From Actinomycetes bacterium (GTDB lineage: Bacteria > Actinomycetota > Actinomycetes > Nanopelagicales > Nanopelagicaceae): DNA of 64,000 bases. The stretch spans positions 689 through 64,688 of the forward strand of contig JANXZB010000037.1 of NCBI GenBank assembly GCA_025355765.1, read 5' to 3'. The notes beneath the pieces are model-generated. The model did not search any database. It worked only from the letters and a program-made list of their open reading frames with translations, and was not told the origin of the DNA. Made by a program: the position numbers and the translations under genes. Positions 1 to 64,000 of this stretch are shown here, piece by piece (position 1 is the first letter of the stretch; every line of letters begins with the position of its first letter).

Positions 1-513
1 CTTCTTTACTACAGAGGATTGGGTGTTGTCTCAGTTGGTTCGCTTCTTATCGCTGGATCAATTACTTATCTGCTCTTCCTTCTATTTGGAAAGTGGTTGG
101 GTTTCACTCTGACCCTGGCCGGCATCGCTGGTGCAATTGTTGCCATCGGTATTACCGCGGACTCCTTTATCGTGTACTTCGAACGTATTCGTGACGAAGT
201 GCGAGATGGAAGAACCCTTCGATCGGCGGTTGAAACTGGATGGATCCGGGCTCGTCGCACGATTATCGTGGCGGACTTCGTTTCGATCATCGCATCGGCT
301 CTTCTTTACATCTTTGCAGTCGGGGGAGTTAGAGGATTCGCGTTTACCTTGGGTCTAACCACGCTCATTGATCTTTTCGTGGTGTTCATCTTTACCAAAC
401 CAATCGTCACCGTTTTAGCGAAGGTGAAGTTCTACAGTTCGGGACATCCGCTCTCTGGTTTGTCTCCCAAGAACTTGGGCGTAGCCCCCACAACAGCAGT
501 CAAGGAGGCATAA
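1..513 (+). CDS. secD: Protein translocase subunit SecD, C-terminal part (5' end outside window)
   Basis: The frame is open from base 1 (LLYYRGLGVV...). It has SecD/F-type C-terminal TM helices and is followed 4 nt later by secF. Confidence 0.85.
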   Translation, partial: LLYYRGLGVVSVGSLLIAGSITYLLFLLFGKWLGFTLTLAGIAGAIVAIGITADSFIVYFERIRDEVRDGRTLRSAVETGWIRARRTIIVADFVSIIASALLYIFAVGGVRGFAFTLGLTTLIDLFVVFIFTKPIVTVLAKVKFYSSGHPLSGLSPKNLGVAPTTAVKEA

Positions 514-516
514 ACC

Positions 517-1596
517 ATGTCCAAGCTCAGTGGAATTGGCGGTCGTCTTTACCGCGGTGAAACTTCTTTTGACCTGATCGGCAAGCGCCGTCGTTGGTAC
601 GCCTTCTCAGGCCTATTGCTTATCATTTCCGCTATCGCTTTATCGGTTCAGGGTCTGCACCTAGGAATTGAATTCAAGGGCGGATCTGAATTTACGATTA
701 CTAAGACGGGCATCTCTTTACCTGATGCTCGCGCCGCTGTGGCCAGTACTCATGTTCCTGGTGACACAATCATTCAAAAGCTAGGCACGAACAAGATTCG
801 CGTTCAGACAGCTCCTTTGTCAACAGCTCAATCCAATCAAGTCCAAGATGCGCTGGCTGCGAAATTTGGAATAAGTCCGGGGTCAATTGATACGCAGATT
901 GTCGGTCCTTCCTGGGGCAAGGAAATTACTCGAAAAGCGCTCTATGGCCTATTCGGTTTCTTAATTGTCGTGATGTTGTATCTGGCGATGGCATTTGAGC
1001 CGAAGATGGCCATAGCGGCTGTAATAGCCGTTATACACGACGTCTTCATTACGGTTGGAATCTATGCACTCGTAGGATTTGATGTCACACCGGCCACCGT
1101 CATTGGTTTCTTAACCGTTCTGGGTTATTCGCTCTACGACACCGTTGTGGTCTTCGACAAGGTACGTGAGAACACGCGCACCATCACAAGCGGATCAAAG
1201 ATGACCTATTCGCAGGCTGCAAACCTGGCCGTCAATCAGACGTTAGTGCGTTCCTTCAACACATCTCTCATCGCGCTGCTTCCTGTGGCATCCATCCTCT
1301 TTGTTGGAGCCGGACTTCTCGGGGCTGGAACTTTGAAGGATCTCTCGTTGGCACTCTTCATTGGACTGGCAACAGGTACGTATTCATCGATCTTTATCGC
1401 TAGTCCAATACTCGCGCAGTTGCGCGAGAAAGAGCCTGCGATGCAGGCATTGGCAAAGAGGGTATCCGCCCGCACGTCGGCACCGGCTGAAGGCGCGGTT
1501 AAGGTAGCCGGGACTCAGGCTCGTCCTCCGTTGGTTCTCACCGAGGAGAAGCGCGGACCTCGCAATCAGCCTAAGAAGAAGAAAAAGCGTCGATAG
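517..1596 (+). CDS. secF: Protein translocase subunit SecF
   Basis: 359 aa with a typical SecF N-terminus (YRGETSFDLIGKRRRWYAFSG) and a six-TM SecD/F core. It sits directly after secD and has a Lys/Arg-rich C-terminal tail. Confidence 0.92.
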   Translation: MSKLSGIGGRLYRGETSFDLIGKRRRWYAFSGLLLIISAIALSVQGLHLGIEFKGGSEFTITKTGISLPDARAAVASTHVPGDTIIQKLGTNKIRVQTAPLSTAQSNQVQDALAAKFGISPGSIDTQIVGPSWGKEITRKALYGLFGFLIVVMLYLAMAFEPKMAIAAVIAVIHDVFITVGIYALVGFDVTPATVIGFLTVLGYSLYDTVVVFDKVRENTRTITSGSKMTYSQAANLAVNQTLVRSFNTSLIALLPVASILFVGAGLLGAGTLKDLSLALFIGLATGTYSSIFIASPILAQLREKEPAMQALAKRVSARTSAPAEGAVKVAGTQARPPLVLTEEKRGPRNQPKKKKKRR

Positions 1597-1644
1597 TTTT
1601 TTTAAGACGAAGGTCACCTGTACAACTGAAGTAGGCTTGCGCAG

Positions 1645-3804
1645 GTGGGAACAATGATCGCACCAGTAATAACGTCCTTACGCGATCATTACCCTGCCGT
1701 AAAGGTCGAAGACATCGAGCGCGCTTTCGCGGCCGCTAGTACGGCCCACGAAGGCCAGATGCGCAAATCAGGGGATGCTTACATCACTCACCCTGTTGCA
1801 GTGGCGCAGATTTTGGCCGACCTCGGCCTTAGTTCTGAGACGATCATCGCCGCGCTGCTGCACGACACTGTCGAGGACACTAGTTATTCCTTAAAGCAGA
1901 TTAAGAAGGACTTTGGCGATCAGGTCGCCGCCCTAGTGGATGGGGTAACCAAACTCGACAAACTGATCTACGGGCCAACAGCTGAAGCCGAGACTGTTCG
2001 CAAGATGGTTGTGGCGATGTCTCGAGACATCCGAGTCCTCGTCATCAAGCTCGCGGACCGACTCCATAATGCGCGAACCTGGAAGTACGTCTCCGCAGAG
2101 AACGCCGAACGAAAAGCACGCGAGACTCTAGATATATACGCACCTCTTGCTCATCGCCTCGGGATGAACGCAATCAAATGGGAACTAGAAGATCTGGCCT
2201 TTGAAGTCCTAGAACCAAAGAAATTTGAGGAAATCACGCGATTGGTGGCAGAGCGATCACCTTCGAGGGAGGCCTTGAGCGATGATGTCGTTGCCCTTGT
2301 TGAGCAAGATCTCAAACGTGATGGAATTGAAGCAACTGTTACTGGCCGGCAGAAACATTTCTACAGCGTCTATCAAAAAATGGTGGTCCGTGGCCGAGAG
2401 TTCAACGACATATACGATCTGGTAGGAATTCGTGTACTGGTCAAGGATGTTAGGGACTGCTACGCGGTACTGGGATCGATCCACGCCCGGTGGAGTCCAG
2501 TGCCCGGACGTTTCAAGGATTACATAGCGATGCCGAAATTCAACTTGTACCAGTCATTGCATACGACTGTTATTGGGCCATCGGGCAAGGCCATTGAAAT
2601 CCAAATCCGCACATTTGATATGCACACCCGCGCTGAATACGGAATTGCCGCCCACTGGAAATACAAGCAAGGTGGAGAGAACCAAAAGTCTCCTGAGATG
2701 CTCTGGCTGCGCCAATTGCACGATTGGCAAAAAGAGACTGAAGACCCAAGTGAATTTTTAGAGGCTCTTCGTTTCGACCTTGGCAGCCCCGAAGTATTCG
2801 TCTTCACTCCCAAGGGCAATGTGATCGCACTTCCCGGTGGTTCGACCCCGGTGGATTTTGCTTACGCGGTTCACACGGAAGTTGGCAATCGCTGTGTTGG
2901 CGCCAAAGTCAACGGTCGATTGGTCCCCTTGGAATCACAGCTCACCAACGGCGACGTGGTTGATGTGCTGACCAACAAGAGCGAGCACGCGGGGCCAAGC
3001 CGTGATTGGCTCAATTTTGTAAAAAGTCCCCGGGCTAGATCCAAGATCAAAGCCTGGTTCAGTAAGGAACGGCGCGAAGAGGCGGTCGACGCGGGGCGAG
3101 AATCCATCGCACGACAGATGCGCAAGGCCGGTCTGCCTCTGCAGAAGATCTTCGCCGGTCATTCACTTTTGGAACTAGCCCATGAGCTTAAATACCCGGA
3201 TATATCGGCCTTGTATGCGGCCGTAGGGGATGGGCATGTATCTGCGGCTTCAGTAGTTGAGAAACTGGTTTCAACGTTGGGAGTTGAGGATTCTCACCCT
3301 GAACCATCGATTGATACGACCAGCATCGGTCTTACCGGTTCCCGGAGATCCAGCAACGCCATCGTGGTTTCGGGCATTGACGATGTCCTTGTGAAGTTGG
3401 CACGGTGCTGCACGCCGGTACCAGGAGACTCCATTGTTGGTTTCATTACTCGCGGAAGCGGAGTCTCGGTTCACAGAAGCGACTGCATCAACGCGGCAGA
3501 TTTGAAGACTCATCAAGGCGATCGCATTGTCGAGGTCACTTGGTTGGCGGGTGCAGCGAGTGTCTTCCTGGTAAATATCCAGGTGGAAGCCCTTGATCGA
3601 TCGCGATTACTTTCTGATGTGACTCGAACGCTTTCAGATCAGCACGTGAATATTCTCAGTGCTGCAGTCAGCACGAGCAAGGATCGCACTGCCATCTCAC
3701 GATTTACCTTTGAGATGGCAGATGCAACTCACTTGGATTCTGTCTTATCAGCAGTGCGACAAATCGAAGGCGTGTACGACGTGTATAGGACGACCAACAA
3801 CTAG
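1645..3804 (+). CDS. rel: Bifunctional (p)ppGpp synthetase/hydrolase Rel (RelA/SpoT homologue)
   Basis: 719 aa with the HD hydrolase motif (HPVAVA...HDTVEDT), a RelA/SpoT synthetase core, and TGS and C-terminal ACT-like regions. GTG start; an alternative ATG lies at 1654. Confidence 0.95.
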   Translation: MGTMIAPVITSLRDHYPAVKVEDIERAFAAASTAHEGQMRKSGDAYITHPVAVAQILADLGLSSETIIAALLHDTVEDTSYSLKQIKKDFGDQVAALVDGVTKLDKLIYGPTAEAETVRKMVVAMSRDIRVLVIKLADRLHNARTWKYVSAENAERKARETLDIYAPLAHRLGMNAIKWELEDLAFEVLEPKKFEEITRLVAERSPSREALSDDVVALVEQDLKRDGIEATVTGRQKHFYSVYQKMVVRGREFNDIYDLVGIRVLVKDVRDCYAVLGSIHARWSPVPGRFKDYIAMPKFNLYQSLHTTVIGPSGKAIEIQIRTFDMHTRAEYGIAAHWKYKQGGENQKSPEMLWLRQLHDWQKETEDPSEFLEALRFDLGSPEVFVFTPKGNVIALPGGSTPVDFAYAVHTEVGNRCVGAKVNGRLVPLESQLTNGDVVDVLTNKSEHAGPSRDWLNFVKSPRARSKIKAWFSKERREEAVDAGRESIARQMRKAGLPLQKIFAGHSLLELAHELKYPDISALYAAVGDGHVSAASVVEKLVSTLGVEDSHPEPSIDTTSIGLTGSRRSSNAIVVSGIDDVLVKLARCCTPVPGDSIVGFITRGSGVSVHRSDCINAADLKTHQGDRIVEVTWLAGAASVFLVNIQVEALDRSRLLSDVTRTLSDQHVNILSAAVSTSKDRTAISRFTFEMADATHLDSVLSAVRQIEGVYDVYRTTNN

Positions 3805-5090
3805 TTGAAATCGGCCAGGCTCTTCTCGGCTTCTTCCAACCATAGACGACGCGCTGCGGCGGCATCTTGCGCCTCTTTCGCCTTCTTGGCATTTCCAAGC
3901 GAAGTGGCCTTCTCAGCCTGCTTTTCGTAATTAGCAACAGCTTCTGCAAGCTGGCGGACAACTTCGGTTGCACGAGCTTTAGCGACAGGGTCGATCTTGC
4001 GCCACCGCACTTCTTCGGCCGCCTTGATTTCAGTTTCGACCTTAGAGAAACGAGATTCGAAGGCGGCTTTCTTATCGCGCTGGGTCATGCCGATTCGATC
4101 CCATTGACGAGCCAACTCGCGGAACGTCTTCACCGCATTTTCAACGTTCGTGATCGGAAGGAGCGCCTCGATCTCTTGGATAAGCGCCTCTCGCTTGGCC
4201 AGATTTGCATCCATCTGCTCATCGCGTTTGGCTAAGTCTGCATTCTTGGCTGCAAAGAACTGATCTTGTGCGGCTTTGAAGCGATTCCACAATTTAGCGT
4301 CTTCGCCCTTCTTGCCTCGGCCGGTCGCCTTCCATTGATCCATAAGAACTTTGAAACGTTTTGCAGTCGGAACCCATTGGGTTGAAGTTGCGAGCTGCTC
4401 GGCCTCTGTCACGAGTTCCACTTTCGCGCTGGCGACTTTCTCTTGGATCGCGTCAACGGCAGCAAAATGCGTTCTGCGTCGCTTGTCGAACTTGTTGCGT
4501 GAGGCCGAAAAGCGCTTCCAAAGATCGGCATCAGATTTCTTGTCGAGCCTTGGCGCTGCTTTCCATTCTTCAAGCAGAACCTTGAGACGATCACCGGTGC
4601 TCTTCCAGCTCTCTGACATAGCAAGTGACTCTGCTTCGGCAACGATCTTTTCTTTGGACTCAAGTATCACTAGTCGTTCTGCGGCCTTGGTGGCACTCTC
4701 GACAGCTTTCTTGGCTTCATATGCGCCACGGTTGCCTTCGATAAGCGGTGGAATCTGTTCTAGTGAAGAGGCCAGGGCGGCCAGGTCGCCAACACCGTTG
4801 AGTTCTTTTATTTGCTGGCGCAAACGTCCGACCGCCGCATTTGCATCCGATGGCACCATTGCACCGCTTGTGACTCGCGCAGCTAGTAGGGCAACCTCGG
4901 AGGCCATTGCTTCAAATTTGCGAACGAAATAGGCAAGTGCTTCTTCCGGGCTTTTGCCAGGGTAGGAGCCGACGGCTTTATCGCCTTCGGGAGTTATGAC
5001 GTATACCGTTCCATCTTCGCCGACTCTTCCGAATTGAGCTGGATCTCCAATAAGGGCCGATGCTGCGGTGGGGGTTGTAATCTCGGACAT
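3801..5090 (-). CDS. DUF349 domain-containing protein
   Basis: 429 aa, highly charged and helical. It carries about three repeats of the DUF349 signature (W..K..G...LW.RF...F). Confidence 0.8.
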   Translation of the reverse strand: MSEITTPTAASALIGDPAQFGRVGEDGTVYVITPEGDKAVGSYPGKSPEEALAYFVRKFEAMASEVALLAARVTSGAMVPSDANAAVGRLRQQIKELNGVGDLAALASSLEQIPPLIEGNRGAYEAKKAVESATKAAERLVILESKEKIVAEAESLAMSESWKSTGDRLKVLLEEWKAAPRLDKKSDADLWKRFSASRNKFDKRRRTHFAAVDAIQEKVASAKVELVTEAEQLATSTQWVPTAKRFKVLMDQWKATGRGKKGEDAKLWNRFKAAQDQFFAAKNADLAKRDEQMDANLAKREALIQEIEALLPITNVENAVKTFRELARQWDRIGMTQRDKKAAFESRFSKVETEIKAAEEVRWRKIDPVAKARATEVVRQLAEAVANYEKQAEKATSLGNAKKAKEAQDAAAARRLWLEEAEKSLADFN

Positions 5091-5235
5091 GTCATATTCC
5101 TTTCAGCGCGGTTGGCCACAAGTGGACCGTCGCTATCGGCGTGCATTGGCTGGGCATTCTGCCTAGTCGTGAAGGTGGATCCGTACGGGGTAAAAGGTAC
5201 CCTGTATCTGGAACGTGCGGAAATGGAGGATTTCA

Positions 5236-5892
5236 GTGCTTGTTGCCTCATTTGCCGCACCTGCTTTTGCGACCAATTGCTGGATTATCGCCCCAGGTGA
5301 GGGGCAGGAGTGCATCGTCATCGACCCAGGAATGCCAGATGTCTCCTTTGAGGTGATGAAGATCTGCCAGGAACATGAATTGAAGCCAATTGCGACGCTC
5401 GTAACGCACGGACACTTGGACCATACCTTCTCAGTTGTCCCCGTGTGCCATGGTTACGGAATCCCGGCTTACATTCATACCGAGGATCGGATCCTGCTAA
5501 AGAATCCTGAAAAGGCCCTGAGCCAAGTTTTTGCCGCATCCCTTGAAGGAATGGCCTTCGCGGAGCCACCAGATGTTAGAGAATTAAGAAATGGCGACCT
5601 TCTGGACTTCTTGGATATGAAGATTCAAGCTATTCACGCGCCCGGGCATACTCGCGGCTCTCTCCTTTTTAAGATCAATGACGAAATCTTGGTCAGCGGA
5701 GACGTCTTATTTGCCGGTTCCATTGGTAGAACTGATCAACCAACCGGTTCTTCCAAAGACATGGAAAATACGTTGCGCAAAAAGATATGGCCCATGCCTG
5801 ACCACCTAAGAGTCCTGCCCGGTCACGGTCCCGAGACATCGATCGGACACGAACGCAGAGTCAATCCCTACTTGAAGAATCTGGGTAAATAA
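5236..5892 (+). CDS. MBL-fold metallo-hydrolase (glyoxalase II-like)
   Basis: Has the THGHLDH (HxHxDH) motif and downstream His/Asp ligands. I moved the start to the GTG at 5236, which follows a GGAGGA RBS (the ORF track starts at 5215). Confidence 0.85.
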   Translation: MLVASFAAPAFATNCWIIAPGEGQECIVIDPGMPDVSFEVMKICQEHELKPIATLVTHGHLDHTFSVVPVCHGYGIPAYIHTEDRILLKNPEKALSQVFAASLEGMAFAEPPDVRELRNGDLLDFLDMKIQAIHAPGHTRGSLLFKINDEILVSGDVLFAGSIGRTDQPTGSSKDMENTLRKKIWPMPDHLRVLPGHGPETSIGHERRVNPYLKNLGK

Positions 5893-5894
5893 CT

Positions 5895-7157
5895 ATGAAG
5901 TACCAAGCACCAAAGGGTGTCATCGAATATTTCCCACCCCGGTCACGTTCATTTGAATGGGTCCGAGCGACGTTACTTTCTCAGATCAAACGCTCTGGAT
6001 ACCAATTGTTACAACTACCGGTTTTCGAAGACACAGAATTGTTTACTCGTGGCGTTGGAGCGTCAACTGATGTTGTTTCCAAGGAGATGTACACCTTCGA
6101 GGATCGGGGAGGGCGCTCCATAACACTGCGTCCGGAGGGCACTGTCGGTGCCCTTCGTTCGATAATTGAACACGGGCTTGATCGAGGCGCATTGCCCGCC
6201 AAAGTTTTCTACAGTGGTGCCTTCTTCCGTGCAGAACGTCCTCAAGCCGGCCGGGGCCGCCAATTTTATTCTGTCGGTGTTGAAGCAGTCGGGTCTGATG
6301 ATCCCGCCTTGGATGCCGAGGTAATTGCTATAGCCGATGCGGGTTTCCGCGCCCTTGGCCTCAAGCAATTCAAACTGGAAATTACCTCCCTTGGAGATGC
6401 GCAGACTCGTGCGCTATACCGCGTGGATCTTCTTGCCTTCATCGAAGGTCTAGATTTAGATCAAGCGACACTTGTGCGCGCGGAGATTAATCCGCTGAGA
6501 CTTTTTGACGACAAGCGGGAGGAAATTCGCGATCTTATGTCAAAGGCGCCGAAGCTTCTTGATTATTTATCTGAAGAATCCAGGACCCATTTCGAGGCGG
6601 TTCAAGGATATTTGCGTGATCTAAATATTGATTTCGAAATAAATCCCAGAATGGTTCGCGGCTTGGATTACTACACCGGAACAACTTTCGAATTCGTTCA
6701 TGAACTATTAGGCGCACAATCAGGAATCGGCGGGGGAGGTCGCTATGACGGCCTCATGGAGCAGATCGGCGGTCAACCTTTATCAGGAATTGGATTTGGG
6801 CTTGGCGTGGATCGAGCCCTTCTCGCGGCAGAGGCCGAGGGAGTCGTTGACCAGGCTGCATTCCTCACTGATCTGTACTTGATCCCGTTGGGTACAAAGG
6901 CCAAGACCGTCGCGCTGTCATTGTCACAGGAATTGAGGGCTCACGAACTCACGGTCGAGATTGCATTTGGCGATAGGGCGCTCAAGACCGCAATGAAAAG
7001 TGCGGATAAGAGCGGGGCTCGTTACGTGGTCATCATCGGAGACACAGAACTCAACTCGGGAAGCGTGGATCTCAAGCAAATGCGCAGCGGTGAGACGACC
7101 TCAGTTACTCTGTCCTCCTTAGTCTCGACTCTTTCAGCGGAGCTATTAACTTGGTAA
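5895..7157 (+). CDS. hisS: Histidine--tRNA ligase
   Basis: 420 aa with class II aaRS HisRS motifs ([17 protein letters not shown]) and an anticodon-binding C-terminus. Confidence 0.95.
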
Positions 7158-7194
7158 GGCCGATGAGATTTGGCCAGAATGTGTGGAGCATAAA

Positions 7195-8940
7195 ATGTTA
7201 AGAACTCACGGCGCCGGAACCCTGAGAAAGTCCGATGTAGGATCGACCGTTGACTTGGCTGGCTGGGTTTCTCGTCGTCGCGACCATGGTGGAGTCGCCT
7301 TCATTGATTTACGCGATGCATCTGGTTCCGTCCAAGTTGTTATCCGCGATGAGAAGATCGCCGGCGTCTTACGCGCAGAGTGGTGCGTAAAGATTGTTGG
7401 CGAAGTCCTCGAACGGCCATCTGGCAACGAGAACACCTCTCTTGCAACTGGAGACATTGAAATCATGGCCGATCAGGTCATAGTCCTCAGCGAATCTGCT
7501 CCACTTCCGTTCCCCATCGATAGCGGCGATGACGCCGAGATCAATGAAGAAGTTCGGCTGCGTTACAGATATCTAGATCTGCGTCGAGAAAAGCCTGGTC
7601 GTAATCTTCGACTTCGCTCGAAAGTGACCTCTGTTATTCGCAACGTGATGGACGAGCAAGAATTTCTCGATATCGAGACCCCATACCTCACGCGCTCAAC
7701 TCCAGAGGGCGCACGAGACTTCCTTGTTCCTGTTCGTTTGCAACCGGGGAGTTGGTATGCCCTTCCTCAGTCACCACAACTCTTCAAACAGTTGTTGATG
7801 GTTGCTGGGATGGAGAAGTACTACCAGATTGCGCGTTGCTTCCGAGATGAAGATTTCAGAGCAGATCGCCAACCAGAGTTCACGCAACTCGATATTGAGA
7901 TGTCTTTCATCGATCAAGAGGACATTCTGGCTGTTGCCGAGAATCTTCTGGTGCGTCTCTGGAAGGAAGTTGCCAACTACGACATCACTCTTCCCATACG
8001 TCGCATGACTTATGCCGATGCGATGACCAACTACGGCTCGGACAAACCCGATCTTCGCTTTGGTCAGCAAATTGGCGAGGTCACCTCATTCTTCGCTCAG
8101 ACTCAGTTCCGAGTCTTCCAAGCCCCATATGTGGGCGCTGTCGTCATGCCAGGTGGAGCAAGTTCGCCCCGTCGAGAACTGGATGCGTGGCAGGAATGGG
8201 CCAAGACCCGGGGAGCAAAAGGCCTTGCCTACATTCTGGTAAATGCAGATGGCACTCTGGGGGGACCTGTCGCTAAGAATCTCTCCGAAGATGAACTCGC
8301 GGGGATTGCAGCCGCCGCAGGGGCCAACCCAGGCGATGCCATTTTCTTTGCCGCCGGCGAAAAGGTTTCCTCGCAATCACTTCTAGGTGCGGTCCGCTTG
8401 GAAATCGGCAAGAGGTGCAACCTCATCGCCGAAGGCACTTGGGAATTTTTATGGGTTCTAGACGCCCCCATGTTTGAGCCAACCGATAACGGCGGCTGGA
8501 CAGCGGTTCATCACCCCTTCACCGGGCCAAAGCCGGAGTTTGCGACTTCCTTTGCAGAGAATCCGGGCCAAGCTTTGGCGTACGCGTACGACATCGTCCT
8601 TAACGGCAGCGAACTTGGCGGCGGTTCAATCCGTATCCACGATCGCGAGATGCAGCGAAAAGTCTTCGAGGTAATTGGGCTAAGCGATGAAGAGGCTGCT
8701 AGCAAGTTTGGGTTCCTCCTTGAGGCGTTCAACTATGGTCCGCCACCGCATGGAGGCATAGCGCTTGGACTTGATCGTGTCTGCGCTCTCCTTACGGATT
8801 CCGATTCCATTCGAGAAGTGATTGCCTTTCCAAAGACGGCAAGCGGAGGAGATCCTTTGACGGGTGCACCAACCCCGATTACACAGGCTCAGCGCAAGGA
8901 AAGTGGCATCGACGCCATTACAGATAAGTCAGGAAAATAG
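7195..8940 (+). CDS. aspS: Aspartate--tRNA ligase
   Basis: Typical AspRS N-terminus ([11 protein letters not shown]), OB fold, QSPQLFKQ motif and class II catalytic core. The ORF track starts 12 nt upstream at a GTG. Confidence 0.95.
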
Positions 8941-8944
8941 ATCA

Positions 8945-9589
8945 ATGCGCTCCCGCGGGATAGCTGCAATTGTTCTGGTCGCGCTTTTACTGACAAGTTG
9001 CGCGCAACCATCGCACAAATACGCATCATCTAAATCCGAAGGTGTGTACTTCACCGTTCCGAACACCTGGCACGAGATAACGATGAAGGCGCTGAACTCG
9101 CAAGAGGCGAAGTCATCTGCAGTGGGTGCCACTGAGAAACTTGCCTTGGTCAAATGGCAGGAAGCCTATTCCCCGGATAATAAGGTTGGCCCGAAGGAGA
9201 CCTTTAGTCTGACTCCGACGAGTTCTCCGCTGGCCTTTGTTCGAGTTCGCGATCTTTTTCCAGATGAGATCAACGCTGTTTCCTACAACACTTTGCGTGA
9301 CATTGTTCAGCCTGTGACGGATTGGGTTAACAATCCCACCGCGACAACGCCAATTTACAACATCATTGACGACCACGAAGTGATTCAAAAAGGTGGGCGG
9401 GGAGTTCGCACTATCTACAATTTTGTTAAATCCGGTGTATCGCAGACGGTGGATCAGACCGCATTGATGTCTGCCGATCACACCAAGATCTATGTATTCG
9501 TCTTGCGTTGCACCACCACGTGTTATAACAAGAACATCAAGGAAATTTCCCGAATTGCCGATTCTTTTACCGTAAGGGGAGCTAAGTGA
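8945..9589 (+). CDS. Putative lipoprotein of unknown function
   Basis: An internal ATG gives MRSRGIAAIVLVALLLTSC with a lipobox-like LTSC, 5 nt after the aspS stop. Its stop overlaps the next gene's GTG (GTGA). Confidence 0.7.
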   Translation: MRSRGIAAIVLVALLLTSCAQPSHKYASSKSEGVYFTVPNTWHEITMKALNSQEAKSSAVGATEKLALVKWQEAYSPDNKVGPKETFSLTPTSSPLAFVRVRDLFPDEINAVSYNTLRDIVQPVTDWVNNPTATTPIYNIIDDHEVIQKGGRGVRTIYNFVKSGVSQTVDQTALMSADHTKIYVFVLRCTTTCYNKNIKEISRIADSFTVRGAK

Positions 9590-11850
9590 GTTCAATAGAG
9601 CCGCAAGGTAGCCGTCAACGAGACAGTGACCGTAAGACGCGAGTTCACCTCTCCGTTTACGACCGAAGCAAGTTCATACTCCTGTTCGTCATCGTGTACT
9701 TTGTTCTAGTCTGGGCGGCTTTGGCTGATAACCCACTCCTTTCTGTGGGCGATGCATTCAATGAGATCACGCGCACGCGAACCTGGCTACTTATTCTGGT
9801 TGTCATTGAAATTTTGCGGCAGATGCATTTCCTCGTGTCAGAAATTGCGGCGCCTTATCACGGGATCTGGCAGAAGTACTTTCAGGCGGTGGATTTCGCG
9901 CTGCATCGGCTTAGCGACTGGACCCGATACCGACTTTCACGCGTCATTAAGGCAATGATCTTCATCGCCCTGCTCGCCGTGGTTTTGGGGGCAATTTACA
10001 AAGAAACCCCAGTTCGTGCACTGTTCCTGGCGCCCAGTGCGCTGTGGAGGGCGCTTCCCATGCTCGGACAACTCCTCTTTGGAGTTTTCTTCGTAATCAT
10101 TCAGTTTGGCGCAATGTTCTGGTTTCTCAGCCGAGGTGGCGTGGATACTTACTTTCCGGATGACATAAGGACCAGATTCACCGATGTATGGGGACAGGAC
10201 CACGTCCTCAATAGAATTCGCGAGAACCTTCTTTTCTTGGAGAAACCAGAGGAAATTGAGAAGCACGGTGGATACGTGCCTGGAGGAATTCTGCTTTGGG
10301 GTCCGCCTGGAACAGGCAAGACCCTCATGGCCGAATCTATGGCCGGAGAGACGGGCAAGCCCTTCGTCTTTGTAGACCCTGGCGCATTTACAAATATGTT
10401 TTTTGGCGTAGGCGTCCTCAAAGTAAAATCTCTTTTTCGTAAATTACGTAAACTCGCACTTCGTTATGGCGGAGTCGTAGTCTTTTTCGATGAGGCAGAT
10501 TCACTCGGCAATCGAGGAATGGCACCAAGCGGGGGGCAACAGCGTGCCGATAGACAGAACGTTCCTGCAATTTTTGGAACATCCTGCCATGGTGGCTCTT
10601 ATCTTTCACCATCGACTGCCTCAATGCTTCTTCGCGAGAGCTTTGTAGTTGGGGGAGCAGCTGGGGGCGGAATGGGTGGAGGCGGTGGAATGGGCACGTT
10701 GCAGGCGCTGCTCACCGAACTCTCCGGACTTAAAAAGCCGAGGGGATTTCTCAATAGGGTTCTGCGCAGAACCTTGGGTATGCGGCCTAAGAATCCACCC
10801 AAATATCGCATCCTGGTTGTGATGGCCACAAATATGCCAGAGGCACTGGATGAAGCACTTCTTCGCCCCGGGCGTATTGATCGCATGTATCGCGTTGGGT
10901 ATCCGAGCAAAGCTGGCCGAGTGCGAACGTATGAAGGATATTTAGCGAAAGTGTCACATTCGCTTTCGGCCGATGAGATCGACAAGTTGGCGACGATCAC
11001 TCCATATGCCACGGGCGCAACTATCAAGGACACGATAAACGAGGCGTTGATAACTGCGATACGAAACGGTCGTACTTCGATCACGTGGCCAGATGTTGTC
11101 AAGGCAAAGCAACTCAAGGAATTGGGACCGCCCGAGGATGTCGAGTACATCGAGCGCGAAAGACACGCCGTTGCTGTCCACGAGGCGTGCCATGCAGTCA
11201 TGGCCCATCGGGTACGTCAGCACATGGCAATCGATCTTGCGACTATCGAAAAGGGTTCGGATTATTTAGGGATGGTTGCCAGCATTCCCCCCGATGATCA
11301 GTTCACTCGTTGGCGCACTGAATATGAGTCTGACATTCTCGTTTCCCTTGCATCGTTGGCAGGGGAGCGTATGTTCTTCAATGGCGATAATTCCTCTGGG
11401 GTTTCCGGAGACTTAGAGAGTGCAACAACTATCGCCTCATTGATGGAAGGACATTGGGGAATGGGATCCACCATCTCCTCGCATGCCAGCAATCGTCGTT
11501 TCGAGATCGGCTCACCTGGCGGGGCCAAGGGGGGGTCTTCTAAGGAACTTCGAGGTGCCCTAGGTAATCGCATTGAGGATCATCTATCAGTGCTTCTCAA
11601 ACAGGCCGAGAAAATTCTCAAGGAGAACCGGAGCCAAGTTCTTGCCTTGGCCCACGCGTTGGAGACATTCAAAACGCTCTCTGGTGAGGACGTATCAGCG
11701 GTTATTGAAGGAGTTCAAGGATCCATTGTGGATGGCCGTCCTTACAAAAATAAGGCGTTTCTGGCCAAAATCGAGAGGTACCACAAAGCCGCTTTGGTTG
11801 CTCATCGCGACCATCAGACCCCCGATGTGGTCATCCCTACGCTGAAGTAG
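9586..11850 (+). CDS. Atypical membrane-bound FtsH-like AAA+ ATPase / M41-like metalloprotease paralogue
   Basis: 754 aa with about four N-terminal TM helices, Walker A (GPPGTGKT), an FtsH-like pore loop (MFFGVG) and Walker B (VVFFDEAD). A Gly/Met-rich insertion follows, then sensor-1 (ATN), an arginine finger (RPGRIDR), the HEXXH motif (HEACH) and SGDLESAT. Confidence 0.8.
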   Translation: MSSIEPQGSRQRDSDRKTRVHLSVYDRSKFILLFVIVYFVLVWAALADNPLLSVGDAFNEITRTRTWLLILVVIEILRQMHFLVSEIAAPYHGIWQKYFQAVDFALHRLSDWTRYRLSRVIKAMIFIALLAVVLGAIYKETPVRALFLAPSALWRALPMLGQLLFGVFFVIIQFGAMFWFLSRGGVDTYFPDDIRTRFTDVWGQDHVLNRIRENLLFLEKPEEIEKHGGYVPGGILLWGPPGTGKTLMAESMAGETGKPFVFVDPGAFTNMFFGVGVLKVKSLFRKLRKLALRYGGVVVFFDEADSLGNRGMAPSGGQQRADRQNVPAIFGTSCHGGSYLSPSTASMLLRESFVVGGAAGGGMGGGGGMGTLQALLTELSGLKKPRGFLNRVLRRTLGMRPKNPPKYRILVVMATNMPEALDEALLRPGRIDRMYRVGYPSKAGRVRTYEGYLAKVSHSLSADEIDKLATITPYATGATIKDTINEALITAIRNGRTSITWPDVVKAKQLKELGPPEDVEYIERERHAVAVHEACHAVMAHRVRQHMAIDLATIEKGSDYLGMVASIPPDDQFTRWRTEYESDILVSLASLAGERMFFNGDNSSGVSGDLESATTIASLMEGHWGMGSTISSHASNRRFEIGSPGGAKGGSSKELRGALGNRIEDHLSVLLKQAEKILKENRSQVLALAHALETFKTLSGEDVSAVIEGVQGSIVDGRPYKNKAFLAKIERYHKAALVAHRDHQTPDVVIPTLK

Positions 11851-11947
11851 CTCCAGAGAGTCGAAAAGGGCGGATTGGGCTAACATTGAGTCAAATCACA
11901 TCGCCAGTCACTTTTCCATCTACTGAATATGCGGAAGGGGTCGCTCC

Positions 11948-12337
11948 ATGATCCTCATCATCGGTCTCATTATTTTGGCAGTTGCAGCATTACTTGCAGT
12001 CTTTGGCGTCGCCACCAATGGTGGTTCGACACATCTTGTAAACGGTGATTTTGGCCTCTTTGGCCAGCACATGACCGGCTTGTCCACGGGGCAGTTATTT
12101 CTCTTTGGAATCGTCGTCGGATTGGTTGCGGCCCTCGGGTTGAGCGTTCTTCGCGGCTTCTTCGTCAGGGGACTGGCCTCACGCGATCTTCAGAAAGAAC
12201 TGAAAAGGTCGCGTGAAGAGACTTTGACCTTGCGTTCGGATTTTGAACGGTTACAGAAGGAACTCGCCGCCGAGCGGGCCCGAAAATCAACAGTCGAGAC
12301 CCCATCCAACGATCAGACTCCTTCAACCAATAGCTAG
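11948..12337 (+). CDS. Small membrane protein with C-terminal coiled-coil (LapA/DUF1049-like)
   Basis: 129 aa with two hydrophobic helices followed by a charged helical tail (LQKELKRSREETLTLRSDFERLQKELAAERARK). Confidence 0.6.
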   Translation: MILIIGLIILAVAALLAVFGVATNGGSTHLVNGDFGLFGQHMTGLSTGQLFLFGIVVGLVAALGLSVLRGFFVRGLASRDLQKELKRSREETLTLRSDFERLQKELAAERARKSTVETPSNDQTPSTNS

Positions 12338-12367
12338 TAACCCACCCAAAAGAAAGAAGGATCATTC

Positions 12368-12523
12368 GTGATTACCCTTGGAATCATTCTCTTGATACTT
12401 AGCTTGTTTGTAGCAATGTCAGCTCTGAAGACCCTTGGATTACTTCTCATAGTGGTCGGAATAGTCCTGGCCCTCTTGGGCGGCATGGGTCGCTCTGTCG
12501 GCGGTCGTCGCCACTACTGGTAG
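12368..12523 (+). CDS. Small hydrophobic protein, 51 aa (absent from the ORF track because it is under 60 aa)
   Basis: A GTG sits 6 nt after a GAAGGA RBS. Translation is VITLGIILLILSLFVAMSALKTLGLLLIVVGIVLALLGGMGRSVGGRRHYW: two TM helices and the GR.VGGRRHY(W/Y) tail that I recall as typical of a small actinobacterial hydrophobic-protein family. Confidence 0.6.
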   Translation: MITLGIILLILSLFVAMSALKTLGLLLIVVGIVLALLGGMGRSVGGRRHYW

Positions 12524-12572
12524 GTCGGGTAGGCTCTTCACATAGGCACGTTTATGAGTGAAGGGATAGATC

Positions 12573-12932
12573 ATGGGCCCAGGAGGCATTGCCACAATTA
12601 TCGCGGCTTGCTCGCTCCTCGTCATTGCGGTGGCTATCAGTTACGCAGTCGTTCGACTAGGCCGCTTGATTGATGAAGCCAAGCTCTCTCTGAAGACTGT
12701 TACAGACGAGACCAAACCATTGATCGAAGAGGTCACGACGACCGTGAAGTTAGTTAATGGCCCCCTTGAGAGTCTGAACAAAATCACTAAAAGCGCTGAG
12801 AACGTCAGCAGCAAGGTTTCCGATGTCGCCACCTCTTTTATGGATAAAGGCGGGCCGGCAGTGAAGGTACTTGGCCTTCTCATGAGCGCTGCAAAATTCA
12901 AGCAGTCTCGCGACCAGAAGAAAAAAGGCTGA
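12573..12932 (+). CDS. DUF948 domain-containing membrane-anchored protein
   Basis: 119 aa with an N-terminal TM helix and then a long helical region. It sits immediately upstream of alaS, as is common in Actinobacteria. Confidence 0.7.
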   Translation: MGPGGIATIIAACSLLVIAVAISYAVVRLGRLIDEAKLSLKTVTDETKPLIEEVTTTVKLVNGPLESLNKITKSAENVSSKVSDVATSFMDKGGPAVKVLGLLMSAAKFKQSRDQKKKG

Positions 12933-12945
12933 GTGGTCCTAGCTA

Positions 12946-15621
12946 GTGGAATCTGCTGAAATTCGCGCACGATGGCTGCGCTTCTTTGAAACCGACAACC
13001 GCCAGGGTTTAACTCATACTGTCGTGCCGTCGGCCTCCCTCATCGCTGACGATCCCAACTTGTTGCTCGTCAACGCTGGGATGGTTCCCTTCAAACCATT
13101 TTTCCTAGGCGAAGTGAAACCTCCGTACAAGCGTGCTACATCGGTTCAGAAATGTGTTCGCACATTGGATATTGATGAAGTGGGAAAGACGACTCGTCAT
13201 GCGTCTTTCTTCCAGATGTGCGGCAATTTTTCCTTCGGCGACTACTTCAAGGAAGGTGCCATTGCCCTTGCTTGGGAACTTCTCACCCGCCCAATCAATG
13301 ACGGAGGTTACGGGTTTCCTGAGGAACGACTCTGGGTCACGGTTTTTCAAAGCGACGATGAAGCGGCCGACATCTGGCATAAAAAGATAGGTATTCCAAA
13401 AGAGCGTATCCAACGTCGCGGTATGGCTGACAATTTCTGGTCGATGGGCGTGCCGGGACCGTGCGGACCTTGTTCGGAAATTTATTTTGATCGAGGTCCT
13501 GCTTACGGTAAAGAAGGCGGCCCAATCGCCGATGAAGACCGCTACATGGAAGTCTGGAACCTTGTTTTCATGCAAAATGAACGAGGTGTGGGTTCCGGAA
13601 AGGATGATTTCCCAATCCTTGGCGAGCTCCCTGCAAAAAGTATTGATACCGGACTTGGTCTAGAGCGCACTGCGGCCCTTCTGCAAGGCGTTGAAAATAT
13701 CTATGAAATTGACACCACAAGGCAGATCCTGGATCGGGCTACTTCTTTGACCAATGTCGTGTACGGCAAAGATCAGCACAACGATGTTCTTCTGCGCGTA
13801 ATTGCCGATCACGCACGTACATCTGCCATGCTCATTGGCGATGGCGTGACGCCCGGAAACGAAGGACGTGGTTATGTTCTTCGCCGGATGATGCGACGAA
13901 CTATCCGAAACATGCGCTTACTCGGATCCCATGAACCAGTGATGGCCGAACTTATCTCCGCCTCGATTGGGGCAATGAGCCCGCAGTATCCCGAACTCAA
14001 CGAGGCCAGTGGGCGCATCCTCAGCGTCTCAATCGCTGAGGAAGAAACATTCCTGCAGACACTGAAGAGCGGAACGCAGATATTTGACGTAGCAAGTGCG
14101 GCGATAAAGAAGTCGCACGGCACCGCTTTGTCGGGTGATGCAGTCTTTAAACTGCATGACACATACGGATTTCCTTTTGATCTAACTCTTGAGATGGCCC
14201 AGGAGCAGGGTCTTGAAGTTGATGAAGAAGGTTTCAGAAGACTCATGAAGGAGCAACGCGACCGGGCTAAGGCAGATTCGCGTGCAAAAAAGAGCGGCCA
14301 CACCGATCTCACCGAATATCGCACCATAGCCGATGCTGTCGGGCGCACGGAATTTGTCGGCTACACCCATCAAGAATCTGACGCCAAAGTTTCAGCGATC
14401 CTCGTAAATGGAGTCGGGGTCACTTCCGCACCCGAGGGCGAAGAGGTCGAGATCGTCTTGAGCCGTACTCCCTTCTACGCCGAAGGAGGCGGCCAGTTAT
14501 CTGACGGCGGAATCATCACCTTGAGCAATGGCTGCAAAATCGAAATTGATGACGTTCAGGCTCCGGTGCCGGGCGTCTCAGTTCACCGTGGCCGCGTTCT
14601 CGTCGGATCCGTCGAAGTCGGAACTCCGGCTCACGCGCAGATAGATATCGAGCGTCGACAGGCAATCTCCCGTGCACACACCGCAACGCACATGGTGCAC
14701 AAGGCCTTCCGCGAAATTTTAGGAGAGACCGCAACGCAGGCGGGCTCGGAGAACTCACCAGGACGTTTTAGGTTCGATTTCCCCGCAACGGGTGCGGTGC
14801 CGCAATCGGTCCTCAGTGATGTTGAATCACGGGTCAACTTATTGCTCCTCCAAGATTGGGAAGTCACGGCCGAATCCATGTCCCAGGAGGAAGCGAAAAA
14901 AATTGGAGCGATGGCGCTTTTTGGCGAGAAATACGGTGATGTAGTCCGGGTTATCAGCGTAGGGGACTGGTCACGCGAGTTGTGCGGTGGAACCCATGTC
15001 AATCGCGCCGGCGAGCTTGGAGTCGTAAAGCTACTCAATGAGTCATCCATCGGTGCAGGCGTTCGACGAGTTGAAGCTCTTGTCGGTGTGGACGCATATA
15101 GATTTCTTGCGCGCGAACATCTACTTCTCAATTCTTTGACTGAGATCATCAAGGGAGCACGGACAGAAGAACTGCCCGAGCGCATTTCAGATTTGGTCGG
15201 ACGCCTGCGCGATATTGAGAAGGAACTAGCATCGTTGCGCTCGACTCAAGCCTTAGGCCAGGTTGCGACTTTGATCACGGAGGCCAAGAAAGTAAAGGAT
15301 CACTCTGTCATCGCTGTGAAGTTGGGAGACGGGATAACCGGTGAAGATCTGCGCAAGATCGCTCTAGATTTACGTAATCGCCTTCAGAATTCCATCGTTG
15401 CTCTGATCAGTGTTAGCGAAGGTAAGCCAGTTCTCGTCGTAGCAGTCAGTGATGCGGCGAGGGCGGCAGGGGTCAAGGCAGGAGTCCTCGTAAAGGTCGG
15501 TTCCCTCGCACTTGGAGGCGGAGGCGGAGGGAAAGATGATTTTGCTCAAGGCGGGGGTATAGACGCGAGCAAGACCGCAATCGCGCTGGACGCAATCGTT
15601 TCAGCCATTGCTGGTGAGTAG
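12946..15621 (+). CDS. alaS: Alanine--tRNA ligase
   Basis: 891 aa with the AlaRS N-terminus (RFFE....H..V.S.SL), an editing domain with HTATH, and a C-terminal DHHA1-like region. GTG start. Confidence 0.96.
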
Positions 15622-15623
15622 TT

Positions 15624-16067
15624 ATGCAAAGAGGCCGCCGACTGGCGTTCGATTTCGGTGATGTGCGGATCGGAGTGGCCGTGAGTGATCAGGATTCAAT
15701 TTTGGCAACTCCCGTGGAAACGCTTCTAGCTAAAAGGGAAGATCTCTGGGATCGGATCTTCGATCTGTTGGCAGAGTACGAACCAGTTCACGTATATGTT
15801 GGCCGACCCGTCCATCTTTCTGGAAATGAGAGCGATTCAACGACCAAGGCAGAGCTCTTCGCCTCTGAGTTTCGCGATCGATTCGATATTGAAGTAACAA
15901 TGATTGACGAGCGGCTCTCCACTGTCTCTGCCCAGCGCGCGATGAGAGAAGCAGGTCTTACGGCGCGAGAATCGAAAAGCGCCATCGACCAGGCGGCAGC
16001 GGTTGCGATCTTGGAGATGGCGATGGATTTTGAGAAATCTCAAGCAAGGCGTGATGTAGTTGAGTAA
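15624..16067 (+). CDS. ruvX: Holliday junction resolvase-like / pre-16S rRNA nuclease RuvX (YqgF)
   Basis: 147 aa with the motif RLAFDFGDVRIGVAVSD. Conserved alaS-ruvX-mltG order. Confidence 0.9.
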   Translation: MQRGRRLAFDFGDVRIGVAVSDQDSILATPVETLLAKREDLWDRIFDLLAEYEPVHVYVGRPVHLSGNESDSTTKAELFASEFRDRFDIEVTMIDERLSTVSAQRAMREAGLTARESKSAIDQAAAVAILEMAMDFEKSQARRDVVE

Positions 16068-17115
16068 GAAACCAATATTCAAGGTCATCGCCTCGTTGGC
16101 TGCCATATTTGTCCTTGCCGGCGGTGCATATTTGGCGCTGAATCGCTCACCCACCAATCCCGATTATGCGTCTGGCCATCCAGGCGTAGAGGTGATTATT
16201 GATGTCCCAACAGGTGCTACGGGATCGGAGATCGCAAAGACACTGTTTACCAAAGGCGTGGTGAAATCATCTGGCGCCTTCTTTGCACGCGCTGTCGCCG
16301 ACCCTCGCTCTTCGCAGATTGCACCGGGTGCCCATCGCGTGCAGAGCCACATTTCGGCAAGAGAGGCACTTGACCAACTCTTGGACACCAAACGGATTAC
16401 CAATCTCATTCGTGTTGCAGAGGGAGCATGGACTAGCGAAATCTTTAGTCAACTCATGGCACAAAATTTCTCGGAGATAACTGTTGATAAAGCCCTTCGT
16501 AGCCTGAAGTTCCCAGCAGGTTTTGGGATCAACGGTGTCTATCCCGCGGGCGACACAAGTCTTGAAGGGGTATTTTTCCCCGCACAATACAGTTTCGGCA
16601 AGGGAACATCTTCGTTGATGGCGCTTCAGGCAATGATGGATCGCTTTGCCGTGGAATCTGTAAATTCAGGAATCGCGGCAGGGACATCTGATTTCTCACC
16701 GCTCCAACTTCTGACGATCGCCTCTCTTGTCCAGGCCGAAGGAGATCCATCAGATTTTGGAAAGATTTCTCAAGTGGTTCGCAATCGCTTGAAGGTTGGT
16801 ATGCCTCTTCAGTTGGATACCACCATTCACTACATCACTCACACTCGTGGCAAGGTTTTCCTCAGTACCAATGCAACGCGAATCGCCTCTCCGTACAACA
16901 CGTATCTGCATTACGGTCTACCTCCTGGACCTATTAACAATCCAGGTCGTGCGGCGATGGATGCAGCGGTCCATCCGACGCCGGGTAACTGGATTTTTTT
17001 CATTACGGTAAAGCCGGGGGATACGCGATTCACGGATTCAAACGCTCAGTTTCTGAAATGGAAGAGTGAGTACGAGAAGAACTTGGCCTCTGGCGCATTC
17101 GGGAAGACGTCATGA
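16060..17115 (+). CDS. mltG: Endolytic murein transglycosylase MltG (YceG family)
   Basis: 351 aa with an N-terminal TM anchor and the YceG core with the ASLVQAEG motif. Confidence 0.88.
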   Translation: MSKKPIFKVIASLAAIFVLAGGAYLALNRSPTNPDYASGHPGVEVIIDVPTGATGSEIAKTLFTKGVVKSSGAFFARAVADPRSSQIAPGAHRVQSHISAREALDQLLDTKRITNLIRVAEGAWTSEIFSQLMAQNFSEITVDKALRSLKFPAGFGINGVYPAGDTSLEGVFFPAQYSFGKGTSSLMALQAMMDRFAVESVNSGIAAGTSDFSPLQLLTIASLVQAEGDPSDFGKISQVVRNRLKVGMPLQLDTTIHYITHTRGKVFLSTNATRIASPYNTYLHYGLPPGPINNPGRAAMDAAVHPTPGNWIFFITVKPGDTRFTDSNAQFLKWKSEYEKNLASGAFGKTS

Positions 17116-17918
17116 TTCGCGGAGCTGTCTTGGGATCACCCATATCGCATTCGCTCTCTCCCGTATTACACCGCACTGCCTATGAGAAATTGGGTCTCTT
17201 TGGCCAATATCAGGCCATCGAAGTAGCTTCCGATCAGCTGGACGAATTCATTTCTGGGCTGGACGAGACGTGGACAGGGCTTTCCCTCACGATGCCGCTC
17301 AAGGAAACGGTGCTGAAGATTGCAGATGAAGTCGATGAACTAGCCCTCCGGATCAATTCCGCGAACACTCTGATTCGCTCGCCAAGAGGGTGGAGAGCGC
17401 TGACGACGGATGTGAATGGTTTCAAGGAAACATTGCTAGCTCATGGCGTGAACACGTACGAAACTGTCGTCATTCTCGGATCTGGAGCAACTGCCCGAGC
17501 AGCAGCGGCGGCGTGTGATGGAGCAGATCGGCATATGACTATTGTTCACCGATCTCCAGAACGTGAGAGCGCACTGCGAAAGTGCGTCGTATCGGCAAAA
17601 TTGGAATTTGTGAATTGGGGAGCGGATTTGCCTGATTCGGATCTGTTGATTAATGCCACGCCAGCTGGTGTGGCAGATGCATATGCGGAGAAACTGCCTA
17701 CATTGGTCAGAGGTGTTTTCTTCGAAGCCCTCTACAACCCCTGGCCTACAAAGATGCTCTCAAAATGGCGAGCTTTGGGTGGATTTGGAATCGATGGCCT
17801 TGACCTCCTCGTACATCAGGGGATAGATCAGGTTGAACTGATGACGGGAAAGAGCGTTCAAAGAGCCGTTCTTGCGCCCGTACTGCGAATGGCGTGTTTG
17901 GCGGCTATGAGGCCGTAG
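17112..17918 (+). CDS. aroE: Shikimate dehydrogenase
   Basis: 268 aa with the motif [12 protein letters not shown] and a GSGATARA nucleotide-binding loop. Overlaps mltG by 4 nt. Confidence 0.88.
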
Positions 17919-17962
17919 TTAGCGTGCGACGAGAAGAGGGACTTCTCTGCCACAATACGCTC

Positions 17963-19144
17963 ATGCGTTGGTTAACAGCCGGGGAATCCCATGGTCAGGC
18001 ACTGTCGGCGATACTCGAAGGCATGCCTGCTTCAGTCTCCGTCACGACTGAAGATATCGACAGGCAGTTGCGACGTCGCAGACTTGGTTTTGGGCGCGGA
18101 GCAAGACAGAATTTCGAGGCCGATAAGGTCACCATCCTCGGGGGTATTCGACTAGGTCTGACTCAAGGTGGGCCTATCGCGATTCACATTGGAAATTCAG
18201 AGTGGCCCAAGTGGGAAAAGGTGATGTCGGCGGATCCTCTTCCTGAAGGCGAAATCGAAGGACTGGCTCGAAATGCACCGCTGACGCGGCCACGTCCAGG
18301 GCATGCCGATCTTGCGGGAATGCAAAAGTATGACCTCGATGACGCGCGACCGGTCCTTGAGCGTGCAAGTGCGCGGGAGACAGCCGCACGTGTTGCCTTA
18401 GGCGCGGTGGCACGGAATTTTCTGGAACAAAGTATCGGCCTAACGATAGTGAGCCATGTGCTCTCCATCGGCTCAGTACGAATTCCTGACTCTTTTTCAT
18501 TGCCCGAACCTGGAGATCAAGATCGAATCGATGAGGACGTGGTCCGTTGTACCGATCCGGTGACAAGTGCTGCGATGGTCACCGAGATCGAATCTGCTCG
18601 GGTTGATGGAGATACTTTGGGTGGAGTCGTGGAAGTTCTTGCCTTCAATCTTCCACCCGGTTTGGGTTCTTACGTTCATTGGGATCGTCGTCTGGATGCG
18701 CGCCTGGCCGCGGCCATGATGGGTATTCAAGCGATTAAGGGCGTGGAGATTGGTGATGGTTTCACCTCCGCTACGCGACGTGGATCCATTGCTCACGATG
18801 AAATTGAGATCGGAAGCGATGGTCTTATTCATCGACGGACAGATCGGGCCGGCGGAACGGAAGGTGGAATGTCTAACGGTGAGACTCTGCGAGTAAGGGC
18901 GGCAATGAAGCCCATTTCTACGGTGCCCAAAGCACTCGACACAATAGATGTGGCGACAGGGGAAAGTGCAAAGGCAATTAATCAGCGCTCTGATGTCTGT
19001 GCGGTACCTGCGGCTGGCATCGTTGCGGAGGCTATGGTGGCCCTCGTTCTGGCCGAGGCAGTCCTCGAGAAATTCGGCGGGGACAGCATTGATGAAACGC
19101 GACGCAATTTCTCGACGTACATGCAGAACCTCCGATTCAAATAA
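17963..19144 (+). CDS. aroC: Chorismate synthase
   Basis: Canonical N-terminus [14 protein letters not shown] at an internal ATG. The ORF-track extension (17894) overlaps aroE and is unlikely to be translated. Confidence 0.93.
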
Positions 19145-19149
19145 GTGCG

Positions 19150-19659
19150 ATGACCCCACGCATTATTCTGATCGGGCCACCTGGAGCCGGAAAGACGAGC
19201 ATCGGGCGAGCATTGGCCAAGGCTTTGAATGTAGATTTCGCCGACACTGACACTTTGATCGAACTCGATCAGGGCAAGAGCGTCTCGCATATTTTTGTGG
19301 AAGATGGCGAACCACACTTTCGCGAGGTAGAAGCGCGTGTATGTCTTGCGGCATTGCAGGAAGTTCAAGGGGTTCTCTCCTTGGGCGGAGGCTCTGTTTT
19401 GACGCCATCGGTTGCCGAGGCAATTGCCGCGAGCGGCTCGGAAGTTATCTTTCTTGATGTATCCCTTGTAGTCGCTGTTCCTAGAATCGGCTTCAATCGC
19501 GATCGACCGCTACTTCTGGATAATCCACGGCAACAATGGCAACGACTACTCGATGCGCGCCGGCCAGTCTATGAATCATTGGCAACTATCAAGTTGGAAG
19601 TGGAAGACCGCAGCGTAAACCAGATCGTTAATGCAATCCTCCCCAAGGTGGCTCACTGA
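19150..19659 (+). CDS. aroK: Shikimate kinase
   Basis: 169 aa with the P-loop GPPGAGKTS, sitting in the aroC-aroK-aroB-aroQ block. Confidence 0.92.
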   Translation: MTPRIILIGPPGAGKTSIGRALAKALNVDFADTDTLIELDQGKSVSHIFVEDGEPHFREVEARVCLAALQEVQGVLSLGGGSVLTPSVAEAIAASGSEVIFLDVSLVVAVPRIGFNRDRPLLLDNPRQQWQRLLDARRPVYESLATIKLEVEDRSVNQIVNAILPKVAH

Positions 19660-20714
19660 TGCGCAAAGTTGAGGTCAAGGCCGAGCACGCGTACGAGATT
19701 CTGATCGGATGCAAGTGGCAGCAAGAACTTGCACCGTTAATGAAGGATCGCTCACGTGTTGCGATTGTTGTATCTTCGGCAATGCGTTCTCGAGTTGGCG
19801 AAATCGAGGCCGAGGGCACCGAGGTACATTTTTTCCAGATTCCAGATGGAGAGTCTGGAAAGGACGCCACGGTGTTGGAGTCATTGTGGGGTCAGTTGGG
19901 AAGGGCTGGCTTCACTCGTAGCGATCTTGTCGTTGCAATTGGCGGGGGAGCCACTACCGATATTGCAGGCTTTGCCGCGGCCACATGGCTACGTGGTATC
20001 GATTGGATCGCTATTCCGACAACATTGGCGGGAATGGTCGATGCTTCCGTCGGCGGTAAGACGGGAATGAATAGCGCCTTCGGTAAGAATCTTGTCGGTG
20101 CCTTTCATTCTCCGATAGCGGTACTCGTAGATTCAAAATGGCTGGAGACGCTCAGTGATAGGGATTTCGCTGCTGGACTTGCCGAAGTAGTCAAGTGCGG
20201 ATTTATCTCCGATCGCGAGATTCTCACTTTGTTATCCGGCAAGAGCTTGTCCGAAGTGCGAAGCTCAAAAAGACTTACTGAGGAATTGATACTCCGCTCG
20301 GTCAATATTAAGGCCGATATCGTGGGAGTAGATTTCAAAGAAGGTTTCGCCCGTGAGGTACTCAATTACGGGCACACCATGGGTCATGCAATCGAGCTGC
20401 ACAGCAAGTATCAACTGCGCCATGGCGAGGCGGTGTCTATCGGGCTTGTATATATCGCTGAACTCGCCCATCTCAAAGGGATCTTGTCTGAAGAACTTGT
20501 CGGACTGCACCGGTCCCTTCTTTCGAGGTTGGGTCTGCCCATAACCTATCCCGCAGCCGCTTGGGAAGATCTACAACCATTTCTCTCCTTGGATAAGAAG
20601 GCTCGCGGCAAGGCTCTCCGGTTCGTAGCTATTTCCAAGATCGGCACGACGCTTCGCCTTGAAGGGCTTGCACAGAGCGAATTGCTAAAGGCGTATGAGA
20701 GGGTTAGTTCATGA
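19659..20714 (+). CDS. aroB: 3-dehydroquinate synthase
   Basis: 351 aa with GGGATTDIAGFAA and the metal-binding His residues (HTMGHAIE...HGEAV). Confidence 0.93.
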   Translation: MRKVEVKAEHAYEILIGCKWQQELAPLMKDRSRVAIVVSSAMRSRVGEIEAEGTEVHFFQIPDGESGKDATVLESLWGQLGRAGFTRSDLVVAIGGGATTDIAGFAAATWLRGIDWIAIPTTLAGMVDASVGGKTGMNSAFGKNLVGAFHSPIAVLVDSKWLETLSDRDFAAGLAEVVKCGFISDREILTLLSGKSLSEVRSSKRLTEELILRSVNIKADIVGVDFKEGFAREVLNYGHTMGHAIELHSKYQLRHGEAVSIGLVYIAELAHLKGILSEELVGLHRSLLSRLGLPITYPAAAWEDLQPFLSLDKKARGKALRFVAISKIGTTLRLEGLAQSELLKAYERVSS

Positions 20715-21145
20715 AGATTCTGATCATTAACGGACCGAATTTGTCTCGGTTGGATATTCGGGATTCGTCGATCTACGGTGATCTCTCTTACAAAGAGTTA
20801 GTGAACTTGATTACTTCGCATGCTTCGACGTTAGGTTTCACGGTAGATGTTCGTCAGAGTGACGATGAGGCTCAGATCATTAAATGGCTCCATGAAGCAT
20901 CCGATTCCAATCTGCCCGTGATCATTAATCCAGCTGCATTCACGCATTACTCCTATGCAATTAGAGATGCTGCAGAGATGCTCAAGGCCCCATTGATCGA
21001 GGTACATCTTTCCAATCCGCTTTCGCGTGAGGAGTTCCGCCACACATCGGTCATTTCTGGCGTGGCCAGCGGCACAATCGCTGGTTTTGGGCCCAATTCC
21101 TATCTTCTGGCCCTGGATGCCATGCGTACGCTCTTGCAAAAGTAG
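20711..21145 (+). CDS. aroQ: Type II 3-dehydroquinate dehydratase
   Basis: 144 aa with the motifs ILIINGPNL..L and HLSNP..RE.FRH. Confidence 0.93.
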   Translation: MKILIINGPNLSRLDIRDSSIYGDLSYKELVNLITSHASTLGFTVDVRQSDDEAQIIKWLHEASDSNLPVIINPAAFTHYSYAIRDAAEMLKAPLIEVHLSNPLSREEFRHTSVISGVASGTIAGFGPNSYLLALDAMRTLLQK

Positions 21146-21208
21146 TGGCATATAGCAGGTATCCTTCTCACCTTGACGTGAAATACGCGCTCAGGGATTG
21201 GATTGATC

Positions 21209-21769
21209 GTGGCATCAACAAACGACCTTAAGAATGGCATGACGCTAGATATCGATGGGCAACTCTGGAACGTCGTCGAATTTCAACACGTGAAGCCGGG
21301 AAAAGGTCCGGCCTTCGTGCGCACCAAACTCAAATCGGTCATGACTGGCAAGGTTGTCGATCGGACGTACAACGCCGGGGTCAAGATTGATATTGCAATC
21401 CTCGAGAAGCGCGATATGCAGTACTTGTATCACGATGGATCTGATTACGTTTTCATGGACACGAAGACCTACGATCAAGTCTCGATCCCATCAGAGGTAG
21501 TCGGAGACGCCGCGAAGTACATGCTTGAGAACACCGATGCTGTCGTTGCTGTCCATGAGGGCATACCCCTCTACATTGAATTGGCTGCGTCCGTGCCGTT
21601 GACCATCACTTACACAGAGCCAGGCCTGCAAGGGGATCGATCCTCTGGTGGGACTAAGCCCGCAACTCTGGAAACTGGACTTGAGATTCAGGTGCCACTA
21701 TTTATCAAGCAAGACGAGAAGGTCCTAGTTGACACACGAGACGGTTCGTACCTAGGTCGCGCCAACTAG
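21209..21769 (+). CDS. efp: Elongation factor P
   Basis: The GTG at 21209 gives the typical N-terminus [10 protein letters not shown], and the KPGKG loop is present. The ORF track starts at a TTG at 21203. Confidence 0.94.
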
Positions 21770-22191
21770 TGAGCGCCCGAAGCAAGGCCCGAAAACAGGC
21801 ACTCGATATTCTTTTCGAAGCCGACATCCGCCAGTCATCGGCTTCAGATCTACTCGAGTCACGATTGGTGGTTGAAGAGGGACCTGACGCACGTCCGATG
21901 CGCGAATTTGCCAAGGCTCTCGTGAACGGAGTTATCGATCATCGAAGGAAGATTGACGAACTCATTTCAACGTATGCGCAGGGTTGGGATATGGATCGAC
22001 TGCCGATCGTAGATCGAAATATCTTGCGAATCGCGATTTTCGAAATTCTCTGGGGCGAGGAGATTCCCGACGCCGTTGCAATCGATGAGGCGTTGACGAT
22101 GGCTGCTCTGCTCTCAACTGAAGAATCCGCCGGCTACATCCATGGTGTCCTGGGCAGAATCTCATCAATCAAGGGTGATTTAGCTCTGTAA
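21769..22191 (+). CDS. nusB: Transcription antitermination factor NusB
   Basis: 140 aa with ARSKARKQALDILFEADIR. Conserved efp-nusB pairing. Confidence 0.92.
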   Translation: MSARSKARKQALDILFEADIRQSSASDLLESRLVVEEGPDARPMREFAKALVNGVIDHRRKIDELISTYAQGWDMDRLPIVDRNILRIAIFEILWGEEIPDAVAIDEALTMAALLSTEESAGYIHGVLGRISSIKGDLAL

Positions 22192-22708
22192 CAAGAAGTC
22201 CCTTCTCATTTAGCCAGTTCAAGATCGCTTCCTCGTTCATTAACGTCATGATGGACAACGTGGAGAGATCCCCATTCCGAAGACTCATGATTTCGCCATT
22301 CCAATCACAACGTCTGGTGGCTATCCAGGCAAGGAAGGCTGAGAAGGTCATAAGGATTGGATCGCTTTGGGCGAGAGGGTCTTGGGCTAGAGCCCGGGTG
22401 CGTCGCAAGTCCACCATCATTTCTGTCCTCGTAAGCGTGGGGGCCGTCTTTTCTGGAGCCGCAAGCAGGTGTTGAAGAGGGATAGAGAATATTTCAGCAA
22501 TGTCGATCGCCCTGGTCAGGCTTAGGGAACGATCACCTCGTTCGTAGGAGCCCAGGACCACTGCTTTGAGTGAACCGCGCGAGAGTCTTTCGACATCTGC
22601 CAGACTCCAACGGCGTTCCAGCCGAAGCGAGCGAATTCGATGGGCGATACTGGCCGGCGTCGGTTGAGTGGGTATGGCATCTGGTGATGTTTTTCGCTGC
22701 GATTTCAT
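22169..22708 (-). CDS. bldD: BldD-like XRE-family developmental/c-di-GMP-responsive transcriptional regulator
   Basis: 179 aa with an N-terminal HTH containing KAVVLGSYERGDRSL. The C-terminal domain has RCD-x8-RNGD, matching the BldD RXD-X8-RXXD c-di-GMP motif. It lies between nusB and pyrR, as in Streptomyces. Confidence 0.85.
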   Translation of the reverse strand: MKSQRKTSPDAIPTQPTPASIAHRIRSLRLERRWSLADVERLSRGSLKAVVLGSYERGDRSLSLTRAIDIAEIFSIPLQHLLAAPEKTAPTLTRTEMMVDLRRTRALAQDPLAQSDPILMTFSAFLAWIATRRCDWNGEIMSLRNGDLSTLSIMTLMNEEAILNWLNEKGLLVTELNHP

Positions 22709-22721
22709 GGGGTAAGCCTAG

Positions 22722-23381
<660 letters not shown>

Positions 23382-23383
23382 TC

Positions 23384-24334
23384 ATGCGCCATCTTCTCTC
23401 GACAGCTGATCTTTCTTACGCTCAGGCAAACAAGATCCTTGATACTGCCAAGGAAATGGCCCGCATCTCCGAAGGACCCGTAAAGAAATTACCGACGTTA
23501 CGTGGTCGGACGATCGTCAATCTTTTCTTCGAAGACTCTACCCGCACCAGAATTTCTTTCGAAGCAGCCGCTAAACGCCTATCCGCAGATGTCATAAATT
23601 TCTCGGCCAAAGGATCAAGCGCGAGCAAGGGCGAGTCTTTGAAAGACACCGCGCAAACATTGCAGGCGATGGGAGCCGATGCGGTCATCCTCCGCCATTC
23701 GGCTTCAGGAGCTGCTCAACGGCTTGCCTCATCGCACTGGACAACTGGCAGTGTTATTAATGCCGGTGACGGAACACATGAACATCCAACGCAAGCGCTT
23801 CTGGATGCCTTCACAATTCGCAAACATCTGCGCGGTGGCACTGGCGACCTTCGTGGCTTAACGGTGGCAATAGTCGGAGACATTCTGCATTCGCGCGTTG
23901 CCCGATCCAATATTCATCTTCTAAACCTGCTTGGAGCGCAGGTAATTTTGGTTGCCCCGCCGACCTTGATTCCGCTAGGCGCCGAAAAGTGGCCCGTTCA
24001 AATTTCCTACGACCTTGATGCAGTTTTACCACTGGTTGATGCAGTCATGATGCTCCGCGTGCAACAAGAGCGTATGAATGATTTCTTCTTTCCAACAGCG
24101 CGCGAATACTCGCACTATTACGGATTGAATTCGGATCGTCTCAAATTGATGAAGCCAAATTCACTAATCATGCACCCAGGACCGATGAACCGTGGCCTTG
24201 AGATCACGGCCGAAAGTGCCGATAGCGCGCGTTCGGTAATCCTCGAACAAGTAACAAACGGGGTAAGTGTCAGAATGGCAGTTTTATATCTACTCCTTGC
24301 TGGCGCTCCAAATGAAGGTGGGGATCTGATCTAA
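23384..24334 (+). CDS. pyrB: Aspartate carbamoyltransferase catalytic subunit
   Basis: 316 aa with STRTR, HPTQ and HPGP motifs. Confidence 0.95.
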
Positions 24335-25647
24335 TGACCGACTACTTAATCGATGGCGGAGTCCTCGCACATGGCAAGAATGTGCAAGTCTTGATTAGTG
24401 ACGGACGCATAGTCGAGATAGATCGCATAGTTTCCAGTCCCAATGCAGTCAATGCGGTACGCGTTGATGCTCGTAACTGCCTCATCTTGCCTGGGTTCGT
24501 TGACCTTCATACTCACCTGCGCGAACCAGGAAGAGAGGATTCAGAGACGGTTGAATCCGGTTCGCGCGCGGCTGCCAAAGGTGGATTTACCGCAGTTTCG
24601 GCCATGGCCAATACCTTCCCCGTCGCGGATACCGCCGGGGTCGTCGAACAGGTTTATGCCTTAGGCCAAGCAGCAGGTTTGTGTGATGTCTTTCCCATCG
24701 GAGCCGTCACGCAAGGATTAGCGGGACAGGCTCTGGCTGAATTGGGGGCGATGGCTGATTCAAAAGCTCGCGTTCGCATATTCAGTGATGATGGAAATTG
24801 TGTTTTTGATCCCATCGTCATGCGTCGTGCCTTGGAATACGTGAAGAAATTCAATGGCGTAATCGCACAGCATGCCCAAGACCCGCAACTCACTAAAGAC
24901 GCTCAGATGAACGAGGGGTTTCTCTCCTCGCGGTTGGGAATGAAAGGGTGGCCATCAGTTGCGGAAGAATCGATCATTGCCCGCGATGTCCTTCTTGCCG
25001 ACCACGTTAAGTCGCGTCTGCATGTCTGTCATGTAACAACCTCTGGCGGGGTGGACATAATTCGGTGGGCAAAAGCGCGTGGAATTCAAGTGAGCGCCGA
25101 AGTAACTCCGCATCATCTGCTGCTGACCGAAGATCTGGCTACTTCGTATGACCCCATGTACAAAGTCAACCCTCCATTGCGCACTCAGAAGGACGTCATG
25201 GCGCTGCGAGAGGGCCTGGCCGATGGCACAATCGATGTCGTTGCCACTGATCACGCTCCACATTCGGCCGAGAGCAAAGAGTGTGAATGGCAAGCAGCGG
25301 CATTTGGAATGCTAGGACTTGAGACTGCATTCTCGATTGTTCAAGCCACGATGATAGATACAAAGATGATGACATGGAGCGATCTTGCCGATCGGATGTC
25401 CACGGCTCCGGCGCTTATCGGCGGATACTCCGATCACGGTCAATCATTGAGGGTCGGATCAAGGGCGCATATTGCCATTGTCAATCCCACGAGAGGCTGG
25501 CAAGTCGATCGCGACCTCGTTGCATCTCGCAGCAAGAACACTCCTTACCACGGGATGGAATTTTCTGGATCTGTCGTGGCGACCTTCTTCAGAGGCGTTC
25601 CAACAGTTCTCGATTCCAAGTTAGTTAGGTCAAACAATGGCAACTAA
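24334..25647 (+). CDS. pyrC: Dihydroorotase
   Basis: 437 aa with the [10 protein letters not shown] metal-binding motif and an amidohydrolase fold. Confidence 0.93.
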
Positions 25648-26758
25648 GGCTTTCTTTGTACTCGATGACGGAAGAATTTTTGAAGGAAAAAGTTGGGGCG
25701 CAACCGGAAAGACCTTCGGCGAAGCGGTTTTTGCTACTGGAATGACTGGCTACCAGGAGACATTGACTGACCCGTCGTATCACAAGCAAGTCGTTGCCAT
25801 GACTGCACCTCATATTGGCAATACCGGAGTCAATTTTGAAGATAACGAGTCGCACAAAATTTGGGTGGCAGGCTTTGCAGTCCGAAATCCCTCGACCGTG
25901 ACCAGCAACTGGAGAAGCTCTGGGAATCTGGAAGAAGTGCTAGTTCAGCAAGGAATTGTCTGCATCCAAGGCATTGATACGCGCGCCCTTACTCGTCATC
26001 TTCGCGATCGTGGAGCCATGCGTGTAGGTATTTTCTCGGACATGAACATGAGTCGCGAAGAGATGGTGATCGAGGTTCGAAAAAGCCCATCCATGCTCGG
26101 AGCGCACTTGGTCGAAGAGGTCTCTACTTCTGAGACATACATCGTGCCCGCAATAGGGGAGAAGCGATTTACTGTGGCGGCCCTTGATCTAGGTATCAAA
26201 CACTCAACGCCTAGATTGCTATCCGAACGCGGTGTCGAAGTACACGTCATGCCTTACAGCACCACCTTTGCTCAAATTGGAAAGATGGCACCGGATGGCG
26301 TATTCCTCTCAAACGGTCCAGGAGATCCAGCGACAATGAATGAAATTGTCGATCTGGTCAGAGCCATCCTTACCGCCGAGATTCCTATATTCGGAATCTG
26401 CTTCGGCCATCAAATACTTGGCAGGGCCCTTGGCTTTACTACCTACAAACTTCAGTTCGGACATAGAGGAATCAATCAACCTGTCCTTGATAAGACAACC
26501 GGTAAGGTGGAGATCACTGCACACAACCACGGTTTTGCGTTGCAGGCTCCGACTGATGACACTTTTTCAACCGTGTACGGGCCAGGCGAGGTCAGTCACA
26601 TTAGTCTAAACGATGGGGTTGTCGAAGGAATCCGAATGTTGGAAATTCCCGCTTTCAGTGTCCAGTACCACCCAGAGGCGGCAGCTGGCCCTCATGATGC
26701 GGCTTATTTATTTGATCGGTTCATTGAAATGATGTCTACGAAACGAGAAGAAGCCTAA
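25637..26758 (+). CDS. carA: Carbamoyl-phosphate synthase small (glutaminase) subunit
   Basis: 373 aa with the GATase triad region (GICFGHQ...HNHG). Confidence 0.95.
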
Positions 26759-29700
26759 TGTCACTCGATACTTCCATTAATAGCGTCTTGGTTATTGGCA
26801 GTGGTCCGATTGTCATAGGACAAGCATGTGAGTTCGACTATTCGGGTACTCAGGCATGCCGCGTCCTTCGGGCCGAGGGGATTCGCGTCATTCTCGTAAA
26901 CTCTAACCCCGCGACGATTATGACCGACCCTGAATTTGCAGATGCCACATACATTGAACCGATCACCCCGGAGTACCTCGAGCGTATTATCGAGATAGAA
27001 AGACCCGATGCACTTCTCGCAACTCTCGGCGGCCAGACAGCTCTTAACGCGGCTATCGCGCTCCATGACCGTGGAACGCTTGAGAAATTCGGAGTGCGCC
27101 TAATTGGTGCCGACGTGGATGCCATCCAACGCGGTGAGAACCGCGAGCTCTTCCGCGGAATAGTCGAGAAAGTCGGCGGCGAGTCCGCTCAATCAATTAT
27201 CTGCCACACACTTGAAGATTGCTTTACCGCGGCCGAATTACTCAGTTATCCCGTCGTGGTCAGGCCCTCATTCACCATGGGTGGACTTGGCTCGGGGATA
27301 GCTTTTGATTCCACCGAACTTGCGCAGATAGCGGGTGCGGGTTTGCGTCACAGCCCGACGTCAGAGGTGCTGCTGGAGGAGTCAATCTTAGGATGGAAAG
27401 AATTCGAACTTGAGGTGATGCGTGACCACATGGACAACGTTGTCATTGTCTGTGGAATCGAGAACGTCGATCCGATGGGTGTTCACACGGGTGATTCAAT
27501 AACAGTTGCTCCTGCAATGACATTGACCGACGTGGAATACCAGAAACTGCGAGATCTATCTTTGAAGATCATCAGGGAGGTTGGAGTCGACACCGGAGGG
27601 TGCAACATCCAATTCGCAGTAAACCCCGAAACGGGGCGGATCATCGTGATTGAGATGAACCCCAGGGTTTCCCGTTCAAGCGCACTCGCTTCGAAAGCAA
27701 CAGGATTCCCGATCGCCAAAATAGCGACCAAATTGGCGATCGGATACACGCTCAATGAGATCCAAAATGACATTACCAAGGTGACACCGGCATCCTTTGA
27801 GCCCACTTTGGATTATGTTGTCGTAAAAGTGCCACGTTTTGCTTTCGAGAAATTTCCGGACGCGGATCCTCGGCTGACTACGACCATGAAGAGTGTTGGC
27901 GAAGCGATGGCAATTGGTCGTTCCTTTGCTGAGGCACTTCAGAAAGCCTTACGTTCCCTGGAGCGGAAGGAGGCACCATTTACTTTCCCAGCCGAACGAA
28001 ATGAAAGCATTAAATTGGCCCTCCTTGCTTCGATGCAGATTCCGACGGAGTATCGACTCAAGGAAGTTCAGCAGGCACTCTGGCTAGGTGCAACCATTGA
28101 AGAGGTTTATGCCGCCACCAAGATCGATCGTTGGTACCTCAATCAAATCTGCATGATCAATTCCCAGGCCGAGGAAATCGCTGCACCTGGCGAATTATCC
28201 GAAGACCTACTCAAGTCAGCTAAACAGATGGGCTTTTCCGACTCGCAAATTGCCTCCTTACGTGGGGTTGCTGAGGAGGATGTGCGGAAACAACGTCACC
28301 ATCTCAATATCCGACCTGTCTATAAAACAGTTGACACCTGTGCTGCTGAGTTCGAAGCTTTCACTCCGTACCATTATTCAAGCTACGAGGAAGAAACTGA
28401 GGTGCGTCCGCGCACCAAGTCCGCGGTCATAATTCTGGGAAGCGGCCCCAACCGAATCGGTCAAGGCATCGAATTTGATTATTCATGCGTGCATGCATCT
28501 TTTGAACTACAGAAACATGATTTCGAGACGATCATGGTCAACTGCAACCCCGAGACCGTGTCTACCGACTATGACACCAGCGATCGTTTGTATTTCGAAC
28601 CGCTCACTTTGGAGGACGTACTCGAGGTCGTACACGCAGAAATGAAAGCAGGTCCCGTCATCGGAGTGATCACCCAATTGGGGGGTCAGACGCCTCTTGG
28701 TCTGGCTGCAGCGCTAAAGGCGGCCGGTGTGACAATTCTTGGCACCAGCCCTGAAGCAATCAACTTGGCTGAAGAACGCGGTGCTTTTGGATTAGTCCTA
28801 AAAGAACAGGGCCTTACTGCACCTTCATTTGGCATGGCCTCCTCGCACCAAGAGGCTCTACAGATTGCTCATCGAATTGGCTATCCGGTATTGGTGCGCC
28901 CCTCTTTCGTCCTAGGCGGTCGCGGAATGGAGATCGTCTACGACGATGCCTCCTTGGGCGGCTTCATCACGCGTGCCACCGATATCACACCGGATCATCC
29001 AGTATTGGTCGATCGTTTTCTGGATTCGGCAATTGAGATTGATGTCGACGCACTCTTTGATGGACACGAACTCTTCCTCGGCGGAGTGATGGAGCATATT
29101 GAGGAGGCCGGTGTTCACTCAGGCGACAGTGCCTGCGTTATTCCATCGATGACATTGACTCCTGAACAGCATGTAGAAATTCGTAAGGCAACGGAGAAGA
29201 TTGCTCGGGGAGTAGGAGTAAGCGGCCTGGTCAACATTCAGTTCGCAATGGCCGAGAAGGTTCTCTATGTTCTCGAGGCTAATCCACGTGCCTCACGCAC
29301 GGTTCCATTTGTAAGCAAAGCAACCGGGGTTCCTTTGGCCAAGGCTGCTGCACGTATAGCACTCGGTGCAACCATCGCGGACTTGCGCATTGAAGGCCTG
29401 CTGCCGGCAGTAGGCGATGGTAAGGCCAACGGTGTCTCTGTGAAGGAGGCAGTCCTACCGTGGAATCGCTTCAGGCGCACTGATGGTCGCGGAGTCGATG
29501 CGGTTCTTGGACCTGAGATGCGCTCAACCGGGGAGGTAATGGGAATTGCGGAAACCTTCGGCGAAAGTTATTCAAAGTCGCAGATCAGCGCTTTCGGTCC
29601 CTTACCCAAATCGGGCCAAGTCTTCATTTCCCTTGCCGACAAAGATAAGGCGTCAGGAATTGAACCAGCACGCGCATTGGCGGCTATGGGCTTTGGATTA

Positions 29701-30027
29701 ATTGCCACCGCAGGCACTGCAAAAGTTCTGGCCGAGCACGGAGTCAAAGCCGCCACCGTACGTAAAAACTCCGAAGGCCCAGGTCTATTTGGTGAGAGAA
29801 CTGCAGTAGATCTCATATCCTCTGGAAGTATTGACCTAGTCATTAACACGCCAGTTGGCAGAGGTACCAGACAAGACGGTTGGTTGATTCGCACTGCCGC
29901 TGTACAGAGATCAATCCCTTGCATTACAACGACAGCCGGCTTTAACGCAGCCGTTTCAGGGATCGAGTCATTGCAGAAGGGCGAGTTCAGCGTGCGACCC
30001 TTGCAGGAATGGTTGGGTCAGATATGA
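26758..30027 (+). CDS. carB: Carbamoyl-phosphate synthase large subunit
   Basis: 1089 aa with duplicated ATP-grasp halves and a C-terminal MGS-like domain. Confidence 0.97.
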
Positions 30028-30866
30028 GTTCAATCAATCGCCATTCCAAGCAGATAACCGCCACAGTGGTAAGCAATAAGCGCATTGGTCAGTATCACCA
30101 GCTGCTTCTCAATATCGGCCATGTTGTAGAGAATGCACGCCCAGGCAATTTTGTGGCAATTAGCGTTGGGGGAGAGAACTCAGGGCTAATCCTGCGTCGC
30201 GCATTTGCAATATCTCGAGTCTCTCATCGCAGCGACAAAGGCGATGGCACTATGGAATTGATTGTTGCCCCGCATGGCTCCGGCAGCAAGTGGCTATGTT
30301 CACAGCCAGAAGGGGCCAGTCTCGATGTGGTCGTACCACTTGGCACTGCCTTCGGGATTCCCACAGAACCCGCGCAAGCCCTCCTCATTGGCGGCGGTTA
30401 TGGTTCGGCCCCGCTATTTGGTTTAGCGGAGGTACTGAAATCAAAGGGATGCCGCGTGGACATGATTCTTGGAGCAAGTACCGCTTCGAAAATTTACGCG
30501 CCCATTGAAGGCAAGCGATCAGTCAATTCGCTGAAAATATATACCGAAGACGGAAGTGCGGGAACCCTTGGCAAAGTAACCGACCCTATTCCTTCTTTGA
30601 TAGAAGAGGGATTGGTAGACGTCATCTATTCGTGTGGCCCTATGGCGATGCTTGCAGCCATTTCTCACATCGCCAATGCCGCCGACATCGTTCACCAATG
30701 CGCCGTTGAGGAATCGATGGCATGTGGCATCGGAGTCTGCATGACATGCGTCCTTCCAGTTGAGAATAGCGACGGGCAGATTGCGATGCTCCGCTCTTGC
30801 ATCGATGGGCCAGTGATGGATGGTTCCAGAGTCCAGTGGAACCAAGTCGGAAAGGTGGCGAAGTAA
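30024..30866 (+). CDS. pyrK: Dihydroorotate dehydrogenase (class 1B) electron-transfer subunit PyrK
   Basis: FNR-like flavoprotein with a C-terminal 2Fe-2S Cys cluster (C.....C..C....C: [12 protein letters not shown]...RSC). The ATG at 30024 overlaps the carB stop (ATGA). Confidence 0.85.
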
Positions 30867-30868
30867 CC

Positions 30869-31801
30869 ATGCCTGAATTCGACTTTTCAACTACGTTGGG
30901 ACCAGCTTGGTTTCCGACACCCCTGTTTACTGCCAGCGGATGCGCCAGTTCGGGCAAAGAGCTTTCTCAGTTCTTCCCCTTGCGTGACATCGGGGCTGTG
31001 GTTACCAAGTCGATAATGCTAAAGGCGCGTCCGGGCCGCCCAACGCCGCGAATGGCCGAGACACCTAGTGGAATGCTCAATTCCATTGGCCTGCAAGGCC
31101 CAGGCATCGACACTTTTCTGGCCAACGACATTCCTTGGCTTCTCCAACACAATGCCCGCGTCATTGTTTCTATCGCGGGGGAGAATGTGGATGAATATGC
31201 CGTTCTCGCTAGGAAGCTCAGGTCCGTTGAAGGGATTTCTGCAGTTGAGGTGAACATCTCGTGCCCCAACGTAGAGAATCGTGGCCTGGTATTTGCTTGC
31301 GACCCACAGGCATCACGTTTGGTGGTTGATGGAGTACGTCGCACATTGGGCGGGGACATACCTATTCTCGTCAAACTTTCACCTGATGTCACCGACATAG
31401 TTGAGATCGCCCGCGGTGTCATAGATGCCGGTGCCGATGGTCTCTCACTCATCAACACGATTCTTGGCATGGTAATTAACGTGGACACCATGCGCCCACA
31501 TCTGGCCGGCAAGACTGGAGGACTATCCGGTCCGGCGATACGTCCAGTTGCGGTTCGGGCGATCTATCAAGTGCACCAGGCATTTCCAAAAATTCCTATC
31601 CTTGGAATGGGCGGGGTGCGTTCGGGCCGCGACGCATTCGAACTGGTTCTAGCCGGTGCCAGTGGAGTAAGCGTCGGTACAGCCACGTTCTCAAATCCGA
31701 TGGCAGTCATCGATGTTCAAAACCAACTTCGTGAAATTCTCATGAGCAAAGGTTTCAACTCGTTAAAGGAGGCAGTGGGATTTGCCCATCGCGACGAATA
31801 G
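30869..31801 (+). CDS. pyrD: Dihydroorotate dehydrogenase, class 1B catalytic subunit
   Basis: The internal ATG at 30869, 2 nt after the pyrK stop, gives MPEFDFSTTL...FTASGC. It has a TIM-barrel DHODH with a catalytic Cys (NISCPN) and no N-terminal membrane anchor. Confidence 0.9.
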   Translation: MPEFDFSTTLGPAWFPTPLFTASGCASSGKELSQFFPLRDIGAVVTKSIMLKARPGRPTPRMAETPSGMLNSIGLQGPGIDTFLANDIPWLLQHNARVIVSIAGENVDEYAVLARKLRSVEGISAVEVNISCPNVENRGLVFACDPQASRLVVDGVRRTLGGDIPILVKLSPDVTDIVEIARGVIDAGADGLSLINTILGMVINVDTMRPHLAGKTGGLSGPAIRPVAVRAIYQVHQAFPKIPILGMGGVRSGRDAFELVLAGASGVSVGTATFSNPMAVIDVQNQLREILMSKGFNSLKEAVGFAHRDE

Positions 31802-31817
31802 AAAAGGAAAGTAACCC

Positions 31818-32522
31818 ATGAGTGCCAAAGCCCCGATTTTTCTTGCCATCGATACACCCGATCTTGATGTAGCGAAGGCATGGATCCAGGCGACACAGGA
31901 CTACCTCATGGGATTTAAATTGGGGCTGGAGTTCTTCCTTGCCTTTGGAAGTCAGGGAGTCAAAGAAATAAGAGAGATCACAGATGCGGACATCTTTCTT
32001 GACTTGAAACTTCACGACATTCCCAACACTGTTGCCGGTGCAACCCGCCAGGCTGCGTTATTGCAACCACGTTTCCTCACAGTCCATGCCTCAGGTGGCA
32101 AGGCGATGATCGCCGCAGCCGTCAACGAGGGACCAAAGATTGAAATTGCCGCTGTTACTGTCCTAACCTCCTTGGGCACCGATGATTTAAGGGAAATAGG
32201 CTTCAAATCCAGCCCGTTGGAATCGGCCGTGGCGTTGGCTACCTTGTCAAAGTCGGCTGGTGCCAGAGCAATTGTCTGCTCGCCATTGGAGATCGCGGCG
32301 GTTCGCCAGGCTGTGGGGCCAGAGGTTTCGATCATTACCCCGGGTGTCCGTCCAAGTGCCGAAAAGGTCTCTGATGATCAGCAACGAACGATGGACCCGA
32401 AGACTGCGATTGAGTCTGGTGCCAACTATTTAGTCATCGGGCGGCCCATAACCCAGGCATGGGCCCTTGGACCAGAAGCCATGCGGGACCGTGCCGCATC
32501 GATTGCATCTCAACTTAGTTAA
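31818..32522 (+). CDS. pyrF: Orotidine-5'-phosphate decarboxylase
   Basis: 234 aa with the motifs AIDT.D and LDLKLHDIPNTV. Confidence 0.93.
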   Translation: MSAKAPIFLAIDTPDLDVAKAWIQATQDYLMGFKLGLEFFLAFGSQGVKEIREITDADIFLDLKLHDIPNTVAGATRQAALLQPRFLTVHASGGKAMIAAAVNEGPKIEIAAVTVLTSLGTDDLREIGFKSSPLESAVALATLSKSAGARAIVCSPLEIAAVRQAVGPEVSIITPGVRPSAEKVSDDQQRTMDPKTAIESGANYLVIGRPITQAWALGPEAMRDRAASIASQLS

Positions 32523-32549
32523 TAGGCTAGATACAGGTAGATTGTCGCC

Positions 32550-33416
32550 ATGCCCGTGCCCCCCGCGTTAACCTCAAAGCAGCGCGCGGATGCTCTGGTG
32601 AAAGCCGCACACTCTCGTCGCGCCCGGGCCGATATCAAAGCAAAAGTGAAAACCGGTGTGCTGGGAATTTCAGATGTGCTTATTCTGGCCAAATCAGAAC
32701 CAGCCATTGCGAAGATGCGGGTGAGCGAATTGCTTGAAGCTCTTCCCGGCGTCGGAAAAATCCGGGCAGCTGCGATCATGGAGCGACTGGCCATTTCCAC
32801 TCCTCGCAGAATTCAAGGATTGGGAATCCACCAACGCGCCGAACTCATATCCGAATTCAAACCGGTCGGGCATCGGGGCAGACTTCTCGTGCTCTCTGGC
32901 CCAGGTGGAGTTGGTAAGAGCACTGTCGCCTCTCGCATCCGCGAGGCGCGCGATAATTTTTGGGTGAGTATCTCGGCGACAACTCGATCCCCTCGTCACA
33001 ATGAGAAGGATGGAGTCGACTATTTCTTTCTGAGTGAGGAGGAATTTGACCGTCGTATTGCAATGGACGATTTCCTTGAGTGGGCGCAGTTTGCCGGAGC
33101 TAGATACGGAACCCCACGCGCCGGAGTTGAGAAAGCGCTGAGCCAGGGCAAGAACGTGCTTCTGGAGATTGAAATCGAGGGAGCACGCCAGGTCCGAACC
33201 CATAGCAAAGAGGCCATCTTGGTCTTCCTAGAACCACCCAGTTGGGAAGATCTCGTCTCGCGTTTGAAGGCCAGGGGCTCAGATACCCCCGAAAGACGCT
33301 CTCACAGGCTGGAATTGGCTACTAGCGAGTTGGCTGCTGCCAAGGAATTTGACGTAGTGATCGTCAATGATCACGTCGAGAAGGTAGTCGATGCACTGGT
33401 AGCCTTAGCCTCCTGA
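32550..33416 (+). CDS. gmk: Single ORF fusing integration host factor MihF (N-terminal ~105 aa) to guanylate kinase
   Basis: Residues 1-~105 resemble mycobacterial mIHF (LTSKQRADAL..A...RRARA......MRVSELLEALPGVGK...PRRIQGLG..QR..L). This runs without a stop into Gmk (LLVLSGPGGVGKSTV, SISATTRSPR, GVDYFF). Confidence 0.85.
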   Translation: MPVPPALTSKQRADALVKAAHSRRARADIKAKVKTGVLGISDVLILAKSEPAIAKMRVSELLEALPGVGKIRAAAIMERLAISTPRRIQGLGIHQRAELISEFKPVGHRGRLLVLSGPGGVGKSTVASRIREARDNFWVSISATTRSPRHNEKDGVDYFFLSEEEFDRRIAMDDFLEWAQFAGARYGTPRAGVEKALSQGKNVLLEIEIEGARQVRTHSKEAILVFLEPPSWEDLVSRLKARGSDTPERRSHRLELATSELAAAKEFDVVIVNDHVEKVVDALVALAS

Positions 33417-33463
33417 TCCGCCTCAAGTGGATTGATCGGGACTTAACTTTTTAAGGGGCTTGA

Positions 33464-33712
33464 ATGGACGGCATTACCAATCCACCGATTGACGAACTTC
33501 TGGACAAGAGCGGATCTAAGTACAGCCTGGTCCTATATGCGGCCAAACGTGCTCGACAGATCAATGCTTATTACTCGCAGTTGGGCGAGGGCCTTTTGGA
33601 GTACGTGGGACCTCTCGTTGAAACCCACGTCCACGAGAAGCCGCTGTCGATCGCGCTTCGTGAGATCAACGAGGGACTCTTGACGATCGAGAACCTCGAA
33701 CCAACCGCCTAA
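33464..33712 (+). CDS. rpoZ: DNA-directed RNA polymerase subunit omega
   Basis: 82 aa with [11 protein letters not shown]....[16 protein letters not shown]. Confidence 0.93.
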
Positions 33713-33743
33713 TCCTTCAGCCTTTGCCATAGACCAAGCAACC

Positions 33744-34955
33744 ATGTCACGGTCTGGGTCATCTTCGGGCCGAGAAGTAATTCTCGGTATTGGCGGTGGC
33801 ATTGCTGCATATAAATCCTGTGATCTCCTGCGGCGCCTGCAAGAGTATGGCTTTCTTGTCACCGTTGTTCCCACGCCCGCATCGCTCAACTTTGTCGGAG
33901 CCACTACGTGGGAGGCTCTCTCTGGCAGACCGGTTCTTAGCGAAGTTTGGCAGGATGTCCCCTCCGTCGCCCACATCAATCTAGCCAATCGCGCCGATTA
34001 CATTCTCATCGGGCCGGCAACGGCCGATCTCATCGCTCGGATCGCGCAAGGTCGCGCCGATGACCTGCTGACAAATGTGGTTCTGGCAAGCGGGGCACCC
34101 AAGTTGATTGTTCCTGCGATGCATCCGCAGATGTGGCTCAATCCATCCACTGTTGCAAATGTTGAGACTCTTCGCGAGCGAGGTTTTATCGTCATGGCGC
34201 CAGAAGTCGGTCGACTCACCGGTTCCGATGTTGGCCAGGGAAGGTTTCCCGAGACTGCAAAGATTATTGAACAATTCCAAGAGATCGTCGGGTGGAACTC
34301 AGACTTACTTGGTTACAGACTCCTCATTACAGCAGGTGGCACCCGCGAACCGATCGATCCGGTGCGCTTTATTGGCAATCGCTCCTCAGGCAAGCAGGGG
34401 TATGCGGTTGCGCTGGCCGCGGTAACACGAGGCGCACGCGTCCAACTCATAGCCGCTAATTGCGAGCTCCCCGACATTGAGGGTGTCGAGATTATCCCCG
34501 TGGAAACCACCGCGGATATGGCTCGAGAACTCGATGAGAGATTTTTTGAATGCGATGCGCTGATCATGTGCGCTGCCGTTGCAGATGCAAGGCCAGTGCG
34601 ACCGAGCATCGAAAAAATCAAAAAGAATGAGCTCGAGAGTATCGAATTGGAGCCAAATCCGGACCTTTTAGCGAGCCTGGCCGCGAAGAAGAGCCTTTCA
34701 CAGGTGCTCGTTGGATTTGCAGCTGAGACTCAAGACCATCTTGAGAATGCCGCGCAGAAACTTCTAAGGAAGAATCTAGATCTGCTTTACGTCAATGATG
34801 TCTCGGGTGGAGCAATCTTTGGCAGCGATATGACTCGAGGCACGATTATCACCAGAGATGGCGGAGAAATCGTGGTCTCGGAGGCCAGCAAGGACACGCT
34901 TGCGAACGTATTACTTGATCAGGTCAATTTTCGGCTAAGTTTGCCCAATGTCTAA
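33744..34955 (+). CDS. coaBC: Bifunctional phosphopantothenoylcysteine decarboxylase / phosphopantothenate--cysteine ligase
   Basis: 403 aa with an N-terminal flavoprotein domain ([10 protein letters not shown]) and a C-terminal DFP ligase domain. Confidence 0.93.
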
Positions 34956-36138
34956 GCGCTTATTTACCTCTGAGTCCGTTACCGAAGGCCATCCCGATAA
35001 AATTGCCGATCAGATTTCTGATGCGATCTTGGATTCCCTTCTTAGCCAGGATCCCAAGAGTCGCGTAGCAGTAGAGACTCTAATAACGACTGGTCAAGTC
35101 CACGTTGCCGGAGAAGTCACCACTGACGGCTACGCCGATGTGATGGGAATTGTTCGTGACACAGTTCTTGGAATTGGGTATGACTCATCTGAAAAGGGTT
35201 TCGACGGAAACACATGTGGCGTTTCGATTTCTATCGGACAGCAATCCCAGGATATTGCACAAGGTGTAGATGATGCATACGAAAACAGAGTCTCGTCATC
35301 AGTTGATCCTCTGGATCTGCAAGGTGCCGGCGATCAGGGTTTGATGTTCGGATATGCATGCGATGACACGAAGGAACTCATGCCGCTGCCGATTTCTTTG
35401 GCGCACAAATTGGCTCAACAACTTGCTCGTGTTCGAAAAAGTGGAGAGCTTTCATTCTTACGTCCAGACGGAAAGACTCAGGTCACCATCGAATATGACG
35501 GCGATCGTGCTGTTGCTTTGAATACTGTTGTGATCTCGAGCCAGCACGCGACAGATATTGACGTCGTTGGAAAGCTTACGCCCGACATTATTTCTCGGGT
35601 GATTGATCCGGTCCTGGAAGAGATTGAACTCTCCCGCAAGGATCTTCGAATCCTTATCAATCCCACAGGTCGCTTCGTCATCGGCGGGCCAATGGGAGAC
35701 GCGGGCCTAACGGGCCGGAAAATTATTGTTGACACGTACGGCGGAATGGCTCGTCACGGTGGCGGTGCCTTCAGCGGAAAAGACCCTTCAAAAGTTGATC
35801 GTTCGGCTGCTTATGCCATGCGTTGGGTTGCCAAGAACGTTGTTGCAGCAGGACTTGCTCGTCGCTGCGAGGTGCAGGTTGCCTATGCAATCGGTACAGC
35901 ACAACCCGTCGGACTTTTTGTAGAAACTTTTGGCACCGAATCTGTGCCAGCTGAGCGAATTCAGAACGCTGTTCAAGCAACATTTGATCTGCGCCCTGCG
36001 GCCATCATCCGCGACCTTGATCTCCTTCGCCCAATTTACGCGCTGACAAGCGCCTATGGTCATTTTGGTCGAGAGTTGCCCGAATTCACTTGGGAAGCAA
36101 CAAATCGCGTAGACGCCTTACGCGCAGCGGCTCTGTAG
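34948..36138 (+). CDS. metK: S-adenosylmethionine synthase
   Basis: 396 aa with the motifs [13 protein letters not shown] and GGGAFSGKD. Confidence 0.97.
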
Positions 36139-36147
36139 CCAACCTAG

Positions 36148-38073
36148 GTGGTCACACCAAGACCATTAAAACTTAAGGCGCAAGTCGGCGCCCTCGGTAA
36201 GAAGAGCGTTGCGACGCAATTACCGGTGGCTCGTGTCTGGGTAGACACCGGCGTTTTCCATCTCGATACCCCGTATGACTATTGGGTCCCAGAAGATTTA
36301 GCCGAAGTCACTAAGGTCGGAGTCAGGGTACAGATCGATTTCGGTTCTTCCTTGCAAGAAGGAATCGTTATCGAGCGAGTTGAATCCTCTGCAAATACTG
36401 GCAATCTCAAGCAGGTGCTCAAAGTGCTTTCAACTAACCCCGTGGCTACATCTGCGACGCTCGAACTATTCCGTCTGGTAGCCAGACGATGGGCGGGCTC
36501 TCCGTATGACGTCATTCGAAGCGCGATCCCACCACGAATCGCATCAGTTGATAAGGAGCGGTTCGTCGATGAATCCAATATCGAACTATTGAGTGAGCCA
36601 CTTGAGGTTCTCCCTAAGGAGTTTGTTCAACGCAAGATCAGGGCATTCTGGGCACTGCCTCCAAGTGTGCCGCGTCAGAAGTTGATCGCAAATCTTGTCG
36701 TAACGCGGTCCAAATTGGGTCAAGTCCTTCTCATCGTTCCAGATGAAAAAGAGTTGATTGCTATTGAACAGGAATTGGTGCTCTACTTCTCTGAAAAAAG
36801 CATGGTGCGCCTGGATGGGGCACTCACAAGAAATCAGCGATACCGAAATTTCCTTCGAGTATCTAAGGGCCATATCAGAATTGTTTTGGGGCTTAGAGGG
36901 GCAATATTTGCTCCCATAAAGGCCAATATGACGATCATTGTCGCGGGTGAATCTTCAAAATCTTTGCATGAACCTCGCACACCAGGTTGGAACGCCAGAG
37001 ATGTTGCGTTGATGAGATCAGTTGAAGAGGATGCCAATCTCATTCTCGTTGGATACTCACCTTCTCTTGAAGTGGCCCGACTAGTCGAATCAGGCTGGCT
37101 TTCCCATATTTCCTCAAAGACCCGACGAGAAGTTGTGGCGATCCCCCCGGCGATGGGGGAGTTGATCCCGAGTGGTGCGTTTTCGATTATTAGGAAGGCA
37201 CTAAAAGTTGGCCCGGTACTTTTCCTTGTTCCGAGAAAAGGTTACGGGAATTCCGTCTTATGCAATAAATGCAAAAATATTGCACTCTGCACTTGTGGCG
37301 GCAGACTAGAACTTACTGGGGCGGGAGAGAGCCCAAGGTGCGTTCTTTGCCGTACGTCGTACGAGGGATGGAAGTGCAGATGGTGTCAAAGTGGGGAAAT
37401 CTATCTGGCGTCAAGAGGCATTGACCGGTTTACAGAAGAGATAGGCAGATCCTTTCCGAATTATCCGATCATTAATTCATCTGGAGATCACATCGTTGAA
37501 TCCGTCCCGTCGACTCCGTGTCTCGTGGTCTCTACCCCGGGCGCCCAGCCAAGAAACTACCAGGGGTACTCTGCGGTTGCCCTTCTCGAAGGTTTGAGGT
37601 TCTTCGGTCATAGCGAACTAAGATCAACTGAGAGTTCTCGAGAAATATTCTTTCAGTCGGCGGCTCTTGTTGCTCCATCGAGTCCAGTATTCGTCTCCTT
37701 TACGCCGACTCATCCCATCGTCGCAGCATTAACGCGATGGGATGCTTCACCCCTTGTTCGTAAGGAATTGCGCGAAAGAGAGGAGATGCATTTCCCCCCG
37801 TATTACAGATTCATCTGCATTGACCTGGAGACCAAAGAAGCAGTGAAATTTCTTGCCGGACTAGTCCAAGCCCAAAGGGAAAATCGAGTTGGCCAAGAAG
37901 TTCAGATCACTGGACCACATGAGAAATCGAAGGAATTGTCGAGGATAATTCTTTCTGCGCCAGTATCAAGCGCGGCATCCGTGGTGGATTTTGTCCATGA
38001 GTTGCAAAGACGCAGGTCCATATCTAGAAAGCCCCTATTTGTAATAAGAGTTGATCCGTACTCGCTGACCTAG
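36148..38073 (+). CDS. priA: Primosomal protein N' (PriA), actinobacterial type with degenerate Walker A
   Basis: 641 aa with a PriA N-terminal DNA-binding region and a Cys-rich zinc region (CNKCKN..C.CGG...C..C....C..C). The position of the GxGKT motif reads ALPPSVPRQ. Confidence 0.85.
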   Translation: MVTPRPLKLKAQVGALGKKSVATQLPVARVWVDTGVFHLDTPYDYWVPEDLAEVTKVGVRVQIDFGSSLQEGIVIERVESSANTGNLKQVLKVLSTNPVATSATLELFRLVARRWAGSPYDVIRSAIPPRIASVDKERFVDESNIELLSEPLEVLPKEFVQRKIRAFWALPPSVPRQKLIANLVVTRSKLGQVLLIVPDEKELIAIEQELVLYFSEKSMVRLDGALTRNQRYRNFLRVSKGHIRIVLGLRGAIFAPIKANMTIIVAGESSKSLHEPRTPGWNARDVALMRSVEEDANLILVGYSPSLEVARLVESGWLSHISSKTRREVVAIPPAMGELIPSGAFSIIRKALKVGPVLFLVPRKGYGNSVLCNKCKNIALCTCGGRLELTGAGESPRCVLCRTSYEGWKCRWCQSGEIYLASRGIDRFTEEIGRSFPNYPIINSSGDHIVESVPSTPCLVVSTPGAQPRNYQGYSAVALLEGLRFFGHSELRSTESSREIFFQSAALVAPSSPVFVSFTPTHPIVAALTRWDASPLVRKELREREEMHFPPYYRFICIDLETKEAVKFLAGLVQAQRENRVGQEVQITGPHEKSKELSRIILSAPVSSAASVVDFVHELQRRRSISRKPLFVIRVDPYSLT

Positions 38074-38089
38074 TTGCTAGACTTCGCGC

Positions 38090-38650
38090 ATGCCTATCCT
38101 GCCCATCCGACTATTCGGTGACCCAGTACTGGTCACTCCTTCCGTTCAAGTCGTGGACTTCGACAAGGAATTGCGTACTTTGGTGGCAGATCTCACCGAC
38201 ACCATGATGGACGCTCCAGGTGCTGGACTTGCCGCCCCGCAGGTTGGCGTCCTATTGCGCGTTTTCGTCTGGGATATTGATGAGGCCCTTGGTCACCTGA
38301 TTAATCCAAGCCTGGATCTTGGGGAAGAGATCCAAGAGGGTGAAGAAGGATGTCTTTCTTTTCCTGAGTTGCGCTACAACACTCCCCGTTCCATGCGCGT
38401 AGTGGCCAAAGGGTGGAATATGTACGGAGAACCAATCACGGTGGAAGGTAGCGAGCTCCTGGCCAGGGCCCTCCAACATGAAACCGATCATCTCGACGGG
38501 ATACTTTTTATTGATCGACTGGCAAAGGATAACCGAAAGAGCGCCATGAAAGAGATCAGGGAGTCCGAGTGGTTTGGTCTAGCCAATGACGCAGGAATAA
38601 ATCCACAAATCAAAGTCTCCCCGCACTACACCTTCGGCAAAGGCCTTTAA
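38090..38650 (+). CDS. def: Peptide deformylase
   Basis: 186 aa with GLAAPQ, EGCLS and HETDH motifs. Confidence 0.95.
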   Translation: MPILPIRLFGDPVLVTPSVQVVDFDKELRTLVADLTDTMMDAPGAGLAAPQVGVLLRVFVWDIDEALGHLINPSLDLGEEIQEGEEGCLSFPELRYNTPRSMRVVAKGWNMYGEPITVEGSELLARALQHETDHLDGILFIDRLAKDNRKSAMKEIRESEWFGLANDAGINPQIKVSPHYTFGKGL

Positions 38651-39564
38651 TGCGCGTCGGCGTGGCAGCGACGCCGGGCGTAGCGATTCCTACTATGGAT
38701 TGGTTGCGCGATTCAAAGCACGACCTAAATCTCGTGATTACTCGACCGGATAAACCGGCTGGACGTGGTCGTGGCCTGAAAGAATCGGTCGTTGCTCAAT
38801 GGGCCTCGACTCATGGAGTTGAGTGCATCAAACCTGTCGCCTCTGAAGATCTCACTGAATCGCTGGCCCTCCTGGATCTCGTAGTGACAATCGCTTATGG
38901 AGTAATTCTGCCAATTGAGATCATTAAGATTCCACGCTTTGGATTTCTCAACCTTCATTTTTCTCTACTGCCCGCTTGGCGAGGAGCAGCTCCGTTGCAG
39001 ACATCTATCCTCAATGGTGATCAGGTTTCAGGAGTGACCGTCTTTTCCCTTGACTCGGGAATGGATACCGGCCCCATCTACGTTCAACGCGAAGTACCGA
39101 TCCTTCCATATGAAAATGCGGGAGATTTGTTGGAGCGAATGGCATTTTTAGGTCCTGACGTTGTTGGCGAATCTCTTTCAATGATTGAGTCGGGAATCCC
39201 ACCGACCACACAAGGCCACGAGGGAGTCACATACACGAAGAAGTTCTCGAAAGAGGATGCACGAATTGCGTGGACTAGTAATGCCCTAGAGATTGATCGG
39301 AAAGTCCGCGCATTCACTCCAGAACCAGGTGCCTGGACACTCTGGAGAAACTCGACGCTGCGTATAGATCGCGCACGCCTTTTTCCCCTGGATCACGATC
39401 TTGCACCGGGCGTTATTTTCGTCCAAGGCGAGCGGGTCCTCGTGGGTTGTGCTGATGGCAACGGCCTAATTATTGAAGAAGTCACACCGGCGGGAAAGAA
39501 GACAATGTCGGCACGAAGTTGGGCAAATGGGGCGCGCATCGAACAGGGCGAGCATTTTGACTAG
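38650..39564 (+). CDS. fmt: Methionyl-tRNA formyltransferase
   Basis: 304 aa with NLHFSLLP.WRGAAP. Conserved def-fmt pairing. Confidence 0.94.
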   Translation: MRVGVAATPGVAIPTMDWLRDSKHDLNLVITRPDKPAGRGRGLKESVVAQWASTHGVECIKPVASEDLTESLALLDLVVTIAYGVILPIEIIKIPRFGFLNLHFSLLPAWRGAAPLQTSILNGDQVSGVTVFSLDSGMDTGPIYVQREVPILPYENAGDLLERMAFLGPDVVGESLSMIESGIPPTTQGHEGVTYTKKFSKEDARIAWTSNALEIDRKVRAFTPEPGAWTLWRNSTLRIDRARLFPLDHDLAPGVIFVQGERVLVGCADGNGLIIEEVTPAGKKTMSARSWANGARIEQGEHFD

Positions 39565-40909
39565 CCCTGGTAGTTCGTTTCGAAAACCTCGACCCGATGC
39601 TTCACGCCTTCTAGCATTCGAAGTTTTGACGCAAGTCGATCGCCACGAAGCATATGCAAACCTCATTCTTCCTAAAGCACTTGGCGAGAGTTGCCTGGAA
39701 CCGCGGGACAAGGGCTTTGTCACCGAATTGGTTTACGGAACACTTCGAATGCTGGGTCGCCATGATTGGATGCTTTCGCAAGTCAGTCAGCGACCGTGGG
39801 AGAGTGTAGATGTTGGCATAGTCGATGTTGCGCGGCTCGGAGTTCACCAATTATTTGAAATGCGGGTGCCGACCCATGCTGCGGTATCGGCGACAGTGGA
39901 GCTTGCACGCAAAGTGCTGGGAGAATCCAAGGCCACTTACGTTAATGCCCTTCTCCGCAAAGTCAGCGCGCGCCCACTCGAGGAGTGGATGGTTTTCATT
40001 GACGAGATATCAGATCCGATTGAAAGGCTCTCCATAAAGTACTCCCACCCCGAGTGGATTGTTTCGGCATATTTTGATTTGCTCAAAGAGGAACCAGAAG
40101 TCATCAAGGCTTTGGCGGCAAATAATGTTCCAGCCTCTCCGACATTAGTGGCCTGGCCAGGTCGATCAACGCAAGAAGAACTCGTTGCCCTCGGAGGCAG
40201 AGCAACTGCATATTCACCCTTTGGTGCTACATCCGTGGAAATACCTTCCGAGATCGATCTGATCCGAAAGAGAGCAGCAGGAATTCAAGACGAAGGATCT
40301 CAACTGGTCGCCTACGTCTTCTCGCAAGCGGCACAGAATCAGCAAAATTGGCTCGATCTATGTGCCGGCCCCGGAGGCAAGGCAGCCCTCATTTCTAGTA
40401 TCGCCCTGCAAAACGGGAAAGAGTTCACAGCAAACGAGATATCTCCTGCCCGCGCCAGACTCGTGGAGCAAGTCATAGCCGGTGGTGAAGTCTGGGTAGG
40501 GGATGGGCGCACCATTGTTGAAAGGGGCGTGAGTTTCGGCGCGGTAATTGCCGACGTGCCATGTACTGGTATTGGCGCCCTTCGGCGACGTCCTGAAGTG
40601 CGTTGGCGTAGAAGCCCATCTGACCTCTCTGGCCTGACGAAATTGCAGAGCGAATTGCTCGACAGCGCAATTGCTGCGACAAAGGTCGGGGGAATCATCG
40701 GCTATGCAACATGCTCACCGCATCTTGCCGAGACGAAAGTACAAGTCAGCAGCGCATTGAAACGCAACTCAAATATTCGACAAGTTTCGGTTGAACCCTT
40801 CCTGCCAGAGAATCTCAAGGACGCGATGGTCAACGGGTCAATGCAACTCTGGACGCATAAACATGGCACTGATGCCATGTTCTTGACTCTTTTTGAACGC
40901 ACTTCGTAG
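39557..40909 (+). CDS. rsmB: 16S rRNA (cytosine-C5)-methyltransferase RsmB/Fmu
   Basis: NusB-like N-terminal domain plus a SAM methyltransferase (DLCAGPGGK, DVPCTG, ATCS). The start is uncertain. I chose the TTG at 39557, which overlaps the fmt stop; the ORF track opens at 39473 inside fmt. Confidence 0.85.
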   Translation: MTSPGSSFRKPRPDASRLLAFEVLTQVDRHEAYANLILPKALGESCLEPRDKGFVTELVYGTLRMLGRHDWMLSQVSQRPWESVDVGIVDVARLGVHQLFEMRVPTHAAVSATVELARKVLGESKATYVNALLRKVSARPLEEWMVFIDEISDPIERLSIKYSHPEWIVSAYFDLLKEEPEVIKALAANNVPASPTLVAWPGRSTQEELVALGGRATAYSPFGATSVEIPSEIDLIRKRAAGIQDEGSQLVAYVFSQAAQNQQNWLDLCAGPGGKAALISSIALQNGKEFTANEISPARARLVEQVIAGGEVWVGDGRTIVERGVSFGAVIADVPCTGIGALRRRPEVRWRRSPSDLSGLTKLQSELLDSAIAATKVGGIIGYATCSPHLAETKVQVSSALKRNSNIRQVSVEPFLPENLKDAMVNGSMQLWTHKHGTDAMFLTLFERTS

Positions 40910-40928
40910 AGTCGGGTAGCATTCGCCC

Positions 40929-41594
40929 ATGTCTCGTGAGGTGCGAATAACTCCAAGTATTCTCAACGCTAATTTGGATGACCTTGCGAGCGAAATCAGG
41001 CGGATTGCAGAAGTATCCGACCTCGTCCATCTAGACATCATGGACGACCAATTCGTGCCAAATTTCACCTTTGATTTCGAAGCCGCAACTAAAATCGTTA
41101 AAGAAAGTGTCTTGCCGGTCGATGCTCACTTGATGGTTCTTGACGCAGACAGAATCGCTCCACAGTATGCGCAGATTGGGTGCACAAGTGTGACATTGCA
41201 TGTTGAGGCGACGAAGGATATTGCCCAGACATTGAAAGCGATCAGAAGTGAGGGCGCTCGGTCGGGGTTAGCCGTAAAGCCAAATACCGATATTGCCGAC
41301 TATGCCGATTTCAGCGATTTGGTGGATATGTTTTTGATAATGACTGTTGAGCCAGGCTTTGGCGGACAGAAGTTCATGTTCGACATGGTTGAGAAAATTC
41401 AGCGAGCTCGCAAGATCATCGGCTCTCGGCCTATTTGGTTACAAGTTGATGGGGGCATCTCTGAGGAGACCATAGAAATTGCCGCCGCAGCAGGGGCCGA
41501 CACCTTCGTGGCCGGTAGCGCGGTCTTTCGATCTCACGATCCGGCCCAAATGGTCGCTAAATTGCGCGAACTTGCTCTCTCTGTGCCAGAATAG
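40929..41594 (+). CDS. rpe: Ribulose-phosphate 3-epimerase
   Basis: 221 aa with ITPSILNA, HLDIMD and MTVEPGFGGQ.F motifs. Confidence 0.95.
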   Translation: MSREVRITPSILNANLDDLASEIRRIAEVSDLVHLDIMDDQFVPNFTFDFEAATKIVKESVLPVDAHLMVLDADRIAPQYAQIGCTSVTLHVEATKDIAQTLKAIRSEGARSGLAVKPNTDIADYADFSDLVDMFLIMTVEPGFGGQKFMFDMVEKIQRARKIIGSRPIWLQVDGGISEETIEIAAAAGADTFVAGSAVFRSHDPAQMVAKLRELALSVPE

Positions 41595-41597
41595 CCC

Positions 41598-41725
41598 CAC
41601 GTTGTTCCGGGGGTCGGTGTAAATCCGAACCGGCGGTTATAGTCCGCGACCCGACCACATCCAGTGGTCGGTTGATTTGGTGAAACTCCAAAACCGACAG
41701 TTAGAGTCTGGATAAAGGGACAAAA
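41598..41725 (+). ncRNA. FMN riboswitch (RFN element) aptamer
   Basis: Matches conserved RFN blocks: CGGGGGUCGGUGUAAAUCCGAACCGGCGGU.AUAGUCCGCGACCCG ... GGUGAAACUCC ... AACCGACAGUUAGAGUCUGGAUAAAGGGA. Confidence 0.9.
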
Positions 41726-41728
41726 GTT

Positions 41729-41760
41729 GGGGTGGTTTTTGCGCCCCTGCTTTGTGTTTG
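41729..41760 (+). terminator. Riboswitch expression platform: candidate intrinsic terminator
   Basis: GGGGUG(41729-34) and CGCCCC(41742-47) form a stem, followed by the U-rich stretch UGCUUUGUGUUUG. Confidence 0.55.
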
Positions 41761-41763
41761 CCC

Positions 41764-41784
41764 CCTCCTATTTTCTACAGGAGG
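41764..41784 (+). promoter_or_regulatory. Candidate Shine-Dalgarno sequestering hairpin of the riboswitch-controlled transporter
   Basis: CCUCCU (41764-69) is perfectly complementary to AGGAGG (41779-84), which is the RBS 8 nt upstream of the ATG at 41793. Confidence 0.5.
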
Positions 41785-41792
41785 ATTTTTTT

Positions 41793-42446
41793 ATGTCAGT
41801 AATCAATTGGCTCTTCGAAGCTCAGATTCATTTTGGTTCCAAAGCAATACTTTGGCGCGAAGTAATTGGAAATATTTTCGGGCTATCCAGTGCTCTGCTG
41901 GGAATGCGGCGAAAGGTTTGGACCTGGCCGGTGGGAATCATCGGCAATATCCTGCTTTTCACGGTCTTCCTTGGCGCGGTCTTTCACGCTCCGCAGAACA
42001 AGGACTTGTATGGGCAAGCCGGACGCCAGATTCTCTTTATGATCCTGGCAATCTACGGCTGGTACCGATGGATGCAAAAAGACAGCGCCGGGTCTTCAAA
42101 AATCATCGTGCCGCGCTGGACGACTCTGCAGGAGAAAATGCAGATCGTTCCGGTCACTGTCGTCTTCTTCATCGCTTCCTATTTTGTGCTGAAGGCTCTC
42201 GGATCGTGGGGACCTATGGCCGATGCTTGGATCTTTACCGGTTCGGCCCTTGCTACATATGGATTAGCGAGAGGCTACGTCGAATTCTGGCTGGTCTGGG
42301 TAGCCGTCGACGCTGTTGGAGTTCCCCTCCTCATCAAGGCGGGGTATTACCCCTCTGCGACTCTTTACGGAATCTATGGCGCATTCGTCATTTGGGGCTT
42401 CATTTCGTGGATGAAGATCGCCAAAAAGGAGAAGATCCTGGTCTAG
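41793..42446 (+). CDS. PnuC-family transporter, PnuX/RibM-type riboflavin transporter (predicted)
   Basis: About 217 aa from the ATG after the GGAGGA RBS. It is multi-TM with a PnuC-like N-terminus (WLFEAQIHFGSKAILWREVIGNIFGL...W.W) and sits directly downstream of the FMN riboswitch. The ORF-track start (41727) lies inside the riboswitch platform. Confidence 0.8.
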   Translation: MSVINWLFEAQIHFGSKAILWREVIGNIFGLSSALLGMRRKVWTWPVGIIGNILLFTVFLGAVFHAPQNKDLYGQAGRQILFMILAIYGWYRWMQKDSAGSSKIIVPRWTTLQEKMQIVPVTVVFFIASYFVLKALGSWGPMADAWIFTGSALATYGLARGYVEFWLVWVAVDAVGVPLLIKAGYYPSATLYGIYGAFVIWGFISWMKIAKKEKILV

Positions 42447-42485
42447 GCAAATGCGCATCGAGGGACCCTCACACACCAGTAATCT

Positions 42486-42755
42486 ATGGTCATGAAATCC
42501 TTTGATGAGCTCTGGGCCGAACTTCAATTGACCATGATTGAACGACCAGCGAACTCTGGGACGATCGCGGCCGTCGATGCGGGAGTGCACTCCATTGGAA
42601 AGAAAATTCTCGAGGAGGCTGGCGAGGTCTGGCTAGCTGGCGAACATGAAGGGGATGAGCAGTTGGCCGAAGAAATAAGCCAGCTGCTCTACCACCTGCA
42701 GACCATGATGCTGGCAAGAGGGATCTCCCTCGACGACGTTTACCGATACCTCTAG
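42486..42755 (+). CDS. hisE: Phosphoribosyl-ATP diphosphatase
   Basis: 87-89 aa with SFDELWAEL......P..S.T and MazG-like helices. The ATG at 42492 is an equally good start. Confidence 0.9.
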
Positions 42756-42765
42756 GGAGATTTCT

Positions 42766-43611
42766 GTGTTGAGAATTGCTGTTCCAAATAAGGGATCCCT
42801 TTCTGAAGCCGCCGCAGAAGTCTTGCGCGAAGCCGGGTATAGACAGCGCACCAACTCTCGCGATTTGGTGCTCGCCGATCCTGATAACGGGGTCGAGTTC
42901 TACTATCTGCGTCCGAGGGACATCGCCATCTACGTTGGATCTGGTGAACTTGAAGCTGGAATAACGGGGCGAGATCTCCTGCTCGACTCTGGGGCGCCTG
43001 CACAAGAGGTGCTTGAACTAGGTTTTGGAGCATCGACCTTCCGATTTGCCGGCGGCGTGGGACGCGATTGGTCGCTAGGCGACATCAATGGAAAACGAGT
43101 GGCCACTTCATATCCTGGTCTTGTCGGAAATTACCTCGCGGAGGCGCACATTACGGCCACGGTTGTGCGATTGGATGGCGCTGTTGAAAGCAGTGTGCGT
43201 TTGGGAGTTGCCGACATCGTTGCCGACGTCGTGGAAACCGGAGCCTCGTTGCGACAGGCCGGACTCATAACATTCGGAGAACCCATTCTTACGAGTGAGG
43301 CCGTTCTCATTCAGCGCCAAAATGCTGTTCCAGCTCCGGGCCTTGAGATTCTCATCCGTCGCTTGCAGGGCGTCATTATTGCAAGGCGATATGTTCTTCT
43401 GGATTACGATGTTCCTAAAGACCTTGTTGAGAAAGCTTGCGCAATTACTCCTGGTCTGGAATCACCGACGATATCGCCTCTGCAGAAGACAGATTGGGTA
43501 GCCGTTCGCGCGATGGTTCAAAAAAAGGAAACCAATCAAGTTATGGATGCCCTGTGGGGACTTGGCGCGCGTGGGATTCTCGTTACTGATATTCACGCTT
43601 GCAGGCTCTGA
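42766..43611 (+). CDS. hisG: ATP phosphoribosyltransferase (long form)
   Basis: 281 aa with the MLRIAVPNKGSLSE N-terminus and a C-terminal regulatory domain. GTG start. Confidence 0.94.
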   Translation: MLRIAVPNKGSLSEAAAEVLREAGYRQRTNSRDLVLADPDNGVEFYYLRPRDIAIYVGSGELEAGITGRDLLLDSGAPAQEVLELGFGASTFRFAGGVGRDWSLGDINGKRVATSYPGLVGNYLAEAHITATVVRLDGAVESSVRLGVADIVADVVETGASLRQAGLITFGEPILTSEAVLIQRQNAVPAPGLEILIRRLQGVIIARRYVLLDYDVPKDLVEKACAITPGLESPTISPLQKTDWVAVRAMVQKKETNQVMDALWGLGARGILVTDIHACRL

Positions 43612-44807
43612 TCAGCCTCAACATCTTCCCTTGCAATACCCATCAAGTACAGAACGCTATCTAGGTAAGGCTGATTAACAGCGCTATCGGCGGCAGCACG
43701 AACCGCGGGTTTGGCATTGAAAGCAATCCCTAACCCAGCCGCGGCGATCATGTCCAAATCATTTGCGCCATCGCCGATGGCGATCGTCTGGTCGATGCCT
43801 ACGCCGGCGAGTTCTGCAAAGTCCTTGAGGGCGACTGCTTTAGCGGCTCTGTCGATTACCACGCCAGTGGTGTGACCGGTTAAGACACCTTCTGAGATTT
43901 CCAAACTATTGGCTCGGTAATGTTCGATTCCGAGTTCTTTCAATAACGGCTCGATCACTTCTATGAATCCGCCCGTTACTACTGCGACGGTGTGTCCGAT
44001 GCGTTGGAGAGTACGAACCAAAGTTCGAGCCCCCGGCGTCAGTGAAATTTCGGCTCTGACTTCTTCGATGACTGATTCGGGAAGGCCCTTGAATAGGGCG
44101 ACACGAGCTTTTAGGGATTGAGCGAAATCCAATTCCCCGCGCATCGCCGCCTGCGTGATCTCTCGGACCTCGGTCTCCACTCCAGCTTTGGCAGCCAGGA
44201 GTTCTATTACTTCCTGTTGGATCAAAGTTGAATCCACATCCATCAGCACTAACTTCTTGGCCCACCTCATCAAGCCGCCCTTCTGCACCGCAATGTCGAC
44301 GCCTTGGTCAACAGAGAGGGCTGCTAGGGCAGATTGAATTTCTTGTTGAGAAGAACCGGAGATGACAAATTCAAAAGCCGAGATTGGATATGAAGCGGTT
44401 CGGTAGATCCGTTCGATATTGGCCCCTTGTTCGGCGATTTCACCTGCAATGGCCGCAATCGCACCGGGTTTGAGTGGGTTGCCTAGTGCGGTTACATGAA
44501 GGAGGCCGGACTTGGCTGCGATGGATTCCGGGTTGGAATGAGAGAAGGAGACCGCGATATCCACTTCGAGGCTGGCCGCGCACTCAGAGAGGTCAGATTC
44601 AATGGCCGCGGCATGACTGGGGTTGAGTGAGATGAGCACGGTCAAGATCAACCGTTCGCGTATGACGACCTGCTCGATATCCAGGATCGTCACAGCAAAA
44701 GCAGACAGGGCGCTAAAGAGGGCCTGGGTGATCCCGGGTGAATCCTGTCCAGAAAGGAGGATGAGACCCGTGTATGGGTGGGGACCAGGTTCGAGTGTGA
44801 CGGACAT
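43593..44807 (-). CDS. serB: Phosphoserine phosphatase SerB with tandem N-terminal ACT domains (SerB2-like)
   Basis: 404 aa with two ACT-like modules followed by a HAD core (LVLMDVDSTLI ... GDGANDL). Confidence 0.9.
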   Translation of the reverse strand: MSVTLEPGPHPYTGLILLSGQDSPGITQALFSALSAFAVTILDIEQVVIRERLILTVLISLNPSHAAAIESDLSECAASLEVDIAVSFSHSNPESIAAKSGLLHVTALGNPLKPGAIAAIAGEIAEQGANIERIYRTASYPISAFEFVISGSSQQEIQSALAALSVDQGVDIAVQKGGLMRWAKKLVLMDVDSTLIQQEVIELLAAKAGVETEVREITQAAMRGELDFAQSLKARVALFKGLPESVIEEVRAEISLTPGARTLVRTLQRIGHTVAVVTGGFIEVIEPLLKELGIEHYRANSLEISEGVLTGHTTGVVIDRAAKAVALKDFAELAGVGIDQTIAIGDGANDLDMIAAAGLGIAFNAKPAVRAAADSAVNQPYLDSVLYLMGIAREDVEADQSLQA

Positions 44808-44869
44808 GGGGTGAGGTTATCGCGTCTGCGGAGTGCGACGTGCCAGAGAGGCGCTATCTTTCTATCTCT

Positions 44870-45658
44870 ATGAATCCTCGAACAATTCTCGCCCTAACTG
44901 ACGTCAGCGTCCGCAAGGCAGACCGGATCATCTTGGGGCCGGTCAATTTCTCGGTCACCGAAGGGGAGCGGTGGGCAATACTTGGCCCCAACGGAGCCGG
45001 TAAGTCGACGCTCATAAAGTTGTTGGCTGCAATGAGTTTCCCCACGATGGGCCATGTTGAGATTCTTGGAAACGCGATGGGGCGGGTGGATGTTTTTGAG
45101 CTCCGTCCGCGGATCGGATTTTGCAGTTCTGTCATGGCTGATCACATTCCTGAAGACGAACTAGTTCGGGACGTAGTCCTGACTGCCGCCTATGCAATCT
45201 TAGGCAGATGGAACGAGGAATACGACCTCTGGGATGAATCGCGGGCGATTGCTCTCCTGACGACATTCGGCGTGCGCAATCTTGGCGATCGCGAATTCGG
45301 AACATTGAGTGAAGGCGAACGCAAACGAGTTCAGATTTGCCGGGCCCTAATGGCAGATCCAGAAATATTGCTCCTGGACGAGCCCGCAGCAGGTCTGGAT
45401 CTGGGCGGTCGAGAAGACTTGCTCACCAGATTTGCGAACTTCTCACGAGACCCGGCGGCTCCAGCAACCATCTTGGTCACCCATCACATCGAAGAGATTC
45501 CCGAGGGAACCACGCACGCCCTCCTGATGAAAGATGGCCTTATCACGGTTTCGGGACCAATAGCTGACGTGATTACTTCTGAGCACATCAGCGCAGTATT
45601 TGGACTCCCCATCACCGTACAGAAGGAAGGCTCTCGCTTCTTCGCTAAGGCACTATGA
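44870..45658 (+). CDS. Solitary ABC-transporter ATP-binding protein (YlmA-like), no adjacent permease
   Basis: Has Walker A (GPNGAGKST), the signature motif (LSEGERKR) and Walker B (LLLDEP). I chose the ATG at 44870 as the start (the ORF track uses a GTG at 44840). Confidence 0.85.
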   Translation: MNPRTILALTDVSVRKADRIILGPVNFSVTEGERWAILGPNGAGKSTLIKLLAAMSFPTMGHVEILGNAMGRVDVFELRPRIGFCSSVMADHIPEDELVRDVVLTAAYAILGRWNEEYDLWDESRAIALLTTFGVRNLGDREFGTLSEGERKRVQICRALMADPEILLLDEPAAGLDLGGREDLLTRFANFSRDPAAPATILVTHHIEEIPEGTTHALLMKDGLITVSGPIADVITSEHISAVFGLPITVQKEGSRFFAKAL

Positions 45659-46302
45659 AGATTCTCGAGGGAGTGCACCTCGAATGGATTGCAGCACTGA
45701 CCAATGTGCTCGGTGAAATTGAGCGAATTGAGAGTTCACTTCGTGGGCTCTCATTCAATCCAACACCGGAGAATATTTTCAGAGCGCTCCGCCAACCGCT
45801 TTCTACGACATCGGTAGTGATCTTTGGACAAGATCCCTACCCGACACCCAGTCACGCGATAGGACTGGCGTTCTCTGTGCCAGCCGATATCCGCCCGATC
45901 CCTAAGACTTTGACCAACATTTTTCGTGAACTTCAAGATGACATAGGTTGCGCGACGCCTTCTTCGGGGGACCTAACGGCTTGGGCGATTCAGGGGGTTG
46001 CACTGGTGAACCGAATTCTTACCGTGCCGCAAGGAAAAAGCGGCGGTCATGCGAAATTCAATTGGCAGATAGTCACCAATGAGATTGCCAAGATTCTAGG
46101 CGAGCGAGACGTCGTTGCGATTTTGTGGGGAAACTACGCGCAGCAACTCTCGCCGTATTTTCCGAGTCATTTGACGATTTCTTCTCCGCACCCAAGTCCG
46201 CTATCAGCATACAGAGGGTTCTTCGGGTCGAAACCTTTTAGTAAGACCAATCAATTGCTCGCCAAGGAGTCGAAACGAGCAATTGATTGGTCCCTAACCT
46301 AA
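45655..46302 (+). CDS. ung: Uracil-DNA glycosylase (family 1)
   Basis: 215 aa with the motifs GQDPYP and SSPHPSPLS. Confidence 0.92.
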   Translation: MKILEGVHLEWIAALTNVLGEIERIESSLRGLSFNPTPENIFRALRQPLSTTSVVIFGQDPYPTPSHAIGLAFSVPADIRPIPKTLTNIFRELQDDIGCATPSSGDLTAWAIQGVALVNRILTVPQGKSGGHAKFNWQIVTNEIAKILGERDVVAILWGNYAQQLSPYFPSHLTISSPHPSPLSAYRGFFGSKPFSKTNQLLAKESKRAIDWSLT

Positions 46303-46304
46303 CT

Positions 46305-47774
46305 TCAGCCGATCCAGACGTTGATTAGTGCAGTGAAGAAATAAATCACGAACAGGACTGATACCAAAAACAGCAGCGGATGAATTTCTTTGTGCCGTTT
46401 TTGAATCAATCGGATGACCACGTGGGAGATAAAGCCCGCGCCGATGCCGACAGAGATGCTGTAGGTAAATGGCATCAAGATGATTGTGAGGAATGCAGGA
46501 ATTGCGATTCCGTAATCTTCCCAATCCACCTGCTTGATCTGCGTCATCATCAAGAATCCGACAATCACCAATGCAGGTGTCGCCGCCTCGTAAGGGATGA
46601 TCGCGACGAGTGGGGCTAGGAAGGTTGCGAACAAGAAGCAAATTCCCGTAACGACGGAAGCCAGACCAGTTCGTGCTCCTTCACCGACACCTGATGCCGA
46701 CTCTATATAGGAAGTGTTTGAGGAAATGCTTGCGGCACCACCTGCTACCGCGGCAAGTGAGTCGACAAAGAGAATCTGTTCAGTCTTGGGAATATATCCC
46801 TTTGAATCCACTAAACCAGCTTCGGTTGCGATTGCGGTCACGGTCCCGACGGTGTCAAAGAAGTCAGAGAGCAGGAGAGTAAAGATCAATAACACTGCCG
46901 AGATCACTGAAATTCTGCTAAATGAACCCAGAAGACTGAAGTGTCCGAGAAGCCCGAAGTCCGGCTTGTCAATGATCTTGGACGGAACCGTCGGAACGTT
47001 CAATCCCCAACCTTTCGGGTTGAATTGCGTTGGCGAGATGAAGCTCGGGCCGATCTTGAAAGCTTTCTCAATAAGGACCGCGGCAATAGTGCCAAATGCG
47101 ATACCGATTAATAGAGCACCTTTAACCTTCTTGACCATGAGCCCGATCATCAGGAACAGACCGAATGCAAAGACAACAATTGGCCAGCCAACGAGGGTTC
47201 CGTTGTCACCGAGAGTCACAGGAACAGGCCCAGTGCCCGTGCGACGGACGAAACCAGAATCGACCAGACCGATCAATGCGATGAAAAGTCCGATTCCTAC
47301 TGAAATCGCAATCTTGAGTTGCTGAGGTACCGCGCGAAATACCGCAGTTCTAAAACCAGTCAGTACAAGAATTGTGATGATCAAGCCTTCTATCACGATA
47401 AGACCCATTGCATCGGCCCAGGACATCTTCGTTGCGATGCCAACGGCAACAAAAGTATTCAGTCCAAGACCGGTGGCAAGGGCAATCGGGAAGTTGGCGA
47501 CTAAACCCATCAAGATGGTGATTACTCCGGCAACCAGAGCGGTTGCTGCGGCAATCATTGCCAGATTGGGATGAGAGCCATCACCACCGAGGTACTTTCC
47601 GTCTGCATCTTTGGTCAGGCCGATGATTAAAGGATTGAGGGCGACGATATAAGCCATTGTGAAGAAGGTGACAACACCACCGCGGATTTCGCGACCTATG
47701 GTTGATCCTCGTTCGGAGATCTTGAAATAAGTATCGAGCACGACTTCCCCTTTGCTGTGTGGGTATCGGGGCAT
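46305..47774 (-). CDS. NCS2/AzgA-family purine (adenine/guanine/hypoxanthine) permease
   Basis: 489 aa, polytopic, with the typical AzgA/PbuG N-terminus (YFKISERGST.GREIRGG..TF.TMAYI...NP). Confidence 0.88.
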   Translation of the reverse strand: MPRYPHSKGEVVLDTYFKISERGSTIGREIRGGVVTFFTMAYIVALNPLIIGLTKDADGKYLGGDGSHPNLAMIAAATALVAGVITILMGLVANFPIALATGLGLNTFVAVGIATKMSWADAMGLIVIEGLIITILVLTGFRTAVFRAVPQQLKIAISVGIGLFIALIGLVDSGFVRRTGTGPVPVTLGDNGTLVGWPIVVFAFGLFLMIGLMVKKVKGALLIGIAFGTIAAVLIEKAFKIGPSFISPTQFNPKGWGLNVPTVPSKIIDKPDFGLLGHFSLLGSFSRISVISAVLLIFTLLLSDFFDTVGTVTAIATEAGLVDSKGYIPKTEQILFVDSLAAVAGGAASISSNTSYIESASGVGEGARTGLASVVTGICFLFATFLAPLVAIIPYEAATPALVIVGFLMMTQIKQVDWEDYGIAIPAFLTIILMPFTYSISVGIGAGFISHVVIRLIQKRHKEIHPLLFLVSVLFVIYFFTALINVWIG

Positions 47775-47839
47775 GCCCCGTGCGGTTTCACGGCCCGCAA
47801 GACGGAGGAAGATGGGCAGAGGCTATCGTGCAGGCTGTA

Positions 47840-48517
47840 TTACTGATGAGTAAGTCGAGCTAAGATTCCACAGGAAATTGCAATCGCCTGGCCGATAAAG
47901 AGGGCGAAAAGGCCCGTTCCCAGGCCAACTCGTCCGCCGAGGAGGAAGCCAAGGGTCAGGACCAGAGCTTCGATGCCCAGGCGCACTCGGCCAACCCTTA
48001 CCCCGGTGCGGCGATGGATACCAGTCATCCAGCCATCGCGGGGCCCCGGGCCAAGACCGGTGGAGATGTAGAGAGCCGAGGCAACGCCGACCAGGATGAT
48101 CCCAATAAGGGCGAAAGCCAAGCCAGGTAGAAACTGACTCTGCCGGGGAAAGAAATCCACACCAACTTGCAGGGCCGCAGGAATCACTAAGAAGTTGAGA
48201 AAGGTGCCAAAGCCAGGTTTTTCGCGAAGAGGTATCCACAGGAGCAAGACGACGCAACTGATCAACCAGGTGGACCAACCCAGATTGATTCCAGTGCGGC
48301 GAGATATGCCTTCGGATAGAACGATCCATGGCGAATTGCCTAAGCGCGATTGCACCAATAAGGATTCCCCAATTCCGAAGAGAAAAAGTGAGGCGGCAAG
48401 AATCGCAACGCGCATGGGTGCCAGATCCCATCGCGATTTCGCACGCCAAGGGGTTATCGGGATTGTCCGGTGTGGTCGGAAGAATTCAATAAGACGACTC
48501 ATGAATCCAGAGGGCAT
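47840..48517 (-). CDS. YczE/YitT-like integral membrane protein
   Basis: 225 aa with about five to six TM helices and the motif G.G.SL.....LG.SPW.VL..G. The family assignment is by recollection only. Confidence 0.5.
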   Translation of the reverse strand: MPSGFMSRLIEFFRPHRTIPITPWRAKSRWDLAPMRVAILAASLFLFGIGESLLVQSRLGNSPWIVLSEGISRRTGINLGWSTWLISCVVLLLWIPLREKPGFGTFLNFLVIPAALQVGVDFFPRQSQFLPGLAFALIGIILVGVASALYISTGLGPGPRDGWMTGIHRRTGVRVGRVRLGIEALVLTLGFLLGGRVGLGTGLFALFIGQAIAISCGILARLTHQ

Positions 48518-48585
48518 TGAGGGAGGCTACCTCATGAGGCGAGAGCCATGGCGTGGATTAAGACTCATATAGCATTGCCGACACA

Positions 48586-49335
48586 ATGAAGTTTGCGATC
48601 TTTCCGGGTATCGGCACCTTAGTCAATATAGTCGCGATCATCGCTGGCTCCACACTCGGGGTTCTTGTCGGAGGCAGGATGCCGATGCGAACTAGAAACC
48701 TGCTCACTGACGTTCTTGGAATCACTGTCATACTCGGCGGAGCCAGTGCATTGATAAGCCTCTGGTCGCCACGGTTTGTGCACTCTCTGCCAACAGGATG
48801 GACGCTTCTGTCCATTTTGGCAGCACTCTTGATCGGCGGCCTTATCGGTTCGGCGGTGCGTATTGAGGATCGCCTGGACGGATTAGGTGAAAAATTGCGC
48901 GTAAGGTTTGGCGCATCAAGTGAAGGACATTTTGTTGAAGGCTTTGTCTCGGCTTCCCTTATTTTTGCCATCGGGCCCCTTGCAATTCTGGGCAGCATTA
49001 GCGATGGAATGTCCACGGGAATCGATCAACTCATTCTCAAAAGCACCCTCGATTTCTTCACCGCAATGGCCTTCGCTGCCTCACTAGGTTGGGGGGTCGC
49101 GTTTTCTGCTCTTCCTGTCGGCATCTATCAAGGATTCTGGACTCTTATCGGCGTTGGGCTCGGAAGTATTCTGAGCGGATACCAAGTCGATGCGATGACG
49201 GCCGTGGGTGGCGTTTTACTCCTTGGCATCGGACTCAAGTTGCTCAAGATGAAGGAGATCGCGGTAGGGAATCTCCTACCGGCGTTGGTGGTTGCCCCGC
49301 TATTTGTATGGGGGATACACGCTTTTACCCGCTGA
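48586..49335 (+). CDS. DUF554 family membrane protein
   Basis: 249 aa with the N-terminus MKFAIFPGIGTLVNIVAIIAGSTLGVL.G.R.P and a Gly-rich polytopic profile typical of DUF554 (YdfK-like). Confidence 0.65.
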   Translation: MKFAIFPGIGTLVNIVAIIAGSTLGVLVGGRMPMRTRNLLTDVLGITVILGGASALISLWSPRFVHSLPTGWTLLSILAALLIGGLIGSAVRIEDRLDGLGEKLRVRFGASSEGHFVEGFVSASLIFAIGPLAILGSISDGMSTGIDQLILKSTLDFFTAMAFAASLGWGVAFSALPVGIYQGFWTLIGVGLGSILSGYQVDAMTAVGGVLLLGIGLKLLKMKEIAVGNLLPALVVAPLFVWGIHAFTR

Positions 49336-49338
49336 GAA

Positions 49339-50379
49339 CTAGAAACTCGCCCCGTCGATCACAAATCGATATTTAACATCGCTGGCTACCGTCCGTTCGT
49401 ATGCCGTGTTGGCGTAATCGGCTTGAATGACTTCCACATCGCTCACGATGTTGTGAACTCCGCAGAAATCGAGCATTTCTTGAATTTCAGCGACGCCGCC
49501 GACTTGCGATCCAGCCAAGGAGCGCCTTGCACCAAGAAGTACGCCTGCACCTACAGAATAAGGCTTGCCTGGTAAGCCGATTACAACAAGTGTGCCATCA
49601 AGACTCAACATGTTTAAGTACGCACTGATATCGAGTTCGGCTGAAACCGTATTCAAGATTAAGTCATAACTTCTTGACAGATCCTTAAGAGTGGCTGGAT
49701 CTCTGGTGAGAATGAAATGATCAGCGCCCATTGCAAGGGCATCCGATTCTTTCTGGGACGAATGTGAGAAAACAGTAACCTCGGCGCCGAGAGCTTTGGC
49801 GAATTTCACCCCCATGTGGCCCAACCCGCCAAGGCCGACAATTCCAACCCTGGTCCCCGATTTTGCATTCCAGTGCTTAAGGGGGGAGTAAAGAGTTATG
49901 CCGGCGCAGAGCAACGGAGCCACACCCGCAAGGTCAAGATTATTTGGAATATGCACTGCGAAATCTGCATCGACAACGAAATTATTTGAGTAGCCGCCGA
50001 AGGCAATGGTTTTCCCATCGCGCTCGAGGCTGTTGTATGTCCCAGTATTGCCATTCTCGCAATATTGTTCGAGACCTTTCTTACAACTGGCGCATGTTCG
50101 GCAAGAATCGATGAAGACGCCAATGCCTATTCGGTCGCCAACTTTGAATTTGGACACAGCAGAGCCGATCGCCGTTACCGTCCCGGCGATTTCGTGTCCG
50201 GGCACCATTGGAAATATCGATGGGCCCCATTCCTCGCGGACTTGGTGGATATCTGAATGACAGATTCCGGCATAGGCGATGTCGAGTGCAACGTCATTTG
50301 GCCGCAACTCGCGACGTTCGAATTCAAATGGTTCCAGGGAGGATGTAGAAGATTGGGCTGCGAGTCCGCGAGATTTCAT
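49339..50379 (-). CDS. Zinc-dependent NAD(P)-dependent alcohol dehydrogenase (cinnamyl-ADH/AdhC-like)
   Basis: Has GICHSDIH, a structural-zinc Cys cluster (C..C..C......C) and GLGGLGH. I took the start at the internal ATG (MKSRGLAAQ...). The ORF-track extension to 50532 runs into tdk. Confidence 0.88.
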   Translation of the reverse strand: MKSRGLAAQSSTSSLEPFEFERRELRPNDVALDIAYAGICHSDIHQVREEWGPSIFPMVPGHEIAGTVTAIGSAVSKFKVGDRIGIGVFIDSCRTCASCKKGLEQYCENGNTGTYNSLERDGKTIAFGGYSNNFVVDADFAVHIPNNLDLAGVAPLLCAGITLYSPLKHWNAKSGTRVGIVGLGGLGHMGVKFAKALGAEVTVFSHSSQKESDALAMGADHFILTRDPATLKDLSRSYDLILNTVSAELDISAYLNMLSLDGTLVVIGLPGKPYSVGAGVLLGARRSLAGSQVGGVAEIQEMLDFCGVHNIVSDVEVIQADYANTAYERTVASDVKYRFVIDGASF

Positions 50380-50404
50380 GGAAGCCTTTCGAAAGGTCGG
50401 GGGA

Positions 50405-51049
50405 TTAGGTGTTAAAGGGCAAAGGATCAATGGACGTGTGCGCGGCTTTGGAGGCGCGCGCCGTAACTTGGCGCATGTGGTGGCGTCGACAGAGTACTTC
50501 ATATCCAACTGCCTGGCCTGCCAACACATCACCTACGACAACCTGCTCGCCTTCGGTGATCATCACGCCCCCGAGGGTTCGGGCATTGTGAGTGGCTCGG
50601 GCACCGCACCAGCAGAGAGCTTCGACCTGCAGGGTGTTCACGCGATCGGCTAACTCAATAAGGCGGGCCGATCCAGGAAAGAGCGATGTACGAAAATCTG
50701 TGAGGATCCCAAAGGCAAAGACATCGATACTCAATCCATCAACGATTTTTGCCAGCTGTTCAATTTGTGCCGGCTGGTAGAACTGCGCTTCATCACAAAT
50801 GACGTAATCGATCCGCTCACCCATGGAAAGCTGATCTACAACGAAGCGATGGATATCCAGATCTGAGTCAACTTCGAGTGCTTGGCGTTGCAGCCCCAGA
50901 CGAGACGAGATGACGCCACTTCCAGCTCGATCTTTGCTGGTGAACATCAGACCAGTGCGCCCTCGGCTCTGGTGGTTGTGGGCGGTCTGTAATGCAAGGG
51001 TCGACTTTCCGCTGTCCATCGTCCCGCAATAGTAAATTAACTCAGCCAC
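50405..51049 (-). CDS. tdk: Thymidine kinase
   Basis: 214 aa with the P-loop GTMDSGKST and a C-terminal zinc-ribbon/lasso region (CWCG...H...). Confidence 0.92.
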   Translation of the reverse strand: MAELIYYCGTMDSGKSTLALQTAHNHQSRGRTGLMFTSKDRAGSGVISSRLGLQRQALEVDSDLDIHRFVVDQLSMGERIDYVICDEAQFYQPAQIEQLAKIVDGLSIDVFAFGILTDFRTSLFPGSARLIELADRVNTLQVEALCWCGARATHNARTLGGVMITEGEQVVVGDVLAGQAVGYEVLCRRHHMRQVTARASKAAHTSIDPLPFNT

Positions 51050-51089
51050 GGCATTGATCTTGCCACAAAATGAACCCCACCAAATAACT

Positions 51090-52967
51090 TCATCCTTTGA
51101 GCACCTTAGCTGACACTAATTGCCGCGTAAGCAAAGGGTCCAAATGCACGGCAAAATCAACGCTCATGTGCGTGGAATCCCGATAGACAACAATCCCCTT
51201 GAGTATCGCTGGACATGATGTGGAGCAGAACCAATTTGTCGGATCAATGATGGTATTTGTGCTACCAAGACTCTGGCCTAACCACTGCTCCGAGGCGGGG
51301 CGGGAAACGGCGCATGACGCGACTTTCTCCTGTAAAAGACAGGAAGGAATATCCCTATTTGGCCAAGGGGTGTCCTGGATGTAGATGGAGTGCTGGGTTA
51401 AAGCATGCAAGCGAACCATCGTGGACGTAACACCTTTTCTCCACCAGAGTGCGGCGTCCGCGACACCATTCGGTGGCGAATAATGCTCAAAATTAGAGAC
51501 GACTACCGCCCAAGGATGCTCTGCTTGAATTCTTCTAAATGAATTCTCGCGCCAAAGCTGGCATGGGCCATTGCGAAAAGCACCTTGATCTGCAAGTTGA
51601 ACACTTGCCGCAGGGCAACTCGATTTAGTGAGAACTACCAATTTGAAGCCACCATTTGCGGCAATTGAATTCAAGGTCGGAAACCACTGCGCCGCATGTG
51701 AGTCCCCAAAGAGAAATATCGACTTGGTTCCGTAGATGTCGCCATAGACACACGGTGGTGAGGTTGTGGCCGTCTTGCCCACTTGGCAGCCATCAGCGTA
51801 AATCGCCGGTAATCGGGTAATGGCCTTAAGTGCGGTGGTACCTGCGATTCCTCTGATCTGTAGATCCTTAGCCGAAGAGTAGGAAATTCCTACGCCCAGA
51901 ATTGACACTATGAGCGTGCCGAGCGCGGCGAGGCGAATTACGGACGAGAAGGGTTTGTGAACATGGCGTAAGGGATTCTCCACGAAGCGATGCGTTAAGC
52001 CAGCAAGTATGAAGGTTAGAGCAATTGAACCTAACCGCTGCAGAATTGAAAGCGGGGCATGAATGACGTAGATAGGAAGGACTAAAGCTGGCCAGTGCCA
52101 CAAATACAAAGGATAGGAGACGTCACCGATCCATTGAATTAACCGCAGATTAAAAACCCACGAGAGCACAGGAGGTAACTCCTTGACCAGAAAAAGTAGC
52201 AAGGCCGCCCCAAGGGTCGGCAACAGGGCCGCTCGCCCAGGGAAAAGCGTGTTCTCGTTGAACGAAAATGCTGCAACGAATATCCCCGCCAGGGCCAGCC
52301 AACTCGCAGAGCGCAGTCGACGAAACTCTATGGGAAGGTCGCGCGCGAACACCACGAGTGCGCCAAGACCGAGTTCCCATGCCCTTGTCGGAAGTGAATA
52401 GAACGTCCAAATCGGGAACTTTGACGTTGCGAACAATGAGAGTGCGAATGAGAAGAGGGTGACCATTGCAAGGACCTTGAAAACCCGCGAACTTCGACTA
52501 TTTCTTGCAGCTATCAAGATAATTAGAGGCCAGAGAAGGTAGAACTGCTCCTCGACGGCAAGTGACCAGAAGTGGATGATCGGTGACGGAGTTGCCCCAA
52601 GATTTTGGTAATCATTTTGCCACCAGGCGAATACGTAGTTGCTCACGTACAGTGCGGCCGCGACAATATTTCGCCCGAGGTTTGCTCGCGCACTTGAGGG
52701 CATCACTATAAAAGAAATGACCGCCGTCGAGACAAGAACGAGAAAGGTGGAGGGGAGGAGTCGTTTGATTCGTCGCGAGTAGAAGTTCGGCAGAGAAATG
52801 GACCCTGTCTCTTTCAGCTCTCGCAAAAGCAGACCCGTTATGAGATACCCCGAGATCACGTAAAAGATATCGACGCCTATGAATCCGCCCGAGAGAAATT
52901 TGCCGTGGAAGGCAATGACCAGAAGCACCGCCAAGGCACGCAGACCTTGAATCTCTTTGATACGCAT
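51090..52967 (-). CDS. Acyltransferase-3 family membrane O-acyltransferase with C-terminal SGNH-like domain (OafA/YrhL-like)
   Basis: 625 aa with the N-terminus IQGLRALAVLLVIAFH, about 10 TM helices and an extracytoplasmic C-terminal domain (FLFGDSHAAQW). Its start overlaps the apt stop (TAATG). Confidence 0.85.
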   Translation of the reverse strand: MRIKEIQGLRALAVLLVIAFHGKFLSGGFIGVDIFYVISGYLITGLLLRELKETGSISLPNFYSRRIKRLLPSTFLVLVSTAVISFIVMPSSARANLGRNIVAAALYVSNYVFAWWQNDYQNLGATPSPIIHFWSLAVEEQFYLLWPLIILIAARNSRSSRVFKVLAMVTLFSFALSLFATSKFPIWTFYSLPTRAWELGLGALVVFARDLPIEFRRLRSASWLALAGIFVAAFSFNENTLFPGRAALLPTLGAALLLFLVKELPPVLSWVFNLRLIQWIGDVSYPLYLWHWPALVLPIYVIHAPLSILQRLGSIALTFILAGLTHRFVENPLRHVHKPFSSVIRLAALGTLIVSILGVGISYSSAKDLQIRGIAGTTALKAITRLPAIYADGCQVGKTATTSPPCVYGDIYGTKSIFLFGDSHAAQWFPTLNSIAANGGFKLVVLTKSSCPAASVQLADQGAFRNGPCQLWRENSFRRIQAEHPWAVVVSNFEHYSPPNGVADAALWWRKGVTSTMVRLHALTQHSIYIQDTPWPNRDIPSCLLQEKVASCAVSRPASEQWLGQSLGSTNTIIDPTNWFCSTSCPAILKGIVVYRDSTHMSVDFAVHLDPLLTRQLVSAKVLKG

Positions 52968-53500
52968 TACACGGTGAAGATCGAGTGCACTGGAACCTCA
53001 GGAAATTCCAAGGCGATTCGCTTGCGAGATTCTAAAGAAGAGATTTCGAGAACTGAGCCGACCGCCGACACGGTTCCCCCTGATCGGGAGATCAACCGAA
53101 TGCCGGCGCAGATTGTTCCTCCAGTCGCAAGTACATCGTCTATAAGGAGGACTCGGGACCCAATTTCGATGGCATCTTGATGAATTGCGATGACATCTGA
53201 ACCATATTCAAGGCCATAACTTTCCTCATGAGTGTCGAAGGGCAATTTGCCTTTCTTGCGTATGGGTACGAACCCCAATCCAGTTGCATATGCAATTGCA
53301 GCTGCAAATATGAAGCCGCGCGCTTCAACACCGGCCACGACGTCGCACGCTTGGGCAAGCGGCATAAATTCTGAGATGACAGCCTGGAAGGAGGGGCCGT
53401 GGGCAAGTAATGGCGTCAAGTCTTGGAATGAAATCCCTGGAATGGGGTAGTCAGGAATCTGCCTTATTAAGGCGCGAGCCTGCGCCAGGGCTGAATCCAT
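52967..53500 (-). CDS. apt: Adenine phosphoribosyltransferase
   Basis: 177 aa with IPDYPIPGI.F.D.TPLL and the PRTase motif (VLLIDDVLATGGT). Confidence 0.94.
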   Translation of the reverse strand: MDSALAQARALIRQIPDYPIPGISFQDLTPLLAHGPSFQAVISEFMPLAQACDVVAGVEARGFIFAAAIAYATGLGFVPIRKKGKLPFDTHEESYGLEYGSDVIAIHQDAIEIGSRVLLIDDVLATGGTICAGIRLISRSGGTVSAVGSVLEISSLESRKRIALEFPEVPVHSIFTV

Positions 53501-53551
53501 GTAGGAAGATTACCGCCAATCGCGCCGCCCTTAGGCTCAAAATCGCCTACA

Positions 53552-53652
53552 CCCACAAGGTGCATGGTCAATTTATCCAGAACTCTCACAGAATGGCGAC
53601 CCAATCTTGCGTTGTAAAGCAAATCAGCTTTGCACTTGCGAGGAGGTACCTC
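53552..53652 (+). promoter_or_regulatory. Conserved ~100-nt leader, copy 1 of 3 (unknown cis-regulatory element)
   Basis: Aligns with 54503-54605 and 55508-55610. Shared blocks are CCCACA.GGTGC.GG.TC.ATTTA, CAGAACTCTCACAGAAT and GCTTTGCACTTGC..GGAGGT.C.CATG. Confidence 0.6.
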
Positions 53653-54420
53653 ATGAAAAGAAACAAGATCGTCACAGCCACACTGCTAAGTGCTGGCTTG
53701 ATCTTAGGAACAACGAGCGCAGCATTTGCTGTCGACCCAACACCTACTGCAACTGTGACCACGGCTAACTACAACTCTCAGGTAGCGGCGTACAACTCTT
53801 CACTGATTGCATTTGATAGCGCAACTGCGACATTCAAGCTTCAGGTAGCTACGTATGCGACGGCGTTCCAGGTGTACAAAACTTCATATAACACTGCACT
53901 CCAGACTTACAAAGCAATTCTGAAGGCGAACTCGCCTGCAACCACCGCCGCCCAATACGCGGTCTTAGTGACTGCGTACAACACCGCAATGACTGCCTTT
54001 ACCACCGCTACGGTGACTTATAAGGCCGCATTGAGTGTTTACCAAGGTGCTGGAGTAACTTACAAGAGTGCATTCCAGAGCATTTCACAGGCTTACAAGG
54101 CTGTCTCTGAATCACGCGAACAGTTGAAGAAATCCATCAATGGTGCTTTTGACACTGCAGTTCACAATGCGAATGTTGCGTTCGCCAATGCAATGTCAAC
54201 GGCCACAACTGACGCTCAGAAAACTGCTGCCACCAATGCTCGTCAAAATGCGATTGCTGCTGCAGTCGTCGCCCGCAAAGCAGGCATTGACGCCCTAGGC
54301 GTCAAGCTTGTAAAGCCAGTGAAGGCTGAGATCAAGGTCAGCTCCAATGACGACAGTTTCAAGGCTGATCGACCAGTACGACCAATTCGACCAGCTCATC
54401 CTGAAAAGCCAAAGAAGTAA
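53653..54420 (+). CDS. Secreted Ala/Thr/Tyr-rich heptad-repeat protein, paralogue 1 (unknown function)
   Basis: The ATG lies 8 nt after a GAGGAGG RBS. It has a Sec signal peptide (MKRNKIVTATLLSAGLILGTTSAAFA|VD), a low-complexity helical mature region and a Pro/Lys-rich C-terminal tail. Confidence 0.8.
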   Translation: MKRNKIVTATLLSAGLILGTTSAAFAVDPTPTATVTTANYNSQVAAYNSSLIAFDSATATFKLQVATYATAFQVYKTSYNTALQTYKAILKANSPATTAAQYAVLVTAYNTAMTAFTTATVTYKAALSVYQGAGVTYKSAFQSISQAYKAVSESREQLKKSINGAFDTAVHNANVAFANAMSTATTDAQKTAATNARQNAIAAAVVARKAGIDALGVKLVKPVKAEIKVSSNDDSFKADRPVRPIRPAHPEKPKK

Positions 54421-54433
54421 AGTAATGAATTAA

Positions 54434-54490
54434 TCTCCGAGAATCGCGGAGATGCAAGAAACCCCCGGCATGCGTCGGGGGTTTCTTGCA
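54434..54490 (+). terminator. Two consecutive hairpins after paralogue 1 (small hairpin plus 15-bp perfect-stem terminator-like hairpin)
   Basis: TCTCCG(54434-39) pairs with CGGAGA(54447-52). Then TGCAAGAAACCCCCG(54453-67) pairs with CGGGGGTTTCTTGCA(54476-90). Confidence 0.7.
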
Positions 54491-54502
54491 TCACGGGAGT
54501 GG

Positions 54503-54605
54503 CTCCCACAAGGTGCTGGGTCGATTTACGCAGAACTCTCACAGAATTACCCCCCAGTCTTTGGTTGTAGAGCACATTTGCTTTGCACTTGCAGGGAGGT
54601 TCCAC
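54503..54605 (+). promoter_or_regulatory. Conserved ~100-nt leader, copy 2 of 3
   Basis: See copy 1. It ends in GCAGGGAGGTTCCACATG. Confidence 0.6.
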
Positions 54606-55430
54606 ATGAAAACGAAGAAGATCATTACGGCCACACTTTTGAGTGCTGGCTTGATCTTAGGCAGTACGACCGCGGCCCATGCCGTGGATCCGACACCTAC
54701 TGCAACTCTCACTTTGGCTACTTACAATTCCCAGGTAGTCGCATATAACTCCTCGCTGATTGCATTTGACAGTGCGACAGCCACATTTAAAATTCAGGTA
54801 GCCGCATATACGACCGCTGTTCAGACTTACCAGACTTCCTACAACACGGCCCTTCAGACCTACCAAGCAATCCTTAAGGCCAATTCCCCTGTTACTACTG
54901 CGGCTCAATATGCCGTCTTAGTGGCTGCCTACAACACGGCAATGACTTCATATAACGCAGCTACCGTTACTTTCAAGGCGCAATTAAGCACCTTCCAAGC
55001 AGCAGCTGCAATTTACAACATTGCATATCAGGGCGTTCGCCAAGGGTACAAAACTCTTGAAGAGATGCGTGAGCAGTTGTTGAAGTCAATAAATGTTGCC
55101 TTCAACACCGCTGTTCAGAATGCAAATGTTGCTTTCGCAACTGCCATGTCGACAGCGACAACCGATGTTCAAAAGAGCACCGCGGTAACTACTCGTGACA
55201 GTGCAGTCGTTGCAGCCGTTGCGGTACGCAAAGCTGCTCTTGATGCCTTAGGTGCGAACCCGGTAAAGCCCGCCAATCTGCAGGTAAAGACAGGCGACAA
55301 GGACAAGGGCTTCAATGCCTTTAAGCCTGTTCAACCTGTCAAACCTGCTCATTTTGAGAAGGCTGACAACGCACGAAGCTCTAACAATTCACATAAGTCT
55401 GGTAAGTCACATAAATCAGAGAAGCATTAA
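54606..55430 (+). CDS. Secreted Ala/Thr/Tyr-rich heptad-repeat protein, paralogue 2
   Basis: Signal peptide MKTKKIITATLLSAGLILGSTTAAHA|VD. By eye it is roughly two-thirds or more identical to paralogue 1. It has a Ser/His/Lys-rich tail. Confidence 0.8.
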   Translation: MKTKKIITATLLSAGLILGSTTAAHAVDPTPTATLTLATYNSQVVAYNSSLIAFDSATATFKIQVAAYTTAVQTYQTSYNTALQTYQAILKANSPVTTAAQYAVLVAAYNTAMTSYNAATVTFKAQLSTFQAAAAIYNIAYQGVRQGYKTLEEMREQLLKSINVAFNTAVQNANVAFATAMSTATTDVQKSTAVTTRDSAVVAAVAVRKAALDALGANPVKPANLQVKTGDKDKGFNAFKPVQPVKPAHFEKADNARSSNNSHKSGKSHKSEKH

Positions 55431-55484
55431 TCTCCACAAATAATTGGAGAGGTGAAAGAACCCCTGGATCGTCGGGGGTTCTTT
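55431..55484 (+). terminator. Two consecutive hairpins after paralogue 2
   Basis: TCTCCA(55431-36) pairs with TGGAGA(55445-50). Then AAAGAACCCC(55455-64) pairs with GGGGTTCTTT(55475-84), followed by TG. Confidence 0.7.
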
Positions 55485-55507
55485 TGCATGCCGGGGAGAA
55501 CTTTTCA

Positions 55508-55610
55508 CTCCCACACGGTGCTGGGTCGATTTACGCAGGGCTTTCGCAGGGTGACACAGCATTCTTATTACGTAGAGCACATCAGCTTTGCACTTGCAGG
55601 GAGGTTCCAC
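55508..55610 (+). promoter_or_regulatory. Conserved ~100-nt leader, copy 3 of 3
   Basis: See copy 1. It carries CAGGGCTTTCGCAGGGT in place of CAGAACTCTCACAGAAT. Confidence 0.6.
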
Positions 55611-56354
55611 ATGAAGACAAATAAGTTCATCACGGCCACACTCTTGAGTGCTGGCCTGGTTCTGGGAACAACGAGTGCGGCTTTTGCCGTCGATCTTGCG
55701 CCAAGGGCAAATTTGACCGTTGCTTCATACTCATCACAAATTGCCACATATAACTTAATGTCGGCCTCGTTCGACGCCGCAACCGCGACATTTCGAACTC
55801 AAGTATCCACATATGCTGCTGCCATAGCCGCATACAAGGTTTCAGATGCCGCATTGCAGCAGACCTATCAGGCCATACTGAAGGCCAATGTTCCTGCGAC
55901 CACTGTCCTTCGCTTTGCAAACGTGATGACCGCCTATAAGACGGCCACCGTTGCTTACAACAGTTCTGCAACCCTATTCATGTCGCAGTCCAACACCTAT
56001 CAATATGCCGTGCAAAGCTACGAGAAGTCTTACCAAGCTGCCATCGCCAGCTACAAAGTCACCCTTGGCATGTACGAAGGTCTTTACGCCACTATCTATA
56101 CGGCGTTTGAGACTTCCATGCATAATGTCAACTCCACCTTCGCCGTTGCGTTGAGAGCTTCTAAGACCAAGGCTCAGAAAGCTAGCGCCATCAAGGTGCG
56201 CCACATCGCCGTGCTAGCTGCTATCGCAACTCGTAGTGCGGCCCGCGTGGAGCTCGGAGCTAAGCCAATGAGCCCGATCCAGCAGATCAAGATTGGACAG
56301 AAGGCTGATGCTTTCAAGGCTCTTCGTCCGGTCCGTCCAGTGAAGTCGGCTTAG
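55611..56354 (+). CDS. Secreted Ala/Thr/Tyr-rich heptad-repeat protein, paralogue 3 (most diverged)
   Basis: Signal peptide MKTNKFITATLLSAGLVLGTTSAAFA|VD. It has the same aromatic register as paralogues 1 and 2 and a shorter tail (RPVRPVKSA). Confidence 0.8.
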   Translation: MKTNKFITATLLSAGLVLGTTSAAFAVDLAPRANLTVASYSSQIATYNLMSASFDAATATFRTQVSTYAAAIAAYKVSDAALQQTYQAILKANVPATTVLRFANVMTAYKTATVAYNSSATLFMSQSNTYQYAVQSYEKSYQAAIASYKVTLGMYEGLYATIYTAFETSMHNVNSTFAVALRASKTKAQKASAIKVRHIAVLAAIATRSAARVELGAKPMSPIQQIKIGQKADAFKALRPVRPVKSA

Positions 56355-56384
56355 CCGATACCTAGCAGTACCGATTTGCCAGGG

Positions 56385-56411
56385 GCTCCGGAGTACGCCG
56401 GGGCTCTTTGG
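56385..56411 (+). terminator. Candidate intrinsic terminator after paralogue 3
   Basis: GCTCCGG and CCGGGGC form a stem (one G-U pair) with loop AGTACG, followed by TCTTTGGT. Confidence 0.5.
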
Positions 56412-56435
56412 TATGTGAAAACGGGAGGATCCTTG

Positions 56436-56519
56436 TGTCCGAACGGGGACTTGAACCCCGAAGCCCTTGCGGGCACTAGCACCTCAAGCTAGCGCGTCTG
56501 CCAATTCCGCCACCCGGAC
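56436..56519 (-). tRNA. tRNA-Leu (anticodon GAG)
   Basis: The reverse complement folds as a class II tRNA: acceptor GUCCGGG/UUCGGAC, anticodon stem CUAGC/GCUAG with loop UUGAGGU, a long variable arm, and a T-arm CGGGG-UUCAAGU-CCCCG. CCA is not encoded. Confidence 0.9.
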
Positions 56520-56590
56520 GAGTGAAGGACAAGGGTATCAACGCAGGCTGCTAGAGACAAAAGGAGCCTTTTTTCAGAGAGAATGGCCTT

Positions 56591-57928
56591 ATGAACTCAC
56601 CTGTCAATCAAGACCTTAGCCAGAATCAACTCTCCGAACTCGAACAAGACGCAATCACTATGTGCCAGGAGATGATCAGAATTCCCAGCGTTAATTTTGG
56701 CGAGGGTAAAGGCGATGAGAAGGCGATGGCCGACTACGTCGTCAGTAAACTGGCCGAGGTCGGAATTACTTCACGTATTTATGAGGCAGCCCCTGGTCGA
56801 TGCAATGTCGTCGCAAATATCGAAAGTGCAGACAATGTGCGCCCAGGATTGGTCGTGCATGGCCATATCGATGTTGTTCCTGCAAATGCCGAAGACTGGT
56901 CAGTGGATCCCTTCAGTGGCGAGATACGTGACGGAATGATCTGGGGCCGCGGCGCACTCGATATGAAAAACATGGATGCCATGATCTTGGCAATCGTCCG
57001 TAAATGGGCTCGCATCGGTTACAAGCCGCCTCGCAATCTGGTTCTTGTCTTCTTTGCCGACGAAGAAGCAGGTATGACTTACGGCTCACGATGGATGACT
57101 AAAGAACATCCGGAAGTTTTCGCTGGCTGCACCGAGGCAATTTCAGAGGTGGGCGGCTTCTCGGTGACCGTGGGAGATGGAAAAAGACTTTATTTAGTTG
57201 AGGGTGCACAAAAGGGAATACATTGGATGAAGTTGACTGCTCATGGTCGCGCTGGCCACGGTTCCATGATGAACGATGACAACGCAATTACTGCAGTGGC
57301 AACAGCAGTTCAGAAAATTGGCAATCACGCATGGCCGCAGCGCTACACAAAGACTGTCAAAGTCTTTTTCGAGCAAGTCGCCAAGGCCACAAATAAGCCA
57401 TTTGATCTCTCCGACCTTCGTCCTTTGCTGAAGGAACTGGGTTCAACTGCGCGAATGATCGGGGCCACCTTGCAGAACTCCGCCAACCCAACGATGCTGG
57501 AAGCGGGCTATAAAGCCAACGTCATTCCCCAGAGTGCCTCGGCCATCATTGACGGTCGCTTTCTTCCAGGGTTTGAAGATGAACTCAACGCCACAATTCG
57601 CGAATTAATCGGACCAGATATCGAGATTGAAACTGTGAACCGTGATATCGCCCTGGAAGTAGATTTCGAAGGCGATTTGGTTGATGCGATGTGCAATGCG
57701 CTGAGATCGCAAGATCCAGATGGAATTCCGGTCCCTTATTGCATGAGCGGTGGGACCGACAATAAGGCCCTGTCAGATCTTGGGATTGTGGGCTATGGAT
57801 TTTCGCCGTTGCGCCTTCCTCCGGATTTGGACTTCATGTCGCTATTTCACGGTGTGGATGAGCGCGTTCCCGTCGACGGTATCGCTTTCGGGGTGAGGGT
57901 TCTGGAAAATTTCTTGGAGAATTGCTAA
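56591..57928 (+). CDS. M20/M25/M40 family metallopeptidase
   Basis: 445 aa with VVHGHIDVVP, GRGALDMK and FFADEE metal-ligand motifs. Confidence 0.85.
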   Translation: MNSPVNQDLSQNQLSELEQDAITMCQEMIRIPSVNFGEGKGDEKAMADYVVSKLAEVGITSRIYEAAPGRCNVVANIESADNVRPGLVVHGHIDVVPANAEDWSVDPFSGEIRDGMIWGRGALDMKNMDAMILAIVRKWARIGYKPPRNLVLVFFADEEAGMTYGSRWMTKEHPEVFAGCTEAISEVGGFSVTVGDGKRLYLVEGAQKGIHWMKLTAHGRAGHGSMMNDDNAITAVATAVQKIGNHAWPQRYTKTVKVFFEQVAKATNKPFDLSDLRPLLKELGSTARMIGATLQNSANPTMLEAGYKANVIPQSASAIIDGRFLPGFEDELNATIRELIGPDIEIETVNRDIALEVDFEGDLVDAMCNALRSQDPDGIPVPYCMSGGTDNKALSDLGIVGYGFSPLRLPPDLDFMSLFHGVDERVPVDGIAFGVRVLENFLENC

Positions 57929-58872
57929 ATCGCCGACGCGTCATCCAAAGCGCTTCGAACAATGTAAGGCAACGAAATCTCCTCGGACATGAGAATTCCG
58001 CGCAATTGAGCACCGGTGCGAGCGCCAACAATTGCACTTGTGACTCCAACTCGGTCGCGCACCCATGTCAAGGCGACTTCCAAAGGAGAGTAACCCAGGC
58101 CCTCAGCTGCAACGTTTACGGCTTCAACAATTCGTCCGCTCCTGGTATCCATGTACGGCTCAACGAAACCAGCAAAATGTGGACTGGCACCTCGTGAGTC
58201 GCTTGGCGTTCCCATTCGGTATTTGCCGGTGAGGACACCGCGGCCAAGCGGGGACCACGCTAGGAAACCAACATCCAATTCGCCGGCGCAGGGGAGTATC
58301 TCCTTTTCAACCTCTCGATTGAGCAGGGAATATTCGTTTTGAAGAGAGGCGATGGGCGCTTTTGTTGGGAAGGATTCCTGTCGGGTGATAGCGCGCGCAC
58401 TCTGCCAGCCTGCGAAGTTGGAGACACCTACGTATCTTGCTCGCCCGCTCGAATAGGCGTAGTCGAGTGCAGAGAGAGTGTCGTCCAAAGGGTTGAACGG
58501 ATCCCAAGCGTGAACTTGCCACAAATCAATAAAGTCAGTCCCCAAACGATTGAGAGAATTATCGAGCTCAGCGATCAAAGCCCGGCGCGATGAATTGACT
58601 ACGCGTTCTCCTTCTTGAAAGGAAATTCCGGCCTTTGTAGAGATGAGGATGTCTGCTCGTTGAAAGAGGGTCCCGATGAGTCCGCCGATTACCCGTTCGC
58701 TGTCGCCGTCTCCGTAGAGCGCAGCCGTATCCAAGAAATTTCCCCCAGCATCGAGGTAGGCCCGTGCCTGATCGGCCGCTTCGTGCTCATCCGTATCTCG
58801 CCCCCAGGTCATTGTGCCCAGGCCAAGGCGGGATATCAGAAGCCCACTTTTGCCTGCGCGCCGAAATTCCAT
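57925..58872 (-). CDS. Aldo/keto reductase
   Basis: 315 aa with the N-terminus G.SGL.IS.LGLGTMTWG and the AKR catalytic residues context (D...Y...K...H). Confidence 0.88.
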   Translation of the reverse strand: MEFRRAGKSGLLISRLGLGTMTWGRDTDEHEAADQARAYLDAGGNFLDTAALYGDGDSERVIGGLIGTLFQRADILISTKAGISFQEGERVVNSSRRALIAELDNSLNRLGTDFIDLWQVHAWDPFNPLDDTLSALDYAYSSGRARYVGVSNFAGWQSARAITRQESFPTKAPIASLQNEYSLLNREVEKEILPCAGELDVGFLAWSPLGRGVLTGKYRMGTPSDSRGASPHFAGFVEPYMDTRSGRIVEAVNVAAEGLGYSPLEVALTWVRDRVGVTSAIVGARTGAQLRGILMSEEISLPYIVRSALDDASAI

Positions 58873-58967
58873 GAACCGACCCTAGCAAGGCAGAGAGGTG
58901 AATTCCCCGTTAACCTTCTCCTCTGTCCTGGTAATTTTTTTCACTCGGCGGATTTCAAGAAGGCGGG

Positions 58968-59681
58968 GTGGCAACGATGACATTGGTCGTCCTCATTCGC
59001 CACGCACATTCAGTTGCCAACGGTTCTGGAATTCTCGCTGGTAGAACCGAAGGGATAAGCCTTTCACCTGCTGGCAGAAAGCAGGCCCAAGAACTTGCGA
59101 AGAGACTCGGGGTAATTCCCGTTAAATCCCTTCGATCCAGCCCCTTAGAACGATGTGCCCAGACGATCTCGCCGTGGCTCAAGAAAATCGCTGATTCGAA
59201 TCCGAAACTGAAGGTTCAAGTGGACGAGGACTTGTCGGAGGTCGATTACGGAGAATGGACCGGACGCAAACTTCGTTCACTTTCCAAAGAGAGTCTATGG
59301 AAGACCGTCCAAGAAGAACCATCAAGGGTCGTATTTCCTGAGGGCGAGAGCATGCGCGCCATGCAAGAACGAGCGATGAAGGCTCTTCACCGTGCTTTAG
59401 AGATGCGAGGCAAAGGACACGTGATCCTTGTTTCTCACGGGGACGTATTGAAATCAATCATTGCCTCAGCACTTAACATGCATCTTGATGAGTTTCAAAG
59501 GATTGTCATAGATCCGGCCTCCATATCAATTCTTGACTACGCATCATCCAAGCCGAGACTCATACTTATGAATGATTCTCGCTCTCGCTTGGATCCTCAG
59601 ATATTTATGGATACCCGAAAGCGTTTGCTTGTTGGGGGAGGTTCGGGACATCCCGCCAAAGGAAATGGGAAGAGGCACTAG
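58968..59681 (+). CDS. Histidine phosphatase (phosphoglycerate-mutase-like) family protein, MSMEG_4193-type
   Basis: Has LIRHAHS (RHG-type motif) and SHGDV. It is the first gene of the conserved trio. GTG start; an alternative ATG lies at 58977. Confidence 0.8.
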   Translation: MATMTLVVLIRHAHSVANGSGILAGRTEGISLSPAGRKQAQELAKRLGVIPVKSLRSSPLERCAQTISPWLKKIADSNPKLKVQVDEDLSEVDYGEWTGRKLRSLSKESLWKTVQEEPSRVVFPEGESMRAMQERAMKALHRALEMRGKGHVILVSHGDVLKSIIASALNMHLDEFQRIVIDPASISILDYASSKPRLILMNDSRSRLDPQIFMDTRKRLLVGGGSGHPAKGNGKRH

Positions 59682-60230
59682 ATGGCGCGCATCGTAAATA
59701 GCTTTGATCCGGTGGAGCGCTTCGTCGTTGGCACGGTTGGTGAACCAGGGGAGCGAAGTTTCTTTCTACAAGCCCGTTCGGGGAAAAAGCTGACTTCTGT
59801 CCTTCTTGAAAAGTCGCAGGTGATTGCTATTGCCGATCGATTGGAGATCTTGCTTCGAGAACTTCGTCGGGTAGATCCAGCCCTAGTAATTGAGCGATTG
59901 TTAGTTGATGATCAACCTCTAGAAGCACCCATCATGGAGGAATTCCGCGTGGGCCTGGTTTCACTTTCTTGGTTGAGTGACCGCGAGATGGTTTCCGTTG
60001 AACTCCAGGCTGTAAATGAGAACGCACCAGAGAGTGAAGAAGTCTTCTCAGATGACGACTACGAAGCACCAGATCTGCTTCGAGTTATTCTCACCCCATC
60101 CCAGACCGATGCGTTTGTTAAGCGCGCAGCTGTGGTGGTAAACGCAGGTCGACCGCCATGTCCTTTCTGTGGCCTGGCCTTAGATCCGAACGGGCACGTC
60201 TGCCCGAGGGCAAATGGCTATCGACGCTAA
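59682..60230 (+). CDS. DUF3090 domain-containing protein
   Basis: 182 aa. Its ATG immediately follows the upstream TAG. It has an acidic central region and a C-terminal CPFCG...HVCPR motif. Confidence 0.75.
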   Translation: MARIVNSFDPVERFVVGTVGEPGERSFFLQARSGKKLTSVLLEKSQVIAIADRLEILLRELRRVDPALVIERLLVDDQPLEAPIMEEFRVGLVSLSWLSDREMVSVELQAVNENAPESEEVFSDDDYEAPDLLRVILTPSQTDAFVKRAAVVVNAGRPPCPFCGLALDPNGHVCPRANGYRR

Positions 60231-60927
60231 GCCTGCATTGGAGAACGCCTTACGGCTTGGGGAAATGAAGGTAACGGGTCGCCTTGTGGTTGCTTCTAAT
60301 GCGACCATGTTGGCCAAAGTTGTTCACGGAGCCTCCTCCCTCACCTGCATTTACAAGCCCATCGCGGGGGAGCGACCGCTCTGGGATTTTTCTGACGGAA
60401 CACTGGCATTTCGCGAATACGCAGCCTATGTAATCAGCGATCGGTGCGATTTTGACGTTGTACCTTTGACGGTAATTCGTGAAGGACCATTCGGGGAAGG
60501 GGCTGTGCAACTCTGGGTAGATATCGATGAGAGCATCGACATGACCGAATACTTCCAGCGTGACAATGCCGAACTCCGCAACATGGCTCTATTTGATGCC
60601 GTTATCAATAACACCGATCGCAAGATCGGCCACATACTTCCGGACACATCTGGGAAGGTGTTCGGATGCGATCATGGAGTGACCTTCCATCACGAGGATA
60701 AGTTACGGACCGTTCTGTGGCGATGGGCCGGGAGCACCATCAATGAAGAAGAATTGTCACGTCTTGAAACCGTTTCGGATTTTCTTAAGGACCCCGTCGA
60801 ATTAGAAGGCCTTCTGACAGCGGATGAGATCTCTGCCCTTCGAGGGAGGGTAACCCGCCTTCAAGAAACGGGCATTTTTCCCATGCCGAGCAAAGATTGG
60901 CCCGCGGTTCCTTGGCCACCGTACTAG
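60214..60927 (+). CDS. SCO1664-family protein (distant PI3/PI4-kinase-like)
   Basis: 237 aa, overlapping DUF3090 by 17 nt. It has NNTDRKIGH and CDHG motifs that resemble a kinase catalytic loop and metal-binding loop. Confidence 0.7.
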   Translation: MAIDAKPALENALRLGEMKVTGRLVVASNATMLAKVVHGASSLTCIYKPIAGERPLWDFSDGTLAFREYAAYVISDRCDFDVVPLTVIREGPFGEGAVQLWVDIDESIDMTEYFQRDNAELRNMALFDAVINNTDRKIGHILPDTSGKVFGCDHGVTFHHEDKLRTVLWRWAGSTINEEELSRLETVSDFLKDPVELEGLLTADEISALRGRVTRLQETGIFPMPSKDWPAVPWPPY

Positions 60928-60964
60928 AACAAGTTCGGCCTGGAAGATCCTTTAGGATGATGAA

Positions 60965-62206
60965 ATGAATTCATGGGCTGACCTTTACCTGCCACCAATT
61001 GATTCGGATTTTTCCTTTCCTGCTCTCTCGCTAAAGGATTCGGCATCCAAGAAGGTAGTGGCCCTACCGGTTAAAGATGTGTACAGAATGTATGTCTGTG
61101 GCATTACGCCATACGACGCAACGCACTTGGGACACGCCGCAACGTATGTGACCTTCGACCTGATCAATCGGTATTTACGGGCCATGGGCAAGCGCGTTCA
61201 TTTTGTCGAGAATGTGACGGATATCGATGACCCTCTCCTGGAACGTGCCAAGCGCGACAACGTTGATTGGAAAGATCTTGCTCTATCTCAGATTGAACTC
61301 TTCCGGGGCGACATGAGTGATCTCCACATAATCCCGCCCGAGAGCTATATAGGCGCAGTTGAATCAATCCCGCTTGTTGTCGAAGCCGTCACTGCCTTGC
61401 AGGGCAAAGGCGCGGTATATCAAGTCGATGACGATCTCTATTTCTCTGTGAAGTCGGATCCTAATTTTGGTTCCAAGGCAAATCTTTCCCGAGCTGAGAT
61501 GCTCGAATTATCTGCGCATCGCGGCGGAGACCCAACGCGAGCGGGAAAACACGACGCACTAGATGCACTCGTCTGGCTGCACGGGCGGATTGGCGAGCCG
61601 AGTTGGCCTTCCACTTTCGGAGATGGGCGACCTGGTTGGCATATTGAATGTTGTGCCATCGCACTCAATTACTTACCGGTCAACCACGACGAAGACTTTC
61701 TCATTGATATCCAAGGCGGCGGAAATGATCTGCTCTTCCCTCATCACGAGATCAGTGCCTCTCAAGCCGCAGTGATTTCTGGAAAAGAGTACGCACGGGT
61801 CTACGTACACGCAGGTCTTATTGGACTTGATGGTGAAAAGATGAGCAAGAGCTTGGGGAATCTTGTTTTTCTCTCCAAATTGGTGGCAGAGGGAGCCAAT
61901 CCGCTTGCGGTACGGCTTGCCCTCATGTCCGATCACTATTCAAAGGACCGCATGTGGACCATCGATCAACTCGATCAAGCCACGCGATTTCTCGATCGAT
62001 TGCGTTTATTGCTCTCGCGTCCAGAAGTGGCTCCTACGCGCGATGTTGTACAGCAGTTAATCAATGCCATTTCACATGATCTAGATACCCCGAGCGCGAT
62101 TAATATTTTGAAGATCTGGTGTGACGAAACCGAAAGAGGATCTACTGGGGGATCCGCTGGCGAACTATCGCGAGCAATTGACTTGCTATTGGGTCTTGCA
62201 ATCTAG
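60965..62206 (+). CDS. mshC: Cysteine--1-D-myo-inosityl 2-amino-2-deoxy-alpha-D-glucopyranoside ligase (mycothiol ligase)
   Basis: 413 aa, CysRS-like class I, with a HIGH-type motif (HLGHAATY) and KMSKS. It lacks the CysRS anticodon-binding extension. The length and the trio context fit MshC rather than CysS. Confidence 0.85.
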   Translation: MNSWADLYLPPIDSDFSFPALSLKDSASKKVVALPVKDVYRMYVCGITPYDATHLGHAATYVTFDLINRYLRAMGKRVHFVENVTDIDDPLLERAKRDNVDWKDLALSQIELFRGDMSDLHIIPPESYIGAVESIPLVVEAVTALQGKGAVYQVDDDLYFSVKSDPNFGSKANLSRAEMLELSAHRGGDPTRAGKHDALDALVWLHGRIGEPSWPSTFGDGRPGWHIECCAIALNYLPVNHDEDFLIDIQGGGNDLLFPHHEISASQAAVISGKEYARVYVHAGLIGLDGEKMSKSLGNLVFLSKLVAEGANPLAVRLALMSDHYSKDRMWTIDQLDQATRFLDRLRLLLSRPEVAPTRDVVQQLINAISHDLDTPSAINILKIWCDETERGSTGGSAGELSRAIDLLLGLAI

Positions 62207-62211
62207 CGGGA

Positions 62212-63054
62212 TTATTCAATATTTCGACGACGCAAATACCGTTCAAATTCTCTAGCGATTGATTCACCCGTAGCCTCGGGAAGCTCTGTCTCATCCTTGG
62301 AAGATTCAAGTTGGCGGATATATTCCTTGAGATCTGAATCTTCTTGAGCCATCTCATCTATGCCGGACTCCCACATTTTGCTCTCATCGGCCAAATTTCC
62401 TAAAGGAATTGAAATGCTCAAAAAATCCTCAAGCGCGTTGATAAGGGCCAAGGTGGCTTTCGGGGAAGGTGGGGCGGATGCGTAGTGAGGAATGGCTGCC
62501 CATAAAGAGATAGCGTCAATACCTCTTCTCTCTGCGGCTTCTTGAAGAATTCCGAGAATCCCTGTTGGACCTTCGTATCGACTAACTTCAACACCAAGGC
62601 GTTTGGCAATCTCGGGATGCGAACCACTCCCGCTCACTGAAATAGGTCTGGAATGAGGGGTATCGGCAAGCAAGGACCCCATGGCCAAAATCATTGAGAC
62701 TTCTAGGTCGTCAGCTAAATCAAGAAGATCACTTGTGAATCGCTTCCATCTCATCGAAGGTTCGAGTCCCTTTACGACGACCAAATCGAAATCAAATTGA
62801 GGGGTGAGGATTCCGAATACTTCAGTTGTTGGCCACGTGATCTGGCGAATCTTTGAATCATCAACAAAGACCATGGGTCGATTGACTTGAAAGTCGTAAA
62901 ACTCTTCTGGATCGAACCGACCAATTAACGCGTGTTCCCAACTGTTCAATAGATGAGACACGGCCCCTGTTGCAGCTTCACCTGCGTCATTCCATCCTCC
63001 GAATGAAAAGATCATTATTGGCGATCGCAAGGGGGGTATTTGGAGAATCTCCAT
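62212..63054 (-). CDS. PAC2 (proteasome assembly chaperone 2-like) family protein
   Basis: 280 aa with the N-terminal motif P.MI.SFGGWNDAGEAAT, typical of actinobacterial PAC2 proteins, and an acidic C-terminus. Confidence 0.8.
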   Translation of the reverse strand: MEILQIPPLRSPIMIFSFGGWNDAGEAATGAVSHLLNSWEHALIGRFDPEEFYDFQVNRPMVFVDDSKIRQITWPTTEVFGILTPQFDFDLVVVKGLEPSMRWKRFTSDLLDLADDLEVSMILAMGSLLADTPHSRPISVSGSGSHPEIAKRLGVEVSRYEGPTGILGILQEAAERRGIDAISLWAAIPHYASAPPSPKATLALINALEDFLSISIPLGNLADESKMWESGIDEMAQEDSDLKEYIRQLESSKDETELPEATGESIAREFERYLRRRNIE

Positions 63055-63082
63055 GATGCCACCTTACGGTAACCTTCCCCTG

Positions 63083-64000
63083 ATGATCACCTCAAAACAG
63101 TCCCTCCGCCAGGCTCTGGCCGAGCGCACAGTGATTGCCGATGGTGCGATGGGGACCATGCTGCAAGCGGCGAATCCTACCCTGGAAGATTTTGAAGGCC
63201 ATGAAGGCTGCAACGAGATACTCAACGTGAGCAGACCTGACATCGTTCGCTCCGTTCACGAGGAGTACCTCACCGTCGGAGTTGATGCCATTGAGACCAA
63301 CACATTCGGTGCAAATTGGGCAAACCTCGCTGAATACGGAATTGAAGATCGCATTTACGAATTGGCTTATGCCGGCGGCGTGCTTGCCAGAGAGAGCGCT
63401 GACAAATTCAGCACAACTGAGAGACCCCGGTACGTTCTAGGTTCCTTGGGACCGGGTACAAAACTTCCAAGCCTTGGCCACACTACGTACGCGAATTTGC
63501 GCGACGCATACAACATCGCCTCAAAGGGCTTGGTTGACGCCGGAGTTGACGGAATTCTTATAGAAACTGCGCAGGATCTCCTCCAGGCAAAGGCTGCAAT
63601 TAACGGTGCCCGCGCGGCCATCAAAGAGTGTGGTCGTGACGTGGTGCTCATTGCCCAAGTCACGGTCGAGACAACCGGGACAATGCTCCTTGGCTCTGAA
63701 ATTGGGGCCGCCCTCAATGCCCTCGAGCCCTTAGGCATCGACCTCATTGGATTGAACTGCGCCACTGGCCCCTCCGAAATGTCAGAGCATCTGCGCTACT
63801 TGAGCAAGAGCGCCCAGATCGGTCTTTCGGTCATGCCTAATGCGGGCCTTCCTATTTTGGGACCCAAGGGCGCTACCTATCCGCTCTCTCCGAAAGACCT
63901 CGCAGCCGCTTTATCGCTATTCGTGCGCGATTACGGACTTTCCCTCGTAGGCGGATGTTGTGGAACAACTCCAGAGCACATGGCAGAGGTGGTGGCTGCA
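63083..64000 (+). CDS. metH: Methionine synthase (B12-dependent) MetH, N-terminal homocysteine-binding part (3' end outside window)
   Basis: Not in the ORF track because there is no stop in the window. Translation is MITSKQSLRQALAERTVIADGAMGTMLQ ... NCATGP ... GGCCGTTPEH (Hcy S-methyltransferase domain with zinc Cys ligands). In-frame ATGs at 63053 and 63056 are alternative starts. Confidence 0.9.
   Translation, partial: MITSKQSLRQALAERTVIADGAMGTMLQAANPTLEDFEGHEGCNEILNVSRPDIVRSVHEEYLTVGVDAIETNTFGANWANLAEYGIEDRIYELAYAGGVLARESADKFSTTERPRYVLGSLGPGTKLPSLGHTTYANLRDAYNIASKGLVDAGVDGILIETAQDLLQAKAAINGARAAIKECGRDVVLIAQVTVETTGTMLLGSEIGAALNALEPLGIDLIGLNCATGPSEMSEHLRYLSKSAQIGLSVMPNAGLPILGPKGATYPLSPKDLAAALSLFVRDYGLSLVGGCCGTTPEHMAEVVAA

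Follow-up and report, generated by a model that had tools for sequence, protein, structure and literature searches.

Organization of the tandem array

The window analyzed here, a stretch of 64,000 nucleotides, comes from an uncultured freshwater/soil actinobacterium and carries three paralogous genes that neighbor each other. The interval between apt and tRNA-Leu is made up of these three plus-strand coding sequences, each with its own upstream module. The genes and their flanks are:

51090-52967, minus strand: AT3+SGNH O-acyltransferase (Pfam PF01757, 1.4e-29; PF19040, 9e-25)
52967-53500, minus strand: apt, left flank of the array (Pfam PF00156)
51090-53500, minus strand: left side of the flexible island (acyltransferase and apt), variable or replaced in relatives
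53653-54420, plus strand: copy 1, 255 aa; signal peptide 53653-53730, cleaved between AFA and VD
54606-55430, plus strand: copy 2, 274 aa; signal peptide 54606-54683
55611-56354, plus strand: copy 3, 247 aa; signal peptide 55611-55688
56435-56519, minus strand: tRNA-Leu(GAG), right boundary of the island

The repeated units form a 300-nt direct repeat family with start-to-start spacings of 953 and 1005 nt and identities of 78% and 67%, in agreement with the original prediction of a tandem array of three modules at this position. The acyltransferase had also been described as the gene adjacent to the array, which was wrong, as apt intervenes between the two. The locus is a flexible island that also houses the cell-surface O-acyltransferase and other secreted ORFs, and the tRNA-Leu(GAG) at its right boundary is conserved at 100% in nine relatives and at 98.8% in a tenth.

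Across relatives the locus holds one to three copies, and a neighbor-joining tree resolves c1-, c2- and c3-type orthologue clades, each extending across several species. The dN/dS values of the family genes (0.09-0.15) indicate purifying selection, and together with the clades they bear out the proposal that the duplications are of different ages and that all three genes have stayed intact. Decay was seen in the relatives only in one extra copy (L010:6890-7681), from which both the promoter and the Shine-Dalgarno sequence are gone; this is the sole noted loss of a promoter-like module that is common to the family genes, the three window copies included. Compared with the flanking TK, M20 and AKR proteins, which are 89-98% identical among relatives, the family proteins are 57-86% identical, and their genes evolve about 5-10 times faster than the flanks. 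The copy 3 protein represents the older paralogue type and is 100% identical to the database protein P0014.

Features of the encoded proteins

Copies 1 and 2 are 67% identical at the protein level, and copy 3 shares 47% with either. The three window proteins have a near-invariant signal peptide, MK..K..TATLLSAGL.LG.T.AA.A followed by VD, whose form is MK(R/T)(N/K)K-hydrophobic-AA(F/H)A with cleavage before VD, and the C-terminal tail motif F.A..PV.P(V/I)(K/R). They contain zero Cys and no Trp, about 20% Ala and 9.5-12% Thr, and are basic (pI 9.6-10). These sequences thus confirm the signal peptide, tail motif and composition as first described. Neither a lipobox Cys nor an LPXTG signal was found in any of the three, as had been stated correctly; the family proteins likewise yielded no SLH domain, LPXTG or other known anchoring module, and no hydrophobic segment was found downstream of the signal peptide. 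Judged by their sequences, the family proteins are exported by Sec and SPase I and are neither lipoproteins nor sortase substrates.

The view that the family was unrecognised held up, as no characterized family was matched in Pfam, NCBIfam, PHROGs, the PDB or Foldseek. Searches of family proteins against Pfam, NCBIfam and PHROGs gave no match, a Pfam scan of 13 family members gave no significant match, the PDB sequence search returned nothing below E 0.2, and Foldseek with two AlphaFold2 models returned nothing below E 0.07. Among 5.8e9 proteins searched there were 17 close homologues, and all database homologues bearing a source name are labelled 'hypothetical'. The wider family comprises 295 representatives (about 300 clusters) at E<=1e-3, mostly of 140-230 aa, which align to the C-terminal core; alignment of the long and short forms by hhalign gave a probability of 99.8% (E 1.3e-28). 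The window genes therefore belong to a wider, lineage-restricted family of small secreted helical-hairpin proteins of Nanopelagicales-like Actinomycetota.

The family's conserved core consists of an asymmetric helical hairpin, with a Pro/Lys-rich tail behind it. The proteins encoded in the window belong to the long form, in which an extra stretch of about 100 residues turns this core into a rod of three helices, the central one 85 residues long. Structure prediction, which had been suggested alongside the profile searches as a check, gave all-helical models. The long-form model (pLDDT 73.8) has helices at residues 37-92, 99-183 and 187-215, the positions listed for copy 1, where the Pro/Lys tail covers residues 217-255; the short-form model has a core pLDDT above 95 and helices at 40-90 and 94-121. 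The long form is accordingly modeled as a basic three-helix coiled-coil rod with a disordered Pro/Lys tail. In the heptad table, the extra stretch of the long form has its 'd' positions taken by Tyr/Phe and its 'a' positions by aliphatic residues, and the helix surface has few charges and many Thr, Ser, Asn, Gln and Ala. The tail of copy 2 is His/Ser/Lys-rich and longer than those of copies 1 and 3.

We considered whether the proteins might be secreted helical toxins or adhesins acting against other cells, resembling alpha-pore-forming toxins or colicin-like receptor-binding hairpins, since the alpha-PFT components AhlB, SmhB and MakE and colicin R-domains are among the top weak Foldseek matches. 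The matches (E at least 0.07, TM 0.2-0.4, rmsd 5-30 Å) amount to generic long-helix similarity, however, and those to the tripartite alpha-PFT fold of AhlB/SmhB/MakE (E 0.14-0.5, TM 0.2-0.34) do not constitute a fold match. Neither a hydrophobic head or beta-tongue nor nearby immunity, partner or secretion-system genes were found, making this explanation very improbable.

Promoter-like modules, 5' hairpins and terminators

The elements that precede and follow each gene are:

53553-53607, plus strand: module 1, putative promoter; box1 CCACAAG 53553-53559, degenerate box2 ATCCAGA 53575-53581, 4-bp spacer, box3 TCACAGA 53586-53592, -10-like CAATCT 53602-53607
53614-53652, plus strand: module 1, predicted 5'UTR; predicted start G53614, hairpin 53614-53633, SD GAGGAGG 53640-53646
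54433-54492, plus strand: terminator region 1; small hairpin 54433-54453, 17-bp GC-rich stem 54451-54492 with a TTTCTTGC tract in the 3' arm
54506-54560, plus strand: module 2, putative promoter; box1 CCACAAG 54506-54512, box2 ACGCAGA 54528-54534, spacer ACTC, box3 TCACAGA 54539-54545, -10-like CAGTCT 54555-54560
54567-54605, plus strand: module 2, predicted 5'UTR; hairpin 54567-54586, SD GGGAGG 54594-54599
55431-55487, plus strand: terminator region 2; small hairpin 55431-55450, 16-bp stem 55452-55487, then CTTTTGC
55511-55565, plus strand: module 3, putative promoter; box1 CCACACG 55511-55517, box2 ACGCAGG 55533-55539, spacer GCTT, box3 TCGCAGG 55544-55550, -10-like CATTCT 55560-55565
55572-55610, plus strand: module 3, predicted 5'UTR; hairpin 55572-55591, SD GGGAGG 55599-55604
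56377-56413, plus strand: terminator-like GC-rich stem 3, downstream of copy 3, then TTTGGTAT

We aligned 36 leaders, from the three window copies and 26 other loci, and found a region of about 110 nt upstream of the genes to be conserved throughout. Its geometry is a 7+4+7 direct repeat (11-bp period), then 9 bp, then a (C/T)AnnnT hexamer, with the lone box1 standing 22 bp upstream of the box2-box3 repeat; C.C of box1, CAG of box2, C..A of box3 and the A (position 2) and T (position 6) of the hexamer are invariant. The first base of the hexamer is C rather than T in all leaders but two, the Planktophila-type L022/L028 (TACTTT), and box2 of copy 1 is a degenerate version of the repeat. A regular expression for the composite motif had 37 matches on both strands of 327 kb, 35 of them directly upstream of family genes and 2 at chance sites. 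No TTGACA-like -35 hexamer occurs in the leaders, and the (C/T)AnnnT hexamer probably serves as the -10 element. This layout, with 7-bp repeats, a 4-bp spacer and a distance of about 10 bp to the putative -10 in place of a -35, matches that of PhoB/PhoP-type class II promoters. In the pho box of E. coli, the -35 is likewise replaced by the repeat, about 10 bp ahead of the -10; the gap from repeat to putative -10 is 9 bp here.

The first transcribed base would be the opening G of a conserved hairpin, giving a 5'UTR of 39 nt. Pairing in this hairpin is kept in 91% of the cells of the leader alignment, compared with 25-45% when the pairing is slid, and there are compensatory changes at three pairs; a U.G pair in 31 of the 36 sequences makes it specific to the sense strand. 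The module 1 fold has an energy of -13.3 kcal/mol. The conserved leader of about 100 nt in the original prediction is thus upheld as to its conservation, while most of it appears to be promoter DNA rather than transcribed leader.

Folding confirmed the terminator-like hairpins, small and GC-rich, that had been noted after copies 1 and 2. The terminator 1 stem at 54451-54492 is a perfect 17 bp (100% complementary), and its surroundings (54418-54505) fold at -44.9 kcal/mol (z -7.4); at terminator 2, 55428-55500 folds at -31.9 kcal/mol (z -4.4). Terminator 3 (56352-56420, -25.8 kcal/mol, z -1.4) is weaker than the other two and alone is not significant. With a complete promoter-like module and a terminator of its own for every gene, the proposal of three separate transcription units stands at the sequence level.

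We also weighed the possibility that the whole leader of about 110 nt is transcribed as a structured cis-regulatory RNA (a riboswitch, thermometer or protein-binding element) in which an upstream CUCC sequesters the GGAG of the SD. RNAalifold pairs the CTCC at the 5' edge with this GGAG, all variation there being C->U and compatible with G.U pairing, and a hairpin preceding the SD is conserved. The anti-SD helix has no compensatory change, however, the consensus fold reaches only -8.9 kcal/mol, the leaders have no Rfam match at the gathering threshold, nor with the limit relaxed to E<=10, and what is conserved takes the form of direct repeats in 11-bp phase rather than of helices. Moreover, the preceding terminators end about 14-24 nt upstream of the modules (14 nt in the case of module 2 box1), so that a promoter would fit nowhere but within the conserved block. 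We regard such an RNA as highly unlikely.

Two-component system linked to short-form relatives

At six of nine distant loci (L013, L011, L024/25, L026/27, L029 and L030) a family gene is divergent from an OmpR-type response regulator and histidine kinase; the arrangement is convergent in L031, and the Planktophila family loci L022 and L028 do not adjoin the orthologous two-component system. The kinase-linked relatives are short forms of the family. This divergence, seen for short-form relatives in six lineages, is absent for the three window genes, and no response regulator or histidine kinase of the linked type was found within the window. L013 and L005 derive from one MAG, a single genome in which one copy is thus linked to the kinase while another lies in the apt island.

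The linked regulators carry Response_reg and Trans_reg_C domains, are 62-82% identical to one another and have M. tuberculosis PhoP (E 2e-50) and PrrA as their best PDB matches. They score under every cut-off of the NCBIfam equivalog models, and orthology with PhoP is thus not established. Their recognition helix reads (S/T/G)VVDTYISYLRRK compared with NVVESYVSYLRRK in PhoP; in the alignment of the linked-regulator helix SVVDTYISYLRRK with that of PhoP, three contact residues differ (N->S/T/G, E->D, S->T). A direct repeat of the regulator type occupies the intergenic region shared by the short-form gene and the two-component system. The site bound by PhoP is TCACAGC-N4-TCACAGC, its spacer strictly 4 bp (PMC4832192), and the candidate site here, ACGCAGA-N4-TCACAGA, shares the two 7-bp repeats and the 4-bp spacer; it differs from the PhoP box in its regulator, which is no established PhoP orthologue and has three base-contacting residues changed, and in the extra lone box 22 bp upstream. 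The kinase has an extracytoplasmic loop of about 120 aa between two hydrophobic segments in its sequence, and we read its sensor domain as probably periplasmic-type.

The head-to-head arrangement raises the possibility that the family proteins act outside the cytoplasm in feedback on the sensor kinase, binding its sensor domain and setting its kinase/phosphatase balance by the logic of CpxP, ZraP or DbfQ; the three window copies would then be extra or diverged modulators and not structural effectors. The cpxP and zraP genes are divergent from their cognate OmpR- and NtrC-type two-component systems, of which they are the strongest targets (PMC6737893), and DbfQ of Vibrio cholerae is a small exported PepSY protein, encoded beside DbfRS, that controls the kinase by binding its sensor domain and belongs to a type of module reported across phyla (PMC12714742). 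The short forms resemble CpxP/ZraP/Spy (LTXXQ, PF07813) in being small, Sec-exported and all-alpha, as far as the AlphaFold2 models and the AxA signal peptide indicate, and in lying head-to-head with a two-component system, a regulator-type repeat between them; with DbfQ they share a place beside a kinase/regulator pair, and the extracytoplasmic loop of the kinase is in keeping with such a role. There is, however, no sequence or profile similarity to the CpxP group: an LT..Q pattern finds none in the three window proteins, the best score of the LTXXQ profile among the 13 family members is not significant (E 0.75, in P0054), and Foldseek with the family models did not retrieve CpxP or Spy. Instead of a PepSY domain, for which the Pfam scans gave no match, the family has a helical hairpin or rod; its hosts are monoderm actinobacteria, and its proteins bear a basic tail rich in Pro and Lys. 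The copies in the window, moreover, are long-form, triplicated and away from the two-component system; three dispersed, fast-diverging copies in a surface island are ill suited to a stoichiometric kinase ligand, for which the aromatic hairpin and long basic tails would be superfluous. A role as modulators is therefore rather unlikely in our view.

Similarly doubtful is a surface coat or matrix protein made constitutively and at high level (an S-layer-like lattice, fibril or phage-receptor mask), for which the upstream sequence would be a strong lineage-specific promoter with a stabilizing 5' hairpin and the two-component adjacency incidental. The strong SD, 5'-terminal hairpin and own strong terminator of each gene are consistent with such a coat, as are the varying copy number, the rapid divergence relative to the flanks and the island shared with the acyltransferase and other secreted ORFs, and the low-charge Thr/Ser/Asn/Gln/Ala-rich helix surface would favor self-assembly. 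Yet in at least six divergent lineages a family gene lies next to an orthologous regulator/kinase pair, the boxes have the exact 7-4-7 form of the OmpR/PhoB family with no -35 hexamer, known anchoring modules such as SLH or LPXTG are absent, and codon-bias analysis gave no signal of high expression for the family genes.

Proposed role of the array

We tentatively favor, at a little under an even chance, the explanation that the window genes encode envelope proteins activated by a PhoP/PrrA-like two-component system and constitute an amplified effector set. The phosphorylated regulator would bind the 7-4-7 repeat ACGCAGA-ACTC-TCACAGA, 9 bp upstream of the (C/T)AnnnT -10 and replacing the -35, a position that would correspond to a class II activator site of the PhoB/PhoP kind. 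Transcription would begin at the G opening the 5'-terminal hairpin, which may stabilize the mRNA; the strong GGGAGG Shine-Dalgarno sequence would drive translation, and each unit would end at its own terminator. After cleavage between AxA and VD, the proteins may assemble into elongated coiled coils in the envelope, retained by the cationic tail, as the dedicated output of an envelope-sensing system and possibly with feedback on its kinase. The triple array would represent amplified, diverging effectors within a surface-related flexible island. Tail-based retention, oligomerization and a role in stress are offered here purely as speculation. The wider family, the link to a two-component system, the promoter anatomy of the 'leader' and the flexible-island setting are newly seen in this analysis.

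A further lead comes from the mycobacterial HBHA, in which a coiled-coil domain is followed by a C-terminal Lys/Ala/Pro-rich basic tail that binds anionic surface polymers and whose lysines are methylated. The family may share this layout, with a helical coiled-coil body and then a disordered, cationic Lys/Pro-rich tail. It differs from HBHA in that PDB and Pfam searches gave no similarity and in its Sec signal peptide; HBHA is not known to have a cleavable one. The kinase-linked operon also has a conserved methyltransferase gene, a possible parallel to the tail lysine methylation of HBHA.

Three separately equipped genes for exported proteins

The interval between apt and tRNA-Leu had been predicted to hold an array of three genes, and this was borne out by the CDS coordinates and by a 300-nt direct-repeat family that takes in the region upstream of every CDS and the ~200 nt with which that CDS opens, with spacings of 953 and 1005 nt and identities of 78% and 67%. 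The three genes are intact and independently equipped, and they encode exported, basic coiled-coil proteins.

Features of the array and its flanks
52967-53500, minus strand, apt, left flank
53653-54420, plus strand, copy 1 CDS, 255 aa
54451-54492, GC-rich stem after copy 1 (the stretch 54418-54505 folds at -44.9 kcal/mol, z -7.4)
54606-55430, plus strand, copy 2 CDS, 274 aa
55452-55487, GC-rich stem after copy 2 (the stretch 55428-55500 folds at -31.9 kcal/mol, z -4.4)
55611-56354, plus strand, copy 3 CDS, 247 aa
56377-56413, weaker stem after copy 3 (z -1.4)
56435-56519, minus strand, tRNA-Leu(GAG), right flank

A small stop-proximal hairpin lies ahead of each strong GC-rich stem, and the fold energies support the hairpin-plus-stem arrangement that had been proposed after copies 1 and 2. 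Copies 1 and 2 share 67% protein identity, and each shares 47% with copy 3. Protein comparison confirmed the near-invariant signal peptide and the tail motif claimed for all three, and their composition (~20% Ala, 9.5-12% Thr, mature pI 9.6-10) is, as reported, devoid of Cys and Trp. The original prediction holds and gains a sharper form, with one correction: the AT3-SGNH acyltransferase gene is not adjacent to the array, being separated from it by apt.

The mechanically called ORFs (53410-54420, 54486-55430 and 55452-56354) start 80, 40 and 53 codons before the real ATG and read through the promoter region. Spurious N-terminal extensions are also present in database entries, including P0001 (324 aa), P0002 (320 aa) and P0036, which is why an exact-sequence look-up missed copies 1 and 2. 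Copy 3 is identical to the NCBI protein P0014.

A previously uncharacterised family with long and short forms

Only 17 close homologues were found among 5.8 billion clustered proteins; none of the 17 has a Pfam domain, and the sole name in their source is ‘hypothetical protein’. An exhaustive profile search gave 295 representatives at E<=1e-3, most of them 140-230 aa long and most matching the profile over its C-terminal ~90 residues only. These short forms share a signal peptide, a Pro/Thr linker, a conserved core (I-N-x2-F-x2-A...A-K-T-x2-Q-K...R-x2-A-I-x2-A-x3-R-x2-A-x3-L-G) and a PxxP/K-rich tail, and none received a Pfam or NCBIfam assignment. Profile-profile comparison joined the long form of the window to the short form with a probability of 99.8% (E 1.3e-28), the window proteins corresponding to a short form with a ~100-residue insertion, the aromatic-heptad hairpin. 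We thereby define a previously uncharacterised family of about 300 clusters. It includes two-domain, internally duplicated members (P0008, 425 aa; P0018, 507 aa; and L013:4646-5821, in a relative's locus), so the module can duplicate internally as well as in tandem genes. In these members a (P-x-x-K/V-P)n linker joins two complete helical domains.

Metagenome-assembled genomes make up the relatives of the window. Their labels are Candidatus Nanopelagicaceae, Actinomycetota, Actinomycetes and, in a few cases, ‘Bifidobacterium’; sample names and labels point to soil, groundwater and freshwater as their apparent origin. A cultured Planktophila also has a member of the family (P0180). The three genes have a GC content of 0.48-0.52, matching that of the window (52%), and therefore carry no compositional sign of recent transfer.

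Predicted structure of the proteins

An AlphaFold2 model of the long form, built from a 14-sequence alignment (pLDDT 73.8, pTM 0.57), has helices at residues 37-92, 99-183 and 187-215, and a disordered signal peptide and tail (228-255). Helices 1 and 2 each place six consecutive Tyr/Phe at one core heptad position and aliphatics at the other; outside these positions the helices consist of Thr, Ser, Asn, Gln, Ala or Lys, and acidic residues are almost absent. Because of this heptad pattern, with its polar surface and scarcity of acidic residues, the long form is modelled as an uncharged-polar, net-cationic rod. The short-form core was modelled at pLDDT >95 as an asymmetric hairpin with helices at 40-90 and 94-121.

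No solved structure resembled the long form beyond generic long helices in a Foldseek search of the PDB (best E 0.077), in which the short-form core likewise had no structural neighbour (best E 1.0). The PDB sequence search with the long form gave E>=0.2 throughout. Matches to SH3BP5, F-BAR, the colicin R domain, the AcrA hairpin, RipA/PcsB coiled coils and alpha-PFTs were rejected as kin, the likeness being that of generic long helices only. A toxin or an adhesin is a rival reading of these exported proteins. Searches of Pfam, NCBIfam, PHROGs and PDB sequences with both forms returned nothing significant, nor did Foldseek, in agreement with the claim that the family is unrecognised.

Most distant family genes lie beside a two-component system

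Physical pairing with a PhoP/PrrA-like two-component system is seen in the older members of the family. In six of nine distant loci the family gene stands head-to-head with an OmpR-type response regulator gene, followed by a HisKA/HATPase kinase gene.

Family genes and two-component systems in the distant loci
L011, L013, L024/25, L026/27, L029 and L030, divergent family gene and regulator/kinase
L031, family gene beside a convergent regulator/kinase pair
L022/23 and L028 (Planktophila type), family gene not adjoining the orthologous system
L024:1385-2572, L026:1867-3051, L029:609-1793 and L030:606-1787, minus strand, Methyltransf_32 gene

The regulators (L013:3792-4490, for example) are mutually 62-82% identical and score under every NCBIfam equivalog cut-off. 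Among solved structures they match M. tuberculosis PhoP (E 2e-50) and PrrA (E 1e-49) best. The recognition helix, (S/T/G)VVDTYISYLRRK as compared to NVVESYVSYLRRK in PhoP, is strictly conserved save for its first residue, and the wing Arg is conserved. The kinase has a putative sensor loop at residues ~30-150. This two-component system is absent from the 64-kb window. One metagenome-assembled genome yielded both L013, with kinase-linked copies, and L005, with an apt-island copy, so a single genome can hold both kinds.

In L024/25, L026/27, L029 and L030, the four loci for which genes were called, the kinase gene is always followed by a Methyltransf_32 gene (PF13679, ~394 aa). Its product has no signal peptide, and any connection with the Lys-rich tails of the family proteins is speculation. 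In the regulator-proximal part of the divergent intergenic region (L013:4491-4560, L011, L029, L024 and L030), a conserved GAGCGTATA/GAGGGTAT block adjoins the start codon of the response-regulator gene, on the opposite strand; it may be the regulator's own promoter or an autoregulatory site.

A putative promoter module specific to the family

We aligned 36 leaders from about -100 to the ATG. Box1 has an invariant C-R-C-A; box2, 22 bp downstream, an invariant CAG; and box3, a further 11 bp downstream, an invariant C..A. Nine bp past box3 begins a hexamer whose second position is always A and whose sixth is always T; in most leaders it is CAGTCT, CAGTAT or CAATAT, and in Planktophila TACTTT. 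Together, box2 and box3 make up a direct repeat of 7-4-7 form, which in copy 2 is ACGCAGA-ACTC-TCACAGA. In the classical pho-box geometry of class II activation by the PhoB family, a direct repeat lies ~10 bp upstream of the -10 element and there is no -35 element. The putative family promoter agrees with PhoB/PhoP-type sites in every feature testable in silico. The site of M. tuberculosis PhoP is TCACAGC-N4-TCACAGC, which the protein occupies as a tandem dimer and in which the 4-bp spacer is a strict requirement (PMC4832192).

The module is specific to the family. The composite pattern occurred 37 times on both strands of 327 kb of fetched sequence, 35 times immediately upstream of family genes and twice as chance matches inside apt, and at no other gene of the window. 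Searching the window for the box pair with <=2 mismatches gave four matches (2.1 expected), three of them the leaders, and again no other genes. A sigma-70 consensus scan found no canonical promoter in the leaders, which is consistent with activator dependence though not proof of it. Codon bias was uninformative, all genes having Nc of 50-61.

An invariant G 7 nt after the hexamer starts a 7-bp hairpin, which is paired in 91% of cells as compared to 25-45% with the partners slid, and which has compensatory changes in three pairs. In 31 of the 36 sequences one pair is U.G, which the opposite strand would show as a C.A mismatch; the hairpin therefore acts in the sense RNA. A 5'-terminal stem-loop is a known mRNA-stabilising arrangement. 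Since box1 of module 2 starts 14 nt past the end of terminator 1, the promoter must lie within the conserved block. On the box geometry, the position of terminator 1 and the sense-strand hairpin, we read the block as a putative ~60 bp activator-dependent promoter, with predicted start site, binding and activation, followed by a 39-nt 5'UTR that would begin with the stem-loop and end in GGGAGG, 6 nt before the ATG. This places the predicted 5' ends of the transcripts at G53614, G54567 and G55572, and their predicted 3' ends at the three terminators. The rival reading of the leader as a structured RNA draws on the same hairpin; RNAalifold found besides it only an anti-SD helix without covariation, and a riboswitch was rejected. 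The leaders had no Rfam match, either at the gathering threshold or with the limit relaxed to E<=10.

A hypervariable island

Comparison of 20 related loci gave a common gene order: TK, AT3-SGNH or an unrelated 395-aa ORF, and apt on the left; then one to three family genes, sometimes together with further unannotated secreted ORFs; and tRNA-Leu, M20 peptidase and aldo-keto reductase (AKR) on the right. The flanking TK, M20 and AKR proteins are 89-98% identical across loci and the family proteins 57-86%, and apt falls to 58-64% in some loci. In several relatives an unrelated ~395-400-aa ORF without a Pfam match replaces the acyltransferase (L008:2510-3697 and L016:3114-4319, minus strand). In the loci with this swap apt is only 58-64% identical whereas TK beside it is still ~95%, which suggests that the whole left part of the island was replaced by recombination.

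Compared with their counterparts in the four closest relatives, the family genes had a dN/dS of 0.09-0.15. The flanks gave 0.009-0.021 in those comparisons that allowed an estimate of dS (TK, M20 and AKR against L004; TK against L010). The family genes are therefore functional, with protein evolution 5-10 times faster than that of the flanks. Fast evolution and a hypervariable, surface-related island fit a surface-exposed role.

A neighbour-joining tree resolved c1-, c2- and c3-type orthologue clades, each spanning several species; both duplications therefore predate those species and c3 is the oldest, upholding the earlier claim of duplications of different ages. One relative has a third, middle copy on a long branch (L010:6890-7681, the same as P0019), with unrelated sequence in place of the promoter boxes and SD and an aberrant C-terminus. 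It is probably a decaying copy, and indicates turnover within the array.

In relatives the interval from apt to tRNA-Leu also holds other signal-peptide ORFs: a Cys-containing ORF of ~350 aa (L003:8891-9943, L002:6928-7977 and L007:6818-7969), one of ~420 aa (L008:7860-9146 and L009:5010-6266) and a DUF333 protein (L001:3591-4511). None except DUF333 matched Pfam, and none has the family promoter motif upstream.

Proposed role

CpxP and ZraP are small exported proteins whose genes lie beside their two-component system. The same logic, of small exported proteins encoded beside the system that they serve, is described for CpxP/ZraP (PMC6737893) and DbfQ (PMC12714742), and the principle itself is not new. 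The family belongs to neither group, lacking as it does the LTXXQ motif, a PepSY domain and any match in fold; it is a new, lineage-restricted form of an established type of system, with a testable regulator-site-target hypothesis. On the likeliest reading, the regulator would turn on all family genes, the cationic Pro/Lys tail would hold the proteins in the envelope, and the proteins would serve as envelope effectors of the two-component system; the short form might also feed back on the kinase. A pure CpxP-like kinase modulator and a constitutive coat protein are rival readings. We consider it possible, though rather unlikely in its entirety, that Nanopelagicales-like actinobacteria have a lineage-specific envelope signalling module in which this coiled-coil family, without known relatives, is at once the dedicated transcriptional output and the extracellular partner of the PhoP/PrrA-like system, amplified in some lineages as a fast-evolving island array whose genes each have a promoter of their own.

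If such a module exists, it would tie envelope sensing to a surface coat that varies, which might serve, for instance, to escape phages or grazers or to withstand stress. Nanopelagicales and their relatives rank with the most abundant bacteria of fresh water, and to our knowledge almost nothing is known of their envelope proteins and signalling outputs. They have few paralogues and few regulators (PMC12817590). Predictions of the fold, the regulator and the transcription start, together with a precise candidate binding site, make of three ‘hypothetical proteins’ a regulator-target pair that can be tested directly. Attention is also drawn to a hypervariable surface-related island.

Other features of the window

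Downstream of the array, 58968-62206 encodes a histidine phosphatase, DUF3090 and a class-I Cys-tRNA-synthetase-like ligase of 413 aa (MshC-like). These are core actinobacterial genes, consistent with an Actinomycetota chromosome backbone. An FMN riboswitch (RF00050, 96.9 bits, E 4e-21) was found at 41599-41726 on the plus strand, directly upstream of an ORF that starts at about 41732.

Follow-up and report, generated by a model that had tools for sequence, protein, structure and literature searches.

Small exported all-alpha hairpin proteins wired to a two-component system (TCS) are known from the periplasm of Proteobacteria as the CpxP/Spy/ZraP group. The cpxP and zraP genes lie divergent from the cpxRA and zraSR regulator-kinase operons, respectively, and each is activated by the regulator of that operon. 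Regular aromatic cores packed as stacked zippers are known from the "phenylalanine zipper" of APS/SH2-B and from designed Phe/Trp-zipper bundles; these are short di- or oligomerisation domains or designs, with both core positions aromatic or with parallel bundles. Mycobacterial HBHA-type adhesins combine a coiled coil with a C-terminal Lys/Pro/Ala-rich tail that binds polyanions, and have neither a cleavable Sec signal peptide nor an aromatic stripe. Among actinobacterial regulators of the OmpR family, PhoP of M. tuberculosis (Mtb) binds TCACAGC repeats with a 4-bp spacer, TCACAGC-n4-TCACAGC (PMC4832192), the best PhoR site of C. glutamicum, CCTGTGAAaatCCTGTGAA, equals TTCACAGGattTTCACAGG in reverse complement (PMC3353115), and the MtrA motif is c-G-T/A-n-A-C/T-c with a 4-nt spacer (PMC6265350). 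Here we describe three paralogous genes from an uncultured freshwater/soil actinobacterium whose products and promoters resemble these systems in part.

The three genes adjoin one another on the + strand of the 64-kb window, by which we mean the whole stretch of DNA analysed; all coordinates below refer to this strand. Paralogue 1 (53653-54420, stop included) is translated from 53653-54417 as a 255 aa precursor with a mature form of 229 aa, and has the SD sequence GAGGAGG 7-13 nt 5' of its ATG. Paralogue 2 (54606-55430, translated from 54606-55427) encodes 274 aa with the same architecture, and paralogue 3 (55611-56354, translated from 55611-56351) encodes 247 aa and is the most divergent copy, with 47% identity to paralogue 1. 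Each precursor begins with a 26-residue Sec signal peptide, which in paralogue 1 (53653-53730) reads MKRNKIVTATLLSAGLILGTTSAAFA followed by VDPTP, with an A-x-A cleavage site and without a lipobox Cys; the signal peptide is kept in all homologues. The mature proteins are of about 24 kDa, with a pI of about 10, and consist of 19-21% Ala and 10-12% Thr. None of the three sequences contains an LPXTG motif, a C-terminal hydrophobic segment or a Cys after the signal peptide, and the paralogues are by these features neither covalently anchored Gram-positive surface proteins nor lipoproteins. Gene-wide dN/dS against orthologues is 0.09-0.18 (dS 0.8-2). Copy number ranges from 1 to 3 among related loci, and the orthologue of paralogue 3 is the final copy in L002, L003, L005 and L008. 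Conserved synteny places an acyltransferase-3/SGNH (OatA-like) gene two genes upstream; this synteny also includes housekeeping genes and is unspecific.

With V1 of the mature protein as residue 1, both paralogue 1 and paralogue 2 have Tyr or Phe at residues 14, 21, 28, 35, 42, 49, 53 and 60 and again at residues 76, 83, 90, 97, 104, 111, 115 and 122. In paralogue 1 these two blocks occupy 53770-53910 (mature 14-60) and 53956-54096 (mature 76-122), and between them lies a KAN(S/V)P(A/V)TT turn at residues 65-72 (KANSPATT in paralogue 1, 53923-53946), in which Pro69 is nearly invariant. The aromatic sites and the turn of paralogue 1 are exactly those listed in the original prediction. Its statement that every site is Tyr or Phe in all three paralogues holds for all sites except 53, which is Asp in paralogue 3 and has no aromatic in 7/18 homologues (Asp in six, Thr in one). 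A single off-register Phe occurs at position 46 of paralogue 1, and the stripe of paralogue 3 extends to residues 129, 133, 137 and 140.

The predicted 7-residue periodicity proved to be real. Within residues 1-130, aromatic pairs at lag 7 number 13, 12 and 12 in paralogues 1-3, compared with about 2 on average and at most 8-10 in shuffled sequences, and the observed count was reached in 0 of 100,000 shuffles. Pair counts were used in place of Fourier power, which at period 7 is only weakly significant over the same residues (172-375 of 20,000 shuffles) because the signal is divided by two +4 shifts in phase (49->53 and 111->115). Across 19 homologues, 15 of the 16 stripe columns are 89-100% aromatic, whereas 1.2% of cells are aromatic in the non-stripe columns of residues 8-130; Tyr is commoner than Phe within the stripe (69% versus 27%). 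Loss of the register in homologues from other genomes had been named in advance as a finding that would count against the prediction. The register is instead conserved in the 19 homologues, down to about 40% identity, and together with the low gene-wide dN/dS this supports strong selection on it, as had been proposed. The heptad runs Y/F (position 0), K/N/Q (+1), A/T/S (+2), A/Q/L (+3), L/V/T/I (+4), A/Q/V (+5) and A/T/S (+6). The small or aliphatic tendency suggested for position +4 is likewise present, with L/V/T/I/M in about 78% of cells in the 19 homologues. Charged residues are scarce in the stripe region (7 K/R and 1 D/E in 118 residues), the rest of which is rich in Ala, Thr, Ser, Asn and Gln. 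The two blocks are not independent heptad runs: block 2 is a duplicate of block 1 at a 62-residue offset (z = 11.4, 9.8 and 5.1 for the three paralogues).

An AlphaFold2 (AF2) monomer run on paralogue 1 with a 19-sequence alignment gave helices at residues 11-66, 73-157 and 161-189 (mean pLDDT 81.6, pTM 0.63), with the turn region 67-72 non-helical and residues 200-229 below a pLDDT of 50. Block 1 thus falls within the first predicted helix and block 2 at the start of the second, and the helices that flank the KANSP turn have a pLDDT of about 90. This agrees with the helical hairpin of the original prediction as far as the N-terminal half is concerned; as a description of the whole protein it falls short, since helix 2 extends beyond block 2 as far as residue 157 and a third helix doubles back along it. 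The N-terminal hairpin is therefore predicted to be half of a three-helix, two-layer rod, and the model predicts an elongated mature protein about 12 nm long and two helices thick. The low-confidence C-terminus corresponds to a basic, putatively disordered Pro/Lys/Arg tail (54316-54417; PVKAEIK...DRPVRPIRPAHPEKPKK) with 9 K/R and 6 P in 34 residues, and P-x-K-P repeats occur in all relatives.

The sequence has the heptad periodicity of an antiparallel coiled coil (Y/F at 0, L/V/T/I at +4), and two long antiparallel helices joined by a tight turn are present in the prediction (H11-66, turn 67-72, H73-157). To judge from the heptad pattern, the stripe is most likely a buried hydrophobic coiled-coil seam, because Tyr/Phe and the L/V/T/I at +4 form the only hydrophobic face. 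The aromatics would then indeed occupy a core position, as had been proposed, although in the canonical register this position is "d" rather than "a", with the +4 aliphatic at "a". The proposed "zipper surface" can be kept as an unusual choice of residues in what reads as an ordinary a/d core seam, and burial is more likely than an exposed ladder. The rod may be arranged as follows: helix 1 would double back at KANSP to lie along the first half of helix 2, helix 3 would return along the second half of helix 2, and one bulky ring per second turn from each helix would pack on the partner and zip the hairpin, with Tyr/Phe at "d", aliphatics at "a" and Ala/Thr/Ser elsewhere. The AF2 monomer model fits an intramolecular hairpin and a domain-swapped, intermolecular coiled coil alike.

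Searches of Pfam, NCBIfam and PDB sequences with the three paralogues returned nothing significant (best LprI, E = 0.13, and DUF4253, E = 0.11). A first homologue search yielded 17 close homologues, and about 20 full-length homologues were found in all. An exhaustive profile search extended the set to 317 proteins, most of which share only the C-terminal module. This conserved hairpin module (54106-54315, mature 126-195: REQLKKSINGAF..AVHNANVAF..ATT..QK..AR..AI.AA..ARK...ALG..VK) is common to about 300 shorter secreted Actinomycetota proteins, which are also aromatic-striped on one face. The long and short families are homologous (hhalign probability 99.9%, E = 3.8e-34). Among 145 family representatives, aromatic pairs are enriched at lags 7, 11, 14, 18, 25 and 29 (z = 15-41), with no enrichment at lags 3 and 4; the one-face stripe is therefore family-wide. 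The short relatives are of 144-151 aa, and the AF2 model of one of them, P0196, has helices at 37-83 and 87-115 (pLDDT 97-99) with an unpaired N-terminal overhang. P0027, P0032 and P0038 have one long aromatic-striped helix each, and P0008, P0018 and P0022 are natural two-module fusions. The stripe region of the long form may have originated by duplication of an ancestral N-terminal "overhang" helix, which in the shorter relatives, where it has no intramolecular partner, probably pairs between molecules.

All database names of the relatives are "hypothetical protein", Pfam gave no match for ten distant relatives, and a literature search on aromatic-heptad secreted hairpins or acI phosphate-regulon proteins found nothing usable. 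Foldseek against the PDB returned generic long helical hairpins only (best E = 0.046 for the long model and 0.57 for the short model), and homology to AhlB/SmhB, to the PcsB/RipA coiled coils, to SH3BP5, to colicins and to AcrA was rejected on these non-significant scores. Members of the WXG100/ESAT-6-like class are about 100 aa long, turn at W-x-G, match the Pfam WXG100 profile and lack a Sec signal peptide; the present proteins, with a KANSP turn, a cleavable Sec signal and no Pfam match, fall outside this class. An antifreeze reading of the Ala/Thr-rich helices (type I AFP or Maxi) was set aside, as the period is 7 and not 11 and it had no other support. The three proteins are an expanded, relocated branch of an undescribed secreted helical-hairpin family found mostly in freshwater Actinomycetota.

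Outside the apt-M20 locus, the locus type of the window itself, 6/6 relatives with informative flanks (P0196, P0070, P0041, P0233, P0225 and the long-form gene in L007) are divergent from an OmpR-type regulator-kinase pair, and this linkage holds though other neighbours vary between loci. The ancestral genomic location of the family lies divergent from an operon that encodes an OmpR-family response regulator with its histidine kinase. The linked kinases have an extracytoplasmic loop of 100-120 aa. The best PDB match of the linked regulator is Mtb PhoP, at 173 bits (PrrA 163, RegX3 146, MtrA 145), yet the regulator is below every NCBIfam equivalog cut-off, including those of PhoB, MtrA and CseB. 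Its recognition helix, TVVDTYISYLRKKL, compares with NVVESYVSYLRRKI in PhoP, and 3/6 base-contacting residues differ. MtrA identity is unlikely, with 172-195 bits against an equivalog cut-off of 300 and no LpqB gene after the kinase. No two-component system is encoded in the 64-kb window, so the case for regulation in this genome is made from promoter similarity alone.

Such similarity was found upstream of each gene. All family promoters carry TCACAG-like direct repeats with an 11-bp period, that is, 7-bp TCACAG(C)-like units with a 4-bp spacer, and the box starts exactly 79 nt 5' of the ATG. In the promoter of paralogue 1 (53552-53607), an in-phase CACAA unit (53552-53562) is followed by TATCCAGAACT/CTCACAGAATG (53574-53595), a 6-nt spacer and the -10-like hexamer CAATCT (53602-53607). 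The promoter of paralogue 2 (54505-54560) has the upstream unit, TACGCAGAACT/CTCACAGAATT (54527-54548) and CAGTCT, and that of paralogue 3 (55510-55565) has the upstream unit, TACGCAGGGCT/TTCGCAGGGTG (55532-55553) and CATTCT. Repeats placed 6 nt 5' of a -10-like hexamer are arranged as in activator sites of the PhoP(Mtb)/PhoR(C. glutamicum) type, in which the box would replace the -35 element. A PWM trained on the six TCS-adjacent promoters of distant relatives, with no window sequence, ranked the boxes of paralogues 2, 3 and 1 at 1, 3 and 7 among 127,930 window positions. The same PWM placed a box 79 nt 5' of the ATG at rank 1-3 per locus in L001-L008, L018 and L020; being homologous, the long-form promoters do not count as separate observations. 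The window boxes are degenerate in unit 1 (CGCAG or TCCAG), and the best matches in shuffled windows (mean 13.5) score in a range that covers theirs (9.7-17.3); it is solely position and conservation that give them significance. Upstream identity is 70-90% from -105 to -1, both among orthologues and among the three window paralogues, whereas it is about 25% from -125 to -106 and the coding sequences have a dS of 0.8-2. The other top PWM matches in the window (15285, 37202, 41371 and 51325) are inside long ORFs and were dismissed as chance. Actinobacterial OmpR-family sites resemble one another, and the MtrA motif is loosely compatible with the family boxes; a literature search on the MprA box found nothing usable.

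Each of the three genes is a separate transcription unit with its own promoter, since strong terminator-like hairpins are located 3' of paralogue 1 (54451-54492; 19-bp stem, -42.5 kcal/mol, z = -6.0) and of paralogue 2 (55452-55487; 16-bp stem then TTTT, -31.9 kcal/mol, z = -4.2). A conserved 5'UTR hairpin (53614-53633, 54567-54586 and 55572-55591) was identified by RNAalifold from 15 homologous UTRs, with a 7-bp stem and compensatory changes at 2 pairs. An Rfam scan of the conserved upstream regions gave no match, and a tRNA-Leu was found downstream only. These promoters and strong hairpins had both been overlooked by a generic sigma-70 and terminator scan. Read from the sequence, the strong individual promoters, the 5'UTR hairpin and the terminators suggest bulk expression.

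Set against the described systems, the family resembles CpxP/Spy/ZraP in context only and is not a member of that group. Small exported all-alpha hairpins and, in the short relatives, the divergent layout are common to both, but there is no sequence match (E up to 1 for the three paralogues and up to 0.1 for ten relatives) and no fold match among the top 50 Foldseek PDB hits. In contrast to that group, the present family has a Gram-positive host, a one-face aromatic stripe and a basic Pro/Lys tail, and the window genes are amplified and detached from the TCS locus while retaining a putative regulator box. With the Mtb PhoP and C. glutamicum PhoR regulons the family shares two or three in-phase TCACAG(C)-like units with a 4-bp spacer. 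Mtb PhoP is the closest solved relative of the linked regulator, which is at most a candidate orthologue given the NCBIfam cut-offs and the differences in the recognition helix. No comparable secreted helical protein is known from the described PhoP or PhoR regulons. The best Foldseek neighbours are Alacoil-type and other antiparallel hairpins (the colicin E3/E9 receptor-binding hairpin, the AcrA/MacA alpha-hairpin, SH3BP5 and Smac), which are likewise rods of long helix-turn-helix form, with small residues on either side of a heptad a/d seam; with E values of 0.05 or worse, this is a common architecture without evidence of homology. Unlike these hairpins, the present proteins have Tyr/Phe almost exclusively at "d" over 12-16 consecutive heptads and a nearly uncharged outer surface. 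Compared with the phenylalanine zippers, they would represent by analogy a natural secreted bacterial hairpin of about 110 residues with aromatics at only one core position. HBHA has no detectable sequence similarity to them; the likeness, a helical coiled-coil body followed by a disordered basic Lys/Pro tail, is an analogy only, and suggests that the tail may attach non-covalently to anionic polymers.

Several explanations of the stripe and its context were weighed. That the pattern is an artefact of low-complexity Ala/Thr-rich sequence, or that the ORFs are not real genes, is almost certainly wrong: the composition and the missing database annotations would fit such a view, but dN/dS is 0.09-0.18 at a dS of 0.8-2, the signal peptide, SD sequence, promoter and terminators are all conserved, the register survives to about 40% identity and AF2 confidence is high. 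Planar carbohydrate-binding surfaces are typically rich in aromatics such as Tyr and Trp, and a Tyr/Phe every 7 residues recurs at intervals of about 10.5 A along a helix, which nearly matches the disaccharide repeat in beta-1,4 glycans (peptidoglycan, chitin, cellulose). The stripe could on these grounds be an exposed ladder that stacks on glycan sugar rings or binds lipids or humic aromatics, as its single-file layout on one face (lags 7, 11 and 18 enriched, 3 and 4 not), the preference for Tyr over Phe, the secreted, envelope-proximal location and the upstream OatA-like gene would allow. We regard this as very improbable, since the stripe with positions +4 and +3 is the only hydrophobic face and must be the interface in a two-helix rod, no similarity to a carbohydrate-binding module or lipid-binding fold was found with Pfam or Foldseek, and the acyltransferase synteny is not specific. 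If the stripe is an interface, it might instead zip separate molecules into dimers, four-helix bundles, filaments or a surface lattice, built as homo- or hetero-oligomers of the three paralogues. The partnerless overhang of short and intermediate relatives (P0196; P0027, P0032 and P0038), the two-module fusions, a nearly uncharged Ala/Thr/Ser/Asn/Gln outer face that favours lateral packing and the co-regulation of three paralogues able to hetero-oligomerise all speak for such assembly. However, AF2 sets the Pro-containing KANSP turn between duplicated arms of equal length at high pLDDT, and a duplication with a conserved turn most simply reflects the making of an intramolecular partner. We consider assembly between molecules rather unlikely as the principal explanation; it is compatible with the one we prefer and does not exclude it.

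The remaining alternative concerns function. As a CpxP-like modulator or a Spy-like holdase, the hairpin would bind the kinase loop or misfolded envelope proteins, feeding back on the TCS as CpxP does on CpxA, and the stripe would in part be a client- or sensor-binding surface. This draws on the gene order of the relatives (in 6/6, a small secreted helical hairpin is encoded divergently from regulator and kinase, and the intergenic region between them holds the box of the regulator), on a kinase loop open to binding and on the CpxP-like size of the short forms. We nevertheless think it unlikely. There is no match to Pfam LTXXQ or Metal_resist, neither model has CpxP or Spy among its top 50 Foldseek PDB matches, and the window genes have left the TCS locus, vary from 1 to 3 copies and have diverged to 47% identity, which is unexpected for a dedicated kinase partner; the signs of bulk expression point the same way.

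Building on what is established here, namely the sequence pattern and its conservation, the homology between the long form and the short one, the linkage of the genes and the promoter box common to them, we consider it somewhat probable that the three proteins belong to a new family of TCS-controlled envelope proteins in which an antiparallel coiled coil with an aromatic core forms the scaffold, and for which we infer the biochemical role. The original prediction had left the function unknown, and this is narrowed to the extent that the family is secreted and linked to a PhoP-type two-component system. From the promoter sequences, such a system appears to activate the three genes. It would sense an extracytoplasmic cue, such as phosphate limitation or envelope/pH stress, and the phosphorylated regulator would activate the paralogue genes. 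The rods would then build up in the envelope as effectors of the response, forming a protective or structural wall-associated layer or a buffer, and the basic tail would be the sole candidate for a hold on the anionic cell envelope. The range of copy number (1 to 3) argues against a strictly stoichiometric role. A bolder form of this explanation is possible but doubtful: an undescribed Actinomycetota-specific family would be the dedicated extracytoplasmic output, and possibly a feedback partner, of a PhoP-type TCS, the Gram-positive counterpart in function to CpxP/Spy, with a natural aromatic-zipper coiled coil as its basis. In this lineage it would have been lengthened by internal duplication and amplified to three copies under common regulation, which would coat the envelope, or buffer it, in streamlined actinobacteria of plankton and groundwater.

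Actinomycetota of the Nanopelagicales type rank with the most abundant bacteria of fresh water; they are difficult to cultivate and possess very few regulators. Helical hairpins as a fold class and OmpR-type direct-repeat activator sites as a regulatory logic are both well known. What is unusual is a natural 110-residue antiparallel coiled coil with a near-exclusive Tyr/Phe core position and an uncharged Ala/Thr/Ser exterior, and the design of aromatic-core helical rods could draw on these proteins. If our explanation is true, a conserved and apparently highly expressed secreted family wired to one of few two-component systems would offer a handle on envelope sensing and remodelling in these bacteria. 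The promoter box would allow the remaining regulon to be predicted in metagenomes, and the family may mark the response of its host to phosphate or another limiting factor.

Three tandem genes on the plus strand encode the aromatic-stripe paralogues 1 (53653-54420, 255 aa), 2 (54606-55430, 274 aa) and 3 (55611-56354, 247 aa), each starting at an ATG 7-13 nt downstream of a GGAGG Shine-Dalgarno sequence. In both gene-caller output and the mechanical ORF list, these genes start 20-80 codons too far upstream. The listed ORFs (53410-54420, 54486-55430 and 55452-56354) overrun the 5'UTR and conserved promoter, and the homologs P0001 (324 aa) and P0002 (320 aa) are affected likewise. Because this over-extension runs through conserved promoter and 5'UTR, it yields a spuriously 'conserved' N-terminal peptide, ..FPQNSHR..ISFALAGRFHM. 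The family genes truly begin at the Shine-Dalgarno-preceded ATG. Each paralogue has a typical Sec signal peptide with a basic n-region, a hydrophobic core and an A-F-A cleavage site, and inspection of the three sequences revealed neither a lipobox Cys nor an LPXTG motif. The mature proteins are ~24 kDa, have a pI of 9.6-10, and are rich in Ala (19-21%) and Thr (10-12%).

The original prediction described a seven-residue Tyr/Phe stripe in two blocks, with every site aromatic in all three paralogues. Numbering from V1 of mature VDPTP, all of these residues are present in paralogues 1 and 2, and in paralogue 3 the only exception is site 53, which is Asp; paralogue 3 has additional stripe residues at 129, 133 and 137. 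Aromatic pairs at lag 7 numbered 13, 12 and 12 in paralogues 1-3, against ~2 expected, and these counts were reached in 0 of 100,000 shuffles. A plain period-7 Fourier test gave a weak signal, because the +4 steps 49->53 and 111->115 shift the phase. The register extends to homologs (n=19), in which aromatic residues make up 89-100% of 15 of the 16 stripe columns, 11/18 at site 53, and 1.2% of cells in the non-stripe columns within residues 8-130. Counting from the aromatic residue, the heptad has K/N/Q/D at +1, A/T/S at +2, A/Q/L/V at +3, L/V/T/I/M at +4 (where a tendency to small or aliphatic residues had been noted), A/Q/V at +5 and A/T/S at +6. Canonical notation makes a aliphatic and d aromatic, reversing the aromatic 'a' position first proposed; the stripe has ordinary 3-4 core spacing with an odd residue choice at d. 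An internal duplication gave rise to blocks 14-60 and 76-122, which match gap-free at an offset of 62 (AAYNSSLIAFDSATATFK versus TAYNTAMTAFTTATVTYK; z = 11.4, 9.8 and 5.1).

AlphaFold2 modeling of mature paralogue 1 with 19 sequences (mean pLDDT 81.6, pTM 0.63) predicted helices at 11-66, 73-157 and 161-189, with the KANSP turn non-helical and the last ~30 residues disordered. Helices 1 (56 residues) and 3 (29) together match the length of helix 2 (85), so that the model is a rod two helices thick and ~12 nm long. The helical hairpin originally proposed is thus present in the model, but as the N-terminal half of the rod rather than the whole fold. The only hydrophobic face of the helices is the stripe plus its +3 and +4 neighbors; in a two-helix rod this face has to form the interface, and we infer that it is buried. 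Foldseek comparison of the model with the PDB returned generic helical hairpins and no significant match, and the modeled fold class is an antiparallel coiled-coil hairpin. The proteins are very probably secreted helical rods with the Tyr/Phe stripe as a coiled-coil seam, and we moderately favor an intramolecular hairpin over purely intermolecular pairing.

Searches of Pfam, NCBIfam and PDB sequences with the paralogues found nothing, and a word-indexed search recovered only 17 homologs, none with a name. Genome matches came from MAGs of uncultured Actinomycetota and Candidatus Nanopelagicaceae, sampled from water, soil and groundwater. Exhaustive profile searching identified 317 proteins, about a dozen of them full length. 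None of the described families includes these proteins, and the family is undescribed. Most of the others are secreted proteins of 140-240 aa that match only the C-terminal module (~115-200 of mature paralogue 1), and profile-profile comparison of these short forms with the long forms gave 99.9% probability (E = 3.8e-34). The ~100 extra residues of the long form are expanded stripe. AlphaFold2 modeled the short member P0196 (56 sequences) as a hairpin, H37-83 and H87-115, at pLDDT 97-99, with an N-terminal overhang of ~18 residues bearing Phe spaced by 7. In a 50%-identity set of 145 representatives, pairs of aromatic residues were over-represented at lags 7, 11, 14, 18, 25 and 29 (z = 15-41), and most other lags showed depletion. 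The family as a whole is thus marked by aromatic residues running in single file along one face, a feature taken furthest in the window proteins. The relatives offer their striped segment no partner within the chain, an indication that it forms coiled coils between molecules; in the window proteins, the duplication and KANSP turn would supply an internal partner. Natural two-module fusions joined by a Pro/Lys linker (P0008, 425 aa, locus L019 1436-2713; P0018, 507 aa; P0022, 326 aa) could serve as models of rod-to-rod packing.

The window genes are flanked by apt (52967-53500, minus strand) and by tRNA-Leu and an M20 peptidase gene, a position that is syntenic in 7/8 related MAG loci (L001-L006 and L008) and also holds the long-form relatives P0017 and P0008. 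Across L001-L008, L018 and L019 the apt-M20 interval is a variable island with 1, 2 or 3 family copies even among closely related MAGs, bordered by tRNA-Leu(GAG) (56435-56519, minus strand in the window); in L018 it further contains DUF333, short-chain dehydrogenase, DUF1326, PpoB2 and methyltransferase genes. Two genes upstream, with synteny kept, lies an acyltransferase-3/SGNH gene (51090-52967, minus strand) encoding a 625-aa OatA-like O-acyltransferase, an envelope-modifying enzyme for which we found no specific link to the paralogues. L001 (CAYXIS010000007.1) and L006 (CAYLYA010000011.1) are labeled 'uncultured Bifidobacterium sp.', probably wrongly: their flanking genes share 78-97% aa identity with those of the window and are syntenic with Nanopelagicaceae and Actinomycetota MAGs. 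The relative P0013 is set among surface-polysaccharide genes.

All relatives outside the apt-M20 position with informative flanks (P0196, P0070, P0041 and a second paralogue, P0233, P0225 and the L007 gene) are immediately divergent from an operon encoding an OmpR-type regulator and a HisKA kinase, despite differing other neighbors. The gene in L007, the eighth related locus, is long-form and aromatic-striped; a masked run of N interrupts its stored sequence (7681-8699, Hainich groundwater MAG). In some genomes two tandem members adjoin the two-component system (L013, 5053-5685 and 6001-6717), and in four loci (the L009, L012, L013 and L017 neighborhoods) a Methyltransf_32 gene lies after the kinase, which suggests that regulator, kinase and methyltransferase form an operon. 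An extracytoplasmic loop of 100-120 aa separates the two transmembrane segments of the kinases. The regulator scores below all NCBIfam equivalog cut-offs; M. tuberculosis PhoP is its nearest relative with a solved structure (173 bits; PrrA 163, RegX3 146, MtrA 145), and the recognition helices of the two are similar. The 64-kb window itself contains no two-component system.

Every intergenic region adjoining the two-component system contains two 11-bp direct-repeat units (for example TTCACAGAAGA TTCACACCACC), a 6-nt spacer and a CATTAT-like hexamer. The three window promoters share this architecture; that of paralogue 2 reads TACGCAGAACT CTCACAGAATT ACCCCC CAGTCT, and 22 bp upstream lies a third unit, CACAA, in the same phase. 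A position weight matrix trained solely on six promoters adjoining the system ranked the window sites 1st, 3rd and 7th among 127,930 positions, although absolute scores were no higher than the best matches in shuffled sequence; the remaining high-scoring matches lie inside long ORFs. In L001-L008, L018 and L020 the best upstream match lies exactly 79 nt before each ATG (rank 1-3 per locus), these long-form promoters being homologous and not independent observations. The motif agrees with M. tuberculosis PhoP sites, which are TCACAGC repeats with a 4-bp spacer (PMC4832192), and with the C. glutamicum PhoR site CCTGTGAAaatCCTGTGAA (PMC3353115), the reverse complement of TTCACAGGattTTCACAGG; a loose fit to the MtrA motif also exists (PMC6265350). 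From -105 to -1, orthologs and window paralogues keep 70-90% DNA identity although their synonymous coding sites are near saturation (dS of 0.8 to >2), so that regulatory DNA is more conserved than the proteins (paralogues 1 and 3: 70% upstream, 47% protein identity). Identity falls to ~25% just beyond this 105-nt stretch (53548-53652 and equivalents; L001-L008). Between the putative -10 and the Shine-Dalgarno sequence lies a conserved hairpin (53614-53633, 54567-54586 and 55572-55591), GTAAAGCA-loop-GCTTTGC. Its 7-bp stem shows compensatory changes at two pairs among the 15 homologous UTRs compared; the hairpin matches no Rfam family and may be an mRNA-stabilizing or translational element. 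Strong terminator hairpins follow paralogues 1 (-42.5 kcal/mol) and 2 (-31.9 kcal/mol); the one following paralogue 3 (-29.8 kcal/mol, z = -1.3) is weak and falls short of significance. Together, terminators and 5'UTR hairpins suggest separate, strongly expressed mRNAs. On balance, we consider it probable that the window genes belong to the regulon of a PhoP-type two-component system.

Gene-wide dN/dS against orthologs was 0.09-0.18, similar in the stripe region (0.07-0.18) and C-terminal module (0.07-0.15), with an often somewhat freer tail (0.09-0.31). The paralogues are real genes under purifying selection, which leaves an artefact with a negligible chance. An exposed glycan- or ligand-binding ladder is very improbable. 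The main functional rival is a CpxP-like feedback or chaperone role: the genetic logic of the family resembles cpxP-cpxRA and zraP-zraSR, but tests for CpxP/Spy membership failed by both profile and fold, and we regard this role as unlikely. Our tentative preference is for an envelope-retained effector of the two-component response, held by its basic Pro/Lys tail. The fold class, the antiparallel coiled-coil hairpin, is already known; the family itself is undescribed, its aromatic core is of unusual design, and its regulatory link is plausible and testable.
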